From IMG/VR virus record IMGVR_UViG_3300020003_000002, positions 1 to 51,133 of that record: a stretch of DNA of 51,133 nt; one strand, written 5' to 3'. Position numbers and translations under genes: made by a program. The notes below the pieces were generated by a model, which worked only from the letters and a program-made list of their open reading frames with translations, made no database searches and was not told the origin of the DNA. This DNA is from a virus (lineage: Duplodnaviria; Caudoviricetes). This document shows positions 1 to 51,133 of this stretch, in pieces. Every line of letters starts with the position of its first letter. The stretch's first letter is position 1.

Positions 1-136
1 TGTGCGGAGCCGGCCCCCGTTTGACCCGAGGGCCGGTTCCGCGTCGCCGACCCCTTGCCGTTGCAGGCTCGGAAGGCCGGGAGCTTTGGTGGGGCCGGCT
101 CCGATTCCCACACCGGGAGCCGGCCCCCGACGTCGG

Positions 137-319
137 CTACAGGGGGGCAGCCGACGCGTGCTTGCGGCTGATCAGCAACTCGCGCATGTGTTGGCGGGTC
201 TGCCAGTACAGACGCCACCGCTCATGCCACGAGTGGTCAGCCATGACGTGAGCCAGTTGGTCGGCGTTGTCTTCGCCGCAGATCGGACAGCCGATGTCGT
301 GGATCGTGAGGGTGCTCAT
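137..319 (-). CDS. Small Zn-finger-like hypothetical protein
   Basis: CPIC...H..H motif; ATGA overlap with upstream gene. Confidence 0.6.
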   Translation of the reverse strand: MSTLTIHDIGCPICGEDNADQLAHVMADHSWHERWRLYWQTRQHMRELLISRKHASAAPL

Positions 320-666
320 GGCCGCCAGCCCTTCATCCATTCGACTGCGCGGGCGTCGAAGGTTAGCCCGTCTTCGTGCGCTGTGACGCCGGGGAACTTC
401 TGCTCGTAATCGTGGTTGAGCTGATTTGCCTCACGCTCAAGCGCGGCCTGCCACTCGGCCTCGGTGATGACTCCCTTGCGAAGGAGCAGCCCGACCAACG
501 CTGAGCTTTCAACCCGGAGCAGGATGCTCAGCTCCCGGTGATCGCGCACAGCGTCGCCTTCGGGGTCGCCCTTCGCTCGGGTGCCGAGCTGCCAGCCCGT
601 AAACAGCACACGCCACTTGGTGACGATGTTTAGCGCCCGCCAGGTGCGTTCGTCCCGTGTGGTCAT
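316..666 (-). CDS. Hypothetical protein (116 aa)
   Basis: MTTRDER start overlaps upstream stop (TGATG). Confidence 0.75.
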   Translation of the reverse strand: MTTRDERTWRALNIVTKWRVLFTGWQLGTRAKGDPEGDAVRDHRELSILLRVESSALVGLLLRKGVITEAEWQAALEREANQLNHDYEQKFPGVTAHEDGLTFDARAVEWMKGWRP

Positions 667-1004
667 CAGGTGCCGACCTTCGGGTCGTTCATGGGCTGGG
701 CGGTGTCGACCCAGTGGAACTCGCCGGCCTGCCCGACTGGCCGGTGCTGGCCACAGTGGGCGCAGTACGTGCCGCCGTAGAACGACGGGTGCCGCGCGTA
801 GGTCTCCGCGATCGCCAGACCCATGGTGGTGATTCGGCCGCACACCGTGTGCCAGTACTGGGTGCGTACCGGACGAACGAAGCCCTTGGCGCGTTCCTCT
901 TCGGAGAGCACGAGGTACACCCCGGCCTGGTCCTGGTAGGGCGCGTCGGGTTTGTCTACGCCGCGGGTGAGGTGCGGGTCGTTCGGGTCGGCGGTGAGGC
1001 TCAT
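666..1004 (-). CDS. Hypothetical phage protein with CxxC motif
   Basis: YLVLSEEERAKGFVRPVR...TYCAHC; coupled to both neighbours. Confidence 0.8.
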   Translation of the reverse strand: MSLTADPNDPHLTRGVDKPDAPYQDQAGVYLVLSEEERAKGFVRPVRTQYWHTVCGRITTMGLAIAETYARHPSFYGGTYCAHCGQHRPVGQAGEFHWVDTAQPMNDPKVGT

Positions 1005-1189
1005 CGGCTCATCACCGCCAGGGCCAGTCCGGCCACGCCGGAGGTGAGCATCAGGCCGGAGCCGACGATGAGCAGCAGCAGGCAGCCGGACGACTTACCG
1101 CCGCTACCCTTGCCGCCCTTGTCTCCGCCACCGCCGCGGCCGCCTCTGGTCCGTCCGGCGCCGCCGGGACGGCGCGTCCCGCGGATCAC
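1001..1189 (-). CDS. Small Gly-rich membrane protein
   Basis: Basic Gly-rich N-terminus, one C-terminal hydrophobic helix; 4-nt overlaps at both ends. Confidence 0.6.
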   Translation of the reverse strand: MIRGTRRPGGAGRTRGGRGGGGDKGGKGSGGKSSGCLLLLIVGSGLMLTSGVAGLALAVMSR

Positions 1190-2097
1190 GGGGTCACCTC
1201 AACCGCAACACTGGACTCCAAACCGCACGTCGGGCATCGCACGCTGTCCGGACCGCCGATATGGATCCACTGTTCGTCACCGCAGTCCGGACAGCGTTCC
1301 AGCCGTGATGCCGCCAGCGTGTCCTTGGTGACGATCCCGCCGTAGGTGATATCGCCGACCTGCCAACCAGCATCATCGTTGTCCTCTGCGATATCGCTCT
1401 GGTCCAGGTCGCACGGTCCCTCACCGATACAGCCGTTACAGCAACACGCGCCGGTGGCCTCGATGTCGTTCGCTGGTTTGAGTTCGCACCGGCATTGGCC
1501 AGCGCCGTTGTAGTGGTGGTTATGCGCCTCGTCTCCGAGTACCAACGTGATGTCGTGCGGGTCGAAGGTGAGTTGGTTTCCGTTGAGCGGATCGGTCCAC
1601 ACATAGGCCGTGACGTCTCGTTCCTCGTGCCGACCTTCAGCGAACTCCTCGAAGTTGGAGCAAGTCTTGGCGTGGGCCAAACGCTCGTCGTCCAATTCGA
1701 CGCGAAGCCGCGCCGTCTCGATGAGCAGGTTGGCTGTCTCCTGCGAGTTGAAGGCCAGCAGCGACAGCACGGTCTCCATGTAGGACGCGACGGCACCGGC
1801 CTTGTCGACCAGCCGGCCGATCGGCGATAGGTCATGCCCGGTTCGGATCTCGCCCGTCTCGGTCGCCTTGAGCATGGGCCAGAACTCGGCCAACTCGCGG
1901 CGTGCGTTGCGAATGTTGGTGTTCTCGGTGGCCCGAACCGAAGCTTCGGCGCGCGACCGGGCTGCGTGCACTTCGGCGAGCGCGATCTCTAGCTCTTCGA
2001 TGCGGGTGCGGAGCTTTTCCGTCTCCTCGAACCGCACCGCCAGACGACGAGCCAAGGAGTCTCGTTCCCTGCGTAGGAGATTGATCGTGGCGCTCAT
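1186..2097 (-). CDS. Coiled-coil and Cys-rich hypothetical protein
   Basis: N-terminal coiled-coil-like region, C-terminal CPDC/CPTC ribbon; first gene after cro. Confidence 0.75.
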   Translation of the reverse strand: MSATINLLRRERDSLARRLAVRFEETEKLRTRIEELEIALAEVHAARSRAEASVRATENTNIRNARRELAEFWPMLKATETGEIRTGHDLSPIGRLVDKAGAVASYMETVLSLLAFNSQETANLLIETARLRVELDDERLAHAKTCSNFEEFAEGRHEERDVTAYVWTDPLNGNQLTFDPHDITLVLGDEAHNHHYNGAGQCRCELKPANDIEATGACCCNGCIGEGPCDLDQSDIAEDNDDAGWQVGDITYGGIVTKDTLAASRLERCPDCGDEQWIHIGGPDSVRCPTCGLESSVAVEVTP

Positions 2098-2324
2098 GCG
2101 ACACGCTCAACGGCGGGCAGGAACTGCGCCAGTGGCACGTCGAGGACGGCAGCGATGTGCTCAATCTCGGCGATCGTCAGATCGGCCTCACCCGTCAGGC
2201 GACGATGCACCTGCATGCGCCCCCAGCCGAGCTGGCGAGCGAAGTCCGACTTGTTGATCCCGCGCTCGTCGAGCAGATCGCGGATGGCTCGCACCGCCGG
2301 ATGGGTTGTGCGCTTTGCGTTCAC
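2094..2324 (-). CDS. Cro-like XRE helix-turn-helix regulator
   Basis: INKSDFARQLGWGRMQVHRRLTG HTH; divergent from repressor; GTG start 6 nt after a -10 box. Confidence 0.85.
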   Translation of the reverse strand: MNAKRTTHPAVRAIRDLLDERGINKSDFARQLGWGRMQVHRRLTGEADLTIAEIEHIAAVLDVPLAQFLPAVERVA

Positions 2325-2445
2325 CGCGTGAGTGTCGCACGGAGGTCGTGCGGATTGCAAGGAAGCCATGCGAGCGACTCGCTGAGCGCGTTAAATGTGT
2401 GCTGAACGGTTGACGAGCGCACGGATTACGTGCACTCTTGGCGTC
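2325..2445. promoter_or_regulatory. Divergent lytic/lysogenic promoters with two operators GCACG-N5-CGTGC
   Basis: Minus: TTGCAA-18-GACACT before cro. Plus: TTGACG-17-CACTCT before repressor. Palindromes at 2337-2351 and 2419-2433 sit in the -35/-10 spacers. Confidence 0.8.
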
Positions 2446-2829
2446 ATGAGCACAGACACAGCGATGACCGGCCAGGTGGCCGAAGAGATCCTTGCGGTCC
2501 TAGGTCGCCGCCGGATGAACAAGTCCGAACTGGCTCGGCGGCTTGGCGTTTCCCATACTTGGGTCACTAACCGGCTCAGCGGCGATCAAGAGATCGGGGT
2601 TAACGAGCTCCAGCGCATCGCCGCGATCCTCGGCGTAACCGCGTCGGACTTGGTCCCGCGAAATACTGTCTGGAAATCTCGCGCTCCCCTCGGTGAGCGC
2701 GTCTTGGCCACCGTCGGAGAAGACCGGAAAGCCCGACCACAGCCCCATCGTCCTGGCCGTCCGGTCCGCCAGACCCGCCCGATAGATCAGAAGATGCGCC
2801 CCATGACAGCTATCGCTGCCGGACGGTAG
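2446..2829 (+). CDS. Immunity repressor (XRE HTH) with low-complexity C-terminal tail
   Basis: MNKSELARRLGVSHTWVTNRLSG HTH; apparently leaderless ATG; directly upstream of integrase. Confidence 0.85.
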   Translation: MSTDTAMTGQVAEEILAVLGRRRMNKSELARRLGVSHTWVTNRLSGDQEIGVNELQRIAAILGVTASDLVPRNTVWKSRAPLGERVLATVGEDRKARPQPHRPGRPVRQTRPIDQKMRPMTAIAAGR

Positions 2830-2869
2830 GGGGATAGCGATGCATGCAACGCGTAACCAGAATGCAGCG

Positions 2870-3685
2870 ATGGGTTACCTCATAGATGAGCACGCGGACC
2901 ACCTACGGTCCGCCGGATGCTCCCAGGCAACCGTTCACAGCCGCATCAGGCTGCTGCGGTGCCTGCACGACTACCTGGATGACGGTCTCGCGTTCGCGTC
3001 CACGGCGCAGCTCGAGGCATTCCTGTCCGACCTCGTCCGCCGGGGCCGGAAACGGAACACGATCGTGAACTACTGGACGCACATGAAGGGCTTCTTCCAC
3101 TGGGGCGACCTCGCCGGGTATCTCGACGGCGACCCGACCCTGACCATGAAGCGCCCGAAGACACCCAAGTTCTCACCCAAGCCGCTCGCGCCGGCGCAGC
3201 TCGAGATCGCACTGACCCGGGCGCCCAACCCGTGGCATGCGGTGTTCGCGCTGGCCTATTACGAAGGGCTGCGCGCTGGGGAGATCGCTCAGTGTCGCCG
3301 TGAGGACATCACCGAGGAAAACGTCTACGTCCCGCACGGCAAGGGCGGCGAGGCGGCCGCGGTCCCCACCCACCCCTACATCTGGGCGCTGCTGTCAGCC
3401 TGGGCTCCGGGCCCGCTGTTTCCCAACGCAACACCTCAGCGAATCAGCCACGGCGCGATCCGGCAGTTCAGACGCCTCGGCCTGATCGGGGTGCACGTGC
3501 ACCGGCTACGGCACAGCTTCGCGACCGACATGCTCATCGCCGGGGCCGACCTACGCGTCGTGCAGGACAACATGCGCCACGCCTCGGTGGTCTCGACAGC
3601 GGCCTACACCCAGGTCACCAGCCAGCGCAAGCGCGCCGCCGTCGTAGCGCTGCACCAACCGACAAGGACACCAGCCGACCTCTAA
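2870..3685 (+). CDS. int: Short tyrosine integrase lacking an arm-binding domain (alternative start 2840)
   Basis: Catalytic R (GLRAGE), K (HGKGG), HxxR (HRLRH), H (MRH), Y (AAYT); about 270-280 aa. Confidence 0.93.
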   Translation: MGYLIDEHADHLRSAGCSQATVHSRIRLLRCLHDYLDDGLAFASTAQLEAFLSDLVRRGRKRNTIVNYWTHMKGFFHWGDLAGYLDGDPTLTMKRPKTPKFSPKPLAPAQLEIALTRAPNPWHAVFALAYYEGLRAGEIAQCRREDITEENVYVPHGKGGEAAAVPTHPYIWALLSAWAPGPLFPNATPQRISHGAIRQFRRLGLIGVHVHRLRHSFATDMLIAGADLRVVQDNMRHASVVSTAAYTQVTSQRKRAAVVALHQPTRTPADL

Positions 3686-3770
3686 TCGGCTGGTGTCCGT
3701 AGACAATCGTGGCAGGGCCTGCCGGGTTCAACGGGGAGCCTGGCAGGTTCCTGCCAAATCGGAGGACAGC

Positions 3771-3938
3771 ATGAGACACAAAACGCTGATCGACCTGCTC
3801 GAGCACGATCTCAAGCGCGACCCTTGTGACGCGCCCGCCGTCTGTCTGGAGGCCGATGTGATGGCCGACGAGATGGCGCGGTACGCACCCGCGGCGGAGG
3901 AACCGGACCCCATGGTGCACGAGGTGGCCGTCGGCTAG
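3771..3938 (+). CDS. Small acidic hypothetical protein (55 aa)
   Basis: GGAGG RBS shortly before ATG 3771. Confidence 0.55.
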   Translation: MRHKTLIDLLEHDLKRDPCDAPAVCLEADVMADEMARYAPAAEEPDPMVHEVAVG

Positions 3939-4093
3939 GACGCCTTCTTCTTCTCGGGCAGCACCAGGAAGACGACCACGGCAGCGGCCATGGCCACGAA
4001 GTAGCTCTCCGGCGGCTCGATGAGCGCCTGGGCGAACGCACCGACAATGATCATGGTCAGAAGGGCCACAGCCCAGCGCACACCGTTTGTCAT
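3935..4093 (-). CDS. Small two-helix membrane protein
   Basis: Two hydrophobic segments and KKK tail; CACGAT -10 box 6 nt before ATG. Confidence 0.65.
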   Translation of the reverse strand: MTNGVRWAVALLTMIIVGAFAQALIEPPESYFVAMAAAVVVFLVLPEKKKAS

Positions 4094-4173
4094 GCCGTCA
4101 TCGTGCCGGCCGCGCGGAATCGACACCCTCGGATGATCGGCCATTCCCACGACGGGGGAGTATCGTTACCGCC

Positions 4174-4380
4174 GTGGACGTGTACCGCGCCGCGACCGCC
4201 CGAGAGCTGGCGAGCAAGTTGTCAGACATGGCCGCCCTTGCCGCCGCCTTGGCTGACGAGGCTGTGTGGCACGCGACCCGCAGCGAGACGGCCAAGGACG
4301 TGGCCAAGGCCCTCGGGGTGTCGGAGGCCGCGGTGCGTAAGGCGATCCAGCAGCACAACCGGCGGCGAAATGTCCGTTGA
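4174..4380 (+). CDS. Small HTH DNA-binding protein
   Basis: TAKDVAKALGVSEAAVRKAI HTH; TATCGT -10 box 7 nt before GTG. Confidence 0.75.
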   Translation: MDVYRAATARELASKLSDMAALAAALADEAVWHATRSETAKDVAKALGVSEAAVRKAIQQHNRRRNVR

Positions 4381-4949
4381 CGTTCGTGCCGAATCGGACA
4401 CCCCATACGCCGTCAATCGGGTGTAGGCCGCAAAGACCCCTGTCCGGTTTGTCCAAACGATCTTTCGGTTTGGGCGTTTTGGTAGGGCACCTTCGCGCGC
4501 CTGCCCGGTCTGCCCTAGTTGGCTACTCATACTTTCGGACAGGATAAATACCCCCGGGTATCGCCGTATCCGGCTTATCACAATCCCTTATGGACATAGG
4601 GACGTCGGTCAGTCCATTTTCTGCCGGACTCCGTGCGATGTGCCCGATTCGTAGACCCAGAATGTCCGATCCTGCCGACACCCCTATAAGTAGAGGGGTA
4701 AGTGCGCAGGCCAGGGATGGTGGCGCAGCCCGATACCCCCGTGTATCGTAGGAAGCAGATTCACCACCCAGCCCAGGAGCGACGAGTACGCAGCGCACAG
4801 CGCGCGATCGGCGCCCAGGGCCACGGACTTGCAAGTTGCCGTGTAGGCAGCCTGAACGAACACCGAGGCGTAAGACCAGCGGGCAGCTGCAACGCTGCCA
4901 AGTCCACTCCCGCCCCCGCCGGGGGCAACGTCGGGTTAGGAGCCGACCA

Positions 4950-5549
4950 ATGTCCAAAGTCACCATCGCCAAGGGCGTGGCCTGGCTGGTCGCGGCAATC
5001 GCCGCGGTCACCAGCTACGGGCACCAGGTCCACCTGCTTTCGCTGGCAGACCTCGACCCGCTGTTCGGAATCATCCCCGGAGAGTGGATCACCCCGGTCA
5101 CCGTCGACTCGCTCGCGATCATCGCCCTTATGATCCGCATGAGCGCCGAGGTCACCGACCGCACCCGCAAGCTGGCGCTAATCCCGCTGGTCATTGCCGG
5201 GGGCATGAGCATCGCCGCCAACGTGGCGATGGCTCGCAACATCGTCCAGGTCATCGTCGGTATCTGGACGGTGGGCGCCTACATCTTGGCGGAGATTTTC
5301 GTCGGGATGATGGAGCGCAAAACCGCGGCACCGGCCGCGGTGGTCAAGGTCACGAAGGTGACCGAGGCTGAGAAGGCAGCCCGGAAGCGGGCCGGCTGGG
5401 CCAACATGGCCCCGGCGGACAAGCGGACCTGGACCAAGCAGTACCGGGCCAGGACTGCGCGGCGCACCGAGGCAACCGCACCGACGAGCCCGGGTTACGG
5501 CCCGGTGTCCGCGCCCTCTAGCGACGAGCTGGAGGCAGCGGTACGGTAA
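4950..5549 (+). CDS. DUF2637/SpdA-like multi-pass membrane protein
   Basis: SYGH...PVTVD...SIAAN pattern, about four TM helices, basic tail; AGGAG RBS. Confidence 0.75.
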   Translation: MSKVTIAKGVAWLVAAIAAVTSYGHQVHLLSLADLDPLFGIIPGEWITPVTVDSLAIIALMIRMSAEVTDRTRKLALIPLVIAGGMSIAANVAMARNIVQVIVGIWTVGAYILAEIFVGMMERKTAAPAAVVKVTKVTEAEKAARKRAGWANMAPADKRTWTKQYRARTARRTEATAPTSPGYGPVSAPSSDELEAAVR

Positions 5550-5588
5550 TCGCTGGTAGCTCTCCGGCCGGGAGCTACATAGCAAGAG

Positions 5589-5629
5589 AGGCGCCCCATC
5601 CGGATCAACTCCGGATGGGGCGCCTTTTT
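5589..5629 (+). terminator. Intrinsic terminator between convergent genes
   Basis: Perfect 16-bp stem AGGCGCCCCATCCGGA / TCCGGATGGGGCGCCT, 5-nt loop, T-tract. Confidence 0.9.
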
Positions 5630-5662
5630 GCGTTTGGGGGTTAGGCAGTCAGCCCTCGCCCA

Positions 5663-6019
5663 TCACTCGCCGCCCATCGGTGCCTCCGTCGAAAACGTCG
5701 CGACCGACCACTCCGGCATCGCGTCGTGATCCTCGGTCTCGCCGATCTGCTCGGCCTCGATGTGCATGAAGCCGCGGTTCATGGCCAGCAGCTCGAGCTG
5801 CGGCAGGAGTGCCGTCCGCACAGTCCAGCGGGCCGAGATCCGCGTCGACAGACTTCCCGCTGTCACGGCAAGCGTGGCGAGCGCCTTGTCGATCTCACCG
5901 CATTGGAAGCCCGCCACGAACGAGTCGTCGTCGTACTGGCCGCCGTGCGACGTGCAGGCGATGAACGGCACGACGAGTGACATGCCCTCGGGCTCGGCTT
6001 CGTCGAGTGGATCGTTCAT
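5663..6019 (-). CDS. Hypothetical protein (118 aa), last gene of late operon
   Basis: MNDPLDE start with ATGA overlap. Confidence 0.7.
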   Translation of the reverse strand: MNDPLDEAEPEGMSLVVPFIACTSHGGQYDDDSFVAGFQCGEIDKALATLAVTAGSLSTRISARWTVRTALLPQLELLAMNRGFMHIEAEQIGETEDHDAMPEWSVATFSTEAPMGGE

Positions 6020-7467
6020 ACGGTAATCACCGTTCCGTCCTGCCATCGATTCCCAGACCATACGTTGCCGGCGTTGTTCTCCCACCCGGAGTAGGCGCCG
6101 TACTGCGGACACGGCCCGAACACGTTGTCGAGGAACCGGACGTTGGTGGCGTGCGGGTACGCCTTGCCGGAGACGGATCCGCCGTAGGTGCAGAACCCGT
6201 GCACGCTCGCGAAGCTGTTGTTTTGCACGAGCCAGTCGTCGATCGGGTCGAAGTCGCCGTACAGCGAGAACGCCGCCGAGCATCCACCGGCCCGGCCCGC
6301 CATCACGTTGCAGGTGAGCGAGTTGTGAACGATTTGGCTGTGGCCGCCTCCGTTCGACCCGATGGCGGTGATGTGCGCTGACGAGACGGAGCCGAAGTCG
6401 TAGAACAGGCTGTCGCGGATCTCTACGTTGCTGCCGGCATTGGCGCCGCGGCCAGTGCGGTGCACATGGCAGCGAAGGCACGTGTAGCCGTTGCCGCCGA
6501 CGGCTGCTTGTCCGTCCGGGTCGATGGTGGTGCCGCCGTCAATCTCGACGTCTATCAGCTTCAGGTTGCGCGTCGGGTCGTTGTAGGTTGATCCGCCGAC
6601 GATGCCGAGCACTCGCGACCGGGTGATGGTGACGTTGCGGGCGTTGATGTAGACGCCGCCGGTGAACAGGCACGAGTCGTATGTGCCGGCTGCGCTGATC
6701 GTGCTGGAGCAGGCGTGCAGTGTGACGCCGGGCGGTACTCCGGTGCAGGCCGCGTCGGGCATGGCCGGGAACGCGGGGCAGGTGCGGCCGGTCGGGCCGG
6801 TGATGGTCGGCGTGGGGCTCACCGTCGGACTGGGGCTAGGGCTGGGCGGTGGTGTGGTCGCTGGGGGTGTCGTCGGCGGGGCTGTAGTGGCCGTAGGGCT
6901 CACAGTGGGGCTTGGTGTAGCGCTGGCCGTGGGCGACGGTGAGGGGCTCTGCGTGGCGCTGGGGGTCGGCGTGGGGCTACTGGACGGGCTCGGCGACGGG
7001 GCCCCTGACTGCACCGTGAACGTGCAGTTGACCGTGCCCTTGGCGTCACCGGGCCAGCCCTTCGCGGGATACACCCGCACCTTCGCCGAACCTTCGGCGA
7101 GGATCAGGTCCGGCATGGGGTCGGTCGTCGCATAGTCGACCTGCCCGGCGCCGGATGTGTCCGTGGTGAGGATGTTCTGCGGGTGGGCGCCGTTGGACGG
7201 ATCAGCCGCCTGCGTGACGTTGGTCCAGTAGGAGGCGTTGGGTGTGAGCCCCCACGCCTGGATGGTCCACGGCTGGTCCAGCAGCACCGGCGCCGGGGTG
7301 ACGCTGCAGCCGTTCTGCGATCCGGCCGAGGCGGGCGACGGGGACGAAAAAAACGCCGCCCCAGTCACGAGGACCAGGGCGGTGAGGAAGGTCAGGAGAA
7401 CGCTTGCCGGCGTCCAGTTCTGTCTACTGCGGTGGCGGATGACGTCGGTGCCGGGCCACGTACTCAT
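6016..7467 (-). CDS. Secreted protein: signal peptide, beta-rich domain, Pro/Thr/Ser linker, putative right-handed beta-helix domain
   Basis: Hydrophobic segment ending PASA; SPSPT linker; NVTITRSRV, NVEIRDSLF, NVRFLDNVF strand repeats. Confidence 0.75.
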   Translation of the reverse strand: MSTWPGTDVIRHRSRQNWTPASVLLTFLTALVLVTGAAFFSSPSPASAGSQNGCSVTPAPVLLDQPWTIQAWGLTPNASYWTNVTQAADPSNGAHPQNILTTDTSGAGQVDYATTDPMPDLILAEGSAKVRVYPAKGWPGDAKGTVNCTFTVQSGAPSPSPSSSPTPTPSATQSPSPSPTASATPSPTVSPTATTAPPTTPPATTPPPSPSPSPTVSPTPTITGPTGRTCPAFPAMPDAACTGVPPGVTLHACSSTISAAGTYDSCLFTGGVYINARNVTITRSRVLGIVGGSTYNDPTRNLKLIDVEIDGGTTIDPDGQAAVGGNGYTCLRCHVHRTGRGANAGSNVEIRDSLFYDFGSVSSAHITAIGSNGGGHSQIVHNSLTCNVMAGRAGGCSAAFSLYGDFDPIDDWLVQNNSFASVHGFCTYGGSVSGKAYPHATNVRFLDNVFGPCPQYGAYSGWENNAGNVWSGNRWQDGTVITV

Positions 7468-7652
7468 TTGGCCTCCGATGTCGGAGTGGCAGACGCGTTC
7501 GGCAGCGCGTACACGCCCAGCGTGGTCAGTGCGGCCGCGAGGATGATGAGCACACGGCCGATGTTGGTGTCCGACTCCCAGATACCAAGCGCGGCCGTGA
7601 CGGCGCTACCGCCGATCGCAGCGATGGCCTTCCTGTACTGCTCCCACTTCAT
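7464..7652 (-). CDS. Putative holin
   Basis: 62 aa, two TM helices, KAIAA...GVYALPN pattern typical of actinophage holins; lysis cassette position. Confidence 0.7.
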   Translation of the reverse strand: MKWEQYRKAIAAIGGSAVTAALGIWESDTNIGRVLIILAAALTTLGVYALPNASATPTSEAK

Positions 7653-7664
7653 GGCGCTACTCCT

Positions 7665-8060
7665 CTAACGACTCGCGGTGGCGTAGATCGGCTGCATGTC
7701 GCAACCGCACGAACCCTTGGCCTCGGTGATAACGCCGTTACCGGCGGTCATAGCCATGTGCTGGCAGCCGAACCCGATCGGCCGAGGAACGCTGCGCCGC
7801 CACGGCTTGATGGCGACGCCGCTACCCTCGACAATCTCGTCGCGGTGCTGATAGGCGATCTCGCGCCGCGTCTTCTCGGTCAGGTGCTTCTCGCCCCGGT
7901 TGAACGCGGCGAGCACATCCTCGACCGGTTCGTCTTCCACGTAGAAGTCGTCAGGCGCGGAGGCCAGCAGTCGCGCCTCGTAGCGGTCGCACACCGCTGC
8001 CCGCATCCAGCGCGGGAGATGAAGCGCGTGTACCAGGGTGTCAAGCGAACGCAGCCACAT
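7665..8060 (-). CDS. Hypothetical protein flanked by 18-bp direct repeats
   Basis: GAGGAG RBS; repeat copies at 7650-7667 and 8058-8075. Confidence 0.65.
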   Translation of the reverse strand: MWLRSLDTLVHALHLPRWMRAAVCDRYEARLLASAPDDFYVEDEPVEDVLAAFNRGEKHLTEKTRREIAYQHRDEIVEGSGVAIKPWRRSVPRPIGFGCQHMAMTAGNGVITEAKGSCGCDMQPIYATASR

Positions 8061-8081
8061 GGCGCTACTCCTCTACTCGTT

Positions 8082-8489
8082 CTATTGCGTCGGCGCCTGG
8101 TAGATCTGCGCCTCGGTGGCCGTGGCGCCGTTGGCGATCTGCTGCTGAGCGGCGCCGACCGCCTTCTCCCGGTCGGCAAGGTTCCGGCGCATCACAACCA
8201 GACGCGCCTCGGTGGCCCTGATCGCTGCCTGCGTGTCGGGCGACGGCTGCTTCATGGCCACAACCTGCGCTGTCACAGCCTCGATTTCGCTGCGGAAAGC
8301 GGCCGTCAACACGCCGTCGGTCTGCGTCTTGACCGCGGCGACCTCAAGGCGCGTGGCTTCGGCAACACTGGCGAGAGCGTCGAGGCGCCGGTTCTGCTGC
8401 CCCTGCATCAACCACTGCCCGCCGACGCTGACCCCGGTCGCGGCGATGAGCGCAACCGCGGCGATGAGCGCGACCACGATCGTGTCCAT
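8082..8489 (-). CDS. Membrane-anchored coiled-coil lysis-cassette protein
   Basis: N-terminal TM helix plus Ala/Gln coiled coil; coupled to endolysin stop. Confidence 0.7.
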   Translation of the reverse strand: MDTIVVALIAAVALIAATGVSVGGQWLMQGQQNRRLDALASVAEATRLEVAAVKTQTDGVLTAAFRSEIEAVTAQVVAMKQPSPDTQAAIRATEARLVVMRRNLADREKAVGAAQQQIANGATATEAQIYQAPTQ

Positions 8490-9403
8490 CAGTCGGCTTG
8501 TTCGTCGAGCTGCTTGTCCACGCGCGCCTCAACAGCGTCCAACGACTCCTCCGACAGCGTCACCTCACCGACCACCGGCGCGGCGGCCGGCGGGTACTCC
8601 ACGCCCCACACGTCCGGGTCGCCGCTGGACGTGAACACGCCGCCCTGATTGGACAGGTTGCCCAGCAGCAGCGCCTGATGCGCCTGGGCGTTGGTGATCG
8701 GGCCGTTTCCGGGGCCCGGGATGGACGCGTCGTCGACCCACTCGGCCCTGACCTTGCGTCGCAGCATGCCGTCACACAGCCACACCTGGGCAGGGTCGTC
8801 CGCATCGCTGAACCGAACCAGCATCTGAGCCATGTCGTTACCTCCGTCTGGGTTGACGCCATTGAGCAGGGCCATGAAGTAGTCCCACGGGAAGTTTGGT
8901 CCCGGATCGGTGTGGCTCGTGACGCCGAACGCCAGGCGCAGGTCGTTGTGCGACGTGACACCCGGCCTAAACGCCTTGAGCTCTGCGATCGACCGGCGCA
9001 CGAGCGGAATGCCGTACCGGGCCGCGTCGGCACGGATGATGGGCGCGATCTGGCCGAGCATCGCCACGCCGAAATCGTCGAGCCACTGCTCGCGGGTCTG
9101 CGACGCGAAGCCCGCCAACTCCCAGTTGATCCCACGATTGTTGCCAGCGCGGTTGCCCACGGTGTACGCGGTGTCGGCCAGCCGCACGCACTGCACAACC
9201 GAGTTCGAGTCGGCGCAGTAGTGCGCGCTGACTACCCGATCATCAGGCAGAGTGGCGAAGTAGTTGGCTACGTTCTCGGCGGTGGTGGGGAGTTCGTGGG
9301 CTTCCATGTCGTGAATCACGACCCACAACGGCGGACCGTCGGGTCGGCCGGGCTGGTAGCGCTTGGCCTGCACGAACGGCAGCCCGGGGTGGTCTGTGCT
9401 CAT
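8489..9403 (-). CDS. Endolysin, N-acetylmuramoyl-L-alanine amidase (Amidase_2-like)
   Basis: VVIHDME, SAHY, INWELAG, HTDPGPNFPW motifs. Confidence 0.92.
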   Translation of the reverse strand: MSTDHPGLPFVQAKRYQPGRPDGPPLWVVIHDMEAHELPTTAENVANYFATLPDDRVVSAHYCADSNSVVQCVRLADTAYTVGNRAGNNRGINWELAGFASQTREQWLDDFGVAMLGQIAPIIRADAARYGIPLVRRSIAELKAFRPGVTSHNDLRLAFGVTSHTDPGPNFPWDYFMALLNGVNPDGGNDMAQMLVRFSDADDPAQVWLCDGMLRRKVRAEWVDDASIPGPGNGPITNAQAHQALLLGNLSNQGGVFTSSGDPDVWGVEYPPAAAPVVGEVTLSEESLDAVEARVDKQLDEQAD

Positions 9404-10062
9404 TACGCACGCTCGCCGATGAGCTGGAAGGCGGTACCGGCCACGAAGTTGCCGGCGGTCGGCAGGAACGTCAGCGAGGTGTACGGGCCGGCCGCGAGGA
9501 ATACACCGCCACCATTCGCCAATACACGTAGAGAAACGTTGGCGATCGCCCTGAACAGGTAGTTGATTCCAGCGGTCGACAGGACCGAATCCCAGTTGGG
9601 GAAGTCGACTTCACCCACGGCGAAATAGCCCGCACCTGTGCCAGTACCGGGCGTGTAGCCGATGAACTGGGCAGTGTTGCCGGCTGTCGCAAAGGGAGTC
9701 TCGGTCGCGCCGTCCTGCTCGGTGAACGCGGTCCCATACACCGCTGCCGCCGATCCGTTGATCCGCATCAGCGTGGTTGTGTGTGAAGCGCCGGTGTCGC
9801 CCCGGGCCAGATATTCGACGTGCAGCGACCGCAGCGTCGTCGGGATACCGGAGAACGTGATCGACGGCTCAGCGCCGGTGCAGACGTGCCGGTCCCGGTA
9901 GGGTAGCCGTGCCGTGAGCAGCGCCTCCGCTGCGGCGAGGCGAGCGTCAAGCCCAGCCACCGTCGCCTCGGTGTCCAGCGCCAGATTCTCGCCGAGGATC
10001 GCGCCGTTGGGCGGGTCGGACAGGCCCTGGTAGCGCCAGGCGAAAACTGGGGTTGTCGCCAA
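9403..10062 (-). CDS. Minor tail/fibre protein
   Basis: Short coiled coil then beta-rich domain (SITFSGIP...TSLTFLP); GAGGAGG RBS; end of tail module. Confidence 0.7.
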   Translation of the reverse strand: MATTPVFAWRYQGLSDPPNGAILGENLALDTEATVAGLDARLAAAEALLTARLPYRDRHVCTGAEPSITFSGIPTTLRSLHVEYLARGDTGASHTTTLMRINGSAAAVYGTAFTEQDGATETPFATAGNTAQFIGYTPGTGTGAGYFAVGEVDFPNWDSVLSTAGINYLFRAIANVSLRVLANGGGVFLAAGPYTSLTFLPTAGNFVAGTAFQLIGERA

Positions 10063-10129
10063 CGGGTCCTCCTCGATTAACCGATCGTGCTATTTCGATA
10101 GGTAGCGGTGGTCTGTCACGCTCGGGGGC

Positions 10130-10696
10130 ATGACCGCAACCCGGAGGTTCGTGGCACTCGTGCTGCTCGGCGCGCTCGTGGGTGGATGCTCAGCGGCCTC
10201 GGCTTCGCCCATCCCTCGGTCGCCGACAACGGTCACGCCGCTGCGCTACGTCGTGGCGGGAGACGCGGAGTTCCGATCCGAGGTGTGGGCGATCCTCGAC
10301 GCGGGGTGGACGCCCGAGCTCGTCGTACTGGCCGAGAGCGGCCCAGTCGACTTCTTCATCTGGCTCGGCGATCCGGTCGAGACGATTTCGCGGTGCGGCA
10401 TTCCCGCATGCTCGGGCGGTAACGCGGTCGTGATCGACAAGGATCGGTGGTTCAACGGGCGCTACAACAAGCCGCCGGACATGATCCCCGCCGTGTGGCG
10501 CCGGTTCGTCATCAACCATGAGGTCGGCCACCAGTTGGGTATCCCCGACGACGTCGGTCCGTGCAGCGTCATGAACCCGGAAGTCTGCACTGGCGTATGG
10601 CCGATCATGCCCGACGATTACGTACGGGCATGGGCGCGAGACAATCTCGCCGCCCCCCGGTGGCCGAACGGGAACGTTGGCAACGCTAAAGCTTGA
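10130..10696 (+). CDS. Lipoprotein zinc metallopeptidase (DUF3152-like)
   Basis: Lipobox LVGGC; VINHEVGHQLG...SVM zinc motif; opposite strand to tail genes. Confidence 0.75.
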   Translation: MTATRRFVALVLLGALVGGCSAASASPIPRSPTTVTPLRYVVAGDAEFRSEVWAILDAGWTPELVVLAESGPVDFFIWLGDPVETISRCGIPACSGGNAVVIDKDRWFNGRYNKPPDMIPAVWRRFVINHEVGHQLGIPDDVGPCSVMNPEVCTGVWPIMPDDYVRAWARDNLAAPRWPNGNVGNAKA

Positions 10697-11429
10697 AAAC
10701 GGTCAGCGTGCGACGGTGGAAGTCGACGTTGGCTGAGGCCCCGGCCAGCGTGCGGTACTTCATCGTGATGGTCGTGTCGCCGGGCGTGAGGCCACCGAAT
10801 ACTGCCTGAGTGGTCGTCGACGTAACCAACACCGGCGTGTTTGTGCCGGCAGACGTAGAGAGAGTCAGAGTGTTCGAACCGACGAGCGGGTCGACCGCCT
10901 CGCTCGGCGATCGCGTGTTAGCCCCCGCGAACTCGACGTCGAACCGACCGCCGTGCGTCGTCGTGGCGGCGGTGGCGGCGATCCACTGGATCTGTGCGGT
11001 CGCGATGATCAGGATCCGCCCGCTAGGACCTACCGGCACCGTCACCCGCGGCCCCACCGTGGCGAGGTCGGTGTAGGTCGCGCTACCCGTGGCCTCGCCG
11101 GCGAGGATGAAGTCGGTGTAGATCTGGCTGTTAAGCAGCGACACCGCATCTGTCGCGTCAGCCGTGTTGGGGATCACGATCCGGCCGTCGATATACATGG
11201 TCTTCGCCGGCCCACCGACGGACATGATGCCAACCACGGCACCGGGCACCAGCAGCGTCATTTCGCCGACGCCCTTTAGGGGAAGATTCGCCAGCACCGT
11301 CCCGCCGACCAGCACCGTGTTCTCGAGCGTGACCTGGTCGAAGGTGACGATCACACCCTGACGGAAGCGCACGTCCTGGCTCGGCGGCTCGGGCGCGGCG
11401 GCGAACAGATCGGCTAGGTCGTCGTTCAA
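10686..11429 (-). CDS. Minor tail protein
   Basis: Follows hub protein; FRQGVIVTFD N-domain, beta-rich C-domain. Confidence 0.7.
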   Translation of the reverse strand: MNDDLADLFAAAPEPPSQDVRFRQGVIVTFDQVTLENTVLVGGTVLANLPLKGVGEMTLLVPGAVVGIMSVGGPAKTMYIDGRIVIPNTADATDAVSLLNSQIYTDFILAGEATGSATYTDLATVGPRVTVPVGPSGRILIIATAQIQWIAATAATTTHGGRFDVEFAGANTRSPSEAVDPLVGSNTLTLSTSAGTNTPVLVTSTTTQAVFGGLTPGDTTITMKYRTLAGASANVDFHRRTLTVFKL

Positions 11430-12563
11430 CTAGGACACCCCCAGCAACACGACAGTCTGTTCCCTCGTCGTCGCCGTCATTGGCGCCGAGGCGACCAGCG
11501 GGATCGTGATGCGCTCGATGATGTGCTTCTCGACGCCGTGGCGGTTGCTGTAACGGATCCGGATCGGATCCCACGGCTCCAACGCCGGGTTCGGCACCGC
11601 CGTGAAGTCGACCGAGTACGGCAGGCCCAATTGCTTACGCAGCATCGAACTCGCCGCAGACGCGGCCTGGGTGTCGTTGGTTATGAACGGCGAACTGAAG
11701 AACCGCGGCACCGGACCGAACGCGCCGTGAAAGTACGTCGGCGACAGCGGGTTGTTATCGACCACCACCGCACGTGCCGGCGTCTGCGTGTCGGTCGCCT
11801 CCCCGAACGCGACCACCGCGTTGTACACCCGATCACGGGTCAACTGCCGCGCCATCGAGACGAGCACCCCGCCCTGGCCGGAGTCCACATCGAACACCGG
11901 AGAGTCGGTGGTGGGCTGCTCGCGGATGACGAGGATGCCGCGGTGGTCCCAGTACCAGATCTTCCCTAGCGACGTAACGAGGTCGTTGAGGAAGCCGTAG
12001 CGGTCCTCTTCGGCGATCAGGTCCCGGCCGAGCGTGTCGGTGTCCCCGCCGTCGGTCCATTCGATCGTCGCCGACGGCCAAACCTCGGTGACGAGTTCTT
12101 CGACCACGCTGCCGTACGTTCGCGCCGCGAGGAACTGCACCGGGGCCAGGAGTCTGCCGTCGACCAGGCCAGCCATCCGGTCCTTGCCGACGATACGGAT
12201 AGGGCCGTCTGGTGCCGAGTCCTGGGCCGGGCCTTGGATTCGGTAGTAGCCGAGACTTACCCACTCGGTGGTGCCGTTACCAAAGATCACGGCTCGACGA
12301 ACGAAGACCTCGTTGCCGTACGGAGCCAAGGTCAGGTTCCCGTGCGTGGGCCACATCGCGGTGCCGTTGGTGACCAGGTCCAACGTCGCGCGCACATCCG
12401 AGTGGGCGTCGGCGATGACGTCGCCGGAGAGGATCGGGATCTCGATGCCGTCCGGGTCGGTGCCCGTGGCGAACTGGGTAACCACCCGGGCGTCGGCCGT
12501 CATCGTGTGGGAGCCGCGCAATGTGCGCAAAAAGGCGTCAGACACGGGGCGGATTGGACTCAC
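11430..12563 (-). CDS. Tail hub protein (DUF5047-like)
   Basis: RPVSDAFL...GSH start, LAPYGNE, VYNAVVA, FGPVPRFFSSP, PNPALEPWD. Confidence 0.8.
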   Translation of the reverse strand: MSPIRPVSDAFLRTLRGSHTMTADARVVTQFATGTDPDGIEIPILSGDVIADAHSDVRATLDLVTNGTAMWPTHGNLTLAPYGNEVFVRRAVIFGNGTTEWVSLGYYRIQGPAQDSAPDGPIRIVGKDRMAGLVDGRLLAPVQFLAARTYGSVVEELVTEVWPSATIEWTDGGDTDTLGRDLIAEEDRYGFLNDLVTSLGKIWYWDHRGILVIREQPTTDSPVFDVDSGQGGVLVSMARQLTRDRVYNAVVAFGEATDTQTPARAVVVDNNPLSPTYFHGAFGPVPRFFSSPFITNDTQAASAASSMLRKQLGLPYSVDFTAVPNPALEPWDPIRIRYSNRHGVEKHIIERITIPLVASAPMTATTREQTVVLLGVS

Positions 12564-12589
12564 CGCCTCGCATCAATTACAGAAGTCGC

Positions 12590-13138
12590 TCAGGCCCCGC
12601 CGCCGTGCAGTCGTTGACCCGCCCCGTCGAAGCGCCAATGGCACGAGACACAAAGCGGGATGTAGTGATCTGGTTTCAGGCTGTACCTACATCCCCGCCT
12701 GTCAACCAGATCCTGCGGATCCGCCTTGTCGTAAGCCCAGTGCGCGGCCCGCTCACCGCAATGGAGACAAGCGTGTCCTCTGACCGGACCATGACGAGCC
12801 GCCGCACGGCGATGGGCGGCGGTGTACCCCGCGGACCCACCCTTCCATCGCGGATGACTCTCGGCCGGAGACCCGGCAATCCACCCGCCGTGATCAACGT
12901 GATTTGGGTCCCCGTGCTTATACCACCGCTGGTAGTGCATGATGCAGTAACCGCTACTGCGATGCTTGCGTTCGCAGCCAGGAACCGCACAGGGGGGACG
13001 ACCGGTCTTTATCGGGGCCGTGCCGACGCTCCCGGTTTTGCGCCAACGGCGGTAGTGAGCATCGCAGAGTTGTGCTGGCGTGCAGACCACAATGCGCCGA
13101 TCGCAGCCGTCAACAGAACAGGTTCGGGTAGCCTGCAT
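12590..13138 (-). CDS. Free-standing HNH-like endonuclease with Cys/His Zn repeats
   Basis: Two CxVxGC...C..HY.RW.K.G repeats; C-terminal CLHC...YIPLCVSCH. Confidence 0.7.
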   Translation of the reverse strand: MQATRTCSVDGCDRRIVVCTPAQLCDAHYRRWRKTGSVGTAPIKTGRPPCAVPGCERKHRSSGYCIMHYQRWYKHGDPNHVDHGGWIAGSPAESHPRWKGGSAGYTAAHRRAAARHGPVRGHACLHCGERAAHWAYDKADPQDLVDRRGCRYSLKPDHYIPLCVSCHWRFDGAGQRLHGGGA

Positions 13139-13228
13139 GGCTAGCCCCTTCCTCGCCTAGATCGAGTGAGCGGGTTAGAGGCCACTTGGGGTTCGCGCCC
13201 CGGGCGGCCTCGCCTATTCTTCCATGAA

Positions 13229-14176
13229 CTAAGGGACGATCACCTCGTCGGACGACCCGACTAGCTCCAGCAATAAGCTCCAGCTGCTGTGCGCCGCAAT
13301 CACGTCGGTCCATGAGCCGAACGTATTGATGACCGTCTGCCAACTCGACGTGGCACCAACCACATCCGGGCCGGGCGCGGCCACTTCGACCACGGGGATG
13401 CTGGTGAACCGCATCGGGTCCGGCGGTATCGGATACTCAACCGCCGTGCGACCGGCGTAGAGGAACACGCCGCCGGTGGGGATGACAGACCCGGGTGGCA
13501 CGTGCAGGAACAGGATGTCGCCGCCGGCTAGCAGCAGGTCCAGGTCGGTGCCGGCGTCGTCGGTGTTGGTGCGCACCTTGAGCGTGTACTGCTTGGACCC
13601 GCGTACGTCGGTGACCGCGACCGGAAGGGACCGGCCCACCACGGGGAATGCGCCACCGCGTTCTGGCCGTTCGAAGCGGAACGTGTCACCCAGCGGCGTC
13701 GAGATGGTCAGGTTCAGGAACGGCCGGGCCACCGACTTGAGCCATATCGCAGTGAGGGTGGGTGTGATGTCCGCGATCTCGGACTGCCCGAACGGCACCA
13801 ATGTGCGCAGCCGGTAGTAGTTGACCACGTTGGGGGCGAACTCGTAGTCGCTCAGGCTGAACGTGCCACCGGCGACGGAGATTGTGTCGCCGCCGCGGAC
13901 CGTGGTCCAGTTGATCTGGTTGGTGGACCGTTCGACCGTGGCGAGGGTGAACACGTCCATGCCGGTGGCCGTGATGCGCACCCGCGACAGCACCGGGTCG
14001 TAGACGAGGGTGAGAGCAATATCGGCGTTGAGCGGCGACGACGACCGGCCCCACAGGTCACCCTCAACCAACTCGGTAAGGACGAGGATCCGGCTGAGTG
14101 CGCCGATGGCGGCGGTGGAGGCCGCGGCGCCGCCCGGAACCCAGGCGGCGACGTCATCGTCCACCAGGACGGGCAT
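13229..14176 (-). CDS. Distal tail protein-like
   Basis: DYEFAPN, WLKSVARP, VVGRSLPVAVTDVR, C-terminal W-rich repeats; position after tape measure. Confidence 0.7.
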   Translation of the reverse strand: MPVLVDDDVAAWVPGGAAASTAAIGALSRILVLTELVEGDLWGRSSSPLNADIALTLVYDPVLSRVRITATGMDVFTLATVERSTNQINWTTVRGGDTISVAGGTFSLSDYEFAPNVVNYYRLRTLVPFGQSEIADITPTLTAIWLKSVARPFLNLTISTPLGDTFRFERPERGGAFPVVGRSLPVAVTDVRGSKQYTLKVRTNTDDAGTDLDLLLAGGDILFLHVPPGSVIPTGGVFLYAGRTAVEYPIPPDPMRFTSIPVVEVAAPGPDVVGATSSWQTVINTFGSWTDVIAAHSSWSLLLELVGSSDEVIVP

Positions 14177-14646
14177 CAGGCCTTCTCGAAGTCCATACTG
14201 GCCCGCACGTTGACCGCGTTCGTGGGGGCGGTGCAGCGGATGACGAACCCCTCAGCGAATGCCGAGTCCGGTGTCCGGTCGCGGGGGAAGTTCGCCACCA
14301 CAAGCCCGCCGATGGGGGTGAGCAGAAACTCCCTGAACACGGTGAGCACTGTCGGCTCGGCCGTCCACGTCTTCCCGGCGGTCATGCCCGATGCCACGGC
14401 CCGGCCGTAGTTGGTGCGGATCGTGGTGGTGGTCGAGTTGGTGCCCGGCGAGTTGGTGGCCCACGTCGCGTAGCAGAGTTCGACGAGAACGGCCTTGTCG
14501 CTGGCGGTCACGCCGTCGAAGCCGATGGCGTAGCCGATCCAGTCCATCCCGAACGCGGCGTTGGCCTTGACGCCGATGATGGTCTTGACCGTCGCCCCGA
14601 CTAGCGCCACCGCGCCCTCTGTCGTGCAGCTGTAACCGGTCTTCAT
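14176..14646 (-). CDS. Virion structural protein, apparent paralogue of 21006-21497
   Basis: KTIIGV...IGFDG...FVIRCT pattern; directly after tape measure. Confidence 0.65.
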   Translation of the reverse strand: MKTGYSCTTEGAVALVGATVKTIIGVKANAAFGMDWIGYAIGFDGVTASDKAVLVELCYATWATNSPGTNSTTTTIRTNYGRAVASGMTAGKTWTAEPTVLTVFREFLLTPIGGLVVANFPRDRTPDSAFAEGFVIRCTAPTNAVNVRASMDFEKA

Positions 14647-14666
14647 GGATATCCCCTCTTGGTTTG

Positions 14667-16655
14667 CTACACGCCGGCCAGCACGCGGCGGCGGGTGTCC
14701 CGGTCTCGCTCGGTGACAACTTTGACCATGCGTGGCTCGATGGCCTGCCCGTCGAGGAGCACGGTGACGGTGAAGTTCTCGGCTGACATCGGCGTCAGGT
14801 TCGCGGGATGTACCATGCCGCTGGCCGGGAAGGTGACCGTCTCGAACCCACGCTCGTTGATCATGTACGGGATGCCGGGAAGCACCGCCCCGCCGGAGGC
14901 TCGGCGTCCCTCCCGCCCACCCACGCCGGCGGTGGCGGGGCTGAGCGGAATGGGCGGTACGTACGACGAGGCCCGCTCGCCCTGACGGAAGGTGGCGGTG
15001 AGCGTGATCGTCCGGTCATACAGACGGTTCAGCTCACGATCGGTCTCCTGGATCGCCGCCAGCGCCTGGGCGTTCTGGGCCTGGATCATGGTGATCTTCT
15101 CAGCCGGGATCAGATCGAGCGAGCCGACGTAGTGGTCGACTGCGGCCTTGTTGAACCCCATCTGCAATAGCAGGTTGCGCAGTTGCCGCTCAAGTGCGTC
15201 GGTGTCCCCGCCCGCTTCGGCGGTCTTGATAATCATGTCGCCGTACATGTCGGTCAGGTCCCGCACCATGTCGGCGTTGTCGCGACCGGCCTGGGTGTTG
15301 CGGTCCAGCGACCCGGCGCCCTTGTCGCCCTCTTCCTTCTGCTCCTTGATCTGCTCAGTCAGCCTCGCAACTGTGTCGGCGGCCCGGTCTTGCAGTTCCT
15401 CCATGCTGAAGTAGGCGGGGATGAGTTCCGCGGCCGTCTTGATCAGATCGTCCAGCGCGTCGTTCATACTCTTGAGTCTTTGGGCGGCGATGTCGGCGCC
15501 CTCGCCGACCTCCTCGAGCGAACCGACGAACGGGTCGATCGTCTCAGGCGCTCCGCCCGTCGTGATCATGATGTCCCTGAGCATGGTGCCCAGGAATGGC
15601 ACGTTGCGGAACATGCTCTCCGTGACCTGGACCATGCCCATGAACGCGTCGGAGAGCATGTGGATATACGCGCCGGTGAGAATGATCGTGCCGTTGATGA
15701 GTTTGAACATGGCATCGAGGCCCATCACGGCACCCTCGGATGCGGTGATCTCATCCATGAACGTTCCGAGCGCTTCGCCCAGGTCGCCCATGCCCTCGGC
15801 CGCTACCGCCGCGAATGGGCCCATGCGGTCGAACGCTTTGTTCAGGCCCGGCATGATGTTCTTGCCCAGGTCGCCCAGACCTCCGGCGATGGTGTTGACG
15901 TGCGGGGCCATCTTCGCGAACGCCTCGGGCAGGTGCATGTCCTTGAACGCCTGGTCGATGATTGTCATCGCCTGCAGCGCCGGCCTGACGAACGCATCGG
16001 CGCCGCGGAAGAACTCTGCCGATATTGAATCGCCCAGCGTCTTCGCTGCCGCGATCACGTTGGCGTCCTTCGCCGCCATCAACAGACCACCGGCCACACC
16101 GGCGGTGCCGATGAGACCCGCGCCCAGTCCGGCCGCACCCGCGCCGAGGACCGGGCTGATCGGCCCGGGACCGACAACGGCTGCGACGCCGCCGCCGATC
16201 ATGTTCATTCGTGTCGGGACCTTCGACAGCATGTCGCTGACGTTGGCGAAGCCGCCTTCGTTGGGGTCCGGCGTCAGCTGCCTGCGAAGCCTCTCCAGCC
16301 GGTTCAGAAGCGAACGCTGCTTATCAAGGGCAACGCCGTCCATGGTGTCGCCGGTGCGGGCGAACTCCAGCCCCAGTCCATGCACCGCACGACGGGTCGC
16401 CATGATCCGGGCATCCAGCACGGACAGACTGGCGGCGGCGCCCAGTGCTTCGTCGCCGAGGTCGTCGACTTGCCGCTTCGCCACGGCGGTGGCCGCCGTG
16501 AGCTGGGTCATGTCCCGCGAGACTTCGTCGGTCTCGTCGCCGAGCTTCTCCATCTCGGCCGACACCCGGCGGGTGACGGCAGCGGTCTGGGCGGCGTCCT
16601 TGTTGTATCCGGCGGTGAGCAGTTCCAAAAATACGGAGACCCGGCGGGTAGCCAT
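14667..16655 (-). CDS. Tape measure protein (662 aa)
   Basis: Ala/Gly-rich helical protein after chaperones; C-terminal RASGGAV...YMINERGFE. Confidence 0.9.
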   Translation of the reverse strand: MATRRVSVFLELLTAGYNKDAAQTAAVTRRVSAEMEKLGDETDEVSRDMTQLTAATAVAKRQVDDLGDEALGAAASLSVLDARIMATRRAVHGLGLEFARTGDTMDGVALDKQRSLLNRLERLRRQLTPDPNEGGFANVSDMLSKVPTRMNMIGGGVAAVVGPGPISPVLGAGAAGLGAGLIGTAGVAGGLLMAAKDANVIAAAKTLGDSISAEFFRGADAFVRPALQAMTIIDQAFKDMHLPEAFAKMAPHVNTIAGGLGDLGKNIMPGLNKAFDRMGPFAAVAAEGMGDLGEALGTFMDEITASEGAVMGLDAMFKLINGTIILTGAYIHMLSDAFMGMVQVTESMFRNVPFLGTMLRDIMITTGGAPETIDPFVGSLEEVGEGADIAAQRLKSMNDALDDLIKTAAELIPAYFSMEELQDRAADTVARLTEQIKEQKEEGDKGAGSLDRNTQAGRDNADMVRDLTDMYGDMIIKTAEAGGDTDALERQLRNLLLQMGFNKAAVDHYVGSLDLIPAEKITMIQAQNAQALAAIQETDRELNRLYDRTITLTATFRQGERASSYVPPIPLSPATAGVGGREGRRASGGAVLPGIPYMINERGFETVTFPASGMVHPANLTPMSAENFTVTVLLDGQAIEPRMVKVVTERDRDTRRRVLAGV

Positions 16656-16667
16656 CGCGGCCTCCCG

Positions 16668-17054
16668 TCAGGTCCGTCGAGTCGAGATCACCACGCCGCG
16701 TTTCTTGGACTTCGCCACGTCCTCAGACACCGCCTGCGCGATGCGGGACGGCTGGCACACGTCCCGCACGACCGTCCACGACCCGGCGGTGGAAGGGTCC
16801 CGGCACACCGACATCGGATGCCCGCACGACGGGCAGATGTCCTTGCGCTCGGCCAGCAGAGCCAGGACAAGACCCCGGTCCGTGTCGGTCCACTCCGGTT
16901 CGGTGACGCTGCGCACCATGACGCCCTGCTCGTATTCGTAGGTCGTCTCGACCGGTGCACCCCGGAAACGGCTGTAACTGGTGCCGGCTTCGAGCGCCGC
17001 CTCTACGTCTGCTCGGAGGTCCCGGTCAGCTCGGAGGCGGCGTCGGAGTTTGGG
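16668..17054 (-). CDS. Tail assembly chaperone frameshift extension (T part of G-T)
   Basis: -1 frame open from slippery site; EPEWT...CPSCGHP...C. Confidence 0.8.
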   Translation of the reverse strand, partial: PKLRRRLRADRDLRADVEAALEAGTSYSRFRGAPVETTYEYEQGVMVRSVTEPEWTDTDRGLVLALLAERKDICPSCGHPMSVCRDPSTAGSWTVVRDVCQPSRIAQAVSEDVAKSKKRGVVISTRRT

Positions 17055-17554
17055 ACGTCGACCTCGCCCATGTTCAGGTTGAGACTGCTGGAGACCAGCC
17101 GGTTCCATGCCTGGGCGTGCAGGACGTCCGCCAGCTCGCCGACCTGCTCGACGCTCATCACCGGATCCACACAGGATCGGGAAACAAGGTCGGCGTAGAA
17201 CGGGAAGATCCGCTCACCCCAGTCGTCGTCGGATTCCTTCTCTTCGCGGGTGGGCATGCTGGCCCAGAATTTCGACCAAGCGCGGCCGCCCATGGCCCGC
17301 AGCCGGAAGTCCACCGTGGACTCCCGCATCCGCTCCTGAGTCTCGACGATCTGCTCAGCGATGACCCGCTTGCCCGGGTCGCCGAGACTTGTCGGTGGCG
17401 GCGCCTCGGCGAGTTGCAACTCCAGTTGCGCGATCTCCTCGACCAGTTCACCGGCCAAGCACAGCGGGACGGTGCGGGTCGGCAGCGTGGCGAGCTTCTT
17501 GATGTCGTCGAAATTCCTTGGCGCCGCAGTGGCGGGCTTCGCGCGGGCGGCCAC
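17003..17554 (-). CDS. Tail assembly chaperone (G)
   Basis: Between tail tube and tape measure; GTG start overlaps tube stop. Confidence 0.85.
   Translation of the reverse strand: MAARAKPATAAPRNFDDIKKLATLPTRTVPLCLAGELVEEIAQLELQLAEAPPPTSLGDPGKRVIAEQIVETQERMRESTVDFRLRAMGGRAWSKFWASMPTREEKESDDDWGERIFPFYADLVSRSCVDPVMSVEQVGELADVLHAQAWNRLVSSSLNLNMGEVDVPNSDAASELTGTSEQT
17048..17054 (-). other. Programmed -1 frameshift heptamer C-CCA-AAC
   Basis: X XXY YYZ in correct phase (GTC CCA AAC); -1 frame reads PKLRRRL into the downstream ORF. Confidence 0.8.
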
Positions 17555-18048
17555 TAAGCCACCACACTTCGCGTGTTCGGATCGAGGTAGATGGTCAGGT
17601 CGACGGTGAAGTCCCATGCCGTGTCCGGGGCGGGCTTGACCGGCGCGTCGGCGCCGGACTCAACCGGATACACCCCGACAGTGCCGGTGGACCCACCAGT
17701 GCCCTGGCCGATCGTCCACGCGGTGGCCTTGTCGATGCCCGTCCGCACACCGAAGAACCCCACCGCCCGGTACACCAGCAAAGTCCACGGCGTGTCCGTC
17801 GGAGAATTGTGGTGCAGCGTCAGGGCGATCGACGGCTTGCGCCGGCCCACCCGCTCGAGGTCAAACGTGGACCCGACGTTGCCGACGTTGACCTTGCCGG
17901 TGGTCATGCCGATGTCCAGACCGTCCGGCGTGATGAAGTCGGTCAGGTCGGTGCCGGCGTTGAGCTCGGCCACCGTCGGCAGTGCGATGTTCGCGCACGC
18001 GGTCATCCACACACACCGGACCCGGCCGTCCATGATGACGACAGACAC
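17554..18048 (-). CDS. Major tail tube protein
   Basis: PTVAELNAGTDLT motif typical of actinophage tail tubes; VGVYPV. Confidence 0.88.
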   Translation of the reverse strand: MSVVIMDGRVRCVWMTACANIALPTVAELNAGTDLTDFITPDGLDIGMTTGKVNVGNVGSTFDLERVGRRKPSIALTLHHNSPTDTPWTLLVYRAVGFFGVRTGIDKATAWTIGQGTGGSTGTVGVYPVESGADAPVKPAPDTAWDFTVDLTIYLDPNTRSVVA

Positions 18049-18051
18049 TGG

Positions 18052-18258
18052 TTACTCCTTCGTCTTCTTGGCCGGCTTGGCTGCCGGTTCGGCGTCGAGA
18101 TCCTCGTAGACCTCGGCGTAGTCGGGCAGGTGCAGTGCGGCGGGTTCAGGCACCCACGCAGAGACGCGGTACCAGCCGTGCGTGCGTTGAAGTTCGAGAG
18201 CGCCCTCGGGAAGGATGCCCACGGCGGCGACGTCCGGATGCCGGACCACGGCGAACAC
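18052..18258 (-). CDS. Small hypothetical protein in tail module (start uncertain)
   Basis: Fills gap; KPAKKTKE tail. Confidence 0.55.
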   Translation of the reverse strand: MFAVVRHPDVAAVGILPEGALELQRTHGWYRVSAWVPEPAALHLPDYAEVYEDLDAEPAAKPAKKTKE

Positions 18259-18260
18259 GG

Positions 18261-18593
18261 CTACACCCGCCACACTTCGCACGTCACGGATGTGATGAAC
18301 GAGTGCGCCACGGTCGCCACGTCGCTGGCGTTGATCATCGATGTTGGAATGAAGATGACCTTCGTGGTGGCGTTGGTCACCGAAACCGTAGGGTTCGTCG
18401 CGACGCTGCCGGCGATGGTGAGGTTCGGGTCGGTGATGGTCACCGTGTCGGGTGAGCCGCCACCGTTGATGACCCGCACGTGTACGCCGAGCGCTCCGAA
18501 CTGGCTCCGCGCGATGGTGTCCGAGGCCGCGACCGCGACCGGGGCCGGTGACGTGCCTGCAATGGCTGCAGACGTGGATGTGAGCGCGGCCAT
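18261..18593 (-). CDS. Small beta-rich virion accessory protein
   Basis: AAGGAGG RBS; VINGGGSPDTVTITDP; position before tail tube. Confidence 0.7.
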   Translation of the reverse strand: MAALTSTSAAIAGTSPAPVAVAASDTIARSQFGALGVHVRVINGGGSPDTVTITDPNLTIAGSVATNPTVSVTNATTKVIFIPTSMINASDVATVAHSFITSVTCEVWRV

Positions 18594-18633
18594 GCCGCAG
18601 CCTCCTTAGTGGATGGACGGAACAGCCGGAAAC

Positions 18634-19053
18634 TCAGCCGGTGCTGGTGAACGAGTACAAAGAGATCGCATCCATGACGAGCCGGCCGGTGGTTTCGTCG
18701 CGTTGCGGCGGGAGCGTCTCGTCCTGTTTGATCGGCCCGCAGTCCCGGCCGGCGATCACCGGCCGGACGTTGAGCAGCGTCGAACGAACCAGCATCCCGA
18801 CCGCCCGAGCCGCGGCCGCGGTGAGCCCGACGCAGTGACAGTTGTAGGTGGTAGTGACCGTGACCTGGCTGGCGTTGAGTGCGGTGCCGATTCCGTCACG
18901 CGTCCAGTCGACCGAGACGTACAGGACGACGTATGGCGGATCCGGTGTTGGGTCGGGAACCTTGCCGTCGAAGACCCGACCGGCGAGCGCGCCGTTGGCG
19001 TTGAGCAGCGTCAACCCGACCTGGGCGTGGAGCTCATCGAGGAGGTCGCTCAC
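18634..19053 (-). CDS. Tail terminator protein
   Basis: VFDGKVP...PYVVLY...CVG pattern; GTGA overlap. Confidence 0.8.
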   Translation of the reverse strand: MSDLLDELHAQVGLTLLNANGALAGRVFDGKVPDPTPDPPYVVLYVSVDWTRDGIGTALNASQVTVTTTYNCHCVGLTAAAARAVGMLVRSTLLNVRPVIAGRDCGPIKQDETLPPQRDETTGRLVMDAISLYSFTSTG

Positions 19054-19451
19054 ATGCCCTCCAGCAGCTCCACGGCCGCGTCGCCCACAGCGTTGGCGAA
19101 CCTGGGATCTTCCGCGATCAGCGCCGGCAGACCGCCCGGGTGCGGCGCGTTGTTTACGCTCCCCATCTCGGCGAAGAAGGCCAGCGACGCCTGCGGATTG
19201 CGCCGGCTCACGCCGATCTCGGCCTCGAAGTGGGTGCCCCTGTCGGGTACCCGGTCGTAGCCGATGCCGCGCACCACGTGCGGCAAGTTCTCCGGGCCGC
19301 CGCCGATGCGGGGCGACCAGCGCCGCTTCCAATCCAGCTTCACATTCGTTGCCCCGCGGCCGACCACGGCGGCGAACTTCTTCGGCCCCTTTTCCGGTAT
19401 TGCCTCGAGGTCTCGAATCAACTCATCGAGGCCAGTGATCTTTACGCCCAT
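19050..19451 (-). CDS. Neck/tail completion protein (HK97 gp10-like)
   Basis: KITGLDEL start; EMGSVNNAPHP. Confidence 0.8.
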   Translation of the reverse strand: MGVKITGLDELIRDLEAIPEKGPKKFAAVVGRGATNVKLDWKRRWSPRIGGGPENLPHVVRGIGYDRVPDRGTHFEAEIGVSRRNPQASLAFFAEMGSVNNAPHPGGLPALIAEDPRFANAVGDAAVELLEGM

Positions 19452-19453
19452 GG

Positions 19454-19855
19454 CTACGAGAGGATCTCTTGTAGCGGCAGGCGGCGGGCGGTCTTCTCGC
19501 TTGCGTGGTTCTCGCCGGAGACCGGGAACGACTTACCCACCAGTTCGACGTCGTTGCGACACGTCACGCACGTGACGATGTCGTCGACCTTGATGCCCTC
19601 GCTGCCCACGACCGGGAGTTGCAGTTCCAGGGCTGAGATACGCAGTTGGGCCTGGCCCACAGTTGTGGGGCCTGCCCATGGCGCCTTCGCCTGCTGGAAT
19701 CTGCAAGGACCGGCGTAGATCGTGGTCAGCGGGAAGACGTCCTCTCCGGTGAGCGGGTTGGTGGTCGGCGTACCACGGCGCTGGATGGTGCACGCGTCGA
19801 AGAACCCGACACTGGCGGCGGCGCGACCGGCGGCCAAGACTGTCTCGCGGGTCAT
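19454..19855 (-). CDS. Head-to-tail stopper (DUF6093-like)
   Basis: GRAAA...DACTIQR...IYAGPCR...TARRLP. Confidence 0.82.
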   Translation of the reverse strand: MTRETVLAAGRAAASVGFFDACTIQRRGTPTTNPLTGEDVFPLTTIYAGPCRFQQAKAPWAGPTTVGQAQLRISALELQLPVVGSEGIKVDDIVTCVTCRNDVELVGKSFPVSGENHASEKTARRLPLQEILS

Positions 19856-20140
19856 CTACTCCTCCGCCCGCATCAGTTGGTGCTCGATCCGAAGTTGGGC
19901 GGCGCGGACGATGCCGACGATGCGGTACCAAGGCATGTCGCCGCCGGCCAGGATCCACCCGACCGCCGAGAATCCGTCCCCGTCTGCGTCGAAGCCTTGG
20001 GCTGCCGTCAGGACCACATAATCGGTGATGACCATGGGCTCGCCGTCGGGTCCTCGGCCCCAGCCCTCGAAGTCATTGACCTCGCGAATTGCCGCCTCAA
20101 GGTTCTCGTAAGCGACCTTCTTGGCGGTGTCGTCGGCCAC
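19856..20140 (-). CDS. Hypothetical protein (94 aa)
   Basis: GGAGG RBS with GTG start; abuts stopper gene. Confidence 0.7.
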   Translation of the reverse strand: MADDTAKKVAYENLEAAIREVNDFEGWGRGPDGEPMVITDYVVLTAAQGFDADGDGFSAVGWILAGGDMPWYRIVGIVRAAQLRIEHQLMRAEE

Positions 20141-20161
20141 TGCGACCTCCCTGGCAGTCCG

Positions 20162-21004
20162 CTACGGTCGGGCGGTTGATGTGGTGACCGGCCGCAGGAT
20201 CACGTCAGCGTTGAGTTGGGGTGTAACCCCGGAATCGGGGCGCAGGGTGACAGGAGTAGCGCCGATCCCGCCAGATGCCGTCGCAGTGAAACTGAACGCG
20301 ACCGATGCGATACCGAAGCGCTCCGGGAAACCAACGGCAGTCGCAGCGAACGTAAAGTCGGTGAGGGCGGCCCCCATGACCGGACCGGCAGCGGCACCGG
20401 ACGCGCTGGCGGTGAAGACCAGCGCGGCGAGCACCTGGCCGCCCGTTCCGCGTACGCCGGCCGCTGTCGCGGCGAACGTTTCCGCCGCAACCGCTTGGCC
20501 CTGCACCCCGGGTACACCGTTAGCGGTGGCGCCCAGCGTGTAGGCGCCGAGGCCTTGGCCGTTGTGGCCCGGTACCCCCAGGGCGGCGCCGGTGTAGGTA
20601 TAGGCACCGAGAGCGGCCCCGTTGTGGCCGACGGTGCCGACCACGGTGGAGCCGAAGGTGTAGGCACCGAGGGCGGTGCCGTTGACTGGGGGTGCTCCGG
20701 CTACCCCGGATGCGGTGCCGTCGAAGACGATAGTTGCGGCCGCGGCGCCGACGACGCCGGGGACACCAAGGGCGGGGGATCCGAAGGTGTAGGAGCCGGC
20801 CGCTTGCCCGACCACACCGGGGACGCCGGCTGCGGTGGAGCCAAACCCGATGGCGGCTGCGGCCTGACCGACGACGCCGGGTGTGCCTAGTGCGGTGCCG
20901 GTGAAGGTGAAGGCGGCGAGGGCGGTGCCGGTGACCGCACCACCGCCCGCGACGGCTGCTAGCGGTAGCGGCGCATATCTGACGTTGCTGCTGCCGCGCG
21001 CCAC
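20162..21004 (-). CDS. Gly/Ala-rich fibre-like protein with about 11 repeats of about 20 aa
   Basis: Repeat G.A....TF..TA.G.PG.. (e.g. GTALAAFTFTGTALGTPGVV, GQAAGSYTFGSPALGVPGVV). Confidence 0.75.
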   Translation of the reverse strand: MARGSSNVRYAPLPLAAVAGGGAVTGTALAAFTFTGTALGTPGVVGQAAAAIGFGSTAAGVPGVVGQAAGSYTFGSPALGVPGVVGAAAATIVFDGTASGVAGAPPVNGTALGAYTFGSTVVGTVGHNGAALGAYTYTGAALGVPGHNGQGLGAYTLGATANGVPGVQGQAVAAETFAATAAGVRGTGGQVLAALVFTASASGAAAGPVMGAALTDFTFAATAVGFPERFGIASVAFSFTATASGGIGATPVTLRPDSGVTPQLNADVILRPVTTSTARP

Positions 21005-21005
21005 G

Positions 21006-21497
21006 TCACGCCGGTTCTTCCCAGATGATCCACGGCAGGGAGTTGACTGTCACAGCGAACGTTGTTCGGATTCGCAGGAACCGGGAGGCTTTGACCCGGA
21101 CGTGCCGGCCTGGTGTGAACCAGATGCTGTAGCCGGTCTGCGGGTGCACCAGTTGTGAGTCGAGGTCCCGAGTGGTGGCGCCGATGGTGCCCTCACCGGA
21201 TGCGTTGTAGCCGGTCGCCGACGCGCCGCCGACGCACAACGAGGCAACCTGGTCGTCGGATTCCCACTCGATTGGGGTGACTGTGGTTACCGACGCTGCG
21301 ACGTCGGTGTCCATCAGGGTGCAGATTCCGGCCGCCTCAGTGGCCACGATGCCGGCAAAGGAAACACCCCAGGCGAACACTCGGATGTCGGTGGTTGATG
21401 GTGTGGCCACCTGGAGCACCGTCTTGACGGCTGTACCGGTAGCGACCACGACGGGAATGTTCGACGCCCGCGGTATCGCCAAATAGAGAGATCCCAT
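21006..21497 (-). CDS. Virion structural protein, apparent paralogue of 14176-14646
   Basis: KTVLQV...WGVSFAG...FLRIRTT. Confidence 0.7.
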   Translation of the reverse strand: MGSLYLAIPRASNIPVVVATGTAVKTVLQVATPSTTDIRVFAWGVSFAGIVATEAAGICTLMDTDVAASVTTVTPIEWESDDQVASLCVGGASATGYNASGEGTIGATTRDLDSQLVHPQTGYSIWFTPGRHVRVKASRFLRIRTTFAVTVNSLPWIIWEEPA

Positions 21498-21500
21498 GTG

Positions 21501-22229
21501 TCATCTTCCGTAGGACGTTCCGCCGGGTGATATCGAGCTGACTCTGTATTTGCGGCTCTGGTTAGGTCGCCCGGCCGCCGCCGGGGGGGCCGGCTCGAGC
21601 GCTAGGGTCATCATCGCTTTGAACGCCACCCCGGTCAGTGTGGCGGTTGACTGTCCGGTGGCCCCTGCGGACGCTTTGATCGCGCTGATGAGGGCGATCG
21701 CACCGTCGGCGCCGAGGGCGGTTACCGCGTCGATCCGTTCTGTGATCGACGTGTAGGCGCCGTTGGTGAGCGCGCCGGTGGCGAAGTCGTCAGACCAGCC
21801 CCCGATTTCCAGGATGAGGCAGTCGGCGATGGTGGTGGTTGCCCCGGGCCACAGGGCGCTGTTGTCGGCGGTGGCGTCTACGGCCACCCCGACAACGTTC
21901 CACGGGTTGCCGGTGGTTTTGCAGCCGCGGATGGCGATGTAGGCACCCAGGTTGTGGTCGCCGGAGTCGCCCCAGGCGTGGGCGGTCAACCCAGCCGTCC
22001 AGCGCCGCCAGATGACGGTTAGCCGGGTGTTGGTGTCCTGCACGACTGGGCTTACCGAGTCGATGTGGGCGAACCCGTTTGACGCGGCGGTGGGGAAGTC
22101 GGCCACGGACTCGCCGATGCCGATGATGACGTCGCCGTCGGCGAAGCTGACCACCGGCAGGGCGGGGGTTATCGACGAGGCCGACGCGGAGGCGACACCA
22201 ACCGGCGTCAGGACGGTTGGCGCCGCCAT
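21501..22229 (-). CDS. Beta-rich appendage/adhesin-like protein
   Basis: Ala/Thr/Gly-rich beta-sandwich-like sequence within fibre cluster. Confidence 0.65.
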   Translation of the reverse strand: MAAPTVLTPVGVASASASSITPALPVVSFADGDVIIGIGESVADFPTAASNGFAHIDSVSPVVQDTNTRLTVIWRRWTAGLTAHAWGDSGDHNLGAYIAIRGCKTTGNPWNVVGVAVDATADNSALWPGATTTIADCLILEIGGWSDDFATGALTNGAYTSITERIDAVTALGADGAIALISAIKASAGATGQSTATLTGVAFKAMMTLALEPAPPAAAGRPNQSRKYRVSSISPGGTSYGR

Positions 22230-22232
22230 GGG

Positions 22233-24425
22233 CTACACCTCTGCCGGCGGGTACAGCGCGATGTAGTTGGCAGTCGGGGCGTCTGGGGCGTCGATTGTTT
22301 CGGTGTGTGAGGTGCCGCCGGTGACCGGGACGGTGGTTGGGGCACCCGACTCCTCGTAGTACAGGGTGGTGTCGGCGCCGGCTGGGGCGTCGACTGACAC
22401 CGCGACGATGCCGCCGCTGACCGCGTCGGTGGCTTGGGATGCCAGGGACCCGAACAGCGGCTGGGTGACGGCGGGTTGGATCGCCAACTCCATGAACGCG
22501 CTGAGCACGCCTACGTCTGGGGTGGCGTCGCCCGAGAACCCGATTCGGACTTCCATTGCGTCTAGCCGGGCCTGGGTGAGTAGGTAGTGCGCCGCGGATG
22601 ATCCGAGGGTGGGGCGCATCATGCGGACGAGCCAGTACGCCACGGTGGTGGACGCGTCAACCCCGTGGTCAACTCCGCCGGATGCCCAGTTGTATTCGGT
22701 GGTGCCGTCGAACACCCGGATGCCCGGGCCGAATGCGGTTGTGCCCGACGCCGCCCACATCAGGAAGTACCAGCGGACCGCCCGCAGCCCATCGTCTGGG
22801 GCGCCCGCGCGGGTGTCCATCGGGAACTTCATGTATTCGGTGGTGGCGACGGCGGTCTGGACAACTCCGTCAGACGACGCCCCGATGGTGGGGGGAACGT
22901 CGTCGATGGCGTTGCGGGCGTTGGTGGCGTTCCACGCGCCGATGGTGCCGTTGGCGGTCATGACGCCGAAGTTGCCGGTGGTGCCCACCACGGTCGCGGT
23001 GCCGGCCGGGTCGACCTTGAGCAGGTGGATCTGGATGTCGCCGATGGGGTAGTTGTTGGCGACCTTGGACAGCATCACGTCGTCGTAGCGGACGGTGGCC
23101 GTCTTTGACGTGGTCCAGCCGAGCCGGAACGTGGAAATGGTCGCAACCGACGTGCCGGCGCCCACGGCCTGGGTTTGGACGACTGGGGCGGTTGGGGCGC
23201 CCACGGTGGCGTCGTAGGTGACCTGCCAGTCGCAGGTGTGGTTGGCGACGGTGGCGAGATACCGGAAGTCGATGCCGATCCATTTGTTCGCGACCACAAC
23301 CGCGTCGGACGCGATTTCGCTGCCGGTACCGATTTTGACGCCGATTTTTTGGGTGGCCGACCGGTACCAGATGGTCATGCCGTTGGCCAACGACCCGGCT
23401 TCAACCGAGGCGAGCTCAACGTCTGCGCCGGGTAGTGAGGTTGGGAAGTAGACGTGGATCCGGCCGACCAACGGCCCCTGCCACGACGACGGGCCGCCAC
23501 TTGCTGGTGTGAATGGGCCGTACAGCGACAGGACACCAGGGTTGGTCCAGGTCAGGCATTCGGCTGCTGCGGCCGCTGCCAGCTCAAGGGCGTAGGTGCC
23601 GGTTCGGGGTGTGGAGGTGGTGACCGCCGGTGTGCCTACGGTGCCGTCGAACACCGGCCCGGTGTTGCCGACAGCGATAGAGGTGGTGGTGAGGGTGGTG
23701 GTGGTGCCGAACTCGAACCCGGTCAGCACGTCGGCGGTGACCGCGAATTGGGCGTCCTGAGCGGTGAACATGACCACGGTGGCACGGGTGTGACACGACG
23801 CGTCCAGCGTCGCGGTGCATTCATGGGTACCGGGCGCCTGCGACGTTTTCGCCGACACCGACATGCCTACGCCGTTGGCCCCGTCGGTGCGGCCCTCCTG
23901 CAACAGTTCCGTCCAGCCGTTTGTGTGCGCCGACCAGGTCGGGACGGTGGACGTTTGGGCCCGGGCGGGGTGCACCGCGAACCCGAGCAGGTCATACGAC
24001 GACGCGGCCGTGGTTGTGCCGGTCGACCGGCTGGTGGTCGGCACAGCGTCGTCGAACGGGTTGGTGCTGGACGCTAAATGCACCGGCGCGGCCTGGTCCA
24101 GGCCGACGAGCTCGAACACGGACCAGCAGCATTGGTCGCCGGCACCGGTGACGAAGTCCAACGTCCACGACGTTTCCCCGCCGGTCGTGTTCTTCCAGAA
24201 CACGTACGGGGTGGTGCGTTGGAACGGTGACGCGATCTCATCCGACGCCCACGCAAAACCGGTGGGCGGGCCTAGGCCGGTGGCCGCCGAACCGTCGGAT
24301 GCGCTCATGGCGCAGATCACCACGGTCGACCCGGCTGTGGTCGCCGCGAGCAGCGTGACCGTGCCGCTGGTGCCGTCGAAGTCGCCTGAGTTTTGCTGCA
24401 GGATGCTGTCCAACGTGAGCGGCAT
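22233..24425 (-). CDS. Large multidomain appendage/receptor-binding-like protein (730 aa)
   Basis: Thr-rich beta domains; PRTGTYALEL and lectin-like KWIGIDFRY segment. Confidence 0.65.
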   Translation of the reverse strand: MPLTLDSILQQNSGDFDGTSGTVTLLAATTAGSTVVICAMSASDGSAATGLGPPTGFAWASDEIASPFQRTTPYVFWKNTTGGETSWTLDFVTGAGDQCCWSVFELVGLDQAAPVHLASSTNPFDDAVPTTSRSTGTTTAASSYDLLGFAVHPARAQTSTVPTWSAHTNGWTELLQEGRTDGANGVGMSVSAKTSQAPGTHECTATLDASCHTRATVVMFTAQDAQFAVTADVLTGFEFGTTTTLTTTSIAVGNTGPVFDGTVGTPAVTTSTPRTGTYALELAAAAAAECLTWTNPGVLSLYGPFTPASGGPSSWQGPLVGRIHVYFPTSLPGADVELASVEAGSLANGMTIWYRSATQKIGVKIGTGSEIASDAVVVANKWIGIDFRYLATVANHTCDWQVTYDATVGAPTAPVVQTQAVGAGTSVATISTFRLGWTTSKTATVRYDDVMLSKVANNYPIGDIQIHLLKVDPAGTATVVGTTGNFGVMTANGTIGAWNATNARNAIDDVPPTIGASSDGVVQTAVATTEYMKFPMDTRAGAPDDGLRAVRWYFLMWAASGTTAFGPGIRVFDGTTEYNWASGGVDHGVDASTTVAYWLVRMMRPTLGSSAAHYLLTQARLDAMEVRIGFSGDATPDVGVLSAFMELAIQPAVTQPLFGSLASQATDAVSGGIVAVSVDAPAGADTTLYYEESGAPTTVPVTGGTSHTETIDAPDAPTANYIALYPPAEV

Positions 24426-24467
24426 TTTTAGATAACTCCAACCAGGTCCGGGGGCGTTGCGGGGGTT

Positions 24468-24860
24468 TTACGCGGCGACGCTCAATGTCAGGTCCAGGTC
24501 GCCGATGGGGATGGTGAAGGTGTCCCCGACGATAACCGCGTTAGCGGTCATCGTCCCCGAGCAGAGGAACGTGCCGGCGGAGCTTGCCGTGAAGGCCGCC
24601 CAGTGGGTGTAGTCCTCGGACGTGTCCACTTCACCGGTGGTCCAGGTCACTGCGGTGTCGTTGGCGATCGTCCCACCGGATGCGGCTCCGAAGGACACCT
24701 GTTTGCGGGTGGCGTTACCGGCTATGGCGGTCGTACCGGCCGCGCCGGGATCGGCGGTGTGCAACTCGATCCAGAACGCCGTGGGCGCGGTGTAGTTGGT
24801 CGCGTTGCCGATCGCGTCGAGGATCTTCGCAGCCTCGCCGGAGGCCAAGCCGAGAGCCAT
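24468..24860 (-). CDS. Small fibre/appendage base structural protein
   Basis: IELHTADPG...RKQVSF...GDTFTIPIGDL pattern seen in siphovirus structural modules; AAGGAG RBS. Confidence 0.75.
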   Translation of the reverse strand: MALGLASGEAAKILDAIGNATNYTAPTAFWIELHTADPGAAGTTAIAGNATRKQVSFGAASGGTIANDTAVTWTTGEVDTSEDYTHWAAFTASSAGTFLCSGTMTANAVIVGDTFTIPIGDLDLTLSVAA

Positions 24861-24870
24861 CGGTTCTCCT

Positions 24871-25254
24871 TCAGTCGGTCAGCGGGTCGAGGGCGGGAGA
24901 CACAACCCAGTGCCAGTCGGGCGCCGGGAAGCTAAACCTCGGCGAACCGGCCCCGCCGTACGCGGACGCGGCGGCCTTGAGAATGTCCGCCCGCCGCGCA
25001 GCGTCATCGCCCCTCGCATAATCGTCGATGGATTCCGATGCGACGCCGGTCGGGTTGCGGAACGCGATCCCGGCCAGCTCGATCGCCCACGCCCAGATGT
25101 CGTCCGGGACCGGGTCCGGCGGCCACGGCGTCAGTTGGGTGGCGTTCTTGAGCCACCCTGACGCGTAGCGCCGGACCCGGGTCGCGGTTTCTGTATCGAC
25201 GCTCGGGACCTGCAGCCACGACGGCAGATCGACTAAATCAAAAAGATCCGCCAT
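24871..25254 (-). CDS. Head-to-tail adaptor
   Basis: NPTGVASESIDDY motif; after capsid genes. Confidence 0.82.
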   Translation of the reverse strand: MADLFDLVDLPSWLQVPSVDTETATRVRRYASGWLKNATQLTPWPPDPVPDDIWAWAIELAGIAFRNPTGVASESIDDYARGDDAARRADILKAAASAYGGAGSPRFSFPAPDWHWVVSPALDPLTD

Positions 25255-25269
25255 GTCAGGCCACTTGTC

Positions 25270-25605
25270 CTAGGCCTTGGCTGCCTTGGCCGCGGCCTTG
25301 TCGGCTGCCGCCTGCTCCGCTTCGGCCTTCTTCGCCGCAGCCTCGGCCGCTTCCATCTGCTGCTTGGCAGCTTCGGCCGCGGCCTTCTCCTCTTCGGTCT
25401 CGGCCTTGTCGACCGCCTTGGCTTCGCCGGAGTCAAGCCATTCGGCGTACTCCCGCCGGACGAGGCTGGCCACGTTCTCCGGGTCGGCCTCGACCGGCAG
25501 AACAGCGTCCCGGTAGAAGCCGGCCACAGTCCACTTGCCGGTAGCCGGGTCGAGTAGTTTCACAGTTGCGTATGCCACGGTCACCCGGGCTCGGCGCGTG
25601 CTCAT
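25270..25605 (-). CDS. Hypothetical head-module protein with Ala/Lys/Glu-rich tail
   Basis: ATGA-coupled to upstream cement-like gene. Confidence 0.7.
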   Translation of the reverse strand: MSTRRARVTVAYATVKLLDPATGKWTVAGFYRDAVLPVEADPENVASLVRREYAEWLDSGEAKAVDKAETEEEKAAAEAAKQQMEAAEAAAKKAEAEQAAADKAAAKAAKA

Positions 25606-25997
25606 GTGTGCATAACCACCTTTACGACGTTGCCGGCAGCGGTGGTTAGCGCGGTGCCGACGATCTTCTCGAACGTGTTGGCGCCGATGGTCGTAACCAC
25701 CCCGGCCGCACCGGCGACCACCTTTGCGCCAGCGGTGATGGCACCGCTGGACGTGATGCTCAATACCGGGCCGAACATGAGCGCCCTGACCGGCGCGGCA
25801 CTGGCTGCACCGGCGAGCGCGTAGCCGACCACCGCAACGGATGCGGCGCCGGCTGGACCGAGAGTGCCATCACCACTGACCTCGAGCAGTTGGCCGTCGG
25901 TGATGGTGGCCGAAGCGGTCGAGCCGCCGTAGATGTGCTCGAAGCCTTCGTGCTGATGGTTGGCGTTACGAAGAATCGACGCCGAGATGACGGGCAT
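25602..25997 (-). CDS. Capsid decoration/cement-like protein 2 (DUF2190-like)
   Basis: VVGYA...SGAITAGAKVVAGAAGVV...IVGTALTTAA. Confidence 0.75.
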   Translation of the reverse strand: MPVISASILRNANHQHEGFEHIYGGSTASATITDGQLLEVSGDGTLGPAGAASVAVVGYALAGAASAAPVRALMFGPVLSITSSGAITAGAKVVAGAAGVVTTIGANTFEKIVGTALTTAAGNVVKVVMHT

Positions 25998-25998
25998 G

Positions 25999-26940
25999 TC
26001 AGCTCACCACACCGGTGATCTCGTAGCCCGCGCCGACTTCCTGCACGTACGGGACCGTCAGGCGACGGGCCTGCAGATCCCAGGCGTCCTGGCCCTCCTT
26101 ACGGATCGGCTTGACCTCAACGCCCGCGAAGCCACCCATCTGGGCGTATCCGGGTGCGCTGCCCGTCTCGTCGGCCATGCCGCCGAGTTGGGTGGAGTCC
26201 AGGATCCACGCCCTAGTGGCGACCGGCAGGTTAGGCGTCTTGACGACCGTCAAGTTCGCCACCGTCTCAATCATGCCGGTGTAGATCGGGTTGTCTGACG
26301 TCTCCCGCTTGCGCAACTGGGCGATGGCGTCGTTGAGCATCAGGTACGTGTACCCCTTCGGCGACACGACCAGCGTGTCCGCCTTGAAGCCCTGGTTGAG
26401 ATCCTCCATGAACTGAATCCCGAGAAGGATGTCATCCAACGGTTTGCGGTTGGCGGGGGTCGCGTTATCCCACGACCCGGCCGTGGCCACCTCTGCGGTG
26501 ATCGCCGTGCCGATGGCGGCCATGGCGACCGTGTCCACCTGCTTGATGACCGTGGTGGCAACCTTGGTCAGTGCCCGGTCGACGGCCGACATCGGGTAGG
26601 ACTTGCGGGTGATCTCCTCATCGGTCAAAAGAGCTTTTTGGCCCCATTTCTGAATTGCCGCGATACCGGCGGTGCCGGTACCCAGGTTGGCGTACGGGTA
26701 TTCAGACCCGGCCGACACGGCCTCGACGGTCCGGTCGGAGATGAACGGCTCGGTCATGTCATACAAAACCGCGCCGCCCGAGGCCCGCGAACGGTCCTTG
26801 AGCAGCTGGTCGGCCACGAAGCGCAGATCCGTCCAGTCCCTGAGTCGCCGCTGGATACGGGTCGGGTCCGAGAGGAACCGACTGATGGTGAGCAGGTCGC
26901 CCGAAAGGGTCGGGGCGGCTGCCGGGAATGCGTAAGGCAT
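25999..26940 (-). CDS. Major capsid protein
   Basis: 313 aa after protease/cement; AGSEYP...KWG...TDE, DTLVVSP; AAAGGAG RBS. Confidence 0.9.
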   Translation of the reverse strand: MPYAFPAAAPTLSGDLLTISRFLSDPTRIQRRLRDWTDLRFVADQLLKDRSRASGGAVLYDMTEPFISDRTVEAVSAGSEYPYANLGTGTAGIAAIQKWGQKALLTDEEITRKSYPMSAVDRALTKVATTVIKQVDTVAMAAIGTAITAEVATAGSWDNATPANRKPLDDILLGIQFMEDLNQGFKADTLVVSPKGYTYLMLNDAIAQLRKRETSDNPIYTGMIETVANLTVVKTPNLPVATRAWILDSTQLGGMADETGSAPGYAQMGGFAGVEVKPIRKEGQDAWDLQARRLTVPYVQEVGAGYEITGVVS

Positions 26941-26961
26941 CTACCTATCTCCTTTCGGGGT

Positions 26962-27348
26962 TTACCGGCGGCCCTGGACGCGCAGCTTGAGCGGGGAGCC
27001 CGCAGCTGTCGTCACGGCCGTGCCGATGAGGCTGCCAAGGGCCGCCGCCGTACCGACGGTGGCAGTTTTTACCTGGCCGGATGCGTCAGTGACAACACCG
27101 GCAAGAACGGTGATGGCACCTGACGCGACGAGTTCGTGGATGCAGCCATCCAGCGGCCACACGGTGAGCTTCGCGCCGGACGCGGCGTCGTGGGCGGCCA
27201 CGCCGGCCACGACAAGAGAGTCAGCGCCGGAGACGGTCACCGTGCTCGCAGCGGACCAGACGACGACGTTGCCCCCGGCGACAACGCCGCCAGTGGTGAC
27301 CGTGAACGGCTCAGCGCCGCCGGTGTAGACGGGCGTGTAATCAGCCAC
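26962..27348 (-). CDS. Capsid decoration/cement-like protein 1 (DUF2190-like)
   Basis: MADYTPVY...AGVAAHDAASG...SGAITVLAGV...IGTAVTTAA. Confidence 0.8.
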   Translation of the reverse strand: MADYTPVYTGGAEPFTVTTGGVVAGGNVVVWSAASTVTVSGADSLVVAGVAAHDAASGAKLTVWPLDGCIHELVASGAITVLAGVVTDASGQVKTATVGTAAALGSLIGTAVTTAAGSPLKLRVQGRR

Positions 27349-28519
27349 GGTTGGCCGCCCGTCGGGTCGGGTCGCTTAGGCGGGCAATCTCCCGGTCGAG
27401 TTCGTCCTCTTCCACTTCGCCGTCGCCGGCGTAACCCGACGCCGCGACCGGGATCATGTTGCGCTGCATGCTGGAGATCGCTTCGCGGGCGCCCTCCGGG
27501 TCCAACTTCCAGTTGTGCGTCCAGTAGTCCTTACGGGCTGGGGCGAACTTGCCGTCCTTAATGGCCTGGATGATGATCTGATCCGCCTCGTCGTCACGCC
27601 GACGCTGCGCATCGGCCTCAAGACGCTTGATGCGCTCCTGGTTCTCTTCCCAGGCCGACGCCTCAACCCTGATCATGCTGTCGGCGAACTTCTCGGGCCT
27701 GCGCGCAGACGCCGCTACGGGCACGGCTTCGGGTGCCGTCTCGGGCGTCTCGGCCTTCGGGACGAAGCCGGCCTTCGCAAGAGCGGCCATCACCTCGTCA
27801 TCTGTGAGGTCGTCGAGACCGACAGCCTCTCGGAACTTTGCCGGATCCATGCCGGTCTCCGTTTCTGTGGGTGGGACAACCGCCTCGTCGGCGGGGTCTG
27901 GGGTGGGCGTAGGCCCGGGGATGAACGCCTCGACCGGATCGGGCTCGATGGTCAGAACGGGTTCGATCACTCCGCCCTGCGCCCGAGCGGGAACCTGCGG
28001 CGGAGTGGCCGGGTCGTCCTCGGGCGCAGAGGCAAACAGCGGGGTCGCCGACGACGCGGCCAAAGCGTTCTGCAGATCGGCCAGGGACTTGATGTTGCGT
28101 ACGGCGGGCGGCACCGCACCCAGGAACGCCAGCGCCGACAAGGTCAGCGAGTATTCGCGGCCGTCGTGCTCGACGTTCTGCCAGCCCTGCACGCTGCGGT
28201 TCGGCCAGCGCGACGGAGCCGACGCAGCCAGCCAGCCGGGCATGCCGACGATGTCTCCGAGCAGGACCGGGCCGCGGTCGTCCTCGAGGTAGCGGATGTT
28301 CGTCACCGACCCGAACGTCGGCTCGCCGTCGTTGAAGCGACTGTCCTTGTGGCCGAGTCTGATCGGCACCGCCTGGCCGCCGGACGCGGTGTAGAAGTCG
28401 GCCGCGTCGCGCAGCATCTCGGCGGTGAAGTTGCCGTCGCCAACCGTCACCGACCACGCACCGGGGCGGGCGAGCTCCACGCCGAGCATCTGGGCTGGGG
28501 CTGTCAGGGCGCGCGTCAT
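27341..28519 (-). CDS. Prohead protease-scaffold fusion (Mu gpI-like)
   Basis: IRLGH, WPNRS, LAFLGAVPPAV; C-terminal AIKDGKFAPA scaffold. Confidence 0.85.
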   Translation of the reverse strand: MTRALTAPAQMLGVELARPGAWSVTVGDGNFTAEMLRDAADFYTASGGQAVPIRLGHKDSRFNDGEPTFGSVTNIRYLEDDRGPVLLGDIVGMPGWLAASAPSRWPNRSVQGWQNVEHDGREYSLTLSALAFLGAVPPAVRNIKSLADLQNALAASSATPLFASAPEDDPATPPQVPARAQGGVIEPVLTIEPDPVEAFIPGPTPTPDPADEAVVPPTETETGMDPAKFREAVGLDDLTDDEVMAALAKAGFVPKAETPETAPEAVPVAASARRPEKFADSMIRVEASAWEENQERIKRLEADAQRRRDDEADQIIIQAIKDGKFAPARKDYWTHNWKLDPEGAREAISSMQRNMIPVAASGYAGDGEVEEDELDREIARLSDPTRRAANRG

Positions 28520-28569
28520 CAGCCCACCTACCTCTCGGGTACGTGGGCTGGCGCCCTAGATTGACGAAG

Positions 28570-29367
28570 TTAGAAGAGTCGGCCGGGAAGTGGTGGCTTA
28601 CCCGTAACGGCCAGCGCGACGTGGTAAGACCAGTCCTCCTGGCGGGTCCGCGCATTCTTCGAGAAGTTGCAGAACAGATGAGCCAGCGCCACGTTCGTCC
28701 AGACGTGCCCGGGGCAACCGGGCTCGTTGAACGGAATGATGTGGTCGAGGCTCGCCATCATGGGAGCGCGACCGGCGAGGGTCTTGTCGACGGGAAGCCT
28801 GCACAGATGACAAACCCAGCCGTCGCGCTCGAAGACCGCCCAGCGGGAGAATTGTTCAGCGGGTAGCGACTCCATGCGGGCTCGTCGGACGACTTGATTC
28901 GCCATCGCGGTGCAACTGTTGGTGCAATGGCGCTTGTTGTAGCGCGCCTCATTCGGGATCGGCTTGCCGCAGTACTCGCAGGCCCGGTTGGCGAAGTACT
29001 CGGCGCTGCCCGGAAACATGCGCTCACGCCGTTCGCACCGCTCACCGCAGTACCGACGTCCAGCCTTAACATCCACCAGCGCGGCCCCACAATGAGCGCA
29101 GGCCACGTGTCGAATATAGGGGGCGACGACGCCCCTCCGGCGACGCTTGGTCGCCGCCGACGCGCACAGCGGCGAGCAGTGCAACTGGTGGCGGTTACGG
29201 TCAGGCGGAAGCGGCACGCTGCAGACTTGGCAGTCCGCGGCGCCATACGGGACGCCCGGGTGCTTCCGGTTCCACATGTAGCACCGGTTGCAACAAGTGA
29301 CCTGCTTCTGTGGGTACCGCGGCGTGAATTGCCCATGGCAAACCACGCACACCTTAGGCTGGTGCAC
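28570..29367 (-). CDS. Free-standing HNH endonuclease with Zn-ribbon repeats
   Basis: VFERDGWVCHLC...SLDHIIP...GHVWTNVALAHLFCNFSK. Confidence 0.9.
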   Translation of the reverse strand: MHQPKVCVVCHGQFTPRYPQKQVTCCNRCYMWNRKHPGVPYGAADCQVCSVPLPPDRNRHQLHCSPLCASAATKRRRRGVVAPYIRHVACAHCGAALVDVKAGRRYCGERCERRERMFPGSAEYFANRACEYCGKPIPNEARYNKRHCTNSCTAMANQVVRRARMESLPAEQFSRWAVFERDGWVCHLCRLPVDKTLAGRAPMMASLDHIIPFNEPGCPGHVWTNVALAHLFCNFSKNARTRQEDWSYHVALAVTGKPPLPGRLF

Positions 29368-29434
29368 GTTCGACTCCTACTAGTCGGACCATGCCCCGGG
29401 GCGGTTGCATCCGTCGCCGGGGTCCTTACTTCTT

Positions 29435-32400
29435 CTAGCCAGGACCGAGCGGGTTCGACCCCTTACGCTCGCCGGACCAGATGCCGAAGACCTCCCAAAA
29501 CCACTTACTGGCGAAGATCTTCGCTTTATGCACTCCGACATGCTCTGTCAGCAGCGCTACGAGCGTGGTCCAGGGCGTTGGCGAGCCTCGCCAACGCATC
29601 AACCCAGGACCCTTTGTCCAGTAGTGGTGCAGTTCGTCGTTTCCGGGTGTGACGTCGTGCCCGGCGGCGGCGCGAACGCGGCTAGCCTTCTTCACCATCG
29701 CCGCAGTCGGTGCCAGTTCGTCGATCTGCTCCGGTGTGAAGCCCAACGACCGCAGCCGTGCCCGCTTCTGGCGGATGGTGAGACCGGAAAGGTCCGGTAC
29801 AACCCCGTGATACGCAGCGGTGCCGTAAGACGGAGTAGTGTCCACGACCCACTTCGCGACGTCCATATGCTCGGCGAGGCTGTTCCCGGTCATCTTGCCC
29901 GGCGCCACCTTCTTGGCGGCGGCGGGTGTGCCGGTGGCCTTGCGGGGGGCGGCGGGCCGTGGTCGGGGTGAGGGGTCCTCGGCCGGTGGCGGAAGCTCGT
30001 GCGTTGCGGCTTTCGGGCTAGGCTCACGGACGATCAAGGCCGACCGGTTAAACACGAGGACTTCGTCCTCAAGGCTTCCTTCGATGCGCATTGCGTCGAA
30101 GCCGCGAGATGCCACATACCGACCCAGATCGGAGAACACGCGGTGTTCATCACTGTCGGGATCGAGGCCGGCGAGGAAGGTCTTGTGCTCCTCTTTCAAT
30201 TCGCGCCAGTCCGCGACTCGCGCATCGGGGGGGAGCGCCATCCGAATCGGATTCGGCCCGTATCGGCGGGCGGTGTGCAACTGCCGGGACGTGTAGATAC
30301 CACTGCCCCACACCCCAGTAGGCAGGTAGGTGTCACCAGCCCGCAGCCGGTCGGCGAAATCGTCTTCGTTTCCTCCCGCGCTGCCCAGCGCGAACACGCC
30401 TCGATAGAGCGGCAGGTGGCCATCGGCCACCAAGCGGTCAAACTCGGCAACGCTGACTACGCGCGGCGGCCGGTCGAAGCCCTGCCGCTCGGCGATTGCG
30501 AACGCGACCTCATCGCCATGAGGGCCTGCGATCTGGCCATATGAGCCCTCGCTCGTGCGGCGACTGGTTGCTGTCGCTAGCGCCGAACTGGCCACCTCGG
30601 CGGTAGCACCATCGCCGATGAGATCGGAACCGTTGACTCTAGCCGCTACGCCGGGTGTGCCGGTGGCCTTGCGGGGGGTGGCCTTCTTGGCCGGTGCCCG
30701 CTTCGCCGGCGGCTTCCCGCCCCGCTCCTTGCGTGCCCACTGCGCGGCCTCGTCCGGACTGGCCTCCTCGACGACGGCCTTGCTGAGCCGCACCTTCTCG
30801 CCGTCACGGTCGTACTCGTAGCCGGGCCGCACCACGTGCACAACCGCAGACGCCTTCGTGCCGGCGATCATCTGATGCCGCGTCCGGTCGAAAGACTCCA
30901 CCCCGCCGGCCGAGCCAGTCGGGGTCAAGCCGTGGTCCTTCGCAATGTCGGCGCGAACCTTGTCGACCTTGCGGCGATCACCGGTCGCCACCGCGGCGAG
31001 TAGCCGGTCCACCACATCGTCGGGTGCCCCGCCCTGACGCGCAGCCTTCAGCCGGCGCTCCACCACGACCCGATCGGCTTCGCTGTCGAGAAGCTCATCC
31101 ACCTCGGCGAGGGTGTCGGCGACAGTGCGGGCCTTGTCGATCTGAGACTGGCGGTCGGTGGCGTCCTTCTGAAGGCCGCGGTTCTTCTCGGTCCTTGCCC
31201 ACTGCGCCAGCCGTGGCTCGCCGTTGGCCTCAGCCCATTTCTCCATCTCGGCAAGCGAGTCGAAGCGCTGCACCAGCGCGCCGCGTTTGCCGTTCTCGTC
31301 CTCGCGGAACAAGGCCGGGTGGCCGTCCTTGTCGCGGTAGACGGCCACATCCAGGTCGCGGAGGGACTTCGGCAGCGGGCGGGGCGAGGCATCACCGAAC
31401 GAGATTGCGTGCTTGTCCTGGCCGCCAACGTGAATCGCGGCGTCCCGATCCGCCTGGGTGAGTGCCTTCTGGTTTGACTGCGGCACGACAACCGGATCGC
31501 CCGGCCCGTCATAGTCGCCGCGATTCATCCGCGTCAACGCCGCATCAACGTCGCTGCGTGGAAGATCACCCAGCTTGCGGCGAAGATCCGACAGCATCAC
31601 GTGGTCGGTGCCGACCTCGCGGTACGCCGCCCGGATCCGGTTCTCGACCTCGATCTCGCGGATCTTCGCCGCATCCGGCTTACCCTGCAGGGTGAACTTC
31701 GCCGACGGCTTGCCCTGCTCCCGCTTGCCCTTCGTCGCGTCGCGGACGTAGTCGAGAAGCTGCTTCTCGATCTCGTCAGCGGGAGCGCCGCGGCGAACCG
31801 TCAGACCGAGATTCTTCGTCGCCACCGTACGCAGGTTGTCGCGGGTGAAACCCTGGCCCTTCAGCGGCTGATCGCCGCCCTCACCCCGCGACCACTGCTG
31901 CAACGCGTTCATCACCCGGCCGAAGACGGTGCGGAACTCGCCGGTCTTCGGGTTACGGGGGTGCTTGATGTTGAAGTCGGGTCCGGCCTTGGCCTGCACA
32001 ACGCCGGTGAACTCGGCGATAACGGCGGCGAGTGCCTCCGTTACCTCGTCGAATTGCCCCGATTCGTCGTCGTCATAGACGTCAATGTCACCAGCGCTGC
32101 CAGCGCTCAGTGCTTTTGGGCCAGCATCACCGGACGCGTAGACCGCCGACCCCTCGCCATACTCGGCCGACTCGTTCGGCTCGGTTGGGGTACCGAAGCC
32201 CCCGCCATCCGCCGGCTCGCGGACCGTGTCTTTGTCCTTCGGCGGCAGACCGTACTGCTGGCGCGTGGACTGCTCCAACACCTCGTCGGCCTGAATCACG
32301 CCCGCGTCGATCAGCAGCTTGATCGCCTGCGCCGTAGCCGCCTGACGTGAGCCGATCTCGTCGAAGCAGATCCGTGGGGCCGGCTCCTCCGGACCCCAGT

Positions 32401-33448
32401 TGGCGTCCACAAGGTCTTCGACGATGTGCATGCTGGCCGTGCCGGCGATTTGCTGCGCAAGGGTCTGTAGCGACAGCGTGAAGAAATCGGCAAACGTCGT
32501 ACCCAGCGCGTAGGAACCATGCGACTGGGTGTCCAGGTTCAGAAAGTGAGCCAACACAGCACGGGCGATCTGCTCGTCGTGATACTTCACCGCAGGCAAC
32601 GCGTCAGGCAGCTGACCCTCGACGCCCATCAGGCGCAACTTGGCAGTGTTCGGGATCGCCGCGCCCGCCGCCTCACCGGCCCGCAGCGAGGTCGTAAGGG
32701 CCAGGCCTTTCGCCAGATCCTGCTCTTCTTCGGCGGCCTCATAGACCGGGATGCCCATGCCGTTGCGTTCGATCGTCTGGGCCTGGACGCGGAGCAGCCG
32801 GTCCTTGATCAACCAATTTTTGTACGCCTGACGCAGGACGCTGCGCCCGAGCCAGTTGCCGCCCTCTTTCTTGTAGACGTAGGCGACCAGATGGCGGACT
32901 GGGATCGGCTTCTGCGGACCACGCTGATCCATCGTGCCCAGTTGGGTGATCGAGATCAGCCCGCCGTCACGCGCCACGTCGATCTGCTCGATCGTGCGCG
33001 GCATCCGCGGGCTCAGCTTGCCAAGGTGCGCCTCCGTGCCCGCCTTGTTGACCCGGTACACCTGCTCGAAGTACATGTGGCCGAAGGGAAGCATCAGCAA
33101 CGCCAGCTCGAGATGCTCCAACCAGCTGAAGCGGTCCTTCGTCCTCGGCGGCGGCTTCGGATTCTGACCCACGATCGGCAGTCCAAGATCGTCGGCAACG
33201 AACTTGACAACCTCATCCCGCGCACCAGCCGGGTCAAGCCGCCACGGAGTGCGAAGCACCGGACGGGTAACCGCCTCCAACACCGACCCGACCTGGGCGT
33301 CTTGAGTTCTCATGGCGTTGTAGACCTTGACCGACATCGGCCACTGCAGTTCCAGCGTGTCCTCGTCCGGGTCGTGCTGCCACCACGCGTTGGTGGTGCC
33401 GTAGGACGGGGTGACGTAGCCGATCTCTCGGGTGGACGGGGCGGTCAT
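29435..33448 (-). CDS. Portal protein (DUF935/Mu gp29-like) fused to an approximately 900-aa multidomain extension including an ADP-ribosyltransferase-like domain
   Basis: Portal motifs GRSVLRQAY, ERNGMGIP, YHDEQIARAVLAHFL, GSYALG; uninterrupted frame to 29435; GGGGAGG RBS before ATG 33448. Confidence 0.88.
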   Translation of the reverse strand: MTAPSTREIGYVTPSYGTTNAWWQHDPDEDTLELQWPMSVKVYNAMRTQDAQVGSVLEAVTRPVLRTPWRLDPAGARDEVVKFVADDLGLPIVGQNPKPPPRTKDRFSWLEHLELALLMLPFGHMYFEQVYRVNKAGTEAHLGKLSPRMPRTIEQIDVARDGGLISITQLGTMDQRGPQKPIPVRHLVAYVYKKEGGNWLGRSVLRQAYKNWLIKDRLLRVQAQTIERNGMGIPVYEAAEEEQDLAKGLALTTSLRAGEAAGAAIPNTAKLRLMGVEGQLPDALPAVKYHDEQIARAVLAHFLNLDTQSHGSYALGTTFADFFTLSLQTLAQQIAGTASMHIVEDLVDANWGPEEPAPRICFDEIGSRQAATAQAIKLLIDAGVIQADEVLEQSTRQQYGLPPKDKDTVREPADGGGFGTPTEPNESAEYGEGSAVYASGDAGPKALSAGSAGDIDVYDDDESGQFDEVTEALAAVIAEFTGVVQAKAGPDFNIKHPRNPKTGEFRTVFGRVMNALQQWSRGEGGDQPLKGQGFTRDNLRTVATKNLGLTVRRGAPADEIEKQLLDYVRDATKGKREQGKPSAKFTLQGKPDAAKIREIEVENRIRAAYREVGTDHVMLSDLRRKLGDLPRSDVDAALTRMNRGDYDGPGDPVVVPQSNQKALTQADRDAAIHVGGQDKHAISFGDASPRPLPKSLRDLDVAVYRDKDGHPALFREDENGKRGALVQRFDSLAEMEKWAEANGEPRLAQWARTEKNRGLQKDATDRQSQIDKARTVADTLAEVDELLDSEADRVVVERRLKAARQGGAPDDVVDRLLAAVATGDRRKVDKVRADIAKDHGLTPTGSAGGVESFDRTRHQMIAGTKASAVVHVVRPGYEYDRDGEKVRLSKAVVEEASPDEAAQWARKERGGKPPAKRAPAKKATPRKATGTPGVAARVNGSDLIGDGATAEVASSALATATSRRTSEGSYGQIAGPHGDEVAFAIAERQGFDRPPRVVSVAEFDRLVADGHLPLYRGVFALGSAGGNEDDFADRLRAGDTYLPTGVWGSGIYTSRQLHTARRYGPNPIRMALPPDARVADWRELKEEHKTFLAGLDPDSDEHRVFSDLGRYVASRGFDAMRIEGSLEDEVLVFNRSALIVREPSPKAATHELPPPAEDPSPRPRPAAPRKATGTPAAAKKVAPGKMTGNSLAEHMDVAKWVVDTTPSYGTAAYHGVVPDLSGLTIRQKRARLRSLGFTPEQIDELAPTAAMVKKASRVRAAAGHDVTPGNDELHHYWTKGPGLMRWRGSPTPWTTLVALLTEHVGVHKAKIFASKWFWEVFGIWSGERKGSNPLGPG
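29923..30678. repeat. 27-bp perfect direct repeat pair (29923-29949 and 30652-30678)
   Basis: CGGGTGTGCCGGTGGCCTTGCGGGGGG twice, 729 bp apart; encodes PRKATGTP. Confidence 0.95.
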
Positions 33449-33466
33449 CGGCGTACCCTCCCCGGT

Positions 33467-33676
33467 ATGAGTGAAAGCAACGGGCTGCTGCCCGTTTGGA
33501 AATGGGGCCACACACGCGAGGTGGCGTACGAGGACTTCCTCGTTCTCAACCCGATCGCCGTGGCACTAATCGCGCCACTCGCAGACCTCGGCGACGAGCA
33601 CGCCGAGTTGCGTGAGTGGGCTCGGACTAAACTCGCGACTTCGCCGCGCACGTACGTCAAAATCCAGCCGTCATAA
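33467..33676 (+). CDS. Small opposite-strand hypothetical protein (69 aa) between terL and portal
   Basis: Fills the intergenic gap; TACCCT -10 box 7 nt before ATG; protein-like composition. Confidence 0.55.
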   Translation: MSESNGLLPVWKWGHTREVAYEDFLVLNPIAVALIAPLADLGDEHAELREWARTKLATSPRTYVKIQPS

Positions 33677-35321
33677 GGTCGGAGGTGTTTACGTATCGGT
33701 CCTTGGCGTCGAGGTGCGCCACCATCGGCGGCGGGGCGGGGTGGCGCTGCTCCGGCATCGTCATCGCGGCCTCGAGAGCGAGCACCGCACCGATACCAGC
33801 GTCGATCTTGTCCCTATTCGGACCCTTGGTAAACACATACTTGGTCCGGCCGTCGTCCTCTTCGTCCCGGACCCGGACCTTGCGTTTGTGCATGGCCAAC
33901 ACCTGGGCCGTGAGAACCGGCGAGTTGTCGTGGGTGTAGGCGCCCTCGGCCAAAGCGGTGGAAAACCGGTCGCAGGCCCGCCACATGCGAGTCGGCTGGT
34001 TCGTGTCGAACAGAACCACCTGGTCCTCGCCAAACTCCTCGATCCAGAACTCGATCTCCGTCTGCCACTTCGCCGGATCGCACAGCATCAGCCCGACGTT
34101 GTAGTGGGCGAACGCCTCCGTGACCCGCGCCCGGACATCCGCCCGAGGCACCCGCCACGCCTTGTCGGCGTGCACATGGCGCCGGCCGGTGTCTGGGCGC
34201 TGCCACACCTCGACCACGAACGTGTGCGGCTTCCCGTCGACGATCGTGCAGCCAATCAGCGCCGTGCAGTCATCCGAAATCGACCCGTCGAAGCCGAGCC
34301 CGATGTATGCGCCGGCCGGCACCACGATGTCGGTCCGCTTCAGCGTCTCCCACCGGTTCGTCTCGACCGCTTTACGCCGGTCGTCGCGGTTGTGGTTGAA
34401 AAAGAACCGTTCGGCGTCTTCCCACGGCGTTTCCGGGTCCCGGATGTCCTGCACGAGGCGGTGCACGTCGATCCACCACGCGTCGCCGTAGGCCACCTTG
34501 AGCGCGGCCTTCAGCGTCTCGTCGGAGTCCTCGGGCTTGACCTCCGGCGCCTCGACGGCGTCGTAGTAGATGCCCTGTTGGCCCTCCATGACGGCCTTGT
34601 GGGTGCCCTCGGCGACCGAATTCTCGCCCGGGGCGAACGAATTCGTCGTCTCGTAGCTCCGACCGCCCATTTTCGCGACGTTGCGGCGCAGCGTCCGTGC
34701 CAGCCGCACCCCGCCGTTAGTCGGCAGCCAGAGATGTGTCTCGTCCAGCGTCGCGTCGGTGACCGGTTGGCCCTCACGGGACCCGGCCGACGCCGTGACC
34801 GGCTCCAACTTGCCCGGCCGGTCACGCAGGTAACACCTGGTCAGGCCAACATCTATGCGCAGGTCGTCTGCGGCGGCGCCATCATTGGCGGTGAGCAGCT
34901 CATACAGCACCGAATAGGTGTTATCGGTTTGGTCCTCGGAAACAGCCGCGATCTGCACCCACGGGTTCGGGTCGCCTTTGCGACCCCACGGGCGGCCCAC
35001 CGGCTTGCCCGATGCGTCGAACCCGTCCGGTCGGACGTCGCCGGCCAAGGCCGCGATCGCCTTCGCCGCCTCGACTGGGGACTTGCCCCAGCCCTTCGCC
35101 CGGCGCGAGCAGCCACGGCGGTAAACGAACCGCAGCGTCACCGGATCGAATGTGTACCACTCGATCAGGATCCGGGCTTGCTCGTCGGTGAAAATCAGCG
35201 GCTGTGAATGGTCCCGCGGCGACGGCAGGGCATCGGCCCACCAGTCCAGCAGGCCCCCGCCTCGAGGATTCCAGGCCAGCGAGGGAAGCTCACCCTCGAC
35301 GTCAGGCCCGCACCACGGCAC
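33657..35321 (-). CDS. terL: Terminase large subunit
   Basis: Walker A AKGWGKS, Walker B TLDETH, nuclease GFDGS...D and KIDA. Confidence 0.95.
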   Translation of the reverse strand: MPWCGPDVEGELPSLAWNPRGGGLLDWWADALPSPRDHSQPLIFTDEQARILIEWYTFDPVTLRFVYRRGCSRRAKGWGKSPVEAAKAIAALAGDVRPDGFDASGKPVGRPWGRKGDPNPWVQIAAVSEDQTDNTYSVLYELLTANDGAAADDLRIDVGLTRCYLRDRPGKLEPVTASAGSREGQPVTDATLDETHLWLPTNGGVRLARTLRRNVAKMGGRSYETTNSFAPGENSVAEGTHKAVMEGQQGIYYDAVEAPEVKPEDSDETLKAALKVAYGDAWWIDVHRLVQDIRDPETPWEDAERFFFNHNRDDRRKAVETNRWETLKRTDIVVPAGAYIGLGFDGSISDDCTALIGCTIVDGKPHTFVVEVWQRPDTGRRHVHADKAWRVPRADVRARVTEAFAHYNVGLMLCDPAKWQTEIEFWIEEFGEDQVVLFDTNQPTRMWRACDRFSTALAEGAYTHDNSPVLTAQVLAMHKRKVRVRDEEDDGRTKYVFTKGPNRDKIDAGIGAVLALEAAMTMPEQRHPAPPPMVAHLDAKDRYVNTSDLMTAGF

Positions 35322-35324
35322 GGG

Positions 35325-35756
35325 TTACGCCTCCTTGACGGCCCGCAGGTGCCCGTACCGGCTCGCCGGCTTCGCCGCCTCCGGCTCGACCTGCACCGTG
35401 ACCTGCATCCGCAGCCGCAGCCGATCCTCCGGCGTAGCGCCGAACTTCGCCGCCCGCAGCCGCAACTCGCTTGCGAACTCCCACCGGCCCTTCGACCACA
35501 TCGTGTGATGCATGAGGGCAGTGTCGATCAAAAAGTCCCAGTCCGTCGCCGTAAACGTCACCGCCTGGGCGGAACAGCGCCACGTCTGCCACCAGGCCAA
35601 GGTCCGCGAGTGCCACGGCTCACTCAGCGCATCGTCCGGCAGAGCCGGACCCCGGAGCTCGTCGTCAGCGGCGATGGCGGTCGTTTCCGGCACATTCCTG
35701 CCAGGCCGGACACGCTGTGAGCGCTCCTTGCTCGGAGCGGGGCCTCGACCCGCCAT
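35325..35756 (-). CDS. terS: Terminase small subunit
   Basis: MAGRGPAP...ELRLRAAKFGATPEDRLRLR; directly upstream of terL. Confidence 0.9.
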   Translation of the reverse strand: MAGRGPAPSKERSQRVRPGRNVPETTAIAADDELRGPALPDDALSEPWHSRTLAWWQTWRCSAQAVTFTATDWDFLIDTALMHHTMWSKGRWEFASELRLRAAKFGATPEDRLRLRMQVTVQVEPEAAKPASRYGHLRAVKEA

Positions 35757-35758
35757 TT

Positions 35759-36475
35759 TCAAGCCACCTCCTGCGCCCAGAGCGTCACGGGCCCGGAGTA
35801 GTCGCTCCCGTTATTCGGCCTCGCCTTGTTGCACGCGCCGCAGATGATCCGGACATTCCCGATCGTGTGTGTCCCGCCAACCCCTCGCGGGATGATGTGA
35901 TCGAGTTCCTTGCTGTGCGGCAGGTACGGCACGTCGGTCATCTTGACCGAGCACAGCGGACAGCGTTTGGCCTTGGCCCGTAGCGCGATCTCGTACTCGG
36001 GCGTGATGTCCGTGATTCGTGACCAATCCCGGCGGCGATGAGTCTTGATCCGCAGCCGAGCCCGCTCGCGCGCGGGATCCTTGGGGACGTCCCCGATGTA
36101 GTGGCCGTTAGCTCGGTTGTAGTGGGTGCTGCAGAGCCCGCGTTTTCGAGCGGTCCGGGCGCAGTCCGGCTCTGCGCAGACGCGGATCTTGGCAGCATCA
36201 ACGCACACCCGGCACCGCTTGCTTCCCCGGGTGCAGATGGAACCACAGTCCGCACACAAAGACGGCGGCAAAGCTGCCCGCCGGCACTCGAAGCATTTGT
36301 GCTGACCGGGTGGCAAGCAGCCATGCGAGACCGGCAGCATCCGGCCGCAGGTTCCGCCGCACAGCACTCTAGGTCGGTGGTGCTGGTAATAGTGCCGATT
36401 GCACATACCGCGGTGGGTCGCCCTGAGACCGCAGTCAGTCTCGGAGCAGATCTTCAGCGCGTTGCTACTGCCCAT
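35759..36475 (-). CDS. HNH endonuclease with N-terminal Zn repeats
   Basis: CPLC...ELDHIIPRGVGGTHTIGNVRIICGACNKAR. Confidence 0.88.
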   Translation of the reverse strand: MGSSNALKICSETDCGLRATHRGMCNRHYYQHHRPRVLCGGTCGRMLPVSHGCLPPGQHKCFECRRAALPPSLCADCGSICTRGSKRCRVCVDAAKIRVCAEPDCARTARKRGLCSTHYNRANGHYIGDVPKDPARERARLRIKTHRRRDWSRITDITPEYEIALRAKAKRCPLCSVKMTDVPYLPHSKELDHIIPRGVGGTHTIGNVRIICGACNKARPNNGSDYSGPVTLWAQEVA

Positions 36476-36552
36476 CGTGGACTCTCCCCGGAAAGACGGA
36501 AGACCCCGCCGGGGAGACGGGGCCCTCCTAACCCGCGCAGATCAGGCGCGGG

Positions 36553-36740
36553 GTGACTGATAGTTACTAGGTAACGCAGAGTGACCGTTCAGCCCCGAAG
36601 ATCATAAGTGCCCAGACTTACGCTCACAGCGAGGCGGGTTGGCCCGGGGTCAGCGGAGCGCGCTTGCTAGATTTTTTTCGGGGTCTGTTCCTCGCCTTTC
36701 TCGTCACTCTGCGTAACGAGAGGACGTAACGCTGTGTCAC
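36553..36740. promoter_or_regulatory. Four TNAC-N5-GTNA (BldD-box-like) sites
   Basis: 36553-36567, 36571-36585, 36703-36717, 36726-36740. Confidence 0.7.
36586..36702. other. Putative cos/packaging initiation region
   Basis: Non-coding stretch with T7 tract between the small packaging-type HNH and terS, the usual cos position; exact cut site not determinable. Confidence 0.5.
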
Positions 36741-36745
36741 TTCAG

Positions 36746-37081
36746 CTAGTCTCGTGCCCCTCTATTACATGCACTGTGCTCAATGCGATCAGCGCGTGAT
36801 GTGGGGTCGAGGCGTAGCCCTGTGCTGTGCCCTGCGTCCAACTCCTGCCCTGCCTGCATGGGCTGACCGCAGCGAGGACAGAGCTGGCCTAGCGCAGAGG
36901 GCAGCATGCGAGCACGGGCGGCTTGATGCTTCGTCCCGTAGCCACGTTGCGCAGTGGATCCGCGGTGGGCATCTCGTGCCCTGTTCCATGCCGTGGCACA
37001 AGCCGTGCACCGTGAGTCGGGTCGGTCGGTCAGGTTTGTGCAGTGCTGTCCATCCACGCCGAGGCACGGTCGCTTGGGCAT
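36746..37081 (-). CDS. Terminase-associated HNH-like endonuclease
   Basis: RGSTAQRGYG...CPRCG...LDAGH...EHSACNRG. Confidence 0.8.
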   Translation of the reverse strand: MPKRPCLGVDGQHCTNLTDRPDSRCTACATAWNRARDAHRGSTAQRGYGTKHQAARARMLPSALGQLCPRCGQPMQAGQELDAGHSTGLRLDPTSRADRIEHSACNRGARD

Positions 37082-37082
37082 G

Positions 37083-37244
37083 TCACCGTCCCGCGCGGAC
37101 TACCGCCTCAGCGGTCAACTCAGCAGCGATCTGGTCAAGGACCCACCGCACGACCCTGAGGGCGTCCGGGTCGTATCCGCTAAGCGTGTAGACACGGTCC
37201 AGGCGTTGGAAGCGCTCCAGTAGCTCCGTCGCGCGCGCGTTCAC
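37083..37244 (-). CDS. Small hypothetical protein
   Basis: GTGA overlap; 53 aa. Confidence 0.5.
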   Translation of the reverse strand: MNARATELLERFQRLDRVYTLSGYDPDALRVVRWVLDQIAAELTAEAVVRAGR

Positions 37245-37462
37245 GAGTGGCGCTCGTCGAGGTGCTTGCGTCCGACCGCGAGAAGGTCCGCCACGGTGGA
37301 CACGACGGCCACCTCCGGAACGTCCCGGTAGGCGGTGTAGCCCGGATACGGCAGCAGGTAGGCCAGCGGTCGGCCGCCGTCCCAACAGTCCAGGCATTCG
37401 AGGCCCACGCCGGTGTCCTCGTCGCCTACCAGGCGGATGCGGTCGAAGCCCCGAAGGTCCAC
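37241..37462 (-). CDS. Small CxxC hypothetical protein (start uncertain)
   Basis: GLECLDC; fills gap. Confidence 0.45.
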   Translation of the reverse strand: MDLRGFDRIRLVGDEDTGVGLECLDCWDGGRPLAYLLPYPGYTAYRDVPEVAVVSTVADLLAVGRKHLDERHS

Positions 37463-37473
37463 GTCAGTCGCCG

Positions 37474-37887
37474 CTAGAACGTGCCAGGCGCGGCGACAGT
37501 AATACCGGCTGCCGTGACGGTGACGTCGGAGTACTCGACGCTCATGGGCGGTGAGCACGACGGCTGGAACACGGCAACCAAAGTCAGCGAGAACAGGGCC
37601 GAACCATGCTGCACCGGGAAGTCGCCCTCCGCCGACACGGTCTGTTTGTTGGCCGCCTGCGGCTTGTTCCCGCCCGGGTTGACACACGCGGCGGTGGCGG
37701 ACAGCACCACGTGGACTTGCGGCTCGTCACCCAGGCCGGCGATCTTGCCGGTGGCGGTGAGGCTGTCCCCGTCGCGGGCGACGCTCAGGTGGTCGTCGAC
37801 GAAGTGGGCCGAACCGGCGTAGCCCACGCCGGCGGTGCCGATGATGATGGCGGCGACGAAGGTCAGGACGGTGAGTATGCGACGCAT
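37474..37887 (-). CDS. Small secreted beta-rich protein with two Cys
   Basis: Signal peptide MRRILTV...GYA; CVNPGG...CSPPM; GGAG RBS. Confidence 0.75.
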   Translation of the reverse strand: MRRILTVLTFVAAIIIGTAGVGYAGSAHFVDDHLSVARDGDSLTATGKIAGLGDEPQVHVVLSATAACVNPGGNKPQAANKQTVSAEGDFPVQHGSALFSLTLVAVFQPSCSPPMSVEYSDVTVTAAGITVAAPGTF

Positions 37888-37906
37888 GTGATGGTCTCCA
37901 GCGATG

Positions 37907-38170
37907 TCAGGCTACGGCGGGTTGGCGCCGGGACTGGGGTGAGCGGCGGGTGTGCTTCTCGGCGGCGAGCAGGTCGGCGTAGCGGTAGAGTCGCGCGCCT
38001 CGTTCGTCGGTTCCGACGATGCGGATGTGTCGGCGGTTGCCCTGCGGGTCGAGCCAACCACGCGCCACCCACATGCTGACCATGGCTGGGGTGACGTCGG
38101 AGCCAAGCTTGTCGACGGCTTGGGAGCGGGTCAGCCCAGCTTCGGGGTTGGCGATGTCGGGCACGCTCAC
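37907..38170 (-). CDS. MerR/BldC-like HTH DNA-binding protein
   Basis: LTRSQA...VTPAMVSMWVARGWL...LYRYADLL. Confidence 0.75.
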   Translation of the reverse strand: MSVPDIANPEAGLTRSQAVDKLGSDVTPAMVSMWVARGWLDPQGNRRHIRIVGTDERGARLYRYADLLAAEKHTRRSPQSRRQPAVA

Positions 38171-38260
38171 CCCCCGGACAGGAAGAAGCCCCGACCGGGG
38201 CCGGGGCTAATCGGGGACATGGTCGTCCGTGATGCGAGAGTAACACGATCATGGGCAGCG

Positions 38261-38830
38261 TCAAGCAGCGCCTCGATAACCCCACTCCCACGGTGCACGC
38301 CACGACAGCACAGGTCGTGCAGCCGCGAGCACTACCTCTTTTGCTTTGATCTTGGCGGGCGCACGACGACAAGCCGAGCACCGACGACCTACCGCCCGAC
38401 CGTCGACGCTGGTATGGCCGTTTCGACATGAAGTAACGACCTTGCTCACGCGGCCTTCGCGTCGCTTCGCCGTCCGGCGGCGGTCACGCTCACGCGTGCA
38501 CGCCACGCAATAGCGGCCACGGCCGTGCCCTGTGGGCTTAACGTTGTCCCCCGCTAGAGCGTGACCGCGTATGCAGTACTGCGGCAACGGGCGTAGCGCG
38601 CTCCAATGATCGACCTCTTCAAGCGTCAGCGTCTTCGCCATCGCCCTCGGTTTACGCCCGTGATTCCGTCGGCTCTGAATCTCCCGGTTGAGGGCTCGGA
38701 GCAAAAGGATCGCCTCGCGTACCCGAGGATCATCAACACCCCCGACCAGGCGGCGATCGCGGCACGCCGCCACAGTCACCGCGAGACGGGCCAAGTACTC
38801 CTCCCTGGATTCGCCTACCCTCATGCTCAC
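38261..38830 (-). CDS. Basic Zn-finger protein with C..GH...C..C repeats
   Basis: CIRGH...CVAC and CRNGH...CSAC. Confidence 0.6.
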   Translation of the reverse strand: MSMRVGESREEYLARLAVTVAACRDRRLVGGVDDPRVREAILLLRALNREIQSRRNHGRKPRAMAKTLTLEEVDHWSALRPLPQYCIRGHALAGDNVKPTGHGRGRYCVACTRERDRRRTAKRREGRVSKVVTSCRNGHTSVDGRAVGRRCSACRRAPAKIKAKEVVLAAARPVLSWRAPWEWGYRGAA

Positions 38831-39066
38831 GACGCCGTCTCCAGCATGGCAATCGGCTTCCGGTTGCCGGTCATCTGCTGGTACTCGATCTGTAGCTTCA
38901 GCGTCGTAAGGATCTTCCCGGCTGCGTTGGAGATCGCGTTGACGTTCGACGCTGAAGTGCGGTCGCCACGCATGTCGTCGATTGCCTCGGACAGGACTAC
39001 TCGCAACTCATCGATGCTGTAGGAGTGCTCCCGTGCGTCTTTCTGTGCCGTTGGCTCGGTGGACAT
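38827..39066 (-). CDS. Hypothetical protein (79 aa)
   Basis: AAAGGAGAG RBS. Confidence 0.75.
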   Translation of the reverse strand: MSTEPTAQKDAREHSYSIDELRVVLSEAIDDMRGDRTSASNVNAISNAAGKILTTLKLQIEYQQMTGNRKPIAMLETAS

Positions 39067-39117
39067 TTGGTACTCTCCTTTGTGGGGTTGGGCCCTCGCC
39101 TTGCGGGGGCCCTTCTT

Positions 39118-39960
39118 CTATTCGGCTAGTGCCATTCGCCGCGTGGTCGCGGCGACCATTCGTACCCAGCGGTCGTACTCGTCCGGTCGGTAGATCAATC
39201 CGCAGCTATGGCAGTCGACATCACCGCTCCCGTCCGGTCGACGCCACAGGTTGCGTTCGTCGCACTTGCGGCACGGCACGCCGTGGCACAACTCCGGCGC
39301 TGGGTCCCGTTCCCGCAGGACGGTGATCAGCCGGCCGTGCAGGCTGCGCATCTCGCCGATGAACTCGTCCATGGCGAGGTGGTGCTTGGCGGCCCATTCC
39401 AGCCGGGCCCGCAACCACCGCAGGGTGGCGCCTACGCCCGGGTCTGGTAGGCGCTCTGTGGCGATCTCAGCCCAGTCCCTGGCCCACGTCTCAAGGACGG
39501 CGGCAACGGAGGGCTGGCCGGTCTGGTCGTGCCACTCGTCATGCACGGCGCCGAGGCGGGCCGGGGCGAGCAGGTCGTGGATGTCGAGGCTGATCGGCGA
39601 GGACGGGTCGGGGGTGCCGGACACGCGTGGCTGACCGGATCCGCTAACAGGTCCGGCCGGATTGCCGTTGGCCACCGGGTCACGCGGTTTGATCAAGAGC
39701 CAGCCCGTGGGTTGGCCGTCGTCGTCGAGTTCGGGGGCGAGGTAGGTCCGCCCGTCCCGCACGTCGGGCTCGCCGGCTAGCAGCCGGTCGTAGAGCTCGC
39801 CAATGTCGACCAGGGTCGCATCGGCCCGCTGGTAGCAGCGTTCGCACAGCCGCCCGACGGTGGCGACGGCGGGCAGGCAGCCGCGGCACTGCTCGCCGCC
39901 GCAACCGTTCGTGTGACGGCGCGGCAGGGCGCATCGGGGTGCGATGCAGAGCAGGGTCAT
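39118..39960 (-). CDS. Zn-finger protein at end of early operon (possible late regulator)
   Basis: N-terminal Cys cluster, C-terminal PCRKC...CHSCG; ATGA overlap. Confidence 0.7.
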   Translation of the reverse strand: MTLLCIAPRCALPRRHTNGCGGEQCRGCLPAVATVGRLCERCYQRADATLVDIGELYDRLLAGEPDVRDGRTYLAPELDDDGQPTGWLLIKPRDPVANGNPAGPVSGSGQPRVSGTPDPSSPISLDIHDLLAPARLGAVHDEWHDQTGQPSVAAVLETWARDWAEIATERLPDPGVGATLRWLRARLEWAAKHHLAMDEFIGEMRSLHGRLITVLRERDPAPELCHGVPCRKCDERNLWRRPDGSGDVDCHSCGLIYRPDEYDRWVRMVAATTRRMALAE

Positions 39961-40081
39961 CGCGGCCCCGCACATCGACGACATGGGCACGGCGTCCACC
40001 GAGCCGGATGCCTTGACCGTCCACGCCGCCGCATCCGATCGGCCACCGCAGCGACGCCCGCCATCATCACGACAAGATCGC

Positions 40082-40180
40082 TCATCGCCAACTCCTCTTC
40101 AGCAGCCAGACGATGATCGCGGCCGTGATGCACAGGATGAAGACGATGTCTTCGGCCCTGTCCCAGGCGTAGTCGTTCAT
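40082..40180 (-). CDS. 32-aa single-TM peptide (not in ORF track)
   Basis: MNDYAWDRAEDIVFILCITAAIIVWLLKRSWR; ATGA overlaps at both ends. Confidence 0.55.
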   Translation of the reverse strand: MNDYAWDRAEDIVFILCITAAIIVWLLKRSWR

Positions 40181-40395
40181 GGTCGATTCCCCTGCCGAAC
40201 CATCCAGCGCCGCCACCACGGCACCAGCGCGACCACCTCAAGCGCCCGCCGCTGCGCGTCGTACTTGGCGTCCATCTCCTCGTTGAACTCCTGCTGCAGG
40301 GCGGCCATCCGCTCACGCCACGAGTCGGTGTGCGCCAGCCCTCGGTTCTTCTCGCCGCTGTACCTGGCTAGGGCTGCCACTAGGTACTCATCCAT
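40177..40395 (-). CDS. Hypothetical protein
   Basis: MDEYLVA start, TGATG overlap. Confidence 0.55.
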   Translation of the reverse strand: MDEYLVAALARYSGEKNRGLAHTDSWRERMAALQQEFNEEMDAKYDAQRRALEVVALVPWWRRWMVRQGNRP

Positions 40396-40589
40396 CACGC
40401 CTCCGCCTTGGCCATGCCGATCGCGCCACAGCCCTCGGCGGCCGACGAGGCGGACACTCTGGGCAGCGGCGTCTTGACGGTGCGGGTGATGCGGCCCCAC
40501 ATCCAACGGCCAGGTTGGTCGTAGGTCGAGACATCGACCCGGTAGGCGTCGGCGGGTTGGCCGCAGCGGTCACAGATCACCCCAGTCAT
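40395..40589 (-). CDS. Small CxxC protein
   Basis: MTGVICDRCG; ATGA overlap. Confidence 0.5.
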   Translation of the reverse strand: MTGVICDRCGQPADAYRVDVSTYDQPGRWMWGRITRTVKTPLPRVSASSAAEGCGAIGMAKAEA

Positions 40590-40789
40590 GGCCGCACCAC
40601 CTTGATCCCAACCTTGGTGTGTGCCGGTAGCATCCCGATCTTCACCGACACCGGCACTTCGGGCAGCGCCCACACCGCGACCCACCGATGAATCCCGTCG
40701 TGGTAGCCCCGGTAGGTGCACTCGACGGGGATCTCTGTCCCATCGGCCATGATCGCCCGGACGTTTTCGGGTGGCATCGGCTCGCTCAC
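40586..40789 (-). CDS. Hypothetical protein
   Basis: GTGA overlap; PPENVRAIMADGTEIPVEC. Confidence 0.6.
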   Translation of the reverse strand: MSEPMPPENVRAIMADGTEIPVECTYRGYHDGIHRWVAVWALPEVPVSVKIGMLPAHTKVGIKVVRP

Positions 40790-41247
40790 GTCCCACCCTC
40801 CCCACCCACGGTCGCCCCAGCGGCAAGGGCGTCGGGTGGAATCCGAAGCGGGTCGACGAGGTTCAGGTACTCCCACGGCATCCGATCTATCGCGGTGACA
40901 ATCGCCTGGAACTGGTCGTTCCGCGGGTCCTCATCGAGCACATACGCGCGGGTGGCCTCGACAACTGGACGCCAGGCCTCCACCACCGCCTGCATCCGTG
41001 CTGTCTGCTTCCGCTCCTCGGCGAGGCTGGCGAGGGCGGCGTCACGCTCGTTGACTACCGCGACATAGAGCTTGACTCCGGCGGACACCTCGCGGTGAGC
41101 GCGGTCCCGTTCGGTCATCACCCGCACGTAGTCCTGGGCCAGCCGGTCCCGTTCGGCGGTGAGCCGTCCGATCTCGGCGAACCACTCGGCGTGGTCGTGG
41201 GCGAAGCCTTCGGAATCAACCGCGGCTTGACAGCATCCGTCGCTCAT
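40786..41247 (-). CDS. Coiled-coil hypothetical protein
   Basis: Repeated ERD heptads; ATGA overlap. Confidence 0.65.
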   Translation of the reverse strand: MSDGCCQAAVDSEGFAHDHAEWFAEIGRLTAERDRLAQDYVRVMTERDRAHREVSAGVKLYVAVVNERDAALASLAEERKQTARMQAVVEAWRPVVEATRAYVLDEDPRNDQFQAIVTAIDRMPWEYLNLVDPLRIPPDALAAGATVGGEGGT

Positions 41248-41570
41248 GGTGTGGTCCTCTCGGGTTGGGGGATAGCGACTGGCTCGGTTTCGATGATCAG
41301 CCGGTGCTCGAGGTCGGTCGCCCGGTGGGGTCGGTTGTTGAGCTGCCACGTCAGCCACACCTCAGCCTCGTCGCGGTCTTCTGTCCAACTGGCGTAGGAC
41401 GTGACGCGGCCACCGGGTTCGACGCAGCGGATCCGCCACTCTTCGCGGACGGTGCAGGTGGCCAGGGCGGCGGTGAGGGCCTCGCGTGCGACGCGGGTGA
41501 CGGTCGCTTGGTCGCGTAGCGCCAGCACAACGTCCGCCGCGGCTTGGATCATGGCTTCGGGGATGTTCAT
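41244..41570 (-). CDS. Hypothetical protein
   Basis: MNIPEAM start; ATGA overlap. Confidence 0.65.
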   Translation of the reverse strand: MNIPEAMIQAAADVVLALRDQATVTRVAREALTAALATCTVREEWRIRCVEPGGRVTSYASWTEDRDEAEVWLTWQLNNRPHRATDLEHRLIIETEPVAIPQPERTTP

Positions 41571-41896
41571 GGTGTGCCGTCCTTGGCCGTCAGCGTCAGG
41601 TCGCAGCCCGACAGCCGCGCCGTTGCGCAGTGCGGTCCGCAGCCCGGGTCGCGTGGTGTGCGCCAGCCGGCGGTCATGCCGGCCAGAACGCCGTACCACC
41701 GGCCGCTGCGGCGGGCTTGCCGTTTGCACTCGGCCAGGACGCCGCAGTGGTTGTTGCACAGGTGCGCCGCCTGTTGCTGCTCGGCGAAGGTTTCGGCGTC
41801 GAACAGGTCCCATTGGCCGTGGCAGGCGGCGCGTGGCAGCCAGTCCAGGCCGCGGTCAGGTTCCAGACCCCAGGCGGTGCGGGTGAGGGTGGTCAT
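41567..41896 (-). CDS. whiB: WhiB-family transcription factor
   Basis: DWLPRAAC...LCNNHCGVLAEC...YGVLAG (four Cys plus GVWGG-like turn). Confidence 0.8.
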   Translation of the reverse strand: MTTLTRTAWGLEPDRGLDWLPRAACHGQWDLFDAETFAEQQQAAHLCNNHCGVLAECKRQARRSGRWYGVLAGMTAGWRTPRDPGCGPHCATARLSGCDLTLTAKDGTP

Positions 41897-42426
41897 GCGG
41901 CACGTCCCTTGTGAATCTTGTTGATGCGCGGCAGGACGCATGATGAGCACCCGCCAGAGCCGTCATCGGTGAAGGGGTGGGGTTTGGGGAGCGCGTCGCT
42001 TGAGTGCGCGCCCTTACCCCCTTTAGGGGGGGTAAAGGGAGAGCGGATTCCCGCGTCTTGTCCCGCGGGACGTCCGCGTCTTGTCCGCGTCTTGTCCCGC
42101 GTGGACACGTTTTGTTTCTCTCGGTACCTCGCTTTCCTCTCAGTTTCGGCCTTTCGACGTGCACGTACCTGCTCGGCGCTCTCGTTGCGCTCCAGGTAGT
42201 GCGGCATAGACCAACCACCCTCAGCGGCCTCCCACAGGCCGGCGTCCACCAGCTTCCGGGCCAACTCCGGAGATGCGATGCCCAACGCGACCTCGGCCGG
42301 GATGAACCCGTCGCTGCTGTTTCGCGCTGACCATGCACCCAACCGGCAGTAGGCCCCGAAGGCGGCGTTACCGCTGCGAGCCACCGGAGTGCAGTTGTCC
42401 CACCCATCGTCGATAGAGAAAGCCAC
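41893..42426 (-). CDS. Replication initiator-like protein
   Basis: IDD...DGFIP...LVDAGLWE...GGW...Y...N N-domain typical of actinophage Rep-like proteins; internal direct repeats. Confidence 0.72.
   Translation of the reverse strand: MAFSIDDGWDNCTPVARSGNAAFGAYCRLGAWSARNSSDGFIPAEVALGIASPELARKLVDAGLWEAAEGGWSMPHYLERNESAEQVRARRKAETERKARYREKQNVSTRDKTRTRRGRPAGQDAGIRSPFTPPKGGKGAHSSDALPKPHPFTDDGSGGCSSCVLPRINKIHKGRAA
42011..42100. repeat. Iteron-like repeats plus hairpin, candidate replication origin
   Basis: CCGCGTCTTGT at 42051, 42074, 42085; hairpin at 42011-42039. Confidence 0.65.
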
Positions 42427-42439
42427 GTCACCCCCCGTC

Positions 42440-43249
42440 CTACTTGGGATCCGGCACGGCGACTGGGCCGCCTCGGTCGCGCAGCGGTAGGGCGTTCACC
42501 TTGGTCCGCGAACGCCAGTAGTTCCAGCTTCGGAAGATGAGGCTTAGGTAGTCGGAACGGGTAACGACCCGACCGTTACGCCGGACTTCGGTGAGACGGT
42601 TGAGTAGCGCCAGGATCGCGTCACCGGCCCGCAGGTCAGTCTTGGTGGCTAGCGTCGTCATGAACCGTTCAGTGTCATCGGGGTCGACGCGGGAGAGGAT
42701 CCAGCAGGCGAGTGCAACCACCGATGCCGGGGCATCGATTCCACGGCGATATCCATGCGACATGTCCACAGCGGTCTTTAGATCGGGGTTCTCGTCAACG
42801 AAGGCGAGGATCTCGGAGTGGGTTGGCCGCATCGCGCCCGCTGCGTCAATGGACAGGCCACCGGAGTGCAGGATCGCGAGTCGCGCCGTGGCGGCAAGTG
42901 CGGAGTACGAGGTCTCGCCGCGCATCCTGAAAGCGTCGCCCGCTGTCCGCGAGGCACCAGCATCGATTACGTCCTGGATTTGCTCGGCAAGGCCGCGGAC
43001 GATGAGCATCTTCACCGTCACGCCTGACTGGATGACGGCGTGAAGCCGGTGCTGTCCGTCGAGCAGTCGACCACTCCTAGCGAACTTGATGGCCTCGCCG
43101 GACAGGTGCCAGTTGCCCGCTGCCATGTCGCGCGCGTATGCCGCGACAACCCGCTGTCGGATGTTCCTGTTGCGTTCGTTCTTGCCCAACCACGTCTCTG
43201 CGGTTGGTGGGCTCACGTCCTGGACGCTGGCTTCAATCTTCTCGTTCAT
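42440..43249 (-). CDS. ParB/Srx-like protein with DGQHR motif
   Basis: NRN...YARDM..G.W...LLDGQHRL.AV. Confidence 0.75.
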   Translation of the reverse strand: MNEKIEASVQDVSPPTAETWLGKNERNRNIRQRVVAAYARDMAAGNWHLSGEAIKFARSGRLLDGQHRLHAVIQSGVTVKMLIVRGLAEQIQDVIDAGASRTAGDAFRMRGETSYSALAATARLAILHSGGLSIDAAGAMRPTHSEILAFVDENPDLKTAVDMSHGYRRGIDAPASVVALACWILSRVDPDDTERFMTTLATKTDLRAGDAILALLNRLTEVRRNGRVVTRSDYLSLIFRSWNYWRSRTKVNALPLRDRGGPVAVPDPK

Positions 43250-44130
43250 TCGGTACTCTCCTTGTGTTGGCTAGGAACTCGGTCGACTGCTTTGGCCAGC
43301 AGGTCGAGCGCTCTCAGCAGGTCGTGACGATTCATTCGCGCGACCTGCTCTGCGTTGTAGGGAAAGCGCTCGTCGGTCGTAAGCCGATCAAGGCGCTCAG
43401 CTATTCGGACAAGGTCACCGGTCGCCCGGTCGAACGCCTTCGTTAGATGCATGCGGGTCTTCCTGGGCGGCGCTTTGACCTCTGACGATGGACCCACCTC
43501 CTTGCCGTCCCTCCATTTCTCGTAGACGGGCTTCACCGTCCCCGTCCGATCCATCTCGTCGAGAGCGCGCTGAGCACGCTCTCTCTCTGCCTCGTCGGCA
43601 GCCTCGTCGGTGGCGACGGCATGAACTTGACGAACGCGGCCGAGGGTGGCTGGTGAGACCCCCAGCGCCGTGGCGACAGCGTTTCGCGAATCGAACTGAG
43701 GCAAGTCGTTGTTCCCGGGAACAACGACTTGCCTTCGCCCACCCCGCGCATTTCCCTCGCGCCGAGCCGCCTCCGCTTTGGGCCGCTCCAGTGCCAACAG
43801 TTCGTCACTAAGCGAAGCCAACTCAGACGGTCGCATATCCTCCCGGCAGGTGTTCTCATCTCGCTCTGCCCGCAACGCGGCGGAGACCTCTGCCAGATCG
43901 ACTCGATAGACCGCACGAACTACGTCCTTACCCAGTCGACGCAGGGCGGCAATTCGCCGCCCACCGGCTATGAGGCGATTGTCCGGGCCGAGGACAATCG
44001 GTTGGAGCTGGCCAACATCCGCGATCGACTTCGCAAGTTTGCCGATGTCACCCATCTCTCGCCGATGGCGGCCATCCATACGGACTGACTCGATACGGAC
44101 CAGCACTACCCGCTCATCCACTGGATTCAC
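43246..44130 (-). CDS. ParB N-terminal domain plus HTH protein
   Basis: LAKSI...GQLQPI...LIAGGRR...EN..RED; VATALGVSPATL. Confidence 0.85.
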   Translation of the reverse strand: MNPVDERVVLVRIESVRMDGRHRREMGDIGKLAKSIADVGQLQPIVLGPDNRLIAGGRRIAALRRLGKDVVRAVYRVDLAEVSAALRAERDENTCREDMRPSELASLSDELLALERPKAEAARREGNARGGRRQVVVPGNNDLPQFDSRNAVATALGVSPATLGRVRQVHAVATDEAADEAERERAQRALDEMDRTGTVKPVYEKWRDGKEVGPSSEVKAPPRKTRMHLTKAFDRATGDLVRIAERLDRLTTDERFPYNAEQVARMNRHDLLRALDLLAKAVDRVPSQHKESTE

Positions 44131-44290
44131 CTAACCTCCGGTCCTCGGCCTCGCGTTCGTCTTCGCTGCGCTCCAGCAGCTGGTGCACCTTCGCGTCCTG
44201 AGTAGATCCACAGTCGTCACAGATCCAACGCTGCCGGTAGTCCCGGTATCGGCTGTAACGGAACGGGTGAACCCGCAGAGGCTCGGTCAC
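44114..44290 (-). CDS. 58-aa Zn-finger protein (not in ORF track)
   Basis: HPF...WICDDCG...VH; GTGA overlap. Confidence 0.55.
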   Translation of the reverse strand: MTEPLRVHPFRYSRYRDYRQRWICDDCGSTQDAKVHQLLERSEDEREAEDRRLGESSG

Positions 44291-44556
44291 GGCGCAGCCT
44301 TCGTTCTTGAGCCGGAGCAGGTGTCGAACCCGTGGCGGTGCAGAGGCAGCAACCCGGCCACCGACAGGGCGTAGTCCTTACCGCACGTCGAGCACCGAGC
44401 ACGTCCCGGTGAGGGCCGTCGTTGGCGCATTCCGTGCCGTCCGCACACCGGCAGCCAGCCGTGCTCGGGACTCTGCCGTTCGGCCACGGCAACCTCGTCA
44501 CAGCCGCCCCAGTCGCAGGTGTAGCCGGAGTCTTCAGTCAGCGGACGGGTGATCAT
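44287..44556 (-). CDS. Zn-finger hypothetical protein
   Basis: CDWGGC...C..H and CSTC...H...C. Confidence 0.6.
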   Translation of the reverse strand: MITRPLTEDSGYTCDWGGCDEVAVAERQSPEHGWLPVCGRHGMRQRRPSPGRARCSTCGKDYALSVAGLLPLHRHGFDTCSGSRTKAAP

Positions 44557-44885
44557 GCCGCGTCCTGCCGGTACCGCTGCACAGTGCGCCACGACACCCC
44601 GAGCCGTACCCCGATCTGCCGCGCCGTGTACCCGCGCCTCGTCAGCTCGCTAGCGACGAGGCGCCGCTCCGGGACGCTGAGTCGAACCCGGTCGCCGTAC
44701 ATGGCCCGCTCGACGGCAATCTCGTCGATGTCGTTGGGCCGGTACTTCCCTGCCGGGCGTTCGCCGGGTAGGTAGCGCACCCGCCAGTACACGCGCATCG
44801 CCTCACGGGCTTTGGGGCAGCGGCAGCGGGCGTGCTTGTAGGCGCTGGCGGTGCCGTGACGACTCGCCTGGCAGAGTTCGCTCAT
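44553..44885 (-). CDS. HTH DNA-binding protein
   Basis: HGTASAY...CRC; DEIAVERA; TARQIGVRLGVSWRTVQRYR. Confidence 0.8.
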   Translation of the reverse strand: MSELCQASRHGTASAYKHARCRCPKAREAMRVYWRVRYLPGERPAGKYRPNDIDEIAVERAMYGDRVRLSVPERRLVASELTRRGYTARQIGVRLGVSWRTVQRYRQDAA

Positions 44886-45025
44886 CGCGGCCCCCTGCAC
44901 GGACACTGACCCTTGCCGTCCATGTGGCTGCACGGCCCGCGGCGCTTCGCCTTGGACGAGACGATGAGCTGATGCACCACGACAAAATGTCCACATTGGC
45001 ACCGGGCAGTGTCGGGTGTGGTCAT
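44882..45025 (-). CDS. Small Cys/His protein
   Basis: CQCGH....H...C...CPC; coupled. Confidence 0.5.
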   Translation of the reverse strand: MTTPDTARCQCGHFVVVHQLIVSSKAKRRGPCSHMDGKGQCPCRGPR

Positions 45026-45291
45026 GACCCACTCCTCGACTTGGCGCCGAGCACCTCGATGAGCCGCAGCGTCTTGGCGTCCGGCGAACCGCACGATCCG
45101 CACATGGCGTCTCCGGCGGGACCGATCCGCCAGCCGGACTTCCGTGCCGCCGCCAACAGTTCCGCCTCGGTGGTGAACGGCGACCCACTAGCGCCGGGGA
45201 ACGCCTTCGTGCACTTGAACGTGCCGTAGTCCGGCGAACCATCGTCGAAGTAGGCGGCACCGTCGCAGGCGAGAATCAGGCGGACACTCAC
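45022..45291 (-). CDS. Zn-binding hypothetical protein
   Basis: CDG...C...GW...CGSC. Confidence 0.6.
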   Translation of the reverse strand: MSVRLILACDGAAYFDDGSPDYGTFKCTKAFPGASGSPFTTEAELLAAARKSGWRIGPAGDAMCGSCGSPDAKTLRLIEVLGAKSRSGS

Positions 45292-45671
45292 GCTGCACCT
45301 ACCGGTGGGCTGTCGTGGTATGCGCCGTCGTGGCCCAGGTACACGTACCGCGACTCGTGGTCAACCAGGCATGCCACCGTGGCCGGGTCGTCCAACTGCT
45401 GCACCAGCCAGCCGGCGGTGATCGCGTCGGAACGGTGGCGCTCTACGTGCGTGTGGCACCGAAGGCACAGCGAGACCAGGTTCTGCGGCTGGTTGGTTTC
45501 CTCCCGGTCGGTGCCGCCCATGGCCCTTGGTCTGCGGTGGTGCAACTGGAGCTCGGCAGCACCGCAGCGGATACAGGCGTAGCCGTCGCGTTGAAGTACC
45601 AGCGCCACCGTGTGCGGCTTCGGGCCGGTGCGGCGGTGGTTGCGCCGCATGGGGCTACGCGTCAACATCAC
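45288..45671 (-). CDS. HNH endonuclease
   Basis: RDGYACIRCG...HHRRPRAMGG...NLVSLCLRCH. Confidence 0.85.
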   Translation of the reverse strand: MMLTRSPMRRNHRRTGPKPHTVALVLQRDGYACIRCGAAELQLHHRRPRAMGGTDREETNQPQNLVSLCLRCHTHVERHRSDAITAGWLVQQLDDPATVACLVDHESRYVYLGHDGAYHDSPPVGAA

Positions 45672-45678
45672 GGCCCTC

Positions 45679-46557
45679 TCAGATGTGCACGTCGTAGACG
45701 CTGAACAGGGCTTCGTCGGGGGCGGCGGCGATGATGGTCTGCGCTACGGAGTTCCAGTCGTCCGTCTCGTCGTGGACCATGCCCCACCAGCCCATGCGGC
45801 CGCGCTCATGCCAGCCGTCATCGTCGAGAATGGCGAAGGGGACGCCCGCCGCGGCCCGTGCTTGGGCGACGTGTGCGGCGATTGGGTCCGGCTGGTCCAG
45901 GCATAGGTAGTTGACGGGATCATCGACGTAGAGCTTGGCCTCATTCAGCGCCCGGATGCCGGCTTGGCTGTGGTAGTACTGCCGAGCGGAGTCGATGTCG
46001 CCGGGGAACATCTCTTCGCGAACCTTCGCCCATGCCACCAGCGGTGGCGTACCCGCCAGCGCGCGGGACGCCCTCGCGTGAAAGGCCGCCGCCTCGTCGG
46101 CCGCCGCGACCTGCATGCCGTCGAAGTCGATGTCGCGCTTGCGTACCTGATCCGCCCAGCCGTACTTTCCGCGCGAAGTCATCAACCCCGGCTCGCCAGT
46201 CTCTCCGCGGGCGCCGTCCTTCAGCCTGAAGTAGCCGGTCCACCGGCCGCCGAGCTGATACCAATCCCAGCGTGAAAGCGGGTTGTATGTCGACATGTGG
46301 TAGGCGCGGTCCGCGTCCGAGTCGTAGAGCAGCGGGTCGTCATCCCCGTATCGCCCATTGAACGCAGCGACGTATTCGGGCCACTTGGCGTCTGCCGCCA
46401 GGCCACACTCCTCAACGGTCCCCTTCCATGACCAGTGGTCCTGCGGCGTCTGCGCGTCTTCGTACTTTCGGTACGGCTCGACTTCAATGTTCTCGTCGTA
46501 AGGGACGAGCATCTTCTCGGGGTCTTCGCCGATGACAAGAACGGTGCTGTGACTCAT
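45679..46557 (-). CDS. Trp-rich phage hypothetical protein (292 aa)
   Basis: MSHSTVLVIG...YNP..RWDWYQLGGRW...GRMGWWG...DVHI. Confidence 0.85.
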   Translation of the reverse strand: MSHSTVLVIGEDPEKMLVPYDENIEVEPYRKYEDAQTPQDHWSWKGTVEECGLAADAKWPEYVAAFNGRYGDDDPLLYDSDADRAYHMSTYNPLSRWDWYQLGGRWTGYFRLKDGARGETGEPGLMTSRGKYGWADQVRKRDIDFDGMQVAAADEAAAFHARASRALAGTPPLVAWAKVREEMFPGDIDSARQYYHSQAGIRALNEAKLYVDDPVNYLCLDQPDPIAAHVAQARAAAGVPFAILDDDGWHERGRMGWWGMVHDETDDWNSVAQTIIAAAPDEALFSVYDVHI

Positions 46558-46808
46558 GATTTTGGCCTCTCGTAAACCATCGGGATGTCCACGCCTCGTA
46601 GCCGGTTCAGCCGTCTCCTCGCCGCTGATTCGCCGTCTGTCTTGAGTGGACGTGACCACGCGCGCTGCTCCTCGCGATGATCACAACTCCAGCAGATGTG
46701 GATAACCTGCAGGTGCCAGTTCTCGCCCTCGTCCGGGCCGAGCTCCATGAACATGCGCTTGTGGCATTTCGGGCAAAGCCGTGGTGAATCAAGAACCTGC
46801 ACTGCCAT
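46554..46808 (-). CDS. Zn-ribbon protein
   Basis: CPKC...CWSC. Confidence 0.55.
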   Translation of the reverse strand: MAVQVLDSPRLCPKCHKRMFMELGPDEGENWHLQVIHICWSCDHREEQRAWSRPLKTDGESAARRRLNRLRGVDIPMVYERPKS

Positions 46809-47460
46809 CGGACTTCACCTCCTCGGCTGCCTTGCCGTTGATCTCGCCGCGTCGCGCGACAACGGCGATCTTCAGGTGGTCGAACGTGGCCGGCGAAATC
46901 CGGTCCTCGGCACCAGGTTTCTTCGCCGCGACAAGTCGCTTGGCGATGTCGTCGAGCTCGGTGCTGCTCTTGGCGTCCTCGATCTCGAACTGCCACGCGG
47001 TACGCAGCGTCTCTTGCTCGTGGGGATCCCAATGCTCCGACTTCTCGGCAACCCGGATCGGCTTCTCACTGGCCGCCGCACCGTCGTCGTCCTCATCCGG
47101 CGCCACGCCGACGATCGAACACAGCGCGTATCTCCGTGCGTAGGTGATGGCCGAGCCGATCTCCTGCGCCGTGCCCGACTGCGGCAGCGGATACTCACCC
47201 TCGTCCGAATCGCCGCAGGCGTGCAGAAGGCGGTAGGCGAGGACGAACTTGCCGCCCTCGTTGAATGTCGGCTTGGCTGTAAACGACAGACCCACTGCGC
47301 CGAGAGCCGGTAGGACTACACCGGAAACCTCGGCTAGGTCGGCGTAGGAGTACTGGTAGGACCCGCCGTCCTTCGTCTTCACCTTCGCCGTCTTGGTTTT
47401 GACGATCGGCGGAAGCTTGGCCTGAAACGCAGCTAGGGCGGATGCGAGGTTGTCGGTCAT
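46789..47460 (-). CDS. erf: ERF-family ssDNA annealing protein
   Basis: YSYADL...GSAITYARRYAL..IVGVAPDEDDDG. Confidence 0.93.
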   Translation of the reverse strand: MTDNLASALAAFQAKLPPIVKTKTAKVKTKDGGSYQYSYADLAEVSGVVLPALGAVGLSFTAKPTFNEGGKFVLAYRLLHACGDSDEGEYPLPQSGTAQEIGSAITYARRYALCSIVGVAPDEDDDGAAASEKPIRVAEKSEHWDPHEQETLRTAWQFEIEDAKSSTELDDIAKRLVAAKKPGAEDRISPATFDHLKIAVVARRGEINGKAAEEVKSDGSAGS

Positions 47461-47663
47461 CGCTGCTCCTCATCGCACCGTGCACATACCGGCGGCGTGT
47501 CGGTTGGCTGCTCGCAGATGTCGCAGCAGCACCAGGGGCAGGGCAGGGTTTTGACGAGCGTGACGACGTCGCCGCGCATTTCGATGACGGGCATGGTCTG
47601 CTCGCCGCCGCAGAATCGGCAGACTTCCGGCACGGACAGGTCGGCGATGTGGATGATGGCCAT
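47457..47663 (-). CDS. Small Cys-rich protein
   Basis: Four CxxC motifs; coupled. Confidence 0.55.
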   Translation of the reverse strand: MAIIHIADLSVPEVCRFCGGEQTMPVIEMRGDVVTLVKTLPCPWCCCDICEQPTDTPPVCARCDEEQR

Positions 47664-48088
47664 CAGGACACCGCCACCAACGTGCAGGGGCAGGCACATC
47701 CGCCAGCACAGTCCCGGTGGTCAACCAGGCAGGACGCACACCACCATTCGCGGCTCAACGTGGCCTGCTCTTCCTGCGTCCACGTGGCGCCGACGAGGGT
47801 GTTGAACTGGCCGGTGGGTGTGTCGTCCGGTTCGGGTGCGCGGTGGCGTCCGGGCCGGTCTTCGCCGACGATGAGTCCGACCCGTGCGGGTAGGTCGGAT
47901 GGTGTTTGGCGTTGCGGCCACGCGTCGTAGAAGTCGATCGGTAGCAGCGAGTGGCGTGCAGGTGCAAGCCAGCCTCTGAGGCGTTTGTCTTCCGCTTCGG
48001 CGCGGCAGGTGGCGTTGTCGCGCATCATGGCGTGGACGATGCCGCCGGTGGGCAGCAGGAACAGCACACACAGGATCAGGGCGGTCAC
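47663..48088 (-). CDS. Membrane-anchored hypothetical protein
   Basis: N-terminal TM helix; C-terminal Cys cluster. Confidence 0.6.
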   Translation of the reverse strand: MTALILCVLFLLPTGGIVHAMMRDNATCRAEAEDKRLRGWLAPARHSLLPIDFYDAWPQRQTPSDLPARVGLIVGEDRPGRHRAPEPDDTPTGQFNTLVGATWTQEEQATLSREWWCASCLVDHRDCAGGCACPCTLVAVS

Positions 48089-48291
48089 GGCAGGCCTTTC
48101 ATCAGTCGGTTGCGCACGTCGAGCAGCCCGTCGATGAGGTGCTGCGCGTTGTGGGTGTTCCGGTATGCGGCCAGTGCCGCGTCGCCTTTGGCGATGGCGG
48201 AGAGCATGTGGGCTTCGAGTCGGTCGGCCGGCGTCTCGTCAGGGACGTAGCCTCGGGGTGCGGCGTGGCGGCCGCGGGCAAACAGGGTCAT
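48085..48291 (-). CDS. Hypothetical protein
   Basis: MTLFARGRHAA start; ATGA overlap. Confidence 0.55.
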   Translation of the reverse strand: MTLFARGRHAAPRGYVPDETPADRLEAHMLSAIAKGDAALAAYRNTHNAQHLIDGLLDVRNRLMKGLP

Positions 48292-48638
48292 CGCTTCACC
48301 GCCAAAATCTGGGCGCAGTCCGGGCACGGGATTCCGGCATCCCTGCGCGCGTCTCTGCAACGCATATGCACGAAGCCGGGGCCGACGAGAACCAACGTGT
48401 CGCCGACGATGTGGTCGGCCGGTTCCAACTCCCGCTCGCCCATCAGTTCGGCTACCACGTCGTCTATGCCGGTTGGGTCCTCAGCTACGAGGGCACAGCG
48501 CCGTTCGGCTTCGACAGCCGCCTCCAGCACGACGGCCTGCCGCCAGGTCCGGCGCCGGTCCCAGCGGTCGATCAGGTACAGGGCGGCGAGGCAGATCAGC
48601 AGTCCGGTGATGGCTGTGCCGGCGATGTAGTCGGTCAT
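48288..48638 (-). CDS. Membrane-anchored Cys-containing protein
   Basis: N-terminal TM helix; CPDC. Confidence 0.6.
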   Translation of the reverse strand: MTDYIAGTAITGLLICLAALYLIDRWDRRRTWRQAVVLEAAVEAERRCALVAEDPTGIDDVVAELMGERELEPADHIVGDTLVLVGPGFVHMRCRDARRDAGIPCPDCAQILAVKR

Positions 48639-48982
48639 GATGGCTCCCGCAGGGTGGCGCGGGCCACGTCGATCAGTTCAGGCACACCGACGCGGGCCAG
48701 TAGGTCGGCGTCCATCTCGCCCATCCAGGCGACCTGCTCCATGCAGGCAGCCAACGCCAATGCAACTGGCGGGTGCATGAGTGCGACGTACCGGCCGTCG
48801 TACATGTCGAAGGACCAGCAGTCGCCGCGATCGTCGTGCGTAGCGCAATCGATCTCAACGTTGCGCTGGACATGACGGACGGCTGACCACGTGTACTCGG
48901 GGCACCACGGGCGCTCTTTCTGCGCCTTCTCGGCGTGCTCGCGCAGGGCGGCCGCCGCGCGCTGCAACAGTTCGGCGCTCAT
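48635..48982 (-). CDS. Hypothetical protein
   Basis: YVALMHPPVALALA; coupled. Confidence 0.7.
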   Translation of the reverse strand: MSAELLQRAAAALREHAEKAQKERPWCPEYTWSAVRHVQRNVEIDCATHDDRGDCWSFDMYDGRYVALMHPPVALALAACMEQVAWMGEMDADLLARVGVPELIDVARATLREPS

Positions 48983-49122
48983 CGTTGCCTCCTGCGCCGT
49001 TCGGCGTACGCCACCGCATCCAAGATCGGACTCGGCGCGATGTGTATGCCGGCGGGTGTGTTGAGGATGCGCAAAACCTGCATCTGACGGGCGCCGAGGC
49101 GAGCAGCAGGGGTGGGGGTCAT
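48979..49122 (-). CDS. 47-aa peptide (not in ORF track)
   Basis: ATGA overlaps at both ends. Confidence 0.5.
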   Translation of the reverse strand: MTPTPAARLGARQMQVLRILNTPAGIHIAPSPILDAVAYAERRRRQR

Positions 49123-49448
49123 GGCCGCTCCTCCATGTCGGCCGCTTCGTTTAGAGCGGCAGCCATCGCGCGGGCCTGATCCTTCGGCAGGTTGTAGCCG
49201 TGATTGCCGGCCCTTATGTTGACGTGGGTCCGGCGAGGAGGGACGTCAACCGTCAGGTCGCTGTCGTCCCACCGCCACAGCGGCGGCGGCGGAACCACGG
49301 CGAGCATCGAGAGCGGAAGCGCGAGAAGACCATTGACGCCCGGCAGATCGAAGTACACACACCTGCCTACGGCCATGTCGTAGTCGCCGTGCTTGGCGGC
49401 TTCGTACTCGCCACCGCCAAGCGCTTTGGGCAGCCTGTAGCGCGTCAT
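49119..49448 (-). CDS. Hypothetical protein, RYRLPxALGGGE family copy 1
   Basis: Shares N-terminus with 50133-50636. Confidence 0.7.
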   Translation of the reverse strand: MTRYRLPKALGGGEYEAAKHGDYDMAVGRCVYFDLPGVNGLLALPLSMLAVVPPPPLWRWDDSDLTVDVPPRRTHVNIRAGNHGYNLPKDQARAMAAALNEAADMEERP

Positions 49449-49666
49449 CGCGTAGCACCACCGATCGCATACCCGACGACTCCGACCGGCACCGGCGGGA
49501 AGTACTCGACAATGCCGGAATCAAGCGCTGCCCTTATCGCTTTCGCCAGCACGTCCAGCCGCTCGCGTTCCGACGTCGATTTGAGCGCCACGAGAATCTC
49601 GACGACGCGCCGCGCTTCGGCGGTCTCTTGCCACGACAGCGGCTGCGTCTCATCGAATCCAGTCAT
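49445..49666 (-). CDS. Hypothetical protein with PVPVGVxGYAIG motif
   Basis: MTGFDETQ start; ATGA overlap. Confidence 0.65.
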   Translation of the reverse strand: MTGFDETQPLSWQETAEARRVVEILVALKSTSERERLDVLAKAIRAALDSGIVEYFPPVPVGVVGYAIGGATR

Positions 49667-50136
49667 TCGTCTCTCCAATCAGGCGCGCCGTGGGCGGAGC
49701 CGGCCGGACCGGCGACCATGTAGCCCTGACTCGCGACCGCGGCGCGTGCCCGGGCATCACGCAACTCAGCAAGCCGGTCCTGTAGTTCCGCCGACCGTTC
49801 TTTGCTGAGCACGCCGGTACCCGGCGGCGCCGGTGTTAGTCCGCTGCGAATCCCGATCGCGTACCCCTGCACCCCAACCGGCACCGGCTCAACCCGAAGG
49901 TCGTGCGCCGTGGCCGAACGTTCACGCAGCGGCTCAAACCGGATCGCCTGACCCAACGCGGCCAACCTCCACAGCACGGAGATGGCCTGGTCCAGTTCGT
50001 CGCCGTCGAGGTAACGCAGCCACGCTTCGGCGCAGCCCATGTCACCGGTCCAGGCACGGCGCACAGCCACGGACAGGAACGTTTGCGGTTCGCCGGATGA
50101 GGGGATGCTGGCGGGGGCAGTGTGGGAGTGGGTCAT
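49663..50136 (-). CDS. Hypothetical protein with PVPVGVxGYAIG motif
   Basis: MTHSHTAP start; ATGA overlap. Confidence 0.65.
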   Translation of the reverse strand: MTHSHTAPASIPSSGEPQTFLSVAVRRAWTGDMGCAEAWLRYLDGDELDQAISVLWRLAALGQAIRFEPLRERSATAHDLRVEPVPVGVQGYAIGIRSGLTPAPPGTGVLSKERSAELQDRLAELRDARARAAVASQGYMVAGPAGSAHGAPDWRDE

Positions 50137-50636
50137 GACGCACCGTCCGCTGCCGCCTTGAGGAGAGCCAGACCCATGGCGTGAGCTACGTCGGGCGGCA
50201 GGATCCAGCCCAGGCCGACGTCGTTCTTGGCCGGCCTGACACCAAGGTGAATGTCGCCCCTGTTCCCGTCGCGATCGATGGTGATTTCGGCGCCAAGCCA
50301 AGAACTCCCGACCCACGGCAACTCTGGTGCCTGCGCCAGTGGGTCAGGGACGAGGGAAACAGTCGGATGATCAATGTCACGCCAGCGACGCTGCCCGCCG
50401 GTTAGCGTCTGCCACAGCACGCCGGATGCGTGCTCCCGCATCGCCTTCCAGACGTAGCCCTTGCCGTCGAGGATGATCGACCCTAGTGGCGGCTCCGGCC
50501 GCTCGACGAGGACGACGAGTTCGGCCGGGATCCGGGCCTGCGAATCGCACCCCGGGATGCTGAACCACAGTCCGCCGTTGGTGATAGTGCCTTCAACTTC
50601 GCCGCCGCCGAGTGCTTCGGGCAGTCGATACCTCAT
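50133..50636 (-). CDS. Hypothetical protein, RYRLPxALGGGE family copy 2
   Basis: MRYRLPEALGGGE start; ATGA overlap. Confidence 0.7.
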   Translation of the reverse strand: MRYRLPEALGGGEVEGTITNGGLWFSIPGCDSQARIPAELVVLVERPEPPLGSIILDGKGYVWKAMREHASGVLWQTLTGGQRRWRDIDHPTVSLVPDPLAQAPELPWVGSSWLGAEITIDRDGNRGDIHLGVRPAKNDVGLGWILPPDVAHAMGLALLKAAADGAS

Positions 50637-50896
50637 GACTCGCCCCCGAAGGCCGCCACCATGCACGTCACTTCGCCCAGCAGCCCGCAATAGGCCGAGT
50701 TGACGACGTGACGCACCGCTTCGTGTTCGGTGTACCGTCCGGCCTTATCCCGGTCCGGGGTGTAGCCGCGGGCATCCGGCGCCCACCACTCCTGATGCCC
50801 GTTGTGCCAAAGCAGGAAGCGGACGGTGGACTGGTCCGGCGCCGGGGCGTGGACGGAGGTGGGGAGGATGTCTGGCAGGTCGGTCAAGGCGGTCAT
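50633..50896 (-). CDS. Small phage hypothetical protein
   Basis: WW.PDARGYT.....AGRY...EA motif. Confidence 0.7.
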   Translation of the reverse strand: MTALTDLPDILPTSVHAPAPDQSTVRFLLWHNGHQEWWAPDARGYTPDRDKAGRYTEHEAVRHVVNSAYCGLLGEVTCMVAAFGGES

Positions 50897-51111
50897 GACT
50901 GCCGTCCCATACGCGCGTAGATCTCGGCGGTCCGGCGCTGGCTGCGGTACGTGCTCACCAACAGGGGAATTGTGGCGGCCCAGATCAGCGAGAGTGCAGC
51001 CCAGACCCAGCCGAACACCGGTTTGCCGGCAAGGAAATAGGCAACTGATGCGGCGATGTAGAAGAGCAGCGCGAGCGAGTTGAGGATGATGGGGAACTTG
51101 CTGGGTCGCAC
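50893..51111 (-). CDS. Small two-helix membrane protein
   Basis: Two TM helices; GAGGAG RBS with GTG start. Confidence 0.7.
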   Translation of the reverse strand: MRPSKFPIILNSLALLFYIAASVAYFLAGKPVFGWVWAALSLIWAATIPLLVSTYRSQRRTAEIYARMGRQS

Positions 51112-51133
51112 GGTACGATCTCCTCTGTCTAGG

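Follow-up and report, generated by a model that had tools for sequence, protein, structure and literature searches.

The head gene studied here encodes a phage portal that continues into a long modular tail, and in this gene and its relatives the short amino acid words at the module boundaries co-vary with the type of head protease. Since these words track the head protease, the tail, or cargo, is likely to be cut off in the prohead. We tend to favour a model in which the phage's own head protease cuts the tail off the portal and the freed tail is ejected, its ADP-ribosyltransferase (ART) domain probably using NAD+ against the host.

A Mu-type portal gene with an intact 927-codon extension

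The window, the whole 51,133-nt stretch of viral DNA that was analysed, contains a stop-free 1,337-aa translation of 33448-29435 on the minus strand, with a GGGGAGG site 5' of the ATG at 33448 (Table 1). The original prediction, made from the letters of the DNA, held that the frame runs about 900 aa past the portal, and this was borne out: the Portal_Mu match ends near 32246 and 927 codons without a stop follow. The GC3 of this extension (0.74-0.88) is portal-like, its freedom from stops would arise by chance with a probability of about 1e-10 given the base composition, and its two alternative frames hold 22 and 30 stops. It had also been proposed that the frame be confirmed in reads. In contigs from 4 runs and 2 samples no stop or indel occurs after the portal; two contigs across the entire portal-cargo gene show 0 differences, and the 3 substitutions listed are all synonymous. 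L001 and L002 match the window at 100% identity; as both start within the extension, they give no test of the portal junction. An artefact of assembly or sequencing that masks a stop after the portal is an extremely improbable source of the fusion: the frame check consists of contigs rather than raw reads, possibly from the source samples themselves, which leaves this explanation some room, but the four runs agree, and portal-cargo fusions recur in 10 other Mu-type loci and in 16 of 28 extension homologues, whose own chain includes a portal domain (3 Mu-type, 13 HK97-type). We consider it largely refuted already.

A simple pattern search found no in-frame internal ribosome site with a start, no RNA holder was listed, and NCBIfam gave no match for the 1,337-aa protein. 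A PASTA match scored under its cut-off and was dropped, and a joint at 29794-30648, of depth 3 in run X3, was not trusted.

The portal domain belongs to Portal_Mu (PF06074; 206 bits vs. a cut-off of 23.9), with a large terminase gene upstream, and is about 60% identical to the unfused, 445-aa portal of Gordonia phage Easley. The 51-kb record is rated 65% complete, and its head module is contiguous from the terminase through the capsid gene. Consistent with the predicted lack of a separate MuF gene, MuF (PF04233) matched neither the protein nor anything in the 51-kb record. No recognisable immunity gene lies 3' of the portal-cargo gene, the next gene being an HNH endonuclease, for which an immunity role is conceivable. 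The portal-cargo gene belongs to a soil phage; at another locus, L052, a similar HNH gene comes after the end domain.

Table 1. Features of the portal-cargo gene and its neighbours in the window
Feature	Position	Strand	Evidence or remarks
Whole portal-cargo gene	29435..33448	-	1,337 aa, 145.6 kDa
Large terminase, upstream neighbour	33657..35321	-	phrog_9 E 9e-48
Mu-type portal domain (PF06074), residues 41-401	32246..33328	-	Pfam E 9.7e-61; phrog_113 E 1.4e-91
Acidic linker and leader helix, 402-486	31991..32245	-	Predicted protease sites A438, A486
Module 1 (487-590), basic HPR...GxF head motif and helical part	31679..31990	-	Alignment
Module 2 (591-693), predicted winged helix	31370..31678	-	Predicted-structure match
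Module 3 (694-757), small alpha/beta domain	31178..31369	-	Predicted structure
Modules 4-5 (758-900), GrpE-like helices and beta domain	30749..31177	-	Fold search
34-bp direct repeat copy 1 (ATPRKATGTPG linker), upstream of ART domain	30649..30682	-	Sequence
Predicted ART-fold domain (965-1148), diphtheria-toxin/PARP type	30005..30556	-	AF2 pLDDT 90.9; R1016, Y1052, Y1063, E1129
34-bp direct repeat copy 2, downstream of ART domain	29920..29953	-	Sequence
Module 7 (1190-1258), small	29675..29881	-	Also in relatives
Predicted site VRA|AAG (A1260, 29671-29669) and conserved 77-aa end domain	29435..29671	-	phrog_6439 E 8.5e-13
HNH endonuclease between portal-cargo and protease genes	28570..29367	-	Profile matches
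Mu gpI-type prohead protease-scaffold	27341..28519	-	Mu-like_Pro; phrog_3894 E 6e-50
Major capsid protein	25999..26940	-	Profile matches

Modules of the tail

Much of the architecture read by eye in the original prediction could be given firm limits. Its motifs lie where it placed them (HPRNPKTGEF, 31963-31934; LYRG, 30409-30398; GSGIYTS, 30307-30287; ARRY, 30271-30260; EVLVFN, 30064-30047; LHHYWTKGPG, 29632-29603); its acidic linker corresponds to residues 402-486, its HTH-like modules to a predicted winged helix in module 2, and its terminal LHHYWTKGPG domain to the conserved 77-aa end domain of phrog_6439. The leader is common to stand-alone cargo genes (15 of 20). Searched singly, six cargo modules had no match in PHROGs, and tblastn gave no match to modules 1-5 in cultured phages.

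The helical part of module 1 is weakly SAP/HEH-like (Ku70 SAP 1jjr, E 0.12 only), with no consistent Pfam match among 33 members. The predicted structure of module 2 matches the Rpa2 winged helix 9f2a_C (VIA Z 8.2, rmsd 1.7, 62 aligned), and a calmodulin assignment (E ~1e-4) was dropped since the structure matches winged helices. This module is often repeated in relatives, and contigs of two other runs omit it in frame. Module 3 had no known match, its fold search being marginal. A GrpE-like segment had also been predicted; the predicted structure of modules 4-5 has the GrpE architecture of long helix, helical bundle and beta domain at moderate scores, with GrpE in the top Foldseek rows (E 0.036-0.22), a VIA match to 1dkg_B (Z 7.2, rmsd 3.9, 106 aligned) and a Pfam GrpE match in 1 of 8 members (E 0.0032). 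The LRPA word of GrpE holds its DnaK-contact Arg; it occurs in 0 of 22 GrpE-like copies. Identity with the 'GrpE-like' domain of phage tail fibres was rejected, the latter being a coiled coil in the available part of its description (PMC12625404). The two copies of the 34-bp repeat differ by 2 mismatches and are spaced 729 bp apart, in frame. Module 7 had no family match, and a kinship with module 1 was rejected for want of resemblance. The end domain is present in 174 phage records; PDB searches gave it no match below E 0.9 and Atlas only unnamed clusters.

A predicted ART fold of the diphtheria-toxin/PARP type

The ART-like domain of the original prediction finds support in the AF2 model of residues 965-1148, predicted to adopt an ART fold of the diphtheria-toxin/PARP type. 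ART folds dominate the Foldseek and VIA lists, and a profile matched 7rb4 at E 0.001, with YRG aligned at the same place. The matches listed by Foldseek include PARP, exotoxin A and the anti-CRISPR 6kyf (best E 3.8e-3); the best VIA row was a cyanophage A4 pre-ejectosome chain (9k3a_B; Z 7.2, rmsd 5.0, 132 aligned) and the next diphtheria toxin (Z 6.9), none of the PDB fold matches reaching E 0.001, nor Z 8 for the ART model. The A4 pre-ejectosome paper contains 0 mentions of an ART domain. The domain does not fall in the R-S-E (Alt/VIP2) clade: Tyr stands at the place of the Ser motif, PF03496 did not match, and the R-S-E folds Scabin and SpvB reached Z 3.0 and 2.7. ART-PolyVal (PF18760, Tox-ART-HYD2) gave no match for the query and matched 2 of 33 family members (best E 0.023); a top Atlas cluster that is 20% PF18760 (score 0.93) is a lead only.

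By alignment and motif likeness, a Tyr lies on strand 2 (Y1052) and a Glu on strand 5 (E1129), and the strand-1 His is replaced by Arg in 33/33 members (R1016), giving R-Y-E instead of H-Y-E; 7rb4 also aligns Arg there. Y1052 is found in 31 of 33 members, and G1045, G1050 and the aromatic character of 1052 and 1063 show strong conservation. At the third catalytic position E occurs in 11, Q in 7, Y in 4 and another residue in 11. The catalytic Glu of the original prediction is thus present in this copy but kept in only 11 of 33 members, so R1016 and Y1052 make better controls than E1129.

We lean slightly towards an active NAD+ enzyme. A non-transferase role, as an NAD+ hydrolase or as a domain that binds NAD+, ADP-ribose or nucleic acid, would be compatible with the delivery model below and would account for the variable Glu, the Arg in place of His, and the inactive or NADase ART folds among the fold matches (PARP13, TASOR, RES toxins). 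We find it doubtful all the same, given the E1129 retained in this copy, the strong conservation of R1016, both glycines and both aromatics, the YRG aligned in 7rb4, and the mono-ART PARPs, which are active though they lack the Glu.

Boundary words co-vary with head protease type

Two sites are predicted in the linker, VYA|SG (A438, 32137-32135) and VQA|KA (A486, 31993-31991), the bar marking the cut. In portal-to-cargo linkers VxA[SA][AGS] occurred in 9/9 Mu-type and 0/18 HK97-type cases, and was 30-fold denser in linkers than in cargo; Arg words showed the opposite distribution (17/18 HK97-type, 1/9 Mu-type). At the position three residues ahead of the end domain's G-x-D anchor, Ala was found in 14/14 Mu-type and 0/34 HK97-type loci, 31 of the latter having Arg (Fisher p 2e-12, kinship ignored). 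The precursors of the proteases themselves, read by eye, follow the same division: all 13 of 13 Mu-type precursors have an Ala word after the protease domain, and Arg words stand in 16/16 Peptidase_S78 precursors and 16/16 capsid junctions. XkdF protease-ART fusions carry x-[AT]-K-[ST]-[FY] in all 21 rows, 19 of them distinct (also by eye). Peptidase_S78 was detected in 20 loci; for 9 HK97-type loci the ORFs scanned gave a capsid match alone. The word patterns were picked after part of the data was known, and VxA words are plentiful in Ala-rich proteins; the tail of the Easley portal lacks one. LLA|AG, ILA|AG or LQA|AG precedes the end domain in 3/3 cultured Gordonia phages examined.

The end domains of Mu-type loci do not form one clade (AU p 1e-68), and the starred branches of the end-domain tree force at least 4 changes. 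Independent pairs changed in the same direction in 4/4 cases, an underpowered comparison (p 0.125, 64 columns). Because portal type is linked to the type of protease and of capsid, one cannot assign the word to the protease alone.

The window's protease carries its own xA|S words (LAA|SS, LFA|SA, VAA|SA, VAA|SG) and, as candidate catalytic residues, H57 and S109, invariant in 13/13. Its word recurs at the module boundaries of the fusion, clearly at A1260 and more weakly at A438 and A486: the scoring matrix gives its training sites 5.9-20.1, A1260 10.9 bits (the best site), A438 3.3 and A486 -0.2. A953 also scores 5.9. Strict sites are rare inside cargo (3 in 9,658 residues), and the scaffold region holds several. 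From these sequence patterns the cargo is quite probably released within the prohead by cuts after A438 and/or A486, and after A1260.

A tail that is never cut, for which the wording of the original prediction leaves room, would stay on the portal in the capsid; injection would then be impossible, and its role would lie in packaging or DNA retention. The weak matrix scores of both portal-side sites fit such a tail, as does the N4 virion RNA polymerase, which is packaged unprocessed; it is nevertheless very unlikely in view of the protease-matched words at the same boundaries for three protease classes, and of the same cargo occurring as a separate gene in 17/30 HK97-type loci and in Gordonia phage Phendrix.

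Proposed release and delivery of the cargo

Because the C-terminus of a portal points into the capsid, with which the available passages on portals are consistent, the portal ring would take the tails into the prohead. Loading of cargo by the portal, as originally predicted, thus holds in the model, with up to 12 copies if all subunits are full length. The Mu gpI-type protease would then cut after Ala at (V/L/I)-x-A|(S/A), yielding three pieces: the portal (48-53 kDa), the basic cargo (84 kDa; 487-1260, pI 9.4) and the end domain (8.6 kDa). The original prediction had the portal-borne cargo, a putative anti-host or anti-defence agent, co-injected with the DNA but named no release step. One would be needed, since the portal stays in the virion and an attached tail with it; the boundary words suggest such a release by the prohead protease. 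In the available part of the SPN3US work, the prohead protease cuts the portal and ejection proteins (PMC10052503); the lambda connector is also cut by a prohead protease. Material cut by such proteases is usually discarded, and the released cargo therefore need not be kept. Given cleavage, we take retention and ejection to be likely. The winged helix and module 1 may keep the freed cargo on the packaged DNA until it is ejected into the next host, where the GrpE-like part might, speculatively, engage host DnaK, and the ART domain, like T4 Alt, would modify a protein or nucleic acid of the host at an early stage of infection.

The same cleavage evidence fits a tail that is cut off but acts during assembly or in the producing cell, either as a scaffold-like or DNA-organising part, to be degraded or expelled, or as an ART that late in infection protects portal and terminase against sensors of the host. 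Scaffolds are destroyed by prohead proteases; counter-immunity is offered as an alternative for head-linked ARTs in the accessible portion of Iyer 2022 (PMC9503650), and in T7 the portal works against RelA/SpoT within infected cells, according to the passages at hand. We regard such a role as unlikely, because the cargo, unlike the scaffold region, is nearly devoid of strict sites, its basic part directly follows an acidic leader as in ejected head proteins with propeptides, and the best fold match sits in an ejection complex.

Relation to known systems

Mu gpH is C-terminally cleaved during head maturation, and the piece removed is short, with no known enzyme domain. Phage Mu gpH/gpI belong to the same Pfam families as the window's proteins, Portal_Mu and Mu-like_Pro. 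No published account of the boundary words or of Mu gpH cleavage was found in a search covering mainly open-access main texts. The herpesvirus assemblin rule is V/L-x-A|S; if our model is true, it gives Mu gpI-type head proteases a residue-level cutting rule that resembles it, explains how effectors fused to a virion-retained portal are delivered, makes mature cargo boundaries readable from sequence across many actinophages, and contributes an R-Y-x family of ARTs and a virion module of GrpE-like type.

MuF polymorphic toxins are reportedly the subject of a study by Jamet et al. in 2017. The window's protein resembles MuF toxins and SPP1 gp7-type proteins, as far as the available text describes them (PMC3482391), in its position right after the portal and its variable C-terminal enzymes; it differs in having its cargo on the portal itself, no MuF domain and no recognisable immunity gene. 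ART-portal fusions are already known (Iyer 2017, 2022; PMC5512222, PMC9503650), and the idea of a portal-borne effector, which the original prediction put forward, was published there. In the available parts of those papers, ARTs, Nudix, 2H, PBECR and InPase domains fused to portal or MuF are proposed to be injected; the polyvalent proteins described are, like ours, multidomain late head proteins with ART and DNA-binding modules, but their ART is H-Y-D rather than R-Y-E, they have a metallopeptidase domain, of which none was seen here, and autoproteolysis and an assembly role are proposed for fused assemblin-like domains rather than protease-switched boundary words.

T4 Alt and internal proteins, and those of SPN3US in the passages available (PMC10052503), are likewise head-packaged ART or cargo whose leaders are removed by a prohead protease. 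T4 Alt is an R-S-E ART from a separate gene, whereas ours is R-Y-E and portal-fused; the T4 and SPN3US proteases cut after Glu, ours predictedly after Ala; and SPN3US propeptides are N-terminal, where the window's protein has the portal as its N-terminal carrier. Diphtheria-toxin/PARP-type folds (6kyf, 9k3a_B) give the best profile and fold matches, but Z is at most 7.2, identity is 12-23%, Arg replaces His, and translocation and receptor domains are lacking.

In relatives the same modules are fused to Mu-type or HK97-type portals or encoded by the next gene, and also joined to MuF (P0017; L068, read by eye). The protein thus combines at least 2 unrelated domains per chain, a portal-terminase context and shuffling in relatives, the traits of a polyvalent protein. 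It is conceivable, though unlikely as a whole, that this is a portable cargo cassette of actinobacterial phages docking on unrelated portals and proteases, its cut sites repeatedly re-tuned (Ala Mu-type, Arg HK97-type, Lys XkdF-type), the portal acting as a 12-copy loader of a released, DNA-riding effector with an undescribed R-Y-x ART clade and a DnaK-recruiting GrpE mimic that would refold or protect the cargo. The ART family was fused to head proteases in 19/25 matches, separate VIP2-type domains occurred in 8/28 relatives, and the cultured Gordonia phages Phendrix, GodonK, Clown and Vivi2 carry parts of the system.

A portal fused to a modular extension

The portal gene of the window encodes a 1,337-aa protein in which the portal is followed by a long extension, confirming a fusion proposed from the sequence alone, and every motif quoted in that original prediction was found at its given position. 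The predicted lack of a MuF gene also held, no MuF match being found in a record rated 65% complete. The frame showed no indel in contigs of 4 sequencing runs from 2 samples, which may be the window's own source, and the 3 substitutions among the compared contigs were all synonymous. At the sequence level, relatives back the fusion more strongly than these contigs: the portal lies in the same chain in 16 of 28 extension homologues (13 HK97-type and 3 Mu-type), and it is fused to cargo in 11/14 Mu-type loci (window counted) and 13/30 HK97-type loci, a set biased by its collection via cargo domains. The portal-polyvalent fusion is real and well supported, and that it is an artefact, set against these relatives and against contigs that may share its source, is extremely improbable. 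Two HK97-type portal-cargo proteins (P0022 and P0027) are split by intein or LAGLIDADG domains.

The extension comprises, in order, an acidic linker, module 1, a winged helix, a small domain, a GrpE-like segment, an ART-like domain, module 7 and a 77-aa end domain matching phrog_6439. Module 1 combines an HPR...GxF motif with a helical part whose likeness to SAP is weak (E 0.12); the winged helix has a structural match at Z 8.2, and the small domain is without a known match. The GrpE-like segment gave a Foldseek E of 0.036 and a VIA Z score of 7.2 over 106 residues, Pfam GrpE matching 1 of 8 members. GrpE carries an LRPA word, missing in 22/22 copies of the segment; that the segment is a GrpE mimic recruiting DnaK is speculative.

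Module order and number differ between relatives, whose further modules include VIP2-type ARTs, Nudix, SAP, Rho-N and a papain-fold domain. In the window, an in-frame 34-bp direct repeat (2 mismatches, copies 729 bp apart) surrounds the ART domain and could permit its in-frame loss, and the winged helix is skipped in contigs of runs X7 and X8 through a net in-frame gap of 312 bases; modules are therefore gained and lost as whole units. Locus L020 has a tandem array of six ORFs with the same ART domain plus one VIP2-type ORF, resembling a cassette bank.

Coordinates of the features discussed (nucleotides, or residues where stated)
Feature	Location	Position
Portal-cargo gene	window	29435-33448 (-)
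Protease gene	window	27341-28519 (-)
Portal	portal-cargo protein	residues 41-401
Module 1	portal-cargo protein	residues 487-590
Module 2 (winged helix)	portal-cargo protein	residues 591-693
Module 3 (small domain)	portal-cargo protein	residues 694-757
Modules 4-5 (GrpE-like)	portal-cargo protein	residues 758-900
ART-like domain	portal-cargo protein	residues 965-1148
Module 7	portal-cargo protein	residues 1190-1258
End domain	portal-cargo protein	last 77 residues
34-bp direct repeat	window	29920-29953, 30649-30682
Winged-helix gap (X7, X8)	window	31361-31679
Cement-like genes	window	25602-25997, 26962-27348
HNH-like genes	window	12590-13138, 28570-29367, 35759-36475, 36746-37081, 38261-38830, 45288-45671
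36-bp palindrome	window	43699-43734
Array of ART-domain ORFs	L020	5336-12319
XkdF protease-ART fusion	L024	6106-7689
XkdF protease-ART fusion	L025	3829-6264
XkdF protease-ART fusions	P0032-P0052	
Unfused Mu-type portal and paired protease (Easley)	L076	2412-4951
Region matching ART model	PDB 9k3a chain B	residues 1264-1602

Boundary words follow the protease class

Mu gpH is cleaved at its C-terminus, the assemblin rule is V/L-x-A|S, and HK97 cleavage occurs after a basic residue. Locus types rest on profile matches to portals and proteases and on a Pfam scan of 83 ORFs lying downstream, which gave Peptidase_S78 in 20 loci, an HK97-type capsid alone in 9 and Mu-like_Pro in 6/6 of the Mu-type genes submitted. 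With duplicates, rows lacking the anchor and 5 rows whose type was unknown set aside, the residue three positions ahead of the end domain's G-x-D start was Ala in 14/14 Mu-type rows and in 0/34 HK97-type rows (Arg in 31/34). In the linkers of fused portals, VxA[SA][AGS] was present in 9/9 Mu-type and 0/18 HK97-type proteins, and Arg words in 1/9 and 17/18, respectively, with seven duplicate, partial or intein-split rows omitted and patterns fixed after some examples had been viewed; VxA[SA][AGS] occurred only 3 times in 9,658 residues of cargo.

The same words were found by eye downstream of the protease domain (13/13 Mu-type and 16/16 S78 precursors) and at 16/16 capsid junctions. XkdF precursors had a Lys word in 21/21 rows (19 distinct), two XkdF loci having a Mu-type portal, and in L068 and L069, two loci with many Lys words in their proteases, LGK|SA precedes the end domain. 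An xxA|AG word (LLA|AG, ILA|AG or LQA|AG) stands before it in 3/3 cultured Gordonia phages examined, and LTA|AF is a further predicted cut word in cultured Gordonia phages. In Clown and Vivi2, both Gordonia phages, the protease gene carries the end domain. The tree of end domains (43/52 rows, 64 columns) does not separate the types: a single Mu clade was rejected (AU p 1e-68), a minimum of 4 changes is forced, and 4/4 independent pairs agree, too few for significance (p 0.125). An acidic leader before module 1 is common to fused and stand-alone cargo, 15/20 stand-alone leaders beating shuffles. In Gordonia phage Easley, an unfused Mu-type portal (60% identical) occurs alongside a protease that by eye appears ClpP-like; its scaffold end nevertheless resembles that of the window.

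The ART-like domain

A model of the ART-like domain built from a 33-sequence alignment (pLDDT 90.9) had no PDB match at E 0.001 or better in Foldseek; the rows listed were PARPs, relatives of exotoxin A and 6kyf, an anti-CRISPR structure that is an ART. No VIA Z score reached 8, the best rows being cyanophage A4 pre-ejectosome chain B (Z 7.2) and diphtheria toxin (Z 6.9). Going by the numbering in the available part of the A4 paper, chain B is probably gp27; its main text, as far as available, names no ART domain. A profile search gave 7rb4 at E 0.001, and the nearest viral models were unnamed phage proteins, a Microbacterium protease-MuF fusion and a GodonK protein, with ART-PolyVal rows lower.

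In the portion of Iyer 2017 available (PMC5512222), the ART-PolyVal triad is H-Y-D, which the domain lacks. R1016 (33/33), Y1052 (31/33) and Y/F1063 (33/33) are conserved in the family, and E1129 is kept in only 11/33 members. By its model, the domain has an ART fold of diphtheria-toxin/PARP type with predicted catalytic activity; that the fold is not a transferase, which would still be compatible with delivery, is possible if on balance doubtful. Family members are fused to XkdF head proteases in 19/25 matches, and in Gordonia phage Phendrix one lies in the gene directly after the portal. Cargo bearing this ART family is gp66/67 in the Gordonia phages Phendrix and GodonK. K|FNPYHD words in the XkdF protease fusions resemble the start of module 1.

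Proposed processing and delivery

Most likely, the portal would bring the tail into the prohead, where the protease, with H57 and S109 as its candidate catalytic residues, would cut the chain after A438 and/or A486 and after A1260. Three products would result, namely a portal of 48-53 kDa, a basic cargo of 84 kDa and an end domain of 8.6 kDa, and the cargo would enter the next host together with the DNA. Every step is predicted, from cleavage through retention and ejection to catalysis. Prohead proteases cut the lambda connector and, in SPN3US (PMC10052503), both the portal and ejection proteins, according to the accessible text of these sources. Matrix scores single out A1260 as the sole good site (10.9 bits), with A953 at 5.9, A438 at 3.3 and A486 at -0.2, and this counts against the cleavage reading; set beside the class-specific words, a tail that stays uncut is nonetheless quite improbable. 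A role at the assembly stage or late in infection is unlikely, somewhat less so than an uncut tail. DUF6582 and peptidoglycan-binding modules in front of Mu-type and S78 proteases alike (protease genes of L030, L036, L042, L059 and L062) are likely further released cargo.

Fusions of ARTs and further effectors to portal or MuF, with injection proposed (Iyer 2017, PMC5512222; Iyer 2022, PMC9503650), and delivery via MuF (Zhang 2012, PMC3482391) are described in the available parts of those papers, and the modules seen here may already be in the supplementary domain lists of the Iyer papers. Boundary words switching with protease class were not found in the literature searched, most subscription journals lying outside it. 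What the analysis adds is a protease code that can be put to the test, along with two modules of an unusual kind.

Phage and genome setting

The record is linear, with 51,133 bases at 66% G+C, and the phage is likely temperate because integrase and repressor genes are present. An actinomycete host is likely, since the end domain was matched in 2 genome contigs, both from Micromonosporaceae, and the nearest cultured portals are those of Gordonia phages. In the head module the gene order is terminase, portal, HNH, protease-scaffold, decoration and capsid. The major capsid gene lies between two related cement-like genes (phrog_673, PF09956), six HNH-like genes are present in the window, and its ParB-like gene holds a perfect 36-bp palindrome.

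Follow-up and report, generated by a model that had tools for sequence, protein, structure and literature searches.

In the window, as we call the whole 51,133-nucleotide stretch of viral DNA analysed here, a perfect 27-bp direct repeat brackets, in frame, a module of predicted ART fold within the long tail of a portal protein. Such tail modules are freely exchanged among relatives of this protein, and the exchange has no fixed site and no site-specific recombinase. We propose that the repeat is probably both a trace and a reusable substrate of short-homology recombination between linker words, by which cargo that is probably carried in the head is swapped. The window is one entire virus record, with integrase, terminase, Mu-like head protease, capsid, amidase and Erf genes.

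The gene that contains the repeat encodes a portal followed by a tail of 930 residues, in all a portal and at least eight recurring modules. The protein collection starts it at the ATG at 33448, which gives a product of 1337 aa. The PF06074 match scores 206 bits against a cut-off of 23.9, and small terminase and Mu-like protease genes flank the portal gene. The features referred to below are as follows.

29435..33511, minus strand: ORF of the portal-tail fusion; 1358 aa, counted from the first GTG
32246..33328, minus strand: Mu-type portal domain (PF06074), aa 62-422; profile match, E 1e-60
31928..31999, minus strand: predicted head-protease site, a V-x-A motif (aa 505-507) ahead of the HPR motif with which the tail begins in relatives
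31376..31675, minus strand: the unnamed module B, about 100 aa and the most mobile of the modules; not present at that position in the closest relative, L086
31196..31207, minus strand: a copy of the 12-bp AQWAR repeat (aa 769), where module C ends; alone within the range of the shuffle null
30758..31186, minus strand: module D and the GrpE-like module; assigned by sequence pattern
30734..30745, minus strand: 12-bp repeat copy (AQWAR, aa 923), which pairs with the copy at 31196..31207
30652..30678, minus strand: repeat copy 1, the more upstream of the two in the gene, within a Pro/Ala/Lys linker; PRKATGTP, aa 946-953
30023..30637, minus strand: predicted ART-fold module, aa 959-1163; alignment of 12 relatives, structure model and fold searches
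29948..29980, minus strand: remnant of module B's end (EDPSPRP), which shares 80% identity with L086's B-tail linker over 40 bp
29923..29949, minus strand: repeat copy 2, aa 1189-1196; its linker is the one found ahead of module F in relatives
29666..29677, minus strand: VRAA (aa 1279-1282), second predicted head-protease site; assigned by motif, with putative cleavage
29438..29665, minus strand: conserved C-terminal domain (phrog_6439); profile match
27341..28519, minus strand: Mu-like I head protease/scaffold, which itself contains several x-x-A-S motifs; its gene lies beside that of the portal
46789..47460, minus strand: Erf-family single-strand annealing protein, candidate recombinase; profile match

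The two copies of the repeat, 29923-29949 and 30652-30678, are spaced by 729 bp (243 codons), and both encode PRKATGTP in frame, at residues 946 and 1189 of the minus-strand ORF at 29435-33511. The match stretches to 31 bp with one mismatch and to 34 bp with two. No other exact repeat of the 51-kb window is as long, the runner-up measuring 18 bp, and the longest repeat in 20 order-4 Markov simulations was 15-19 bp. When the protein was kept fixed and its synonymous codons were shuffled, 27 bp was reached in 0/200 and 0/300 runs; the use of the same codons for all eight PRKATGTP residues, the rare ACA included, has P = 7e-4. These results indicate that the repeat is a DNA-level duplication. Coordinates and sequence, recomputed here, agree with those of an earlier note on this DNA, and so does its claim of identity even at synonymous positions; the observation made in that note is confirmed, and its interpretation, taken up below, is partly supported.

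The same note described the enclosed codons as more A/T-ending. This holds against the portal part, where GC3 is 0.821 compared with 0.715 for the enclosed 235 codons (p = 0.002), and against the upstream tail (0.832, p = 0.0003), but not against the downstream part (0.772, p = 0.25). Upstream of the insert, the 12-bp AQWAR pair encloses module D and the GrpE-like module (462 bp, in frame) and divides the linker found after module C in relatives; alone it is not beyond chance.

Profile searches of Pfam, PHROGs and NCBIfam gave the insert no family name, and a sequence search of the PDB returned a weak ART match (E 0.073) and an unrelated helical match, nothing more. A structure model was built from the alignment of 12 relatives (pLDDT 85; the single-sequence model, with pLDDT 46, was discarded). 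Foldseek ranked PARP, diphtheria-toxin-class, RES and anti-CRISPR chains at the top, with nothing at E 0.001. The anti-CRISPR chain, 6kyf, is presumably AcrIF11. AcrIF11 is itself an ART, according to the accessible part of its description. In the wide fold search no match had a Z of 8; the best was a cyanophage pre-ejectosome chain (Z 7.6, rmsd 5.7, 135 aligned), and the next had Z 7.3 (rmsd 4.4, 120 aligned). The paper on the pre-ejectosome mentions ART 0 times. With top ranks that are middling in Z but consistent, the insert is predicted to be an ART-fold module.

In the alignment of the 12 members, with active-site columns assigned by motif position, R1037 is found in 12/12, Y1073 in 10/12 and Y1084 in 11/12, and the E1150 column has E in 6/12, Q in 4/12 and D in 0/12. 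Two known ART classes were considered and rejected. An ART-PolyVal / Tox-ART-HYD2 identity does not agree with the pattern, which is R-Y-E and not the H-Y-D triad, and the PF18760 profile matched 0/12 members at E 1; in the Atlas, the cluster nearest to the module has PF18760 on 20% of its members. As to an Alt/VIP2 identity, the window's module lacks the R-S-E pattern and has no match to PF03496, a profile that does match other modules in relatives. The model thus points to an ART family without an existing profile, for which NAD+ chemistry is predicted. The domain between the repeats is therefore ART-like by fold, as the earlier note had it, although no profile library names it as such, and the domain is not all that the repeats enclose. 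The left repeat ends six residues short of the G-x-D-L/I motif that opens the ART module in relatives, and the insert contains, besides the module, about 25 residues of linker that end in the remnant of module B.

Protein searches yielded 63 long proteins, the window's included, with 57 distinct architectures; the window's ART module is present in 15 of them. Their tails are anchored to Mu-type portals, HK97-type portals or MuF-like domains, and between the modules lie Pro/Ala/Lys linkers in which AKKA and PRKA words abound. The window's own protein has no MuF domain by Pfam. A single metagenome scan gave 3 loci, and a scan with P0010 gave none. The pattern of the GrpE-like module is one that we take to recall the C-terminus of GrpE; a PDB search with this module found no GrpE match. 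A calmodulin identity for module B was not accepted, the matches having E values of 0.002 or worse.

It should be mentioned that the frame preserved around the insert is not that of the portal, as the earlier note supposed. Some 530 codons separate the insert from the end of the portal domain upstream of it, so that an in-frame insert spares the rest of the tail. The tail modules are absent from 17/21 Mu-type portals of named genomes (24 loci, from which 3 fragments were left out), and 0/930 isolated-phage records cover 80% of the portal-tail protein; the tail thus appears optional for Mu-type portals. In named genomes, the most similar portals belong to actinomycetes such as Paractinoplanes, Microtetraspora and Dactylosporangium (67-73%), which suggests from sequence that the phage infects actinomycetes, likely a soil actinomycete. 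At the other end of the tail, the C-terminal domain also turns up in two families, one of a head protease and one of a virion protein, and elsewhere stands alone or is fused to unrelated portals. The gene next to the portal-tail ORF encodes a 265-aa HNH endonuclease. The HNH gene was dropped as a driver of exchange, since inspection by eye of 17 loci (four of which end there) revealed no comparable gene directly after the portal-tail gene.

Repeats of this kind were then found to recur among relatives. The longest repeat fell within the 2.5% tail of the gene's own synonymous shuffles in 6/21 related ORFs, in frame in all six, with a threshold that was set after the data were seen and with L109 (identical to L099) and the 81-aa L107 left out of the count. 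The lengths, with the number of shuffles in brackets, are 22 bp in L048 (5/200), 19 bp in L049 (3/200), 19 bp in L014 (2/200), 20 bp in L086 (3/300), 32 bp in L103 (0/300) and 32 bp in L093 (1/300). No excess repeat was found by the same null in the other 15/21, or in any of 6 control genes of the window (0/6). The binomial chance of 6/21 is 1e-5; L086, L103 and L093 were found through a linker pattern, which favours linker-rich genes, and for the 3/15 not picked in this way the chance is 0.006. The bracketed modules are mostly lower in GC3 than the N-terminus of their host protein.

The closest relative, L086 (portal 80%, module F 89% and protease 86% identical), lacks module B at the window's position, module D, the GrpE-like module and the window's ART, and has ahead of module F a different 98-aa module within a different 20-bp repeat. 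A stretch of 29 bp overlapping repeat copy 1 is identical in L086; the portal DNA is 78-81% identical. In L103, which has a Mu-type portal, two PF03496 ARTs that are 33% alike lie between three repeat copies (32, 28 and 27 bp exact) and begin directly behind the GrpE-like module, the same position as the ART in the window. L093 has a VIP2-class ART between 32-bp repeats of a different word. Among the loci compared, other records of the window's own phage set aside, a 14-bp word of the window's repeat is found only in L086 (once) and L103 (three times). This word, which contains a minor Pro codon, is thus common to three Mu-type tails, and its codons are used in 0/30 other matches to the same peptide pattern.

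Filled and empty pairs were also observed. A 10-bp repeat that is present once in L048, where it joins the GrpE-like module directly to module F, encloses about 165 residues in L049; the GrpE-like module and module F are the ones that flank the ART slot in the window. The portal and protease of L048 are HK97-type and the protease of L049 is Mu-type, yet the blocks that they have in common are 91-98% identical, which implies that blocks have crossed between head lineages. Swapping among relatives is shown by the 57 architectures, the different filling of the same position in L103 and the direct join in L048. The expectation of the earlier note that the domain is exchangeable is borne out to this extent, as homologues do not always carry the same domain. 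The window's ART family also occupies a position that holds another domain in L051 (filled in L050) and one that has none in L059 (filled in L055).

The picture is different for a fixed slot. An in-frame repeat above the local null is found at 3/12 filled-side junctions (10, 12 and 22 bp, in three pairs), and in neither of the two slots filled with the window's ART family that could be set against a partner lacking it; in L094 this ART family is surrounded by an 18-bp repeat, a length within the null (52/300). Repeat sequence and length vary between phages (10-32 bp). The variation by phage, together with the two ART-filled slots that have no junction repeat, indicates that this is not one dedicated slot, and the PRKATGTP slot envisaged in the earlier note is contradicted in another way as well, PRKATGTP occurring among the 63 long proteins in the window's only. 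Nor did its exact empty allele appear: an exact search for the repeat gave 0 stretches in genome contigs and only the same phage in viral contigs, with no exact single-repeat allele. The matching second contig is identical over 6740 bp and may not be independent of the window record.

The motifs that flank the tail bear on how its modules could become cargo. V-x-A lies ahead of the HPR motif in 10/10 Mu-type and 0/17 HK97-type proteins, with an R motif in 16/17 HK97-type; ahead of the C-terminal domain it is found in 5/5 Mu-type vs 1/13 HK97-type proteins, with R in 13/13 HK97-type, the V-x-A background being 8% and the counted sequences being related and so not independent events. The type of the neighbouring protease agrees with the motif where it is visible, including loci of unassigned portal type, and similar motifs flank the protease domains themselves. 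That the motifs track the head-protease type suggests that the array is cut free inside the head. We infer that the head protease would cut the array, roughly aa 508-1281, away from the portal; the portal fusion and the motif pattern further argue that the array may be virion cargo that is delivered to the host.

For the repeat itself, we prefer recombination between linker words as the probable explanation. Linkers coding for AKKA and PRKA would recur several times per gene and between phages, and because these words encode the same peptide in the same frame, crossovers would fall between domains and stay in frame. An ART module could enter through a crossover out of register or when an excised circle integrates, either of which would leave two repeat copies, and the same two copies would allow its precise loss. 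Any short-homology pathway would suffice, with the phage Erf as one candidate and host RecA or slippage as others. Cutting by the head protease at the V-x-A motifs before and after the array would turn the modules into internal head proteins delivered at infection, where the ART may modify a host or defence target using NAD+. Perfect repeats would persist after recent events and decay after old ones, which fits six repeat-positive ORFs among many negative ones. In a wider reading, which we put forward tentatively as a possibility, actinobacterial phages would exchange cassettes within a gene, with short linker words that stay alike inside and across phages as shared in-frame crossover sites for a pool of ARTs and other effectors, the array, borne by the portal, would be freed by protease, and filled and empty alleles would occur in one lysate; lineage-matched cutting by each phage's head protease would then give a different injected payload per virion lineage.

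The repeat may alternatively be a one-off scar, in which a single illegitimate or one-sided entry of the ART duplicated the linker, with no continuing role, and modules of the family move mostly without repeats. We consider this unlikely, although the 9/12 junctions without a repeat above the null (both slots filled with the window's ART family among them), the 15 related ORFs without excess, the difference in sequence and length from phage to phage and the absence of an empty allele among the contigs searched are all consistent with it. Against it count the recurrence of the 14-bp word in two other phages, in one of them three times around two unrelated ARTs, and the 29 bp identical to L086 in spite of portal genes that differ far more; the repeats of older events would in any case be lost to mutation.

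A dedicated cassette system, with a conserved DNA word selected as crossover site for effectors and with Erf driving the exchange, seems to us quite unlikely. It could explain why a word with a minor Pro codon is common to three Mu-type tails and why two ART classes stand behind it at the same position; recent exchange alone can also yield shared words, and other phages have other words. The erf gene is present in the window's genome and in the record of L020, and a minimal pairing length of 23-27 bp is given for the related annealase Red-beta (31-34 bp for RecA) in the part of PMC3945230 available to us, where Erf of phage D3 is described as an efficient recombinase; on that basis 27 bp would be a workable substrate. 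However, Erf was found in 1/10 related records, that of L020 (six of the ten are partial, and the count among complete records is 1/4), RecT in 0/10 and Rad52 in 0/5, and neither a silent cassette array nor a site-specific recombinase was seen beside the portal-tail gene. As a driver of module exchange, Erf is a candidate on plausibility. A transposon or site-specific element was rejected, given that the repeats vary between phages and the insert encodes the ART module only; there are no terminal inverted repeats at the insert ends among the longest 25 inverted repeats listed.

An assembly artefact, in which two genomes or alleles were joined via a shared 27-mer, is very improbable. The sequence is an assembled viral contig, and 27 bp is near common assembly k-mer sizes, but the ORF is open through both junctions, each flank is the linker expected from relatives, similar repeats exist in six other phages and the second contig, if independent, is identical. 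Chance convergence of two low-complexity linkers on the same peptide and codons is barely credible in view of the shuffle runs and the codon-identity P above, frequent as AKKA and PRKA words are in the portal/MuF-tail family.

The mosaicism of polyvalent and MuF-type virion cargo is known, and the DNA-level route is absent from the published accounts found, as far as their accessible text goes. The perfect 27-bp repeat predicts one exact deletion product, for which the natural erf gene provides a control, and the lineage-matched motifs predict exact cut sites of a Mu-type head protease. Such cut sites would explain how a dodecameric portal tolerates a variable tail of 900 residues. The R-Y-E module may represent an unprofiled ART family in phage heads and is a candidate early counter-defence enzyme.

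The earlier note regarded the arrangement as the best candidate in this DNA for an undescribed system. Parts of it are described: ARTs and other effectors fused to portal or MuF proteins, their likely packaging and extreme mosaicism are already published, according to the portions of PMC5512222, PMC9503650 and PMC5576092 that were available, and portal- or MuF-fused ART cargo is likewise known from PMC5512222, PMC9503650 and PMC7302621. Linker-word crossovers, repeat-bracketed modules and lineage-matched cut-site motifs were not found in the literature searched, which covered few subscription papers and no supplements.

The phage polyvalent proteins (PMC5512222, PMC9503650) are the closest parallel. 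In the text accessible to us they too are large multidomain proteins of the portal-terminase module, with effectors fused to portal or MuF, ARTs of the PARP/diphtheria-toxin structural class and domains that are rearranged in relatives, up to 50 combinations in their jhp1044 example. Their ARTs (ART-PolyVal / Tox-ART-HYD2) have H-Y-D (PMC5512222), whereas the window's module has R-Y-E, and unlike in these accounts, VIP2-class ARTs fill the same slots in relatives of the window's phage. In the same portions of text no DNA mechanism is given ('linker' and 'shuffl' occur 0 times), and processing is mainly attributed to built-in metallopeptidases.

The MuF polymorphic toxins (PMC5576092) and the MuF-VIP2 proteins of Microbacterium phages (PMC7302621) are, from what is accessible of both papers, also head-module proteins of temperate phages with an optional ART; Percival, with a VIP2 ART, and Floof, whose homologue has none, form a published filled and empty pair (PMC7302621). 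They differ in having a MuF anchor instead of a portal, and in a single C-terminal toxin followed by a small immunity ORF, compared with an ART internal to an array and followed by an HNH endonuclease gene in the window. T4 Alt is a head-carried ART delivered with the DNA, as is predicted for the window's ART (PMC5512222), and abstracts on T4-like and giant phages describe how the prohead protease processes cargo of the head. Alt is a separate protein of the R-S-E class, whereas the window's cargo is made in one polypeptide with the portal, and its cleavage is proposed from motifs. Finally, relaxed homologous recombination by Rad52-like phage annealases (PMC3945230) resembles the present case, within the available text, in mosaic boundaries at short homologies and in pairing lengths near 27 bp. 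The mosaics described there are gene-scale ones of coliphages; in the window, the crossover words recur within a single reading frame.

The few residues that precede the HPR motif, which opens the tail of the portal-tail fusion in relatives, and those that precede the C-terminal domain, which closes it, change along with the head-protease family. They read V-x-A in the Mu-type, R in the HK97-type and E-A/S in a third portal group. Besides the window, the loci on which this switch is based are L005, L007, L014, L016, L019, L020, L023, L041, L043, L048, L049, L061 and L063. The protease domain itself is flanked by the same motifs. The tail blocks of L048, with HK97-type head genes, and L049, with a Mu-type protease, are 91-98% identical. 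The tail features concerned in the window are:

29438-29665, Trp-rich C-terminal domain (phrog_6439), 70-75 aa
29666-29677 and 31988-31999, sites of the switching motif
31376-31675, module B, without a family name

The phrog_6439 domain occurs alone or attached to at least three portal types, and is also found within one protease family and one virion protein family; it is possibly a head-targeting tag. Module B sits inside other modules and inside its own copies (e.g. in the related proteins P0010, P0004 and P0006), with up to five copies per protein. Degenerate coding repeats with units of 60 nt and about 80 nt are also present at 20507-20935 and 6793-6993, in genes that probably encode tail or surface proteins. 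The window further contains four HNH endonuclease genes:

28570-29367, separating portal from protease
35759-36475
36746-37081
45288-45671

Among related proteins, P0008 appears, as judged by eye, to contain an intein within its portal domain, and precomputed Pfam annotation assigns P0037, P0039 and P0054 to PF14528 or PF14890, homing-endonuclease and intein families.

In structure searches with the predicted model, the top match of the ART-fold module was a cyanophage pre-ejectosome protein (PDB 9k3a, chain B, residues 1261-1602). Considering this match, and that ADP-ribosylation is not mentioned in the main text of the paper on 9k3a, the cyanophage protein may carry an unrecognised ART fold.
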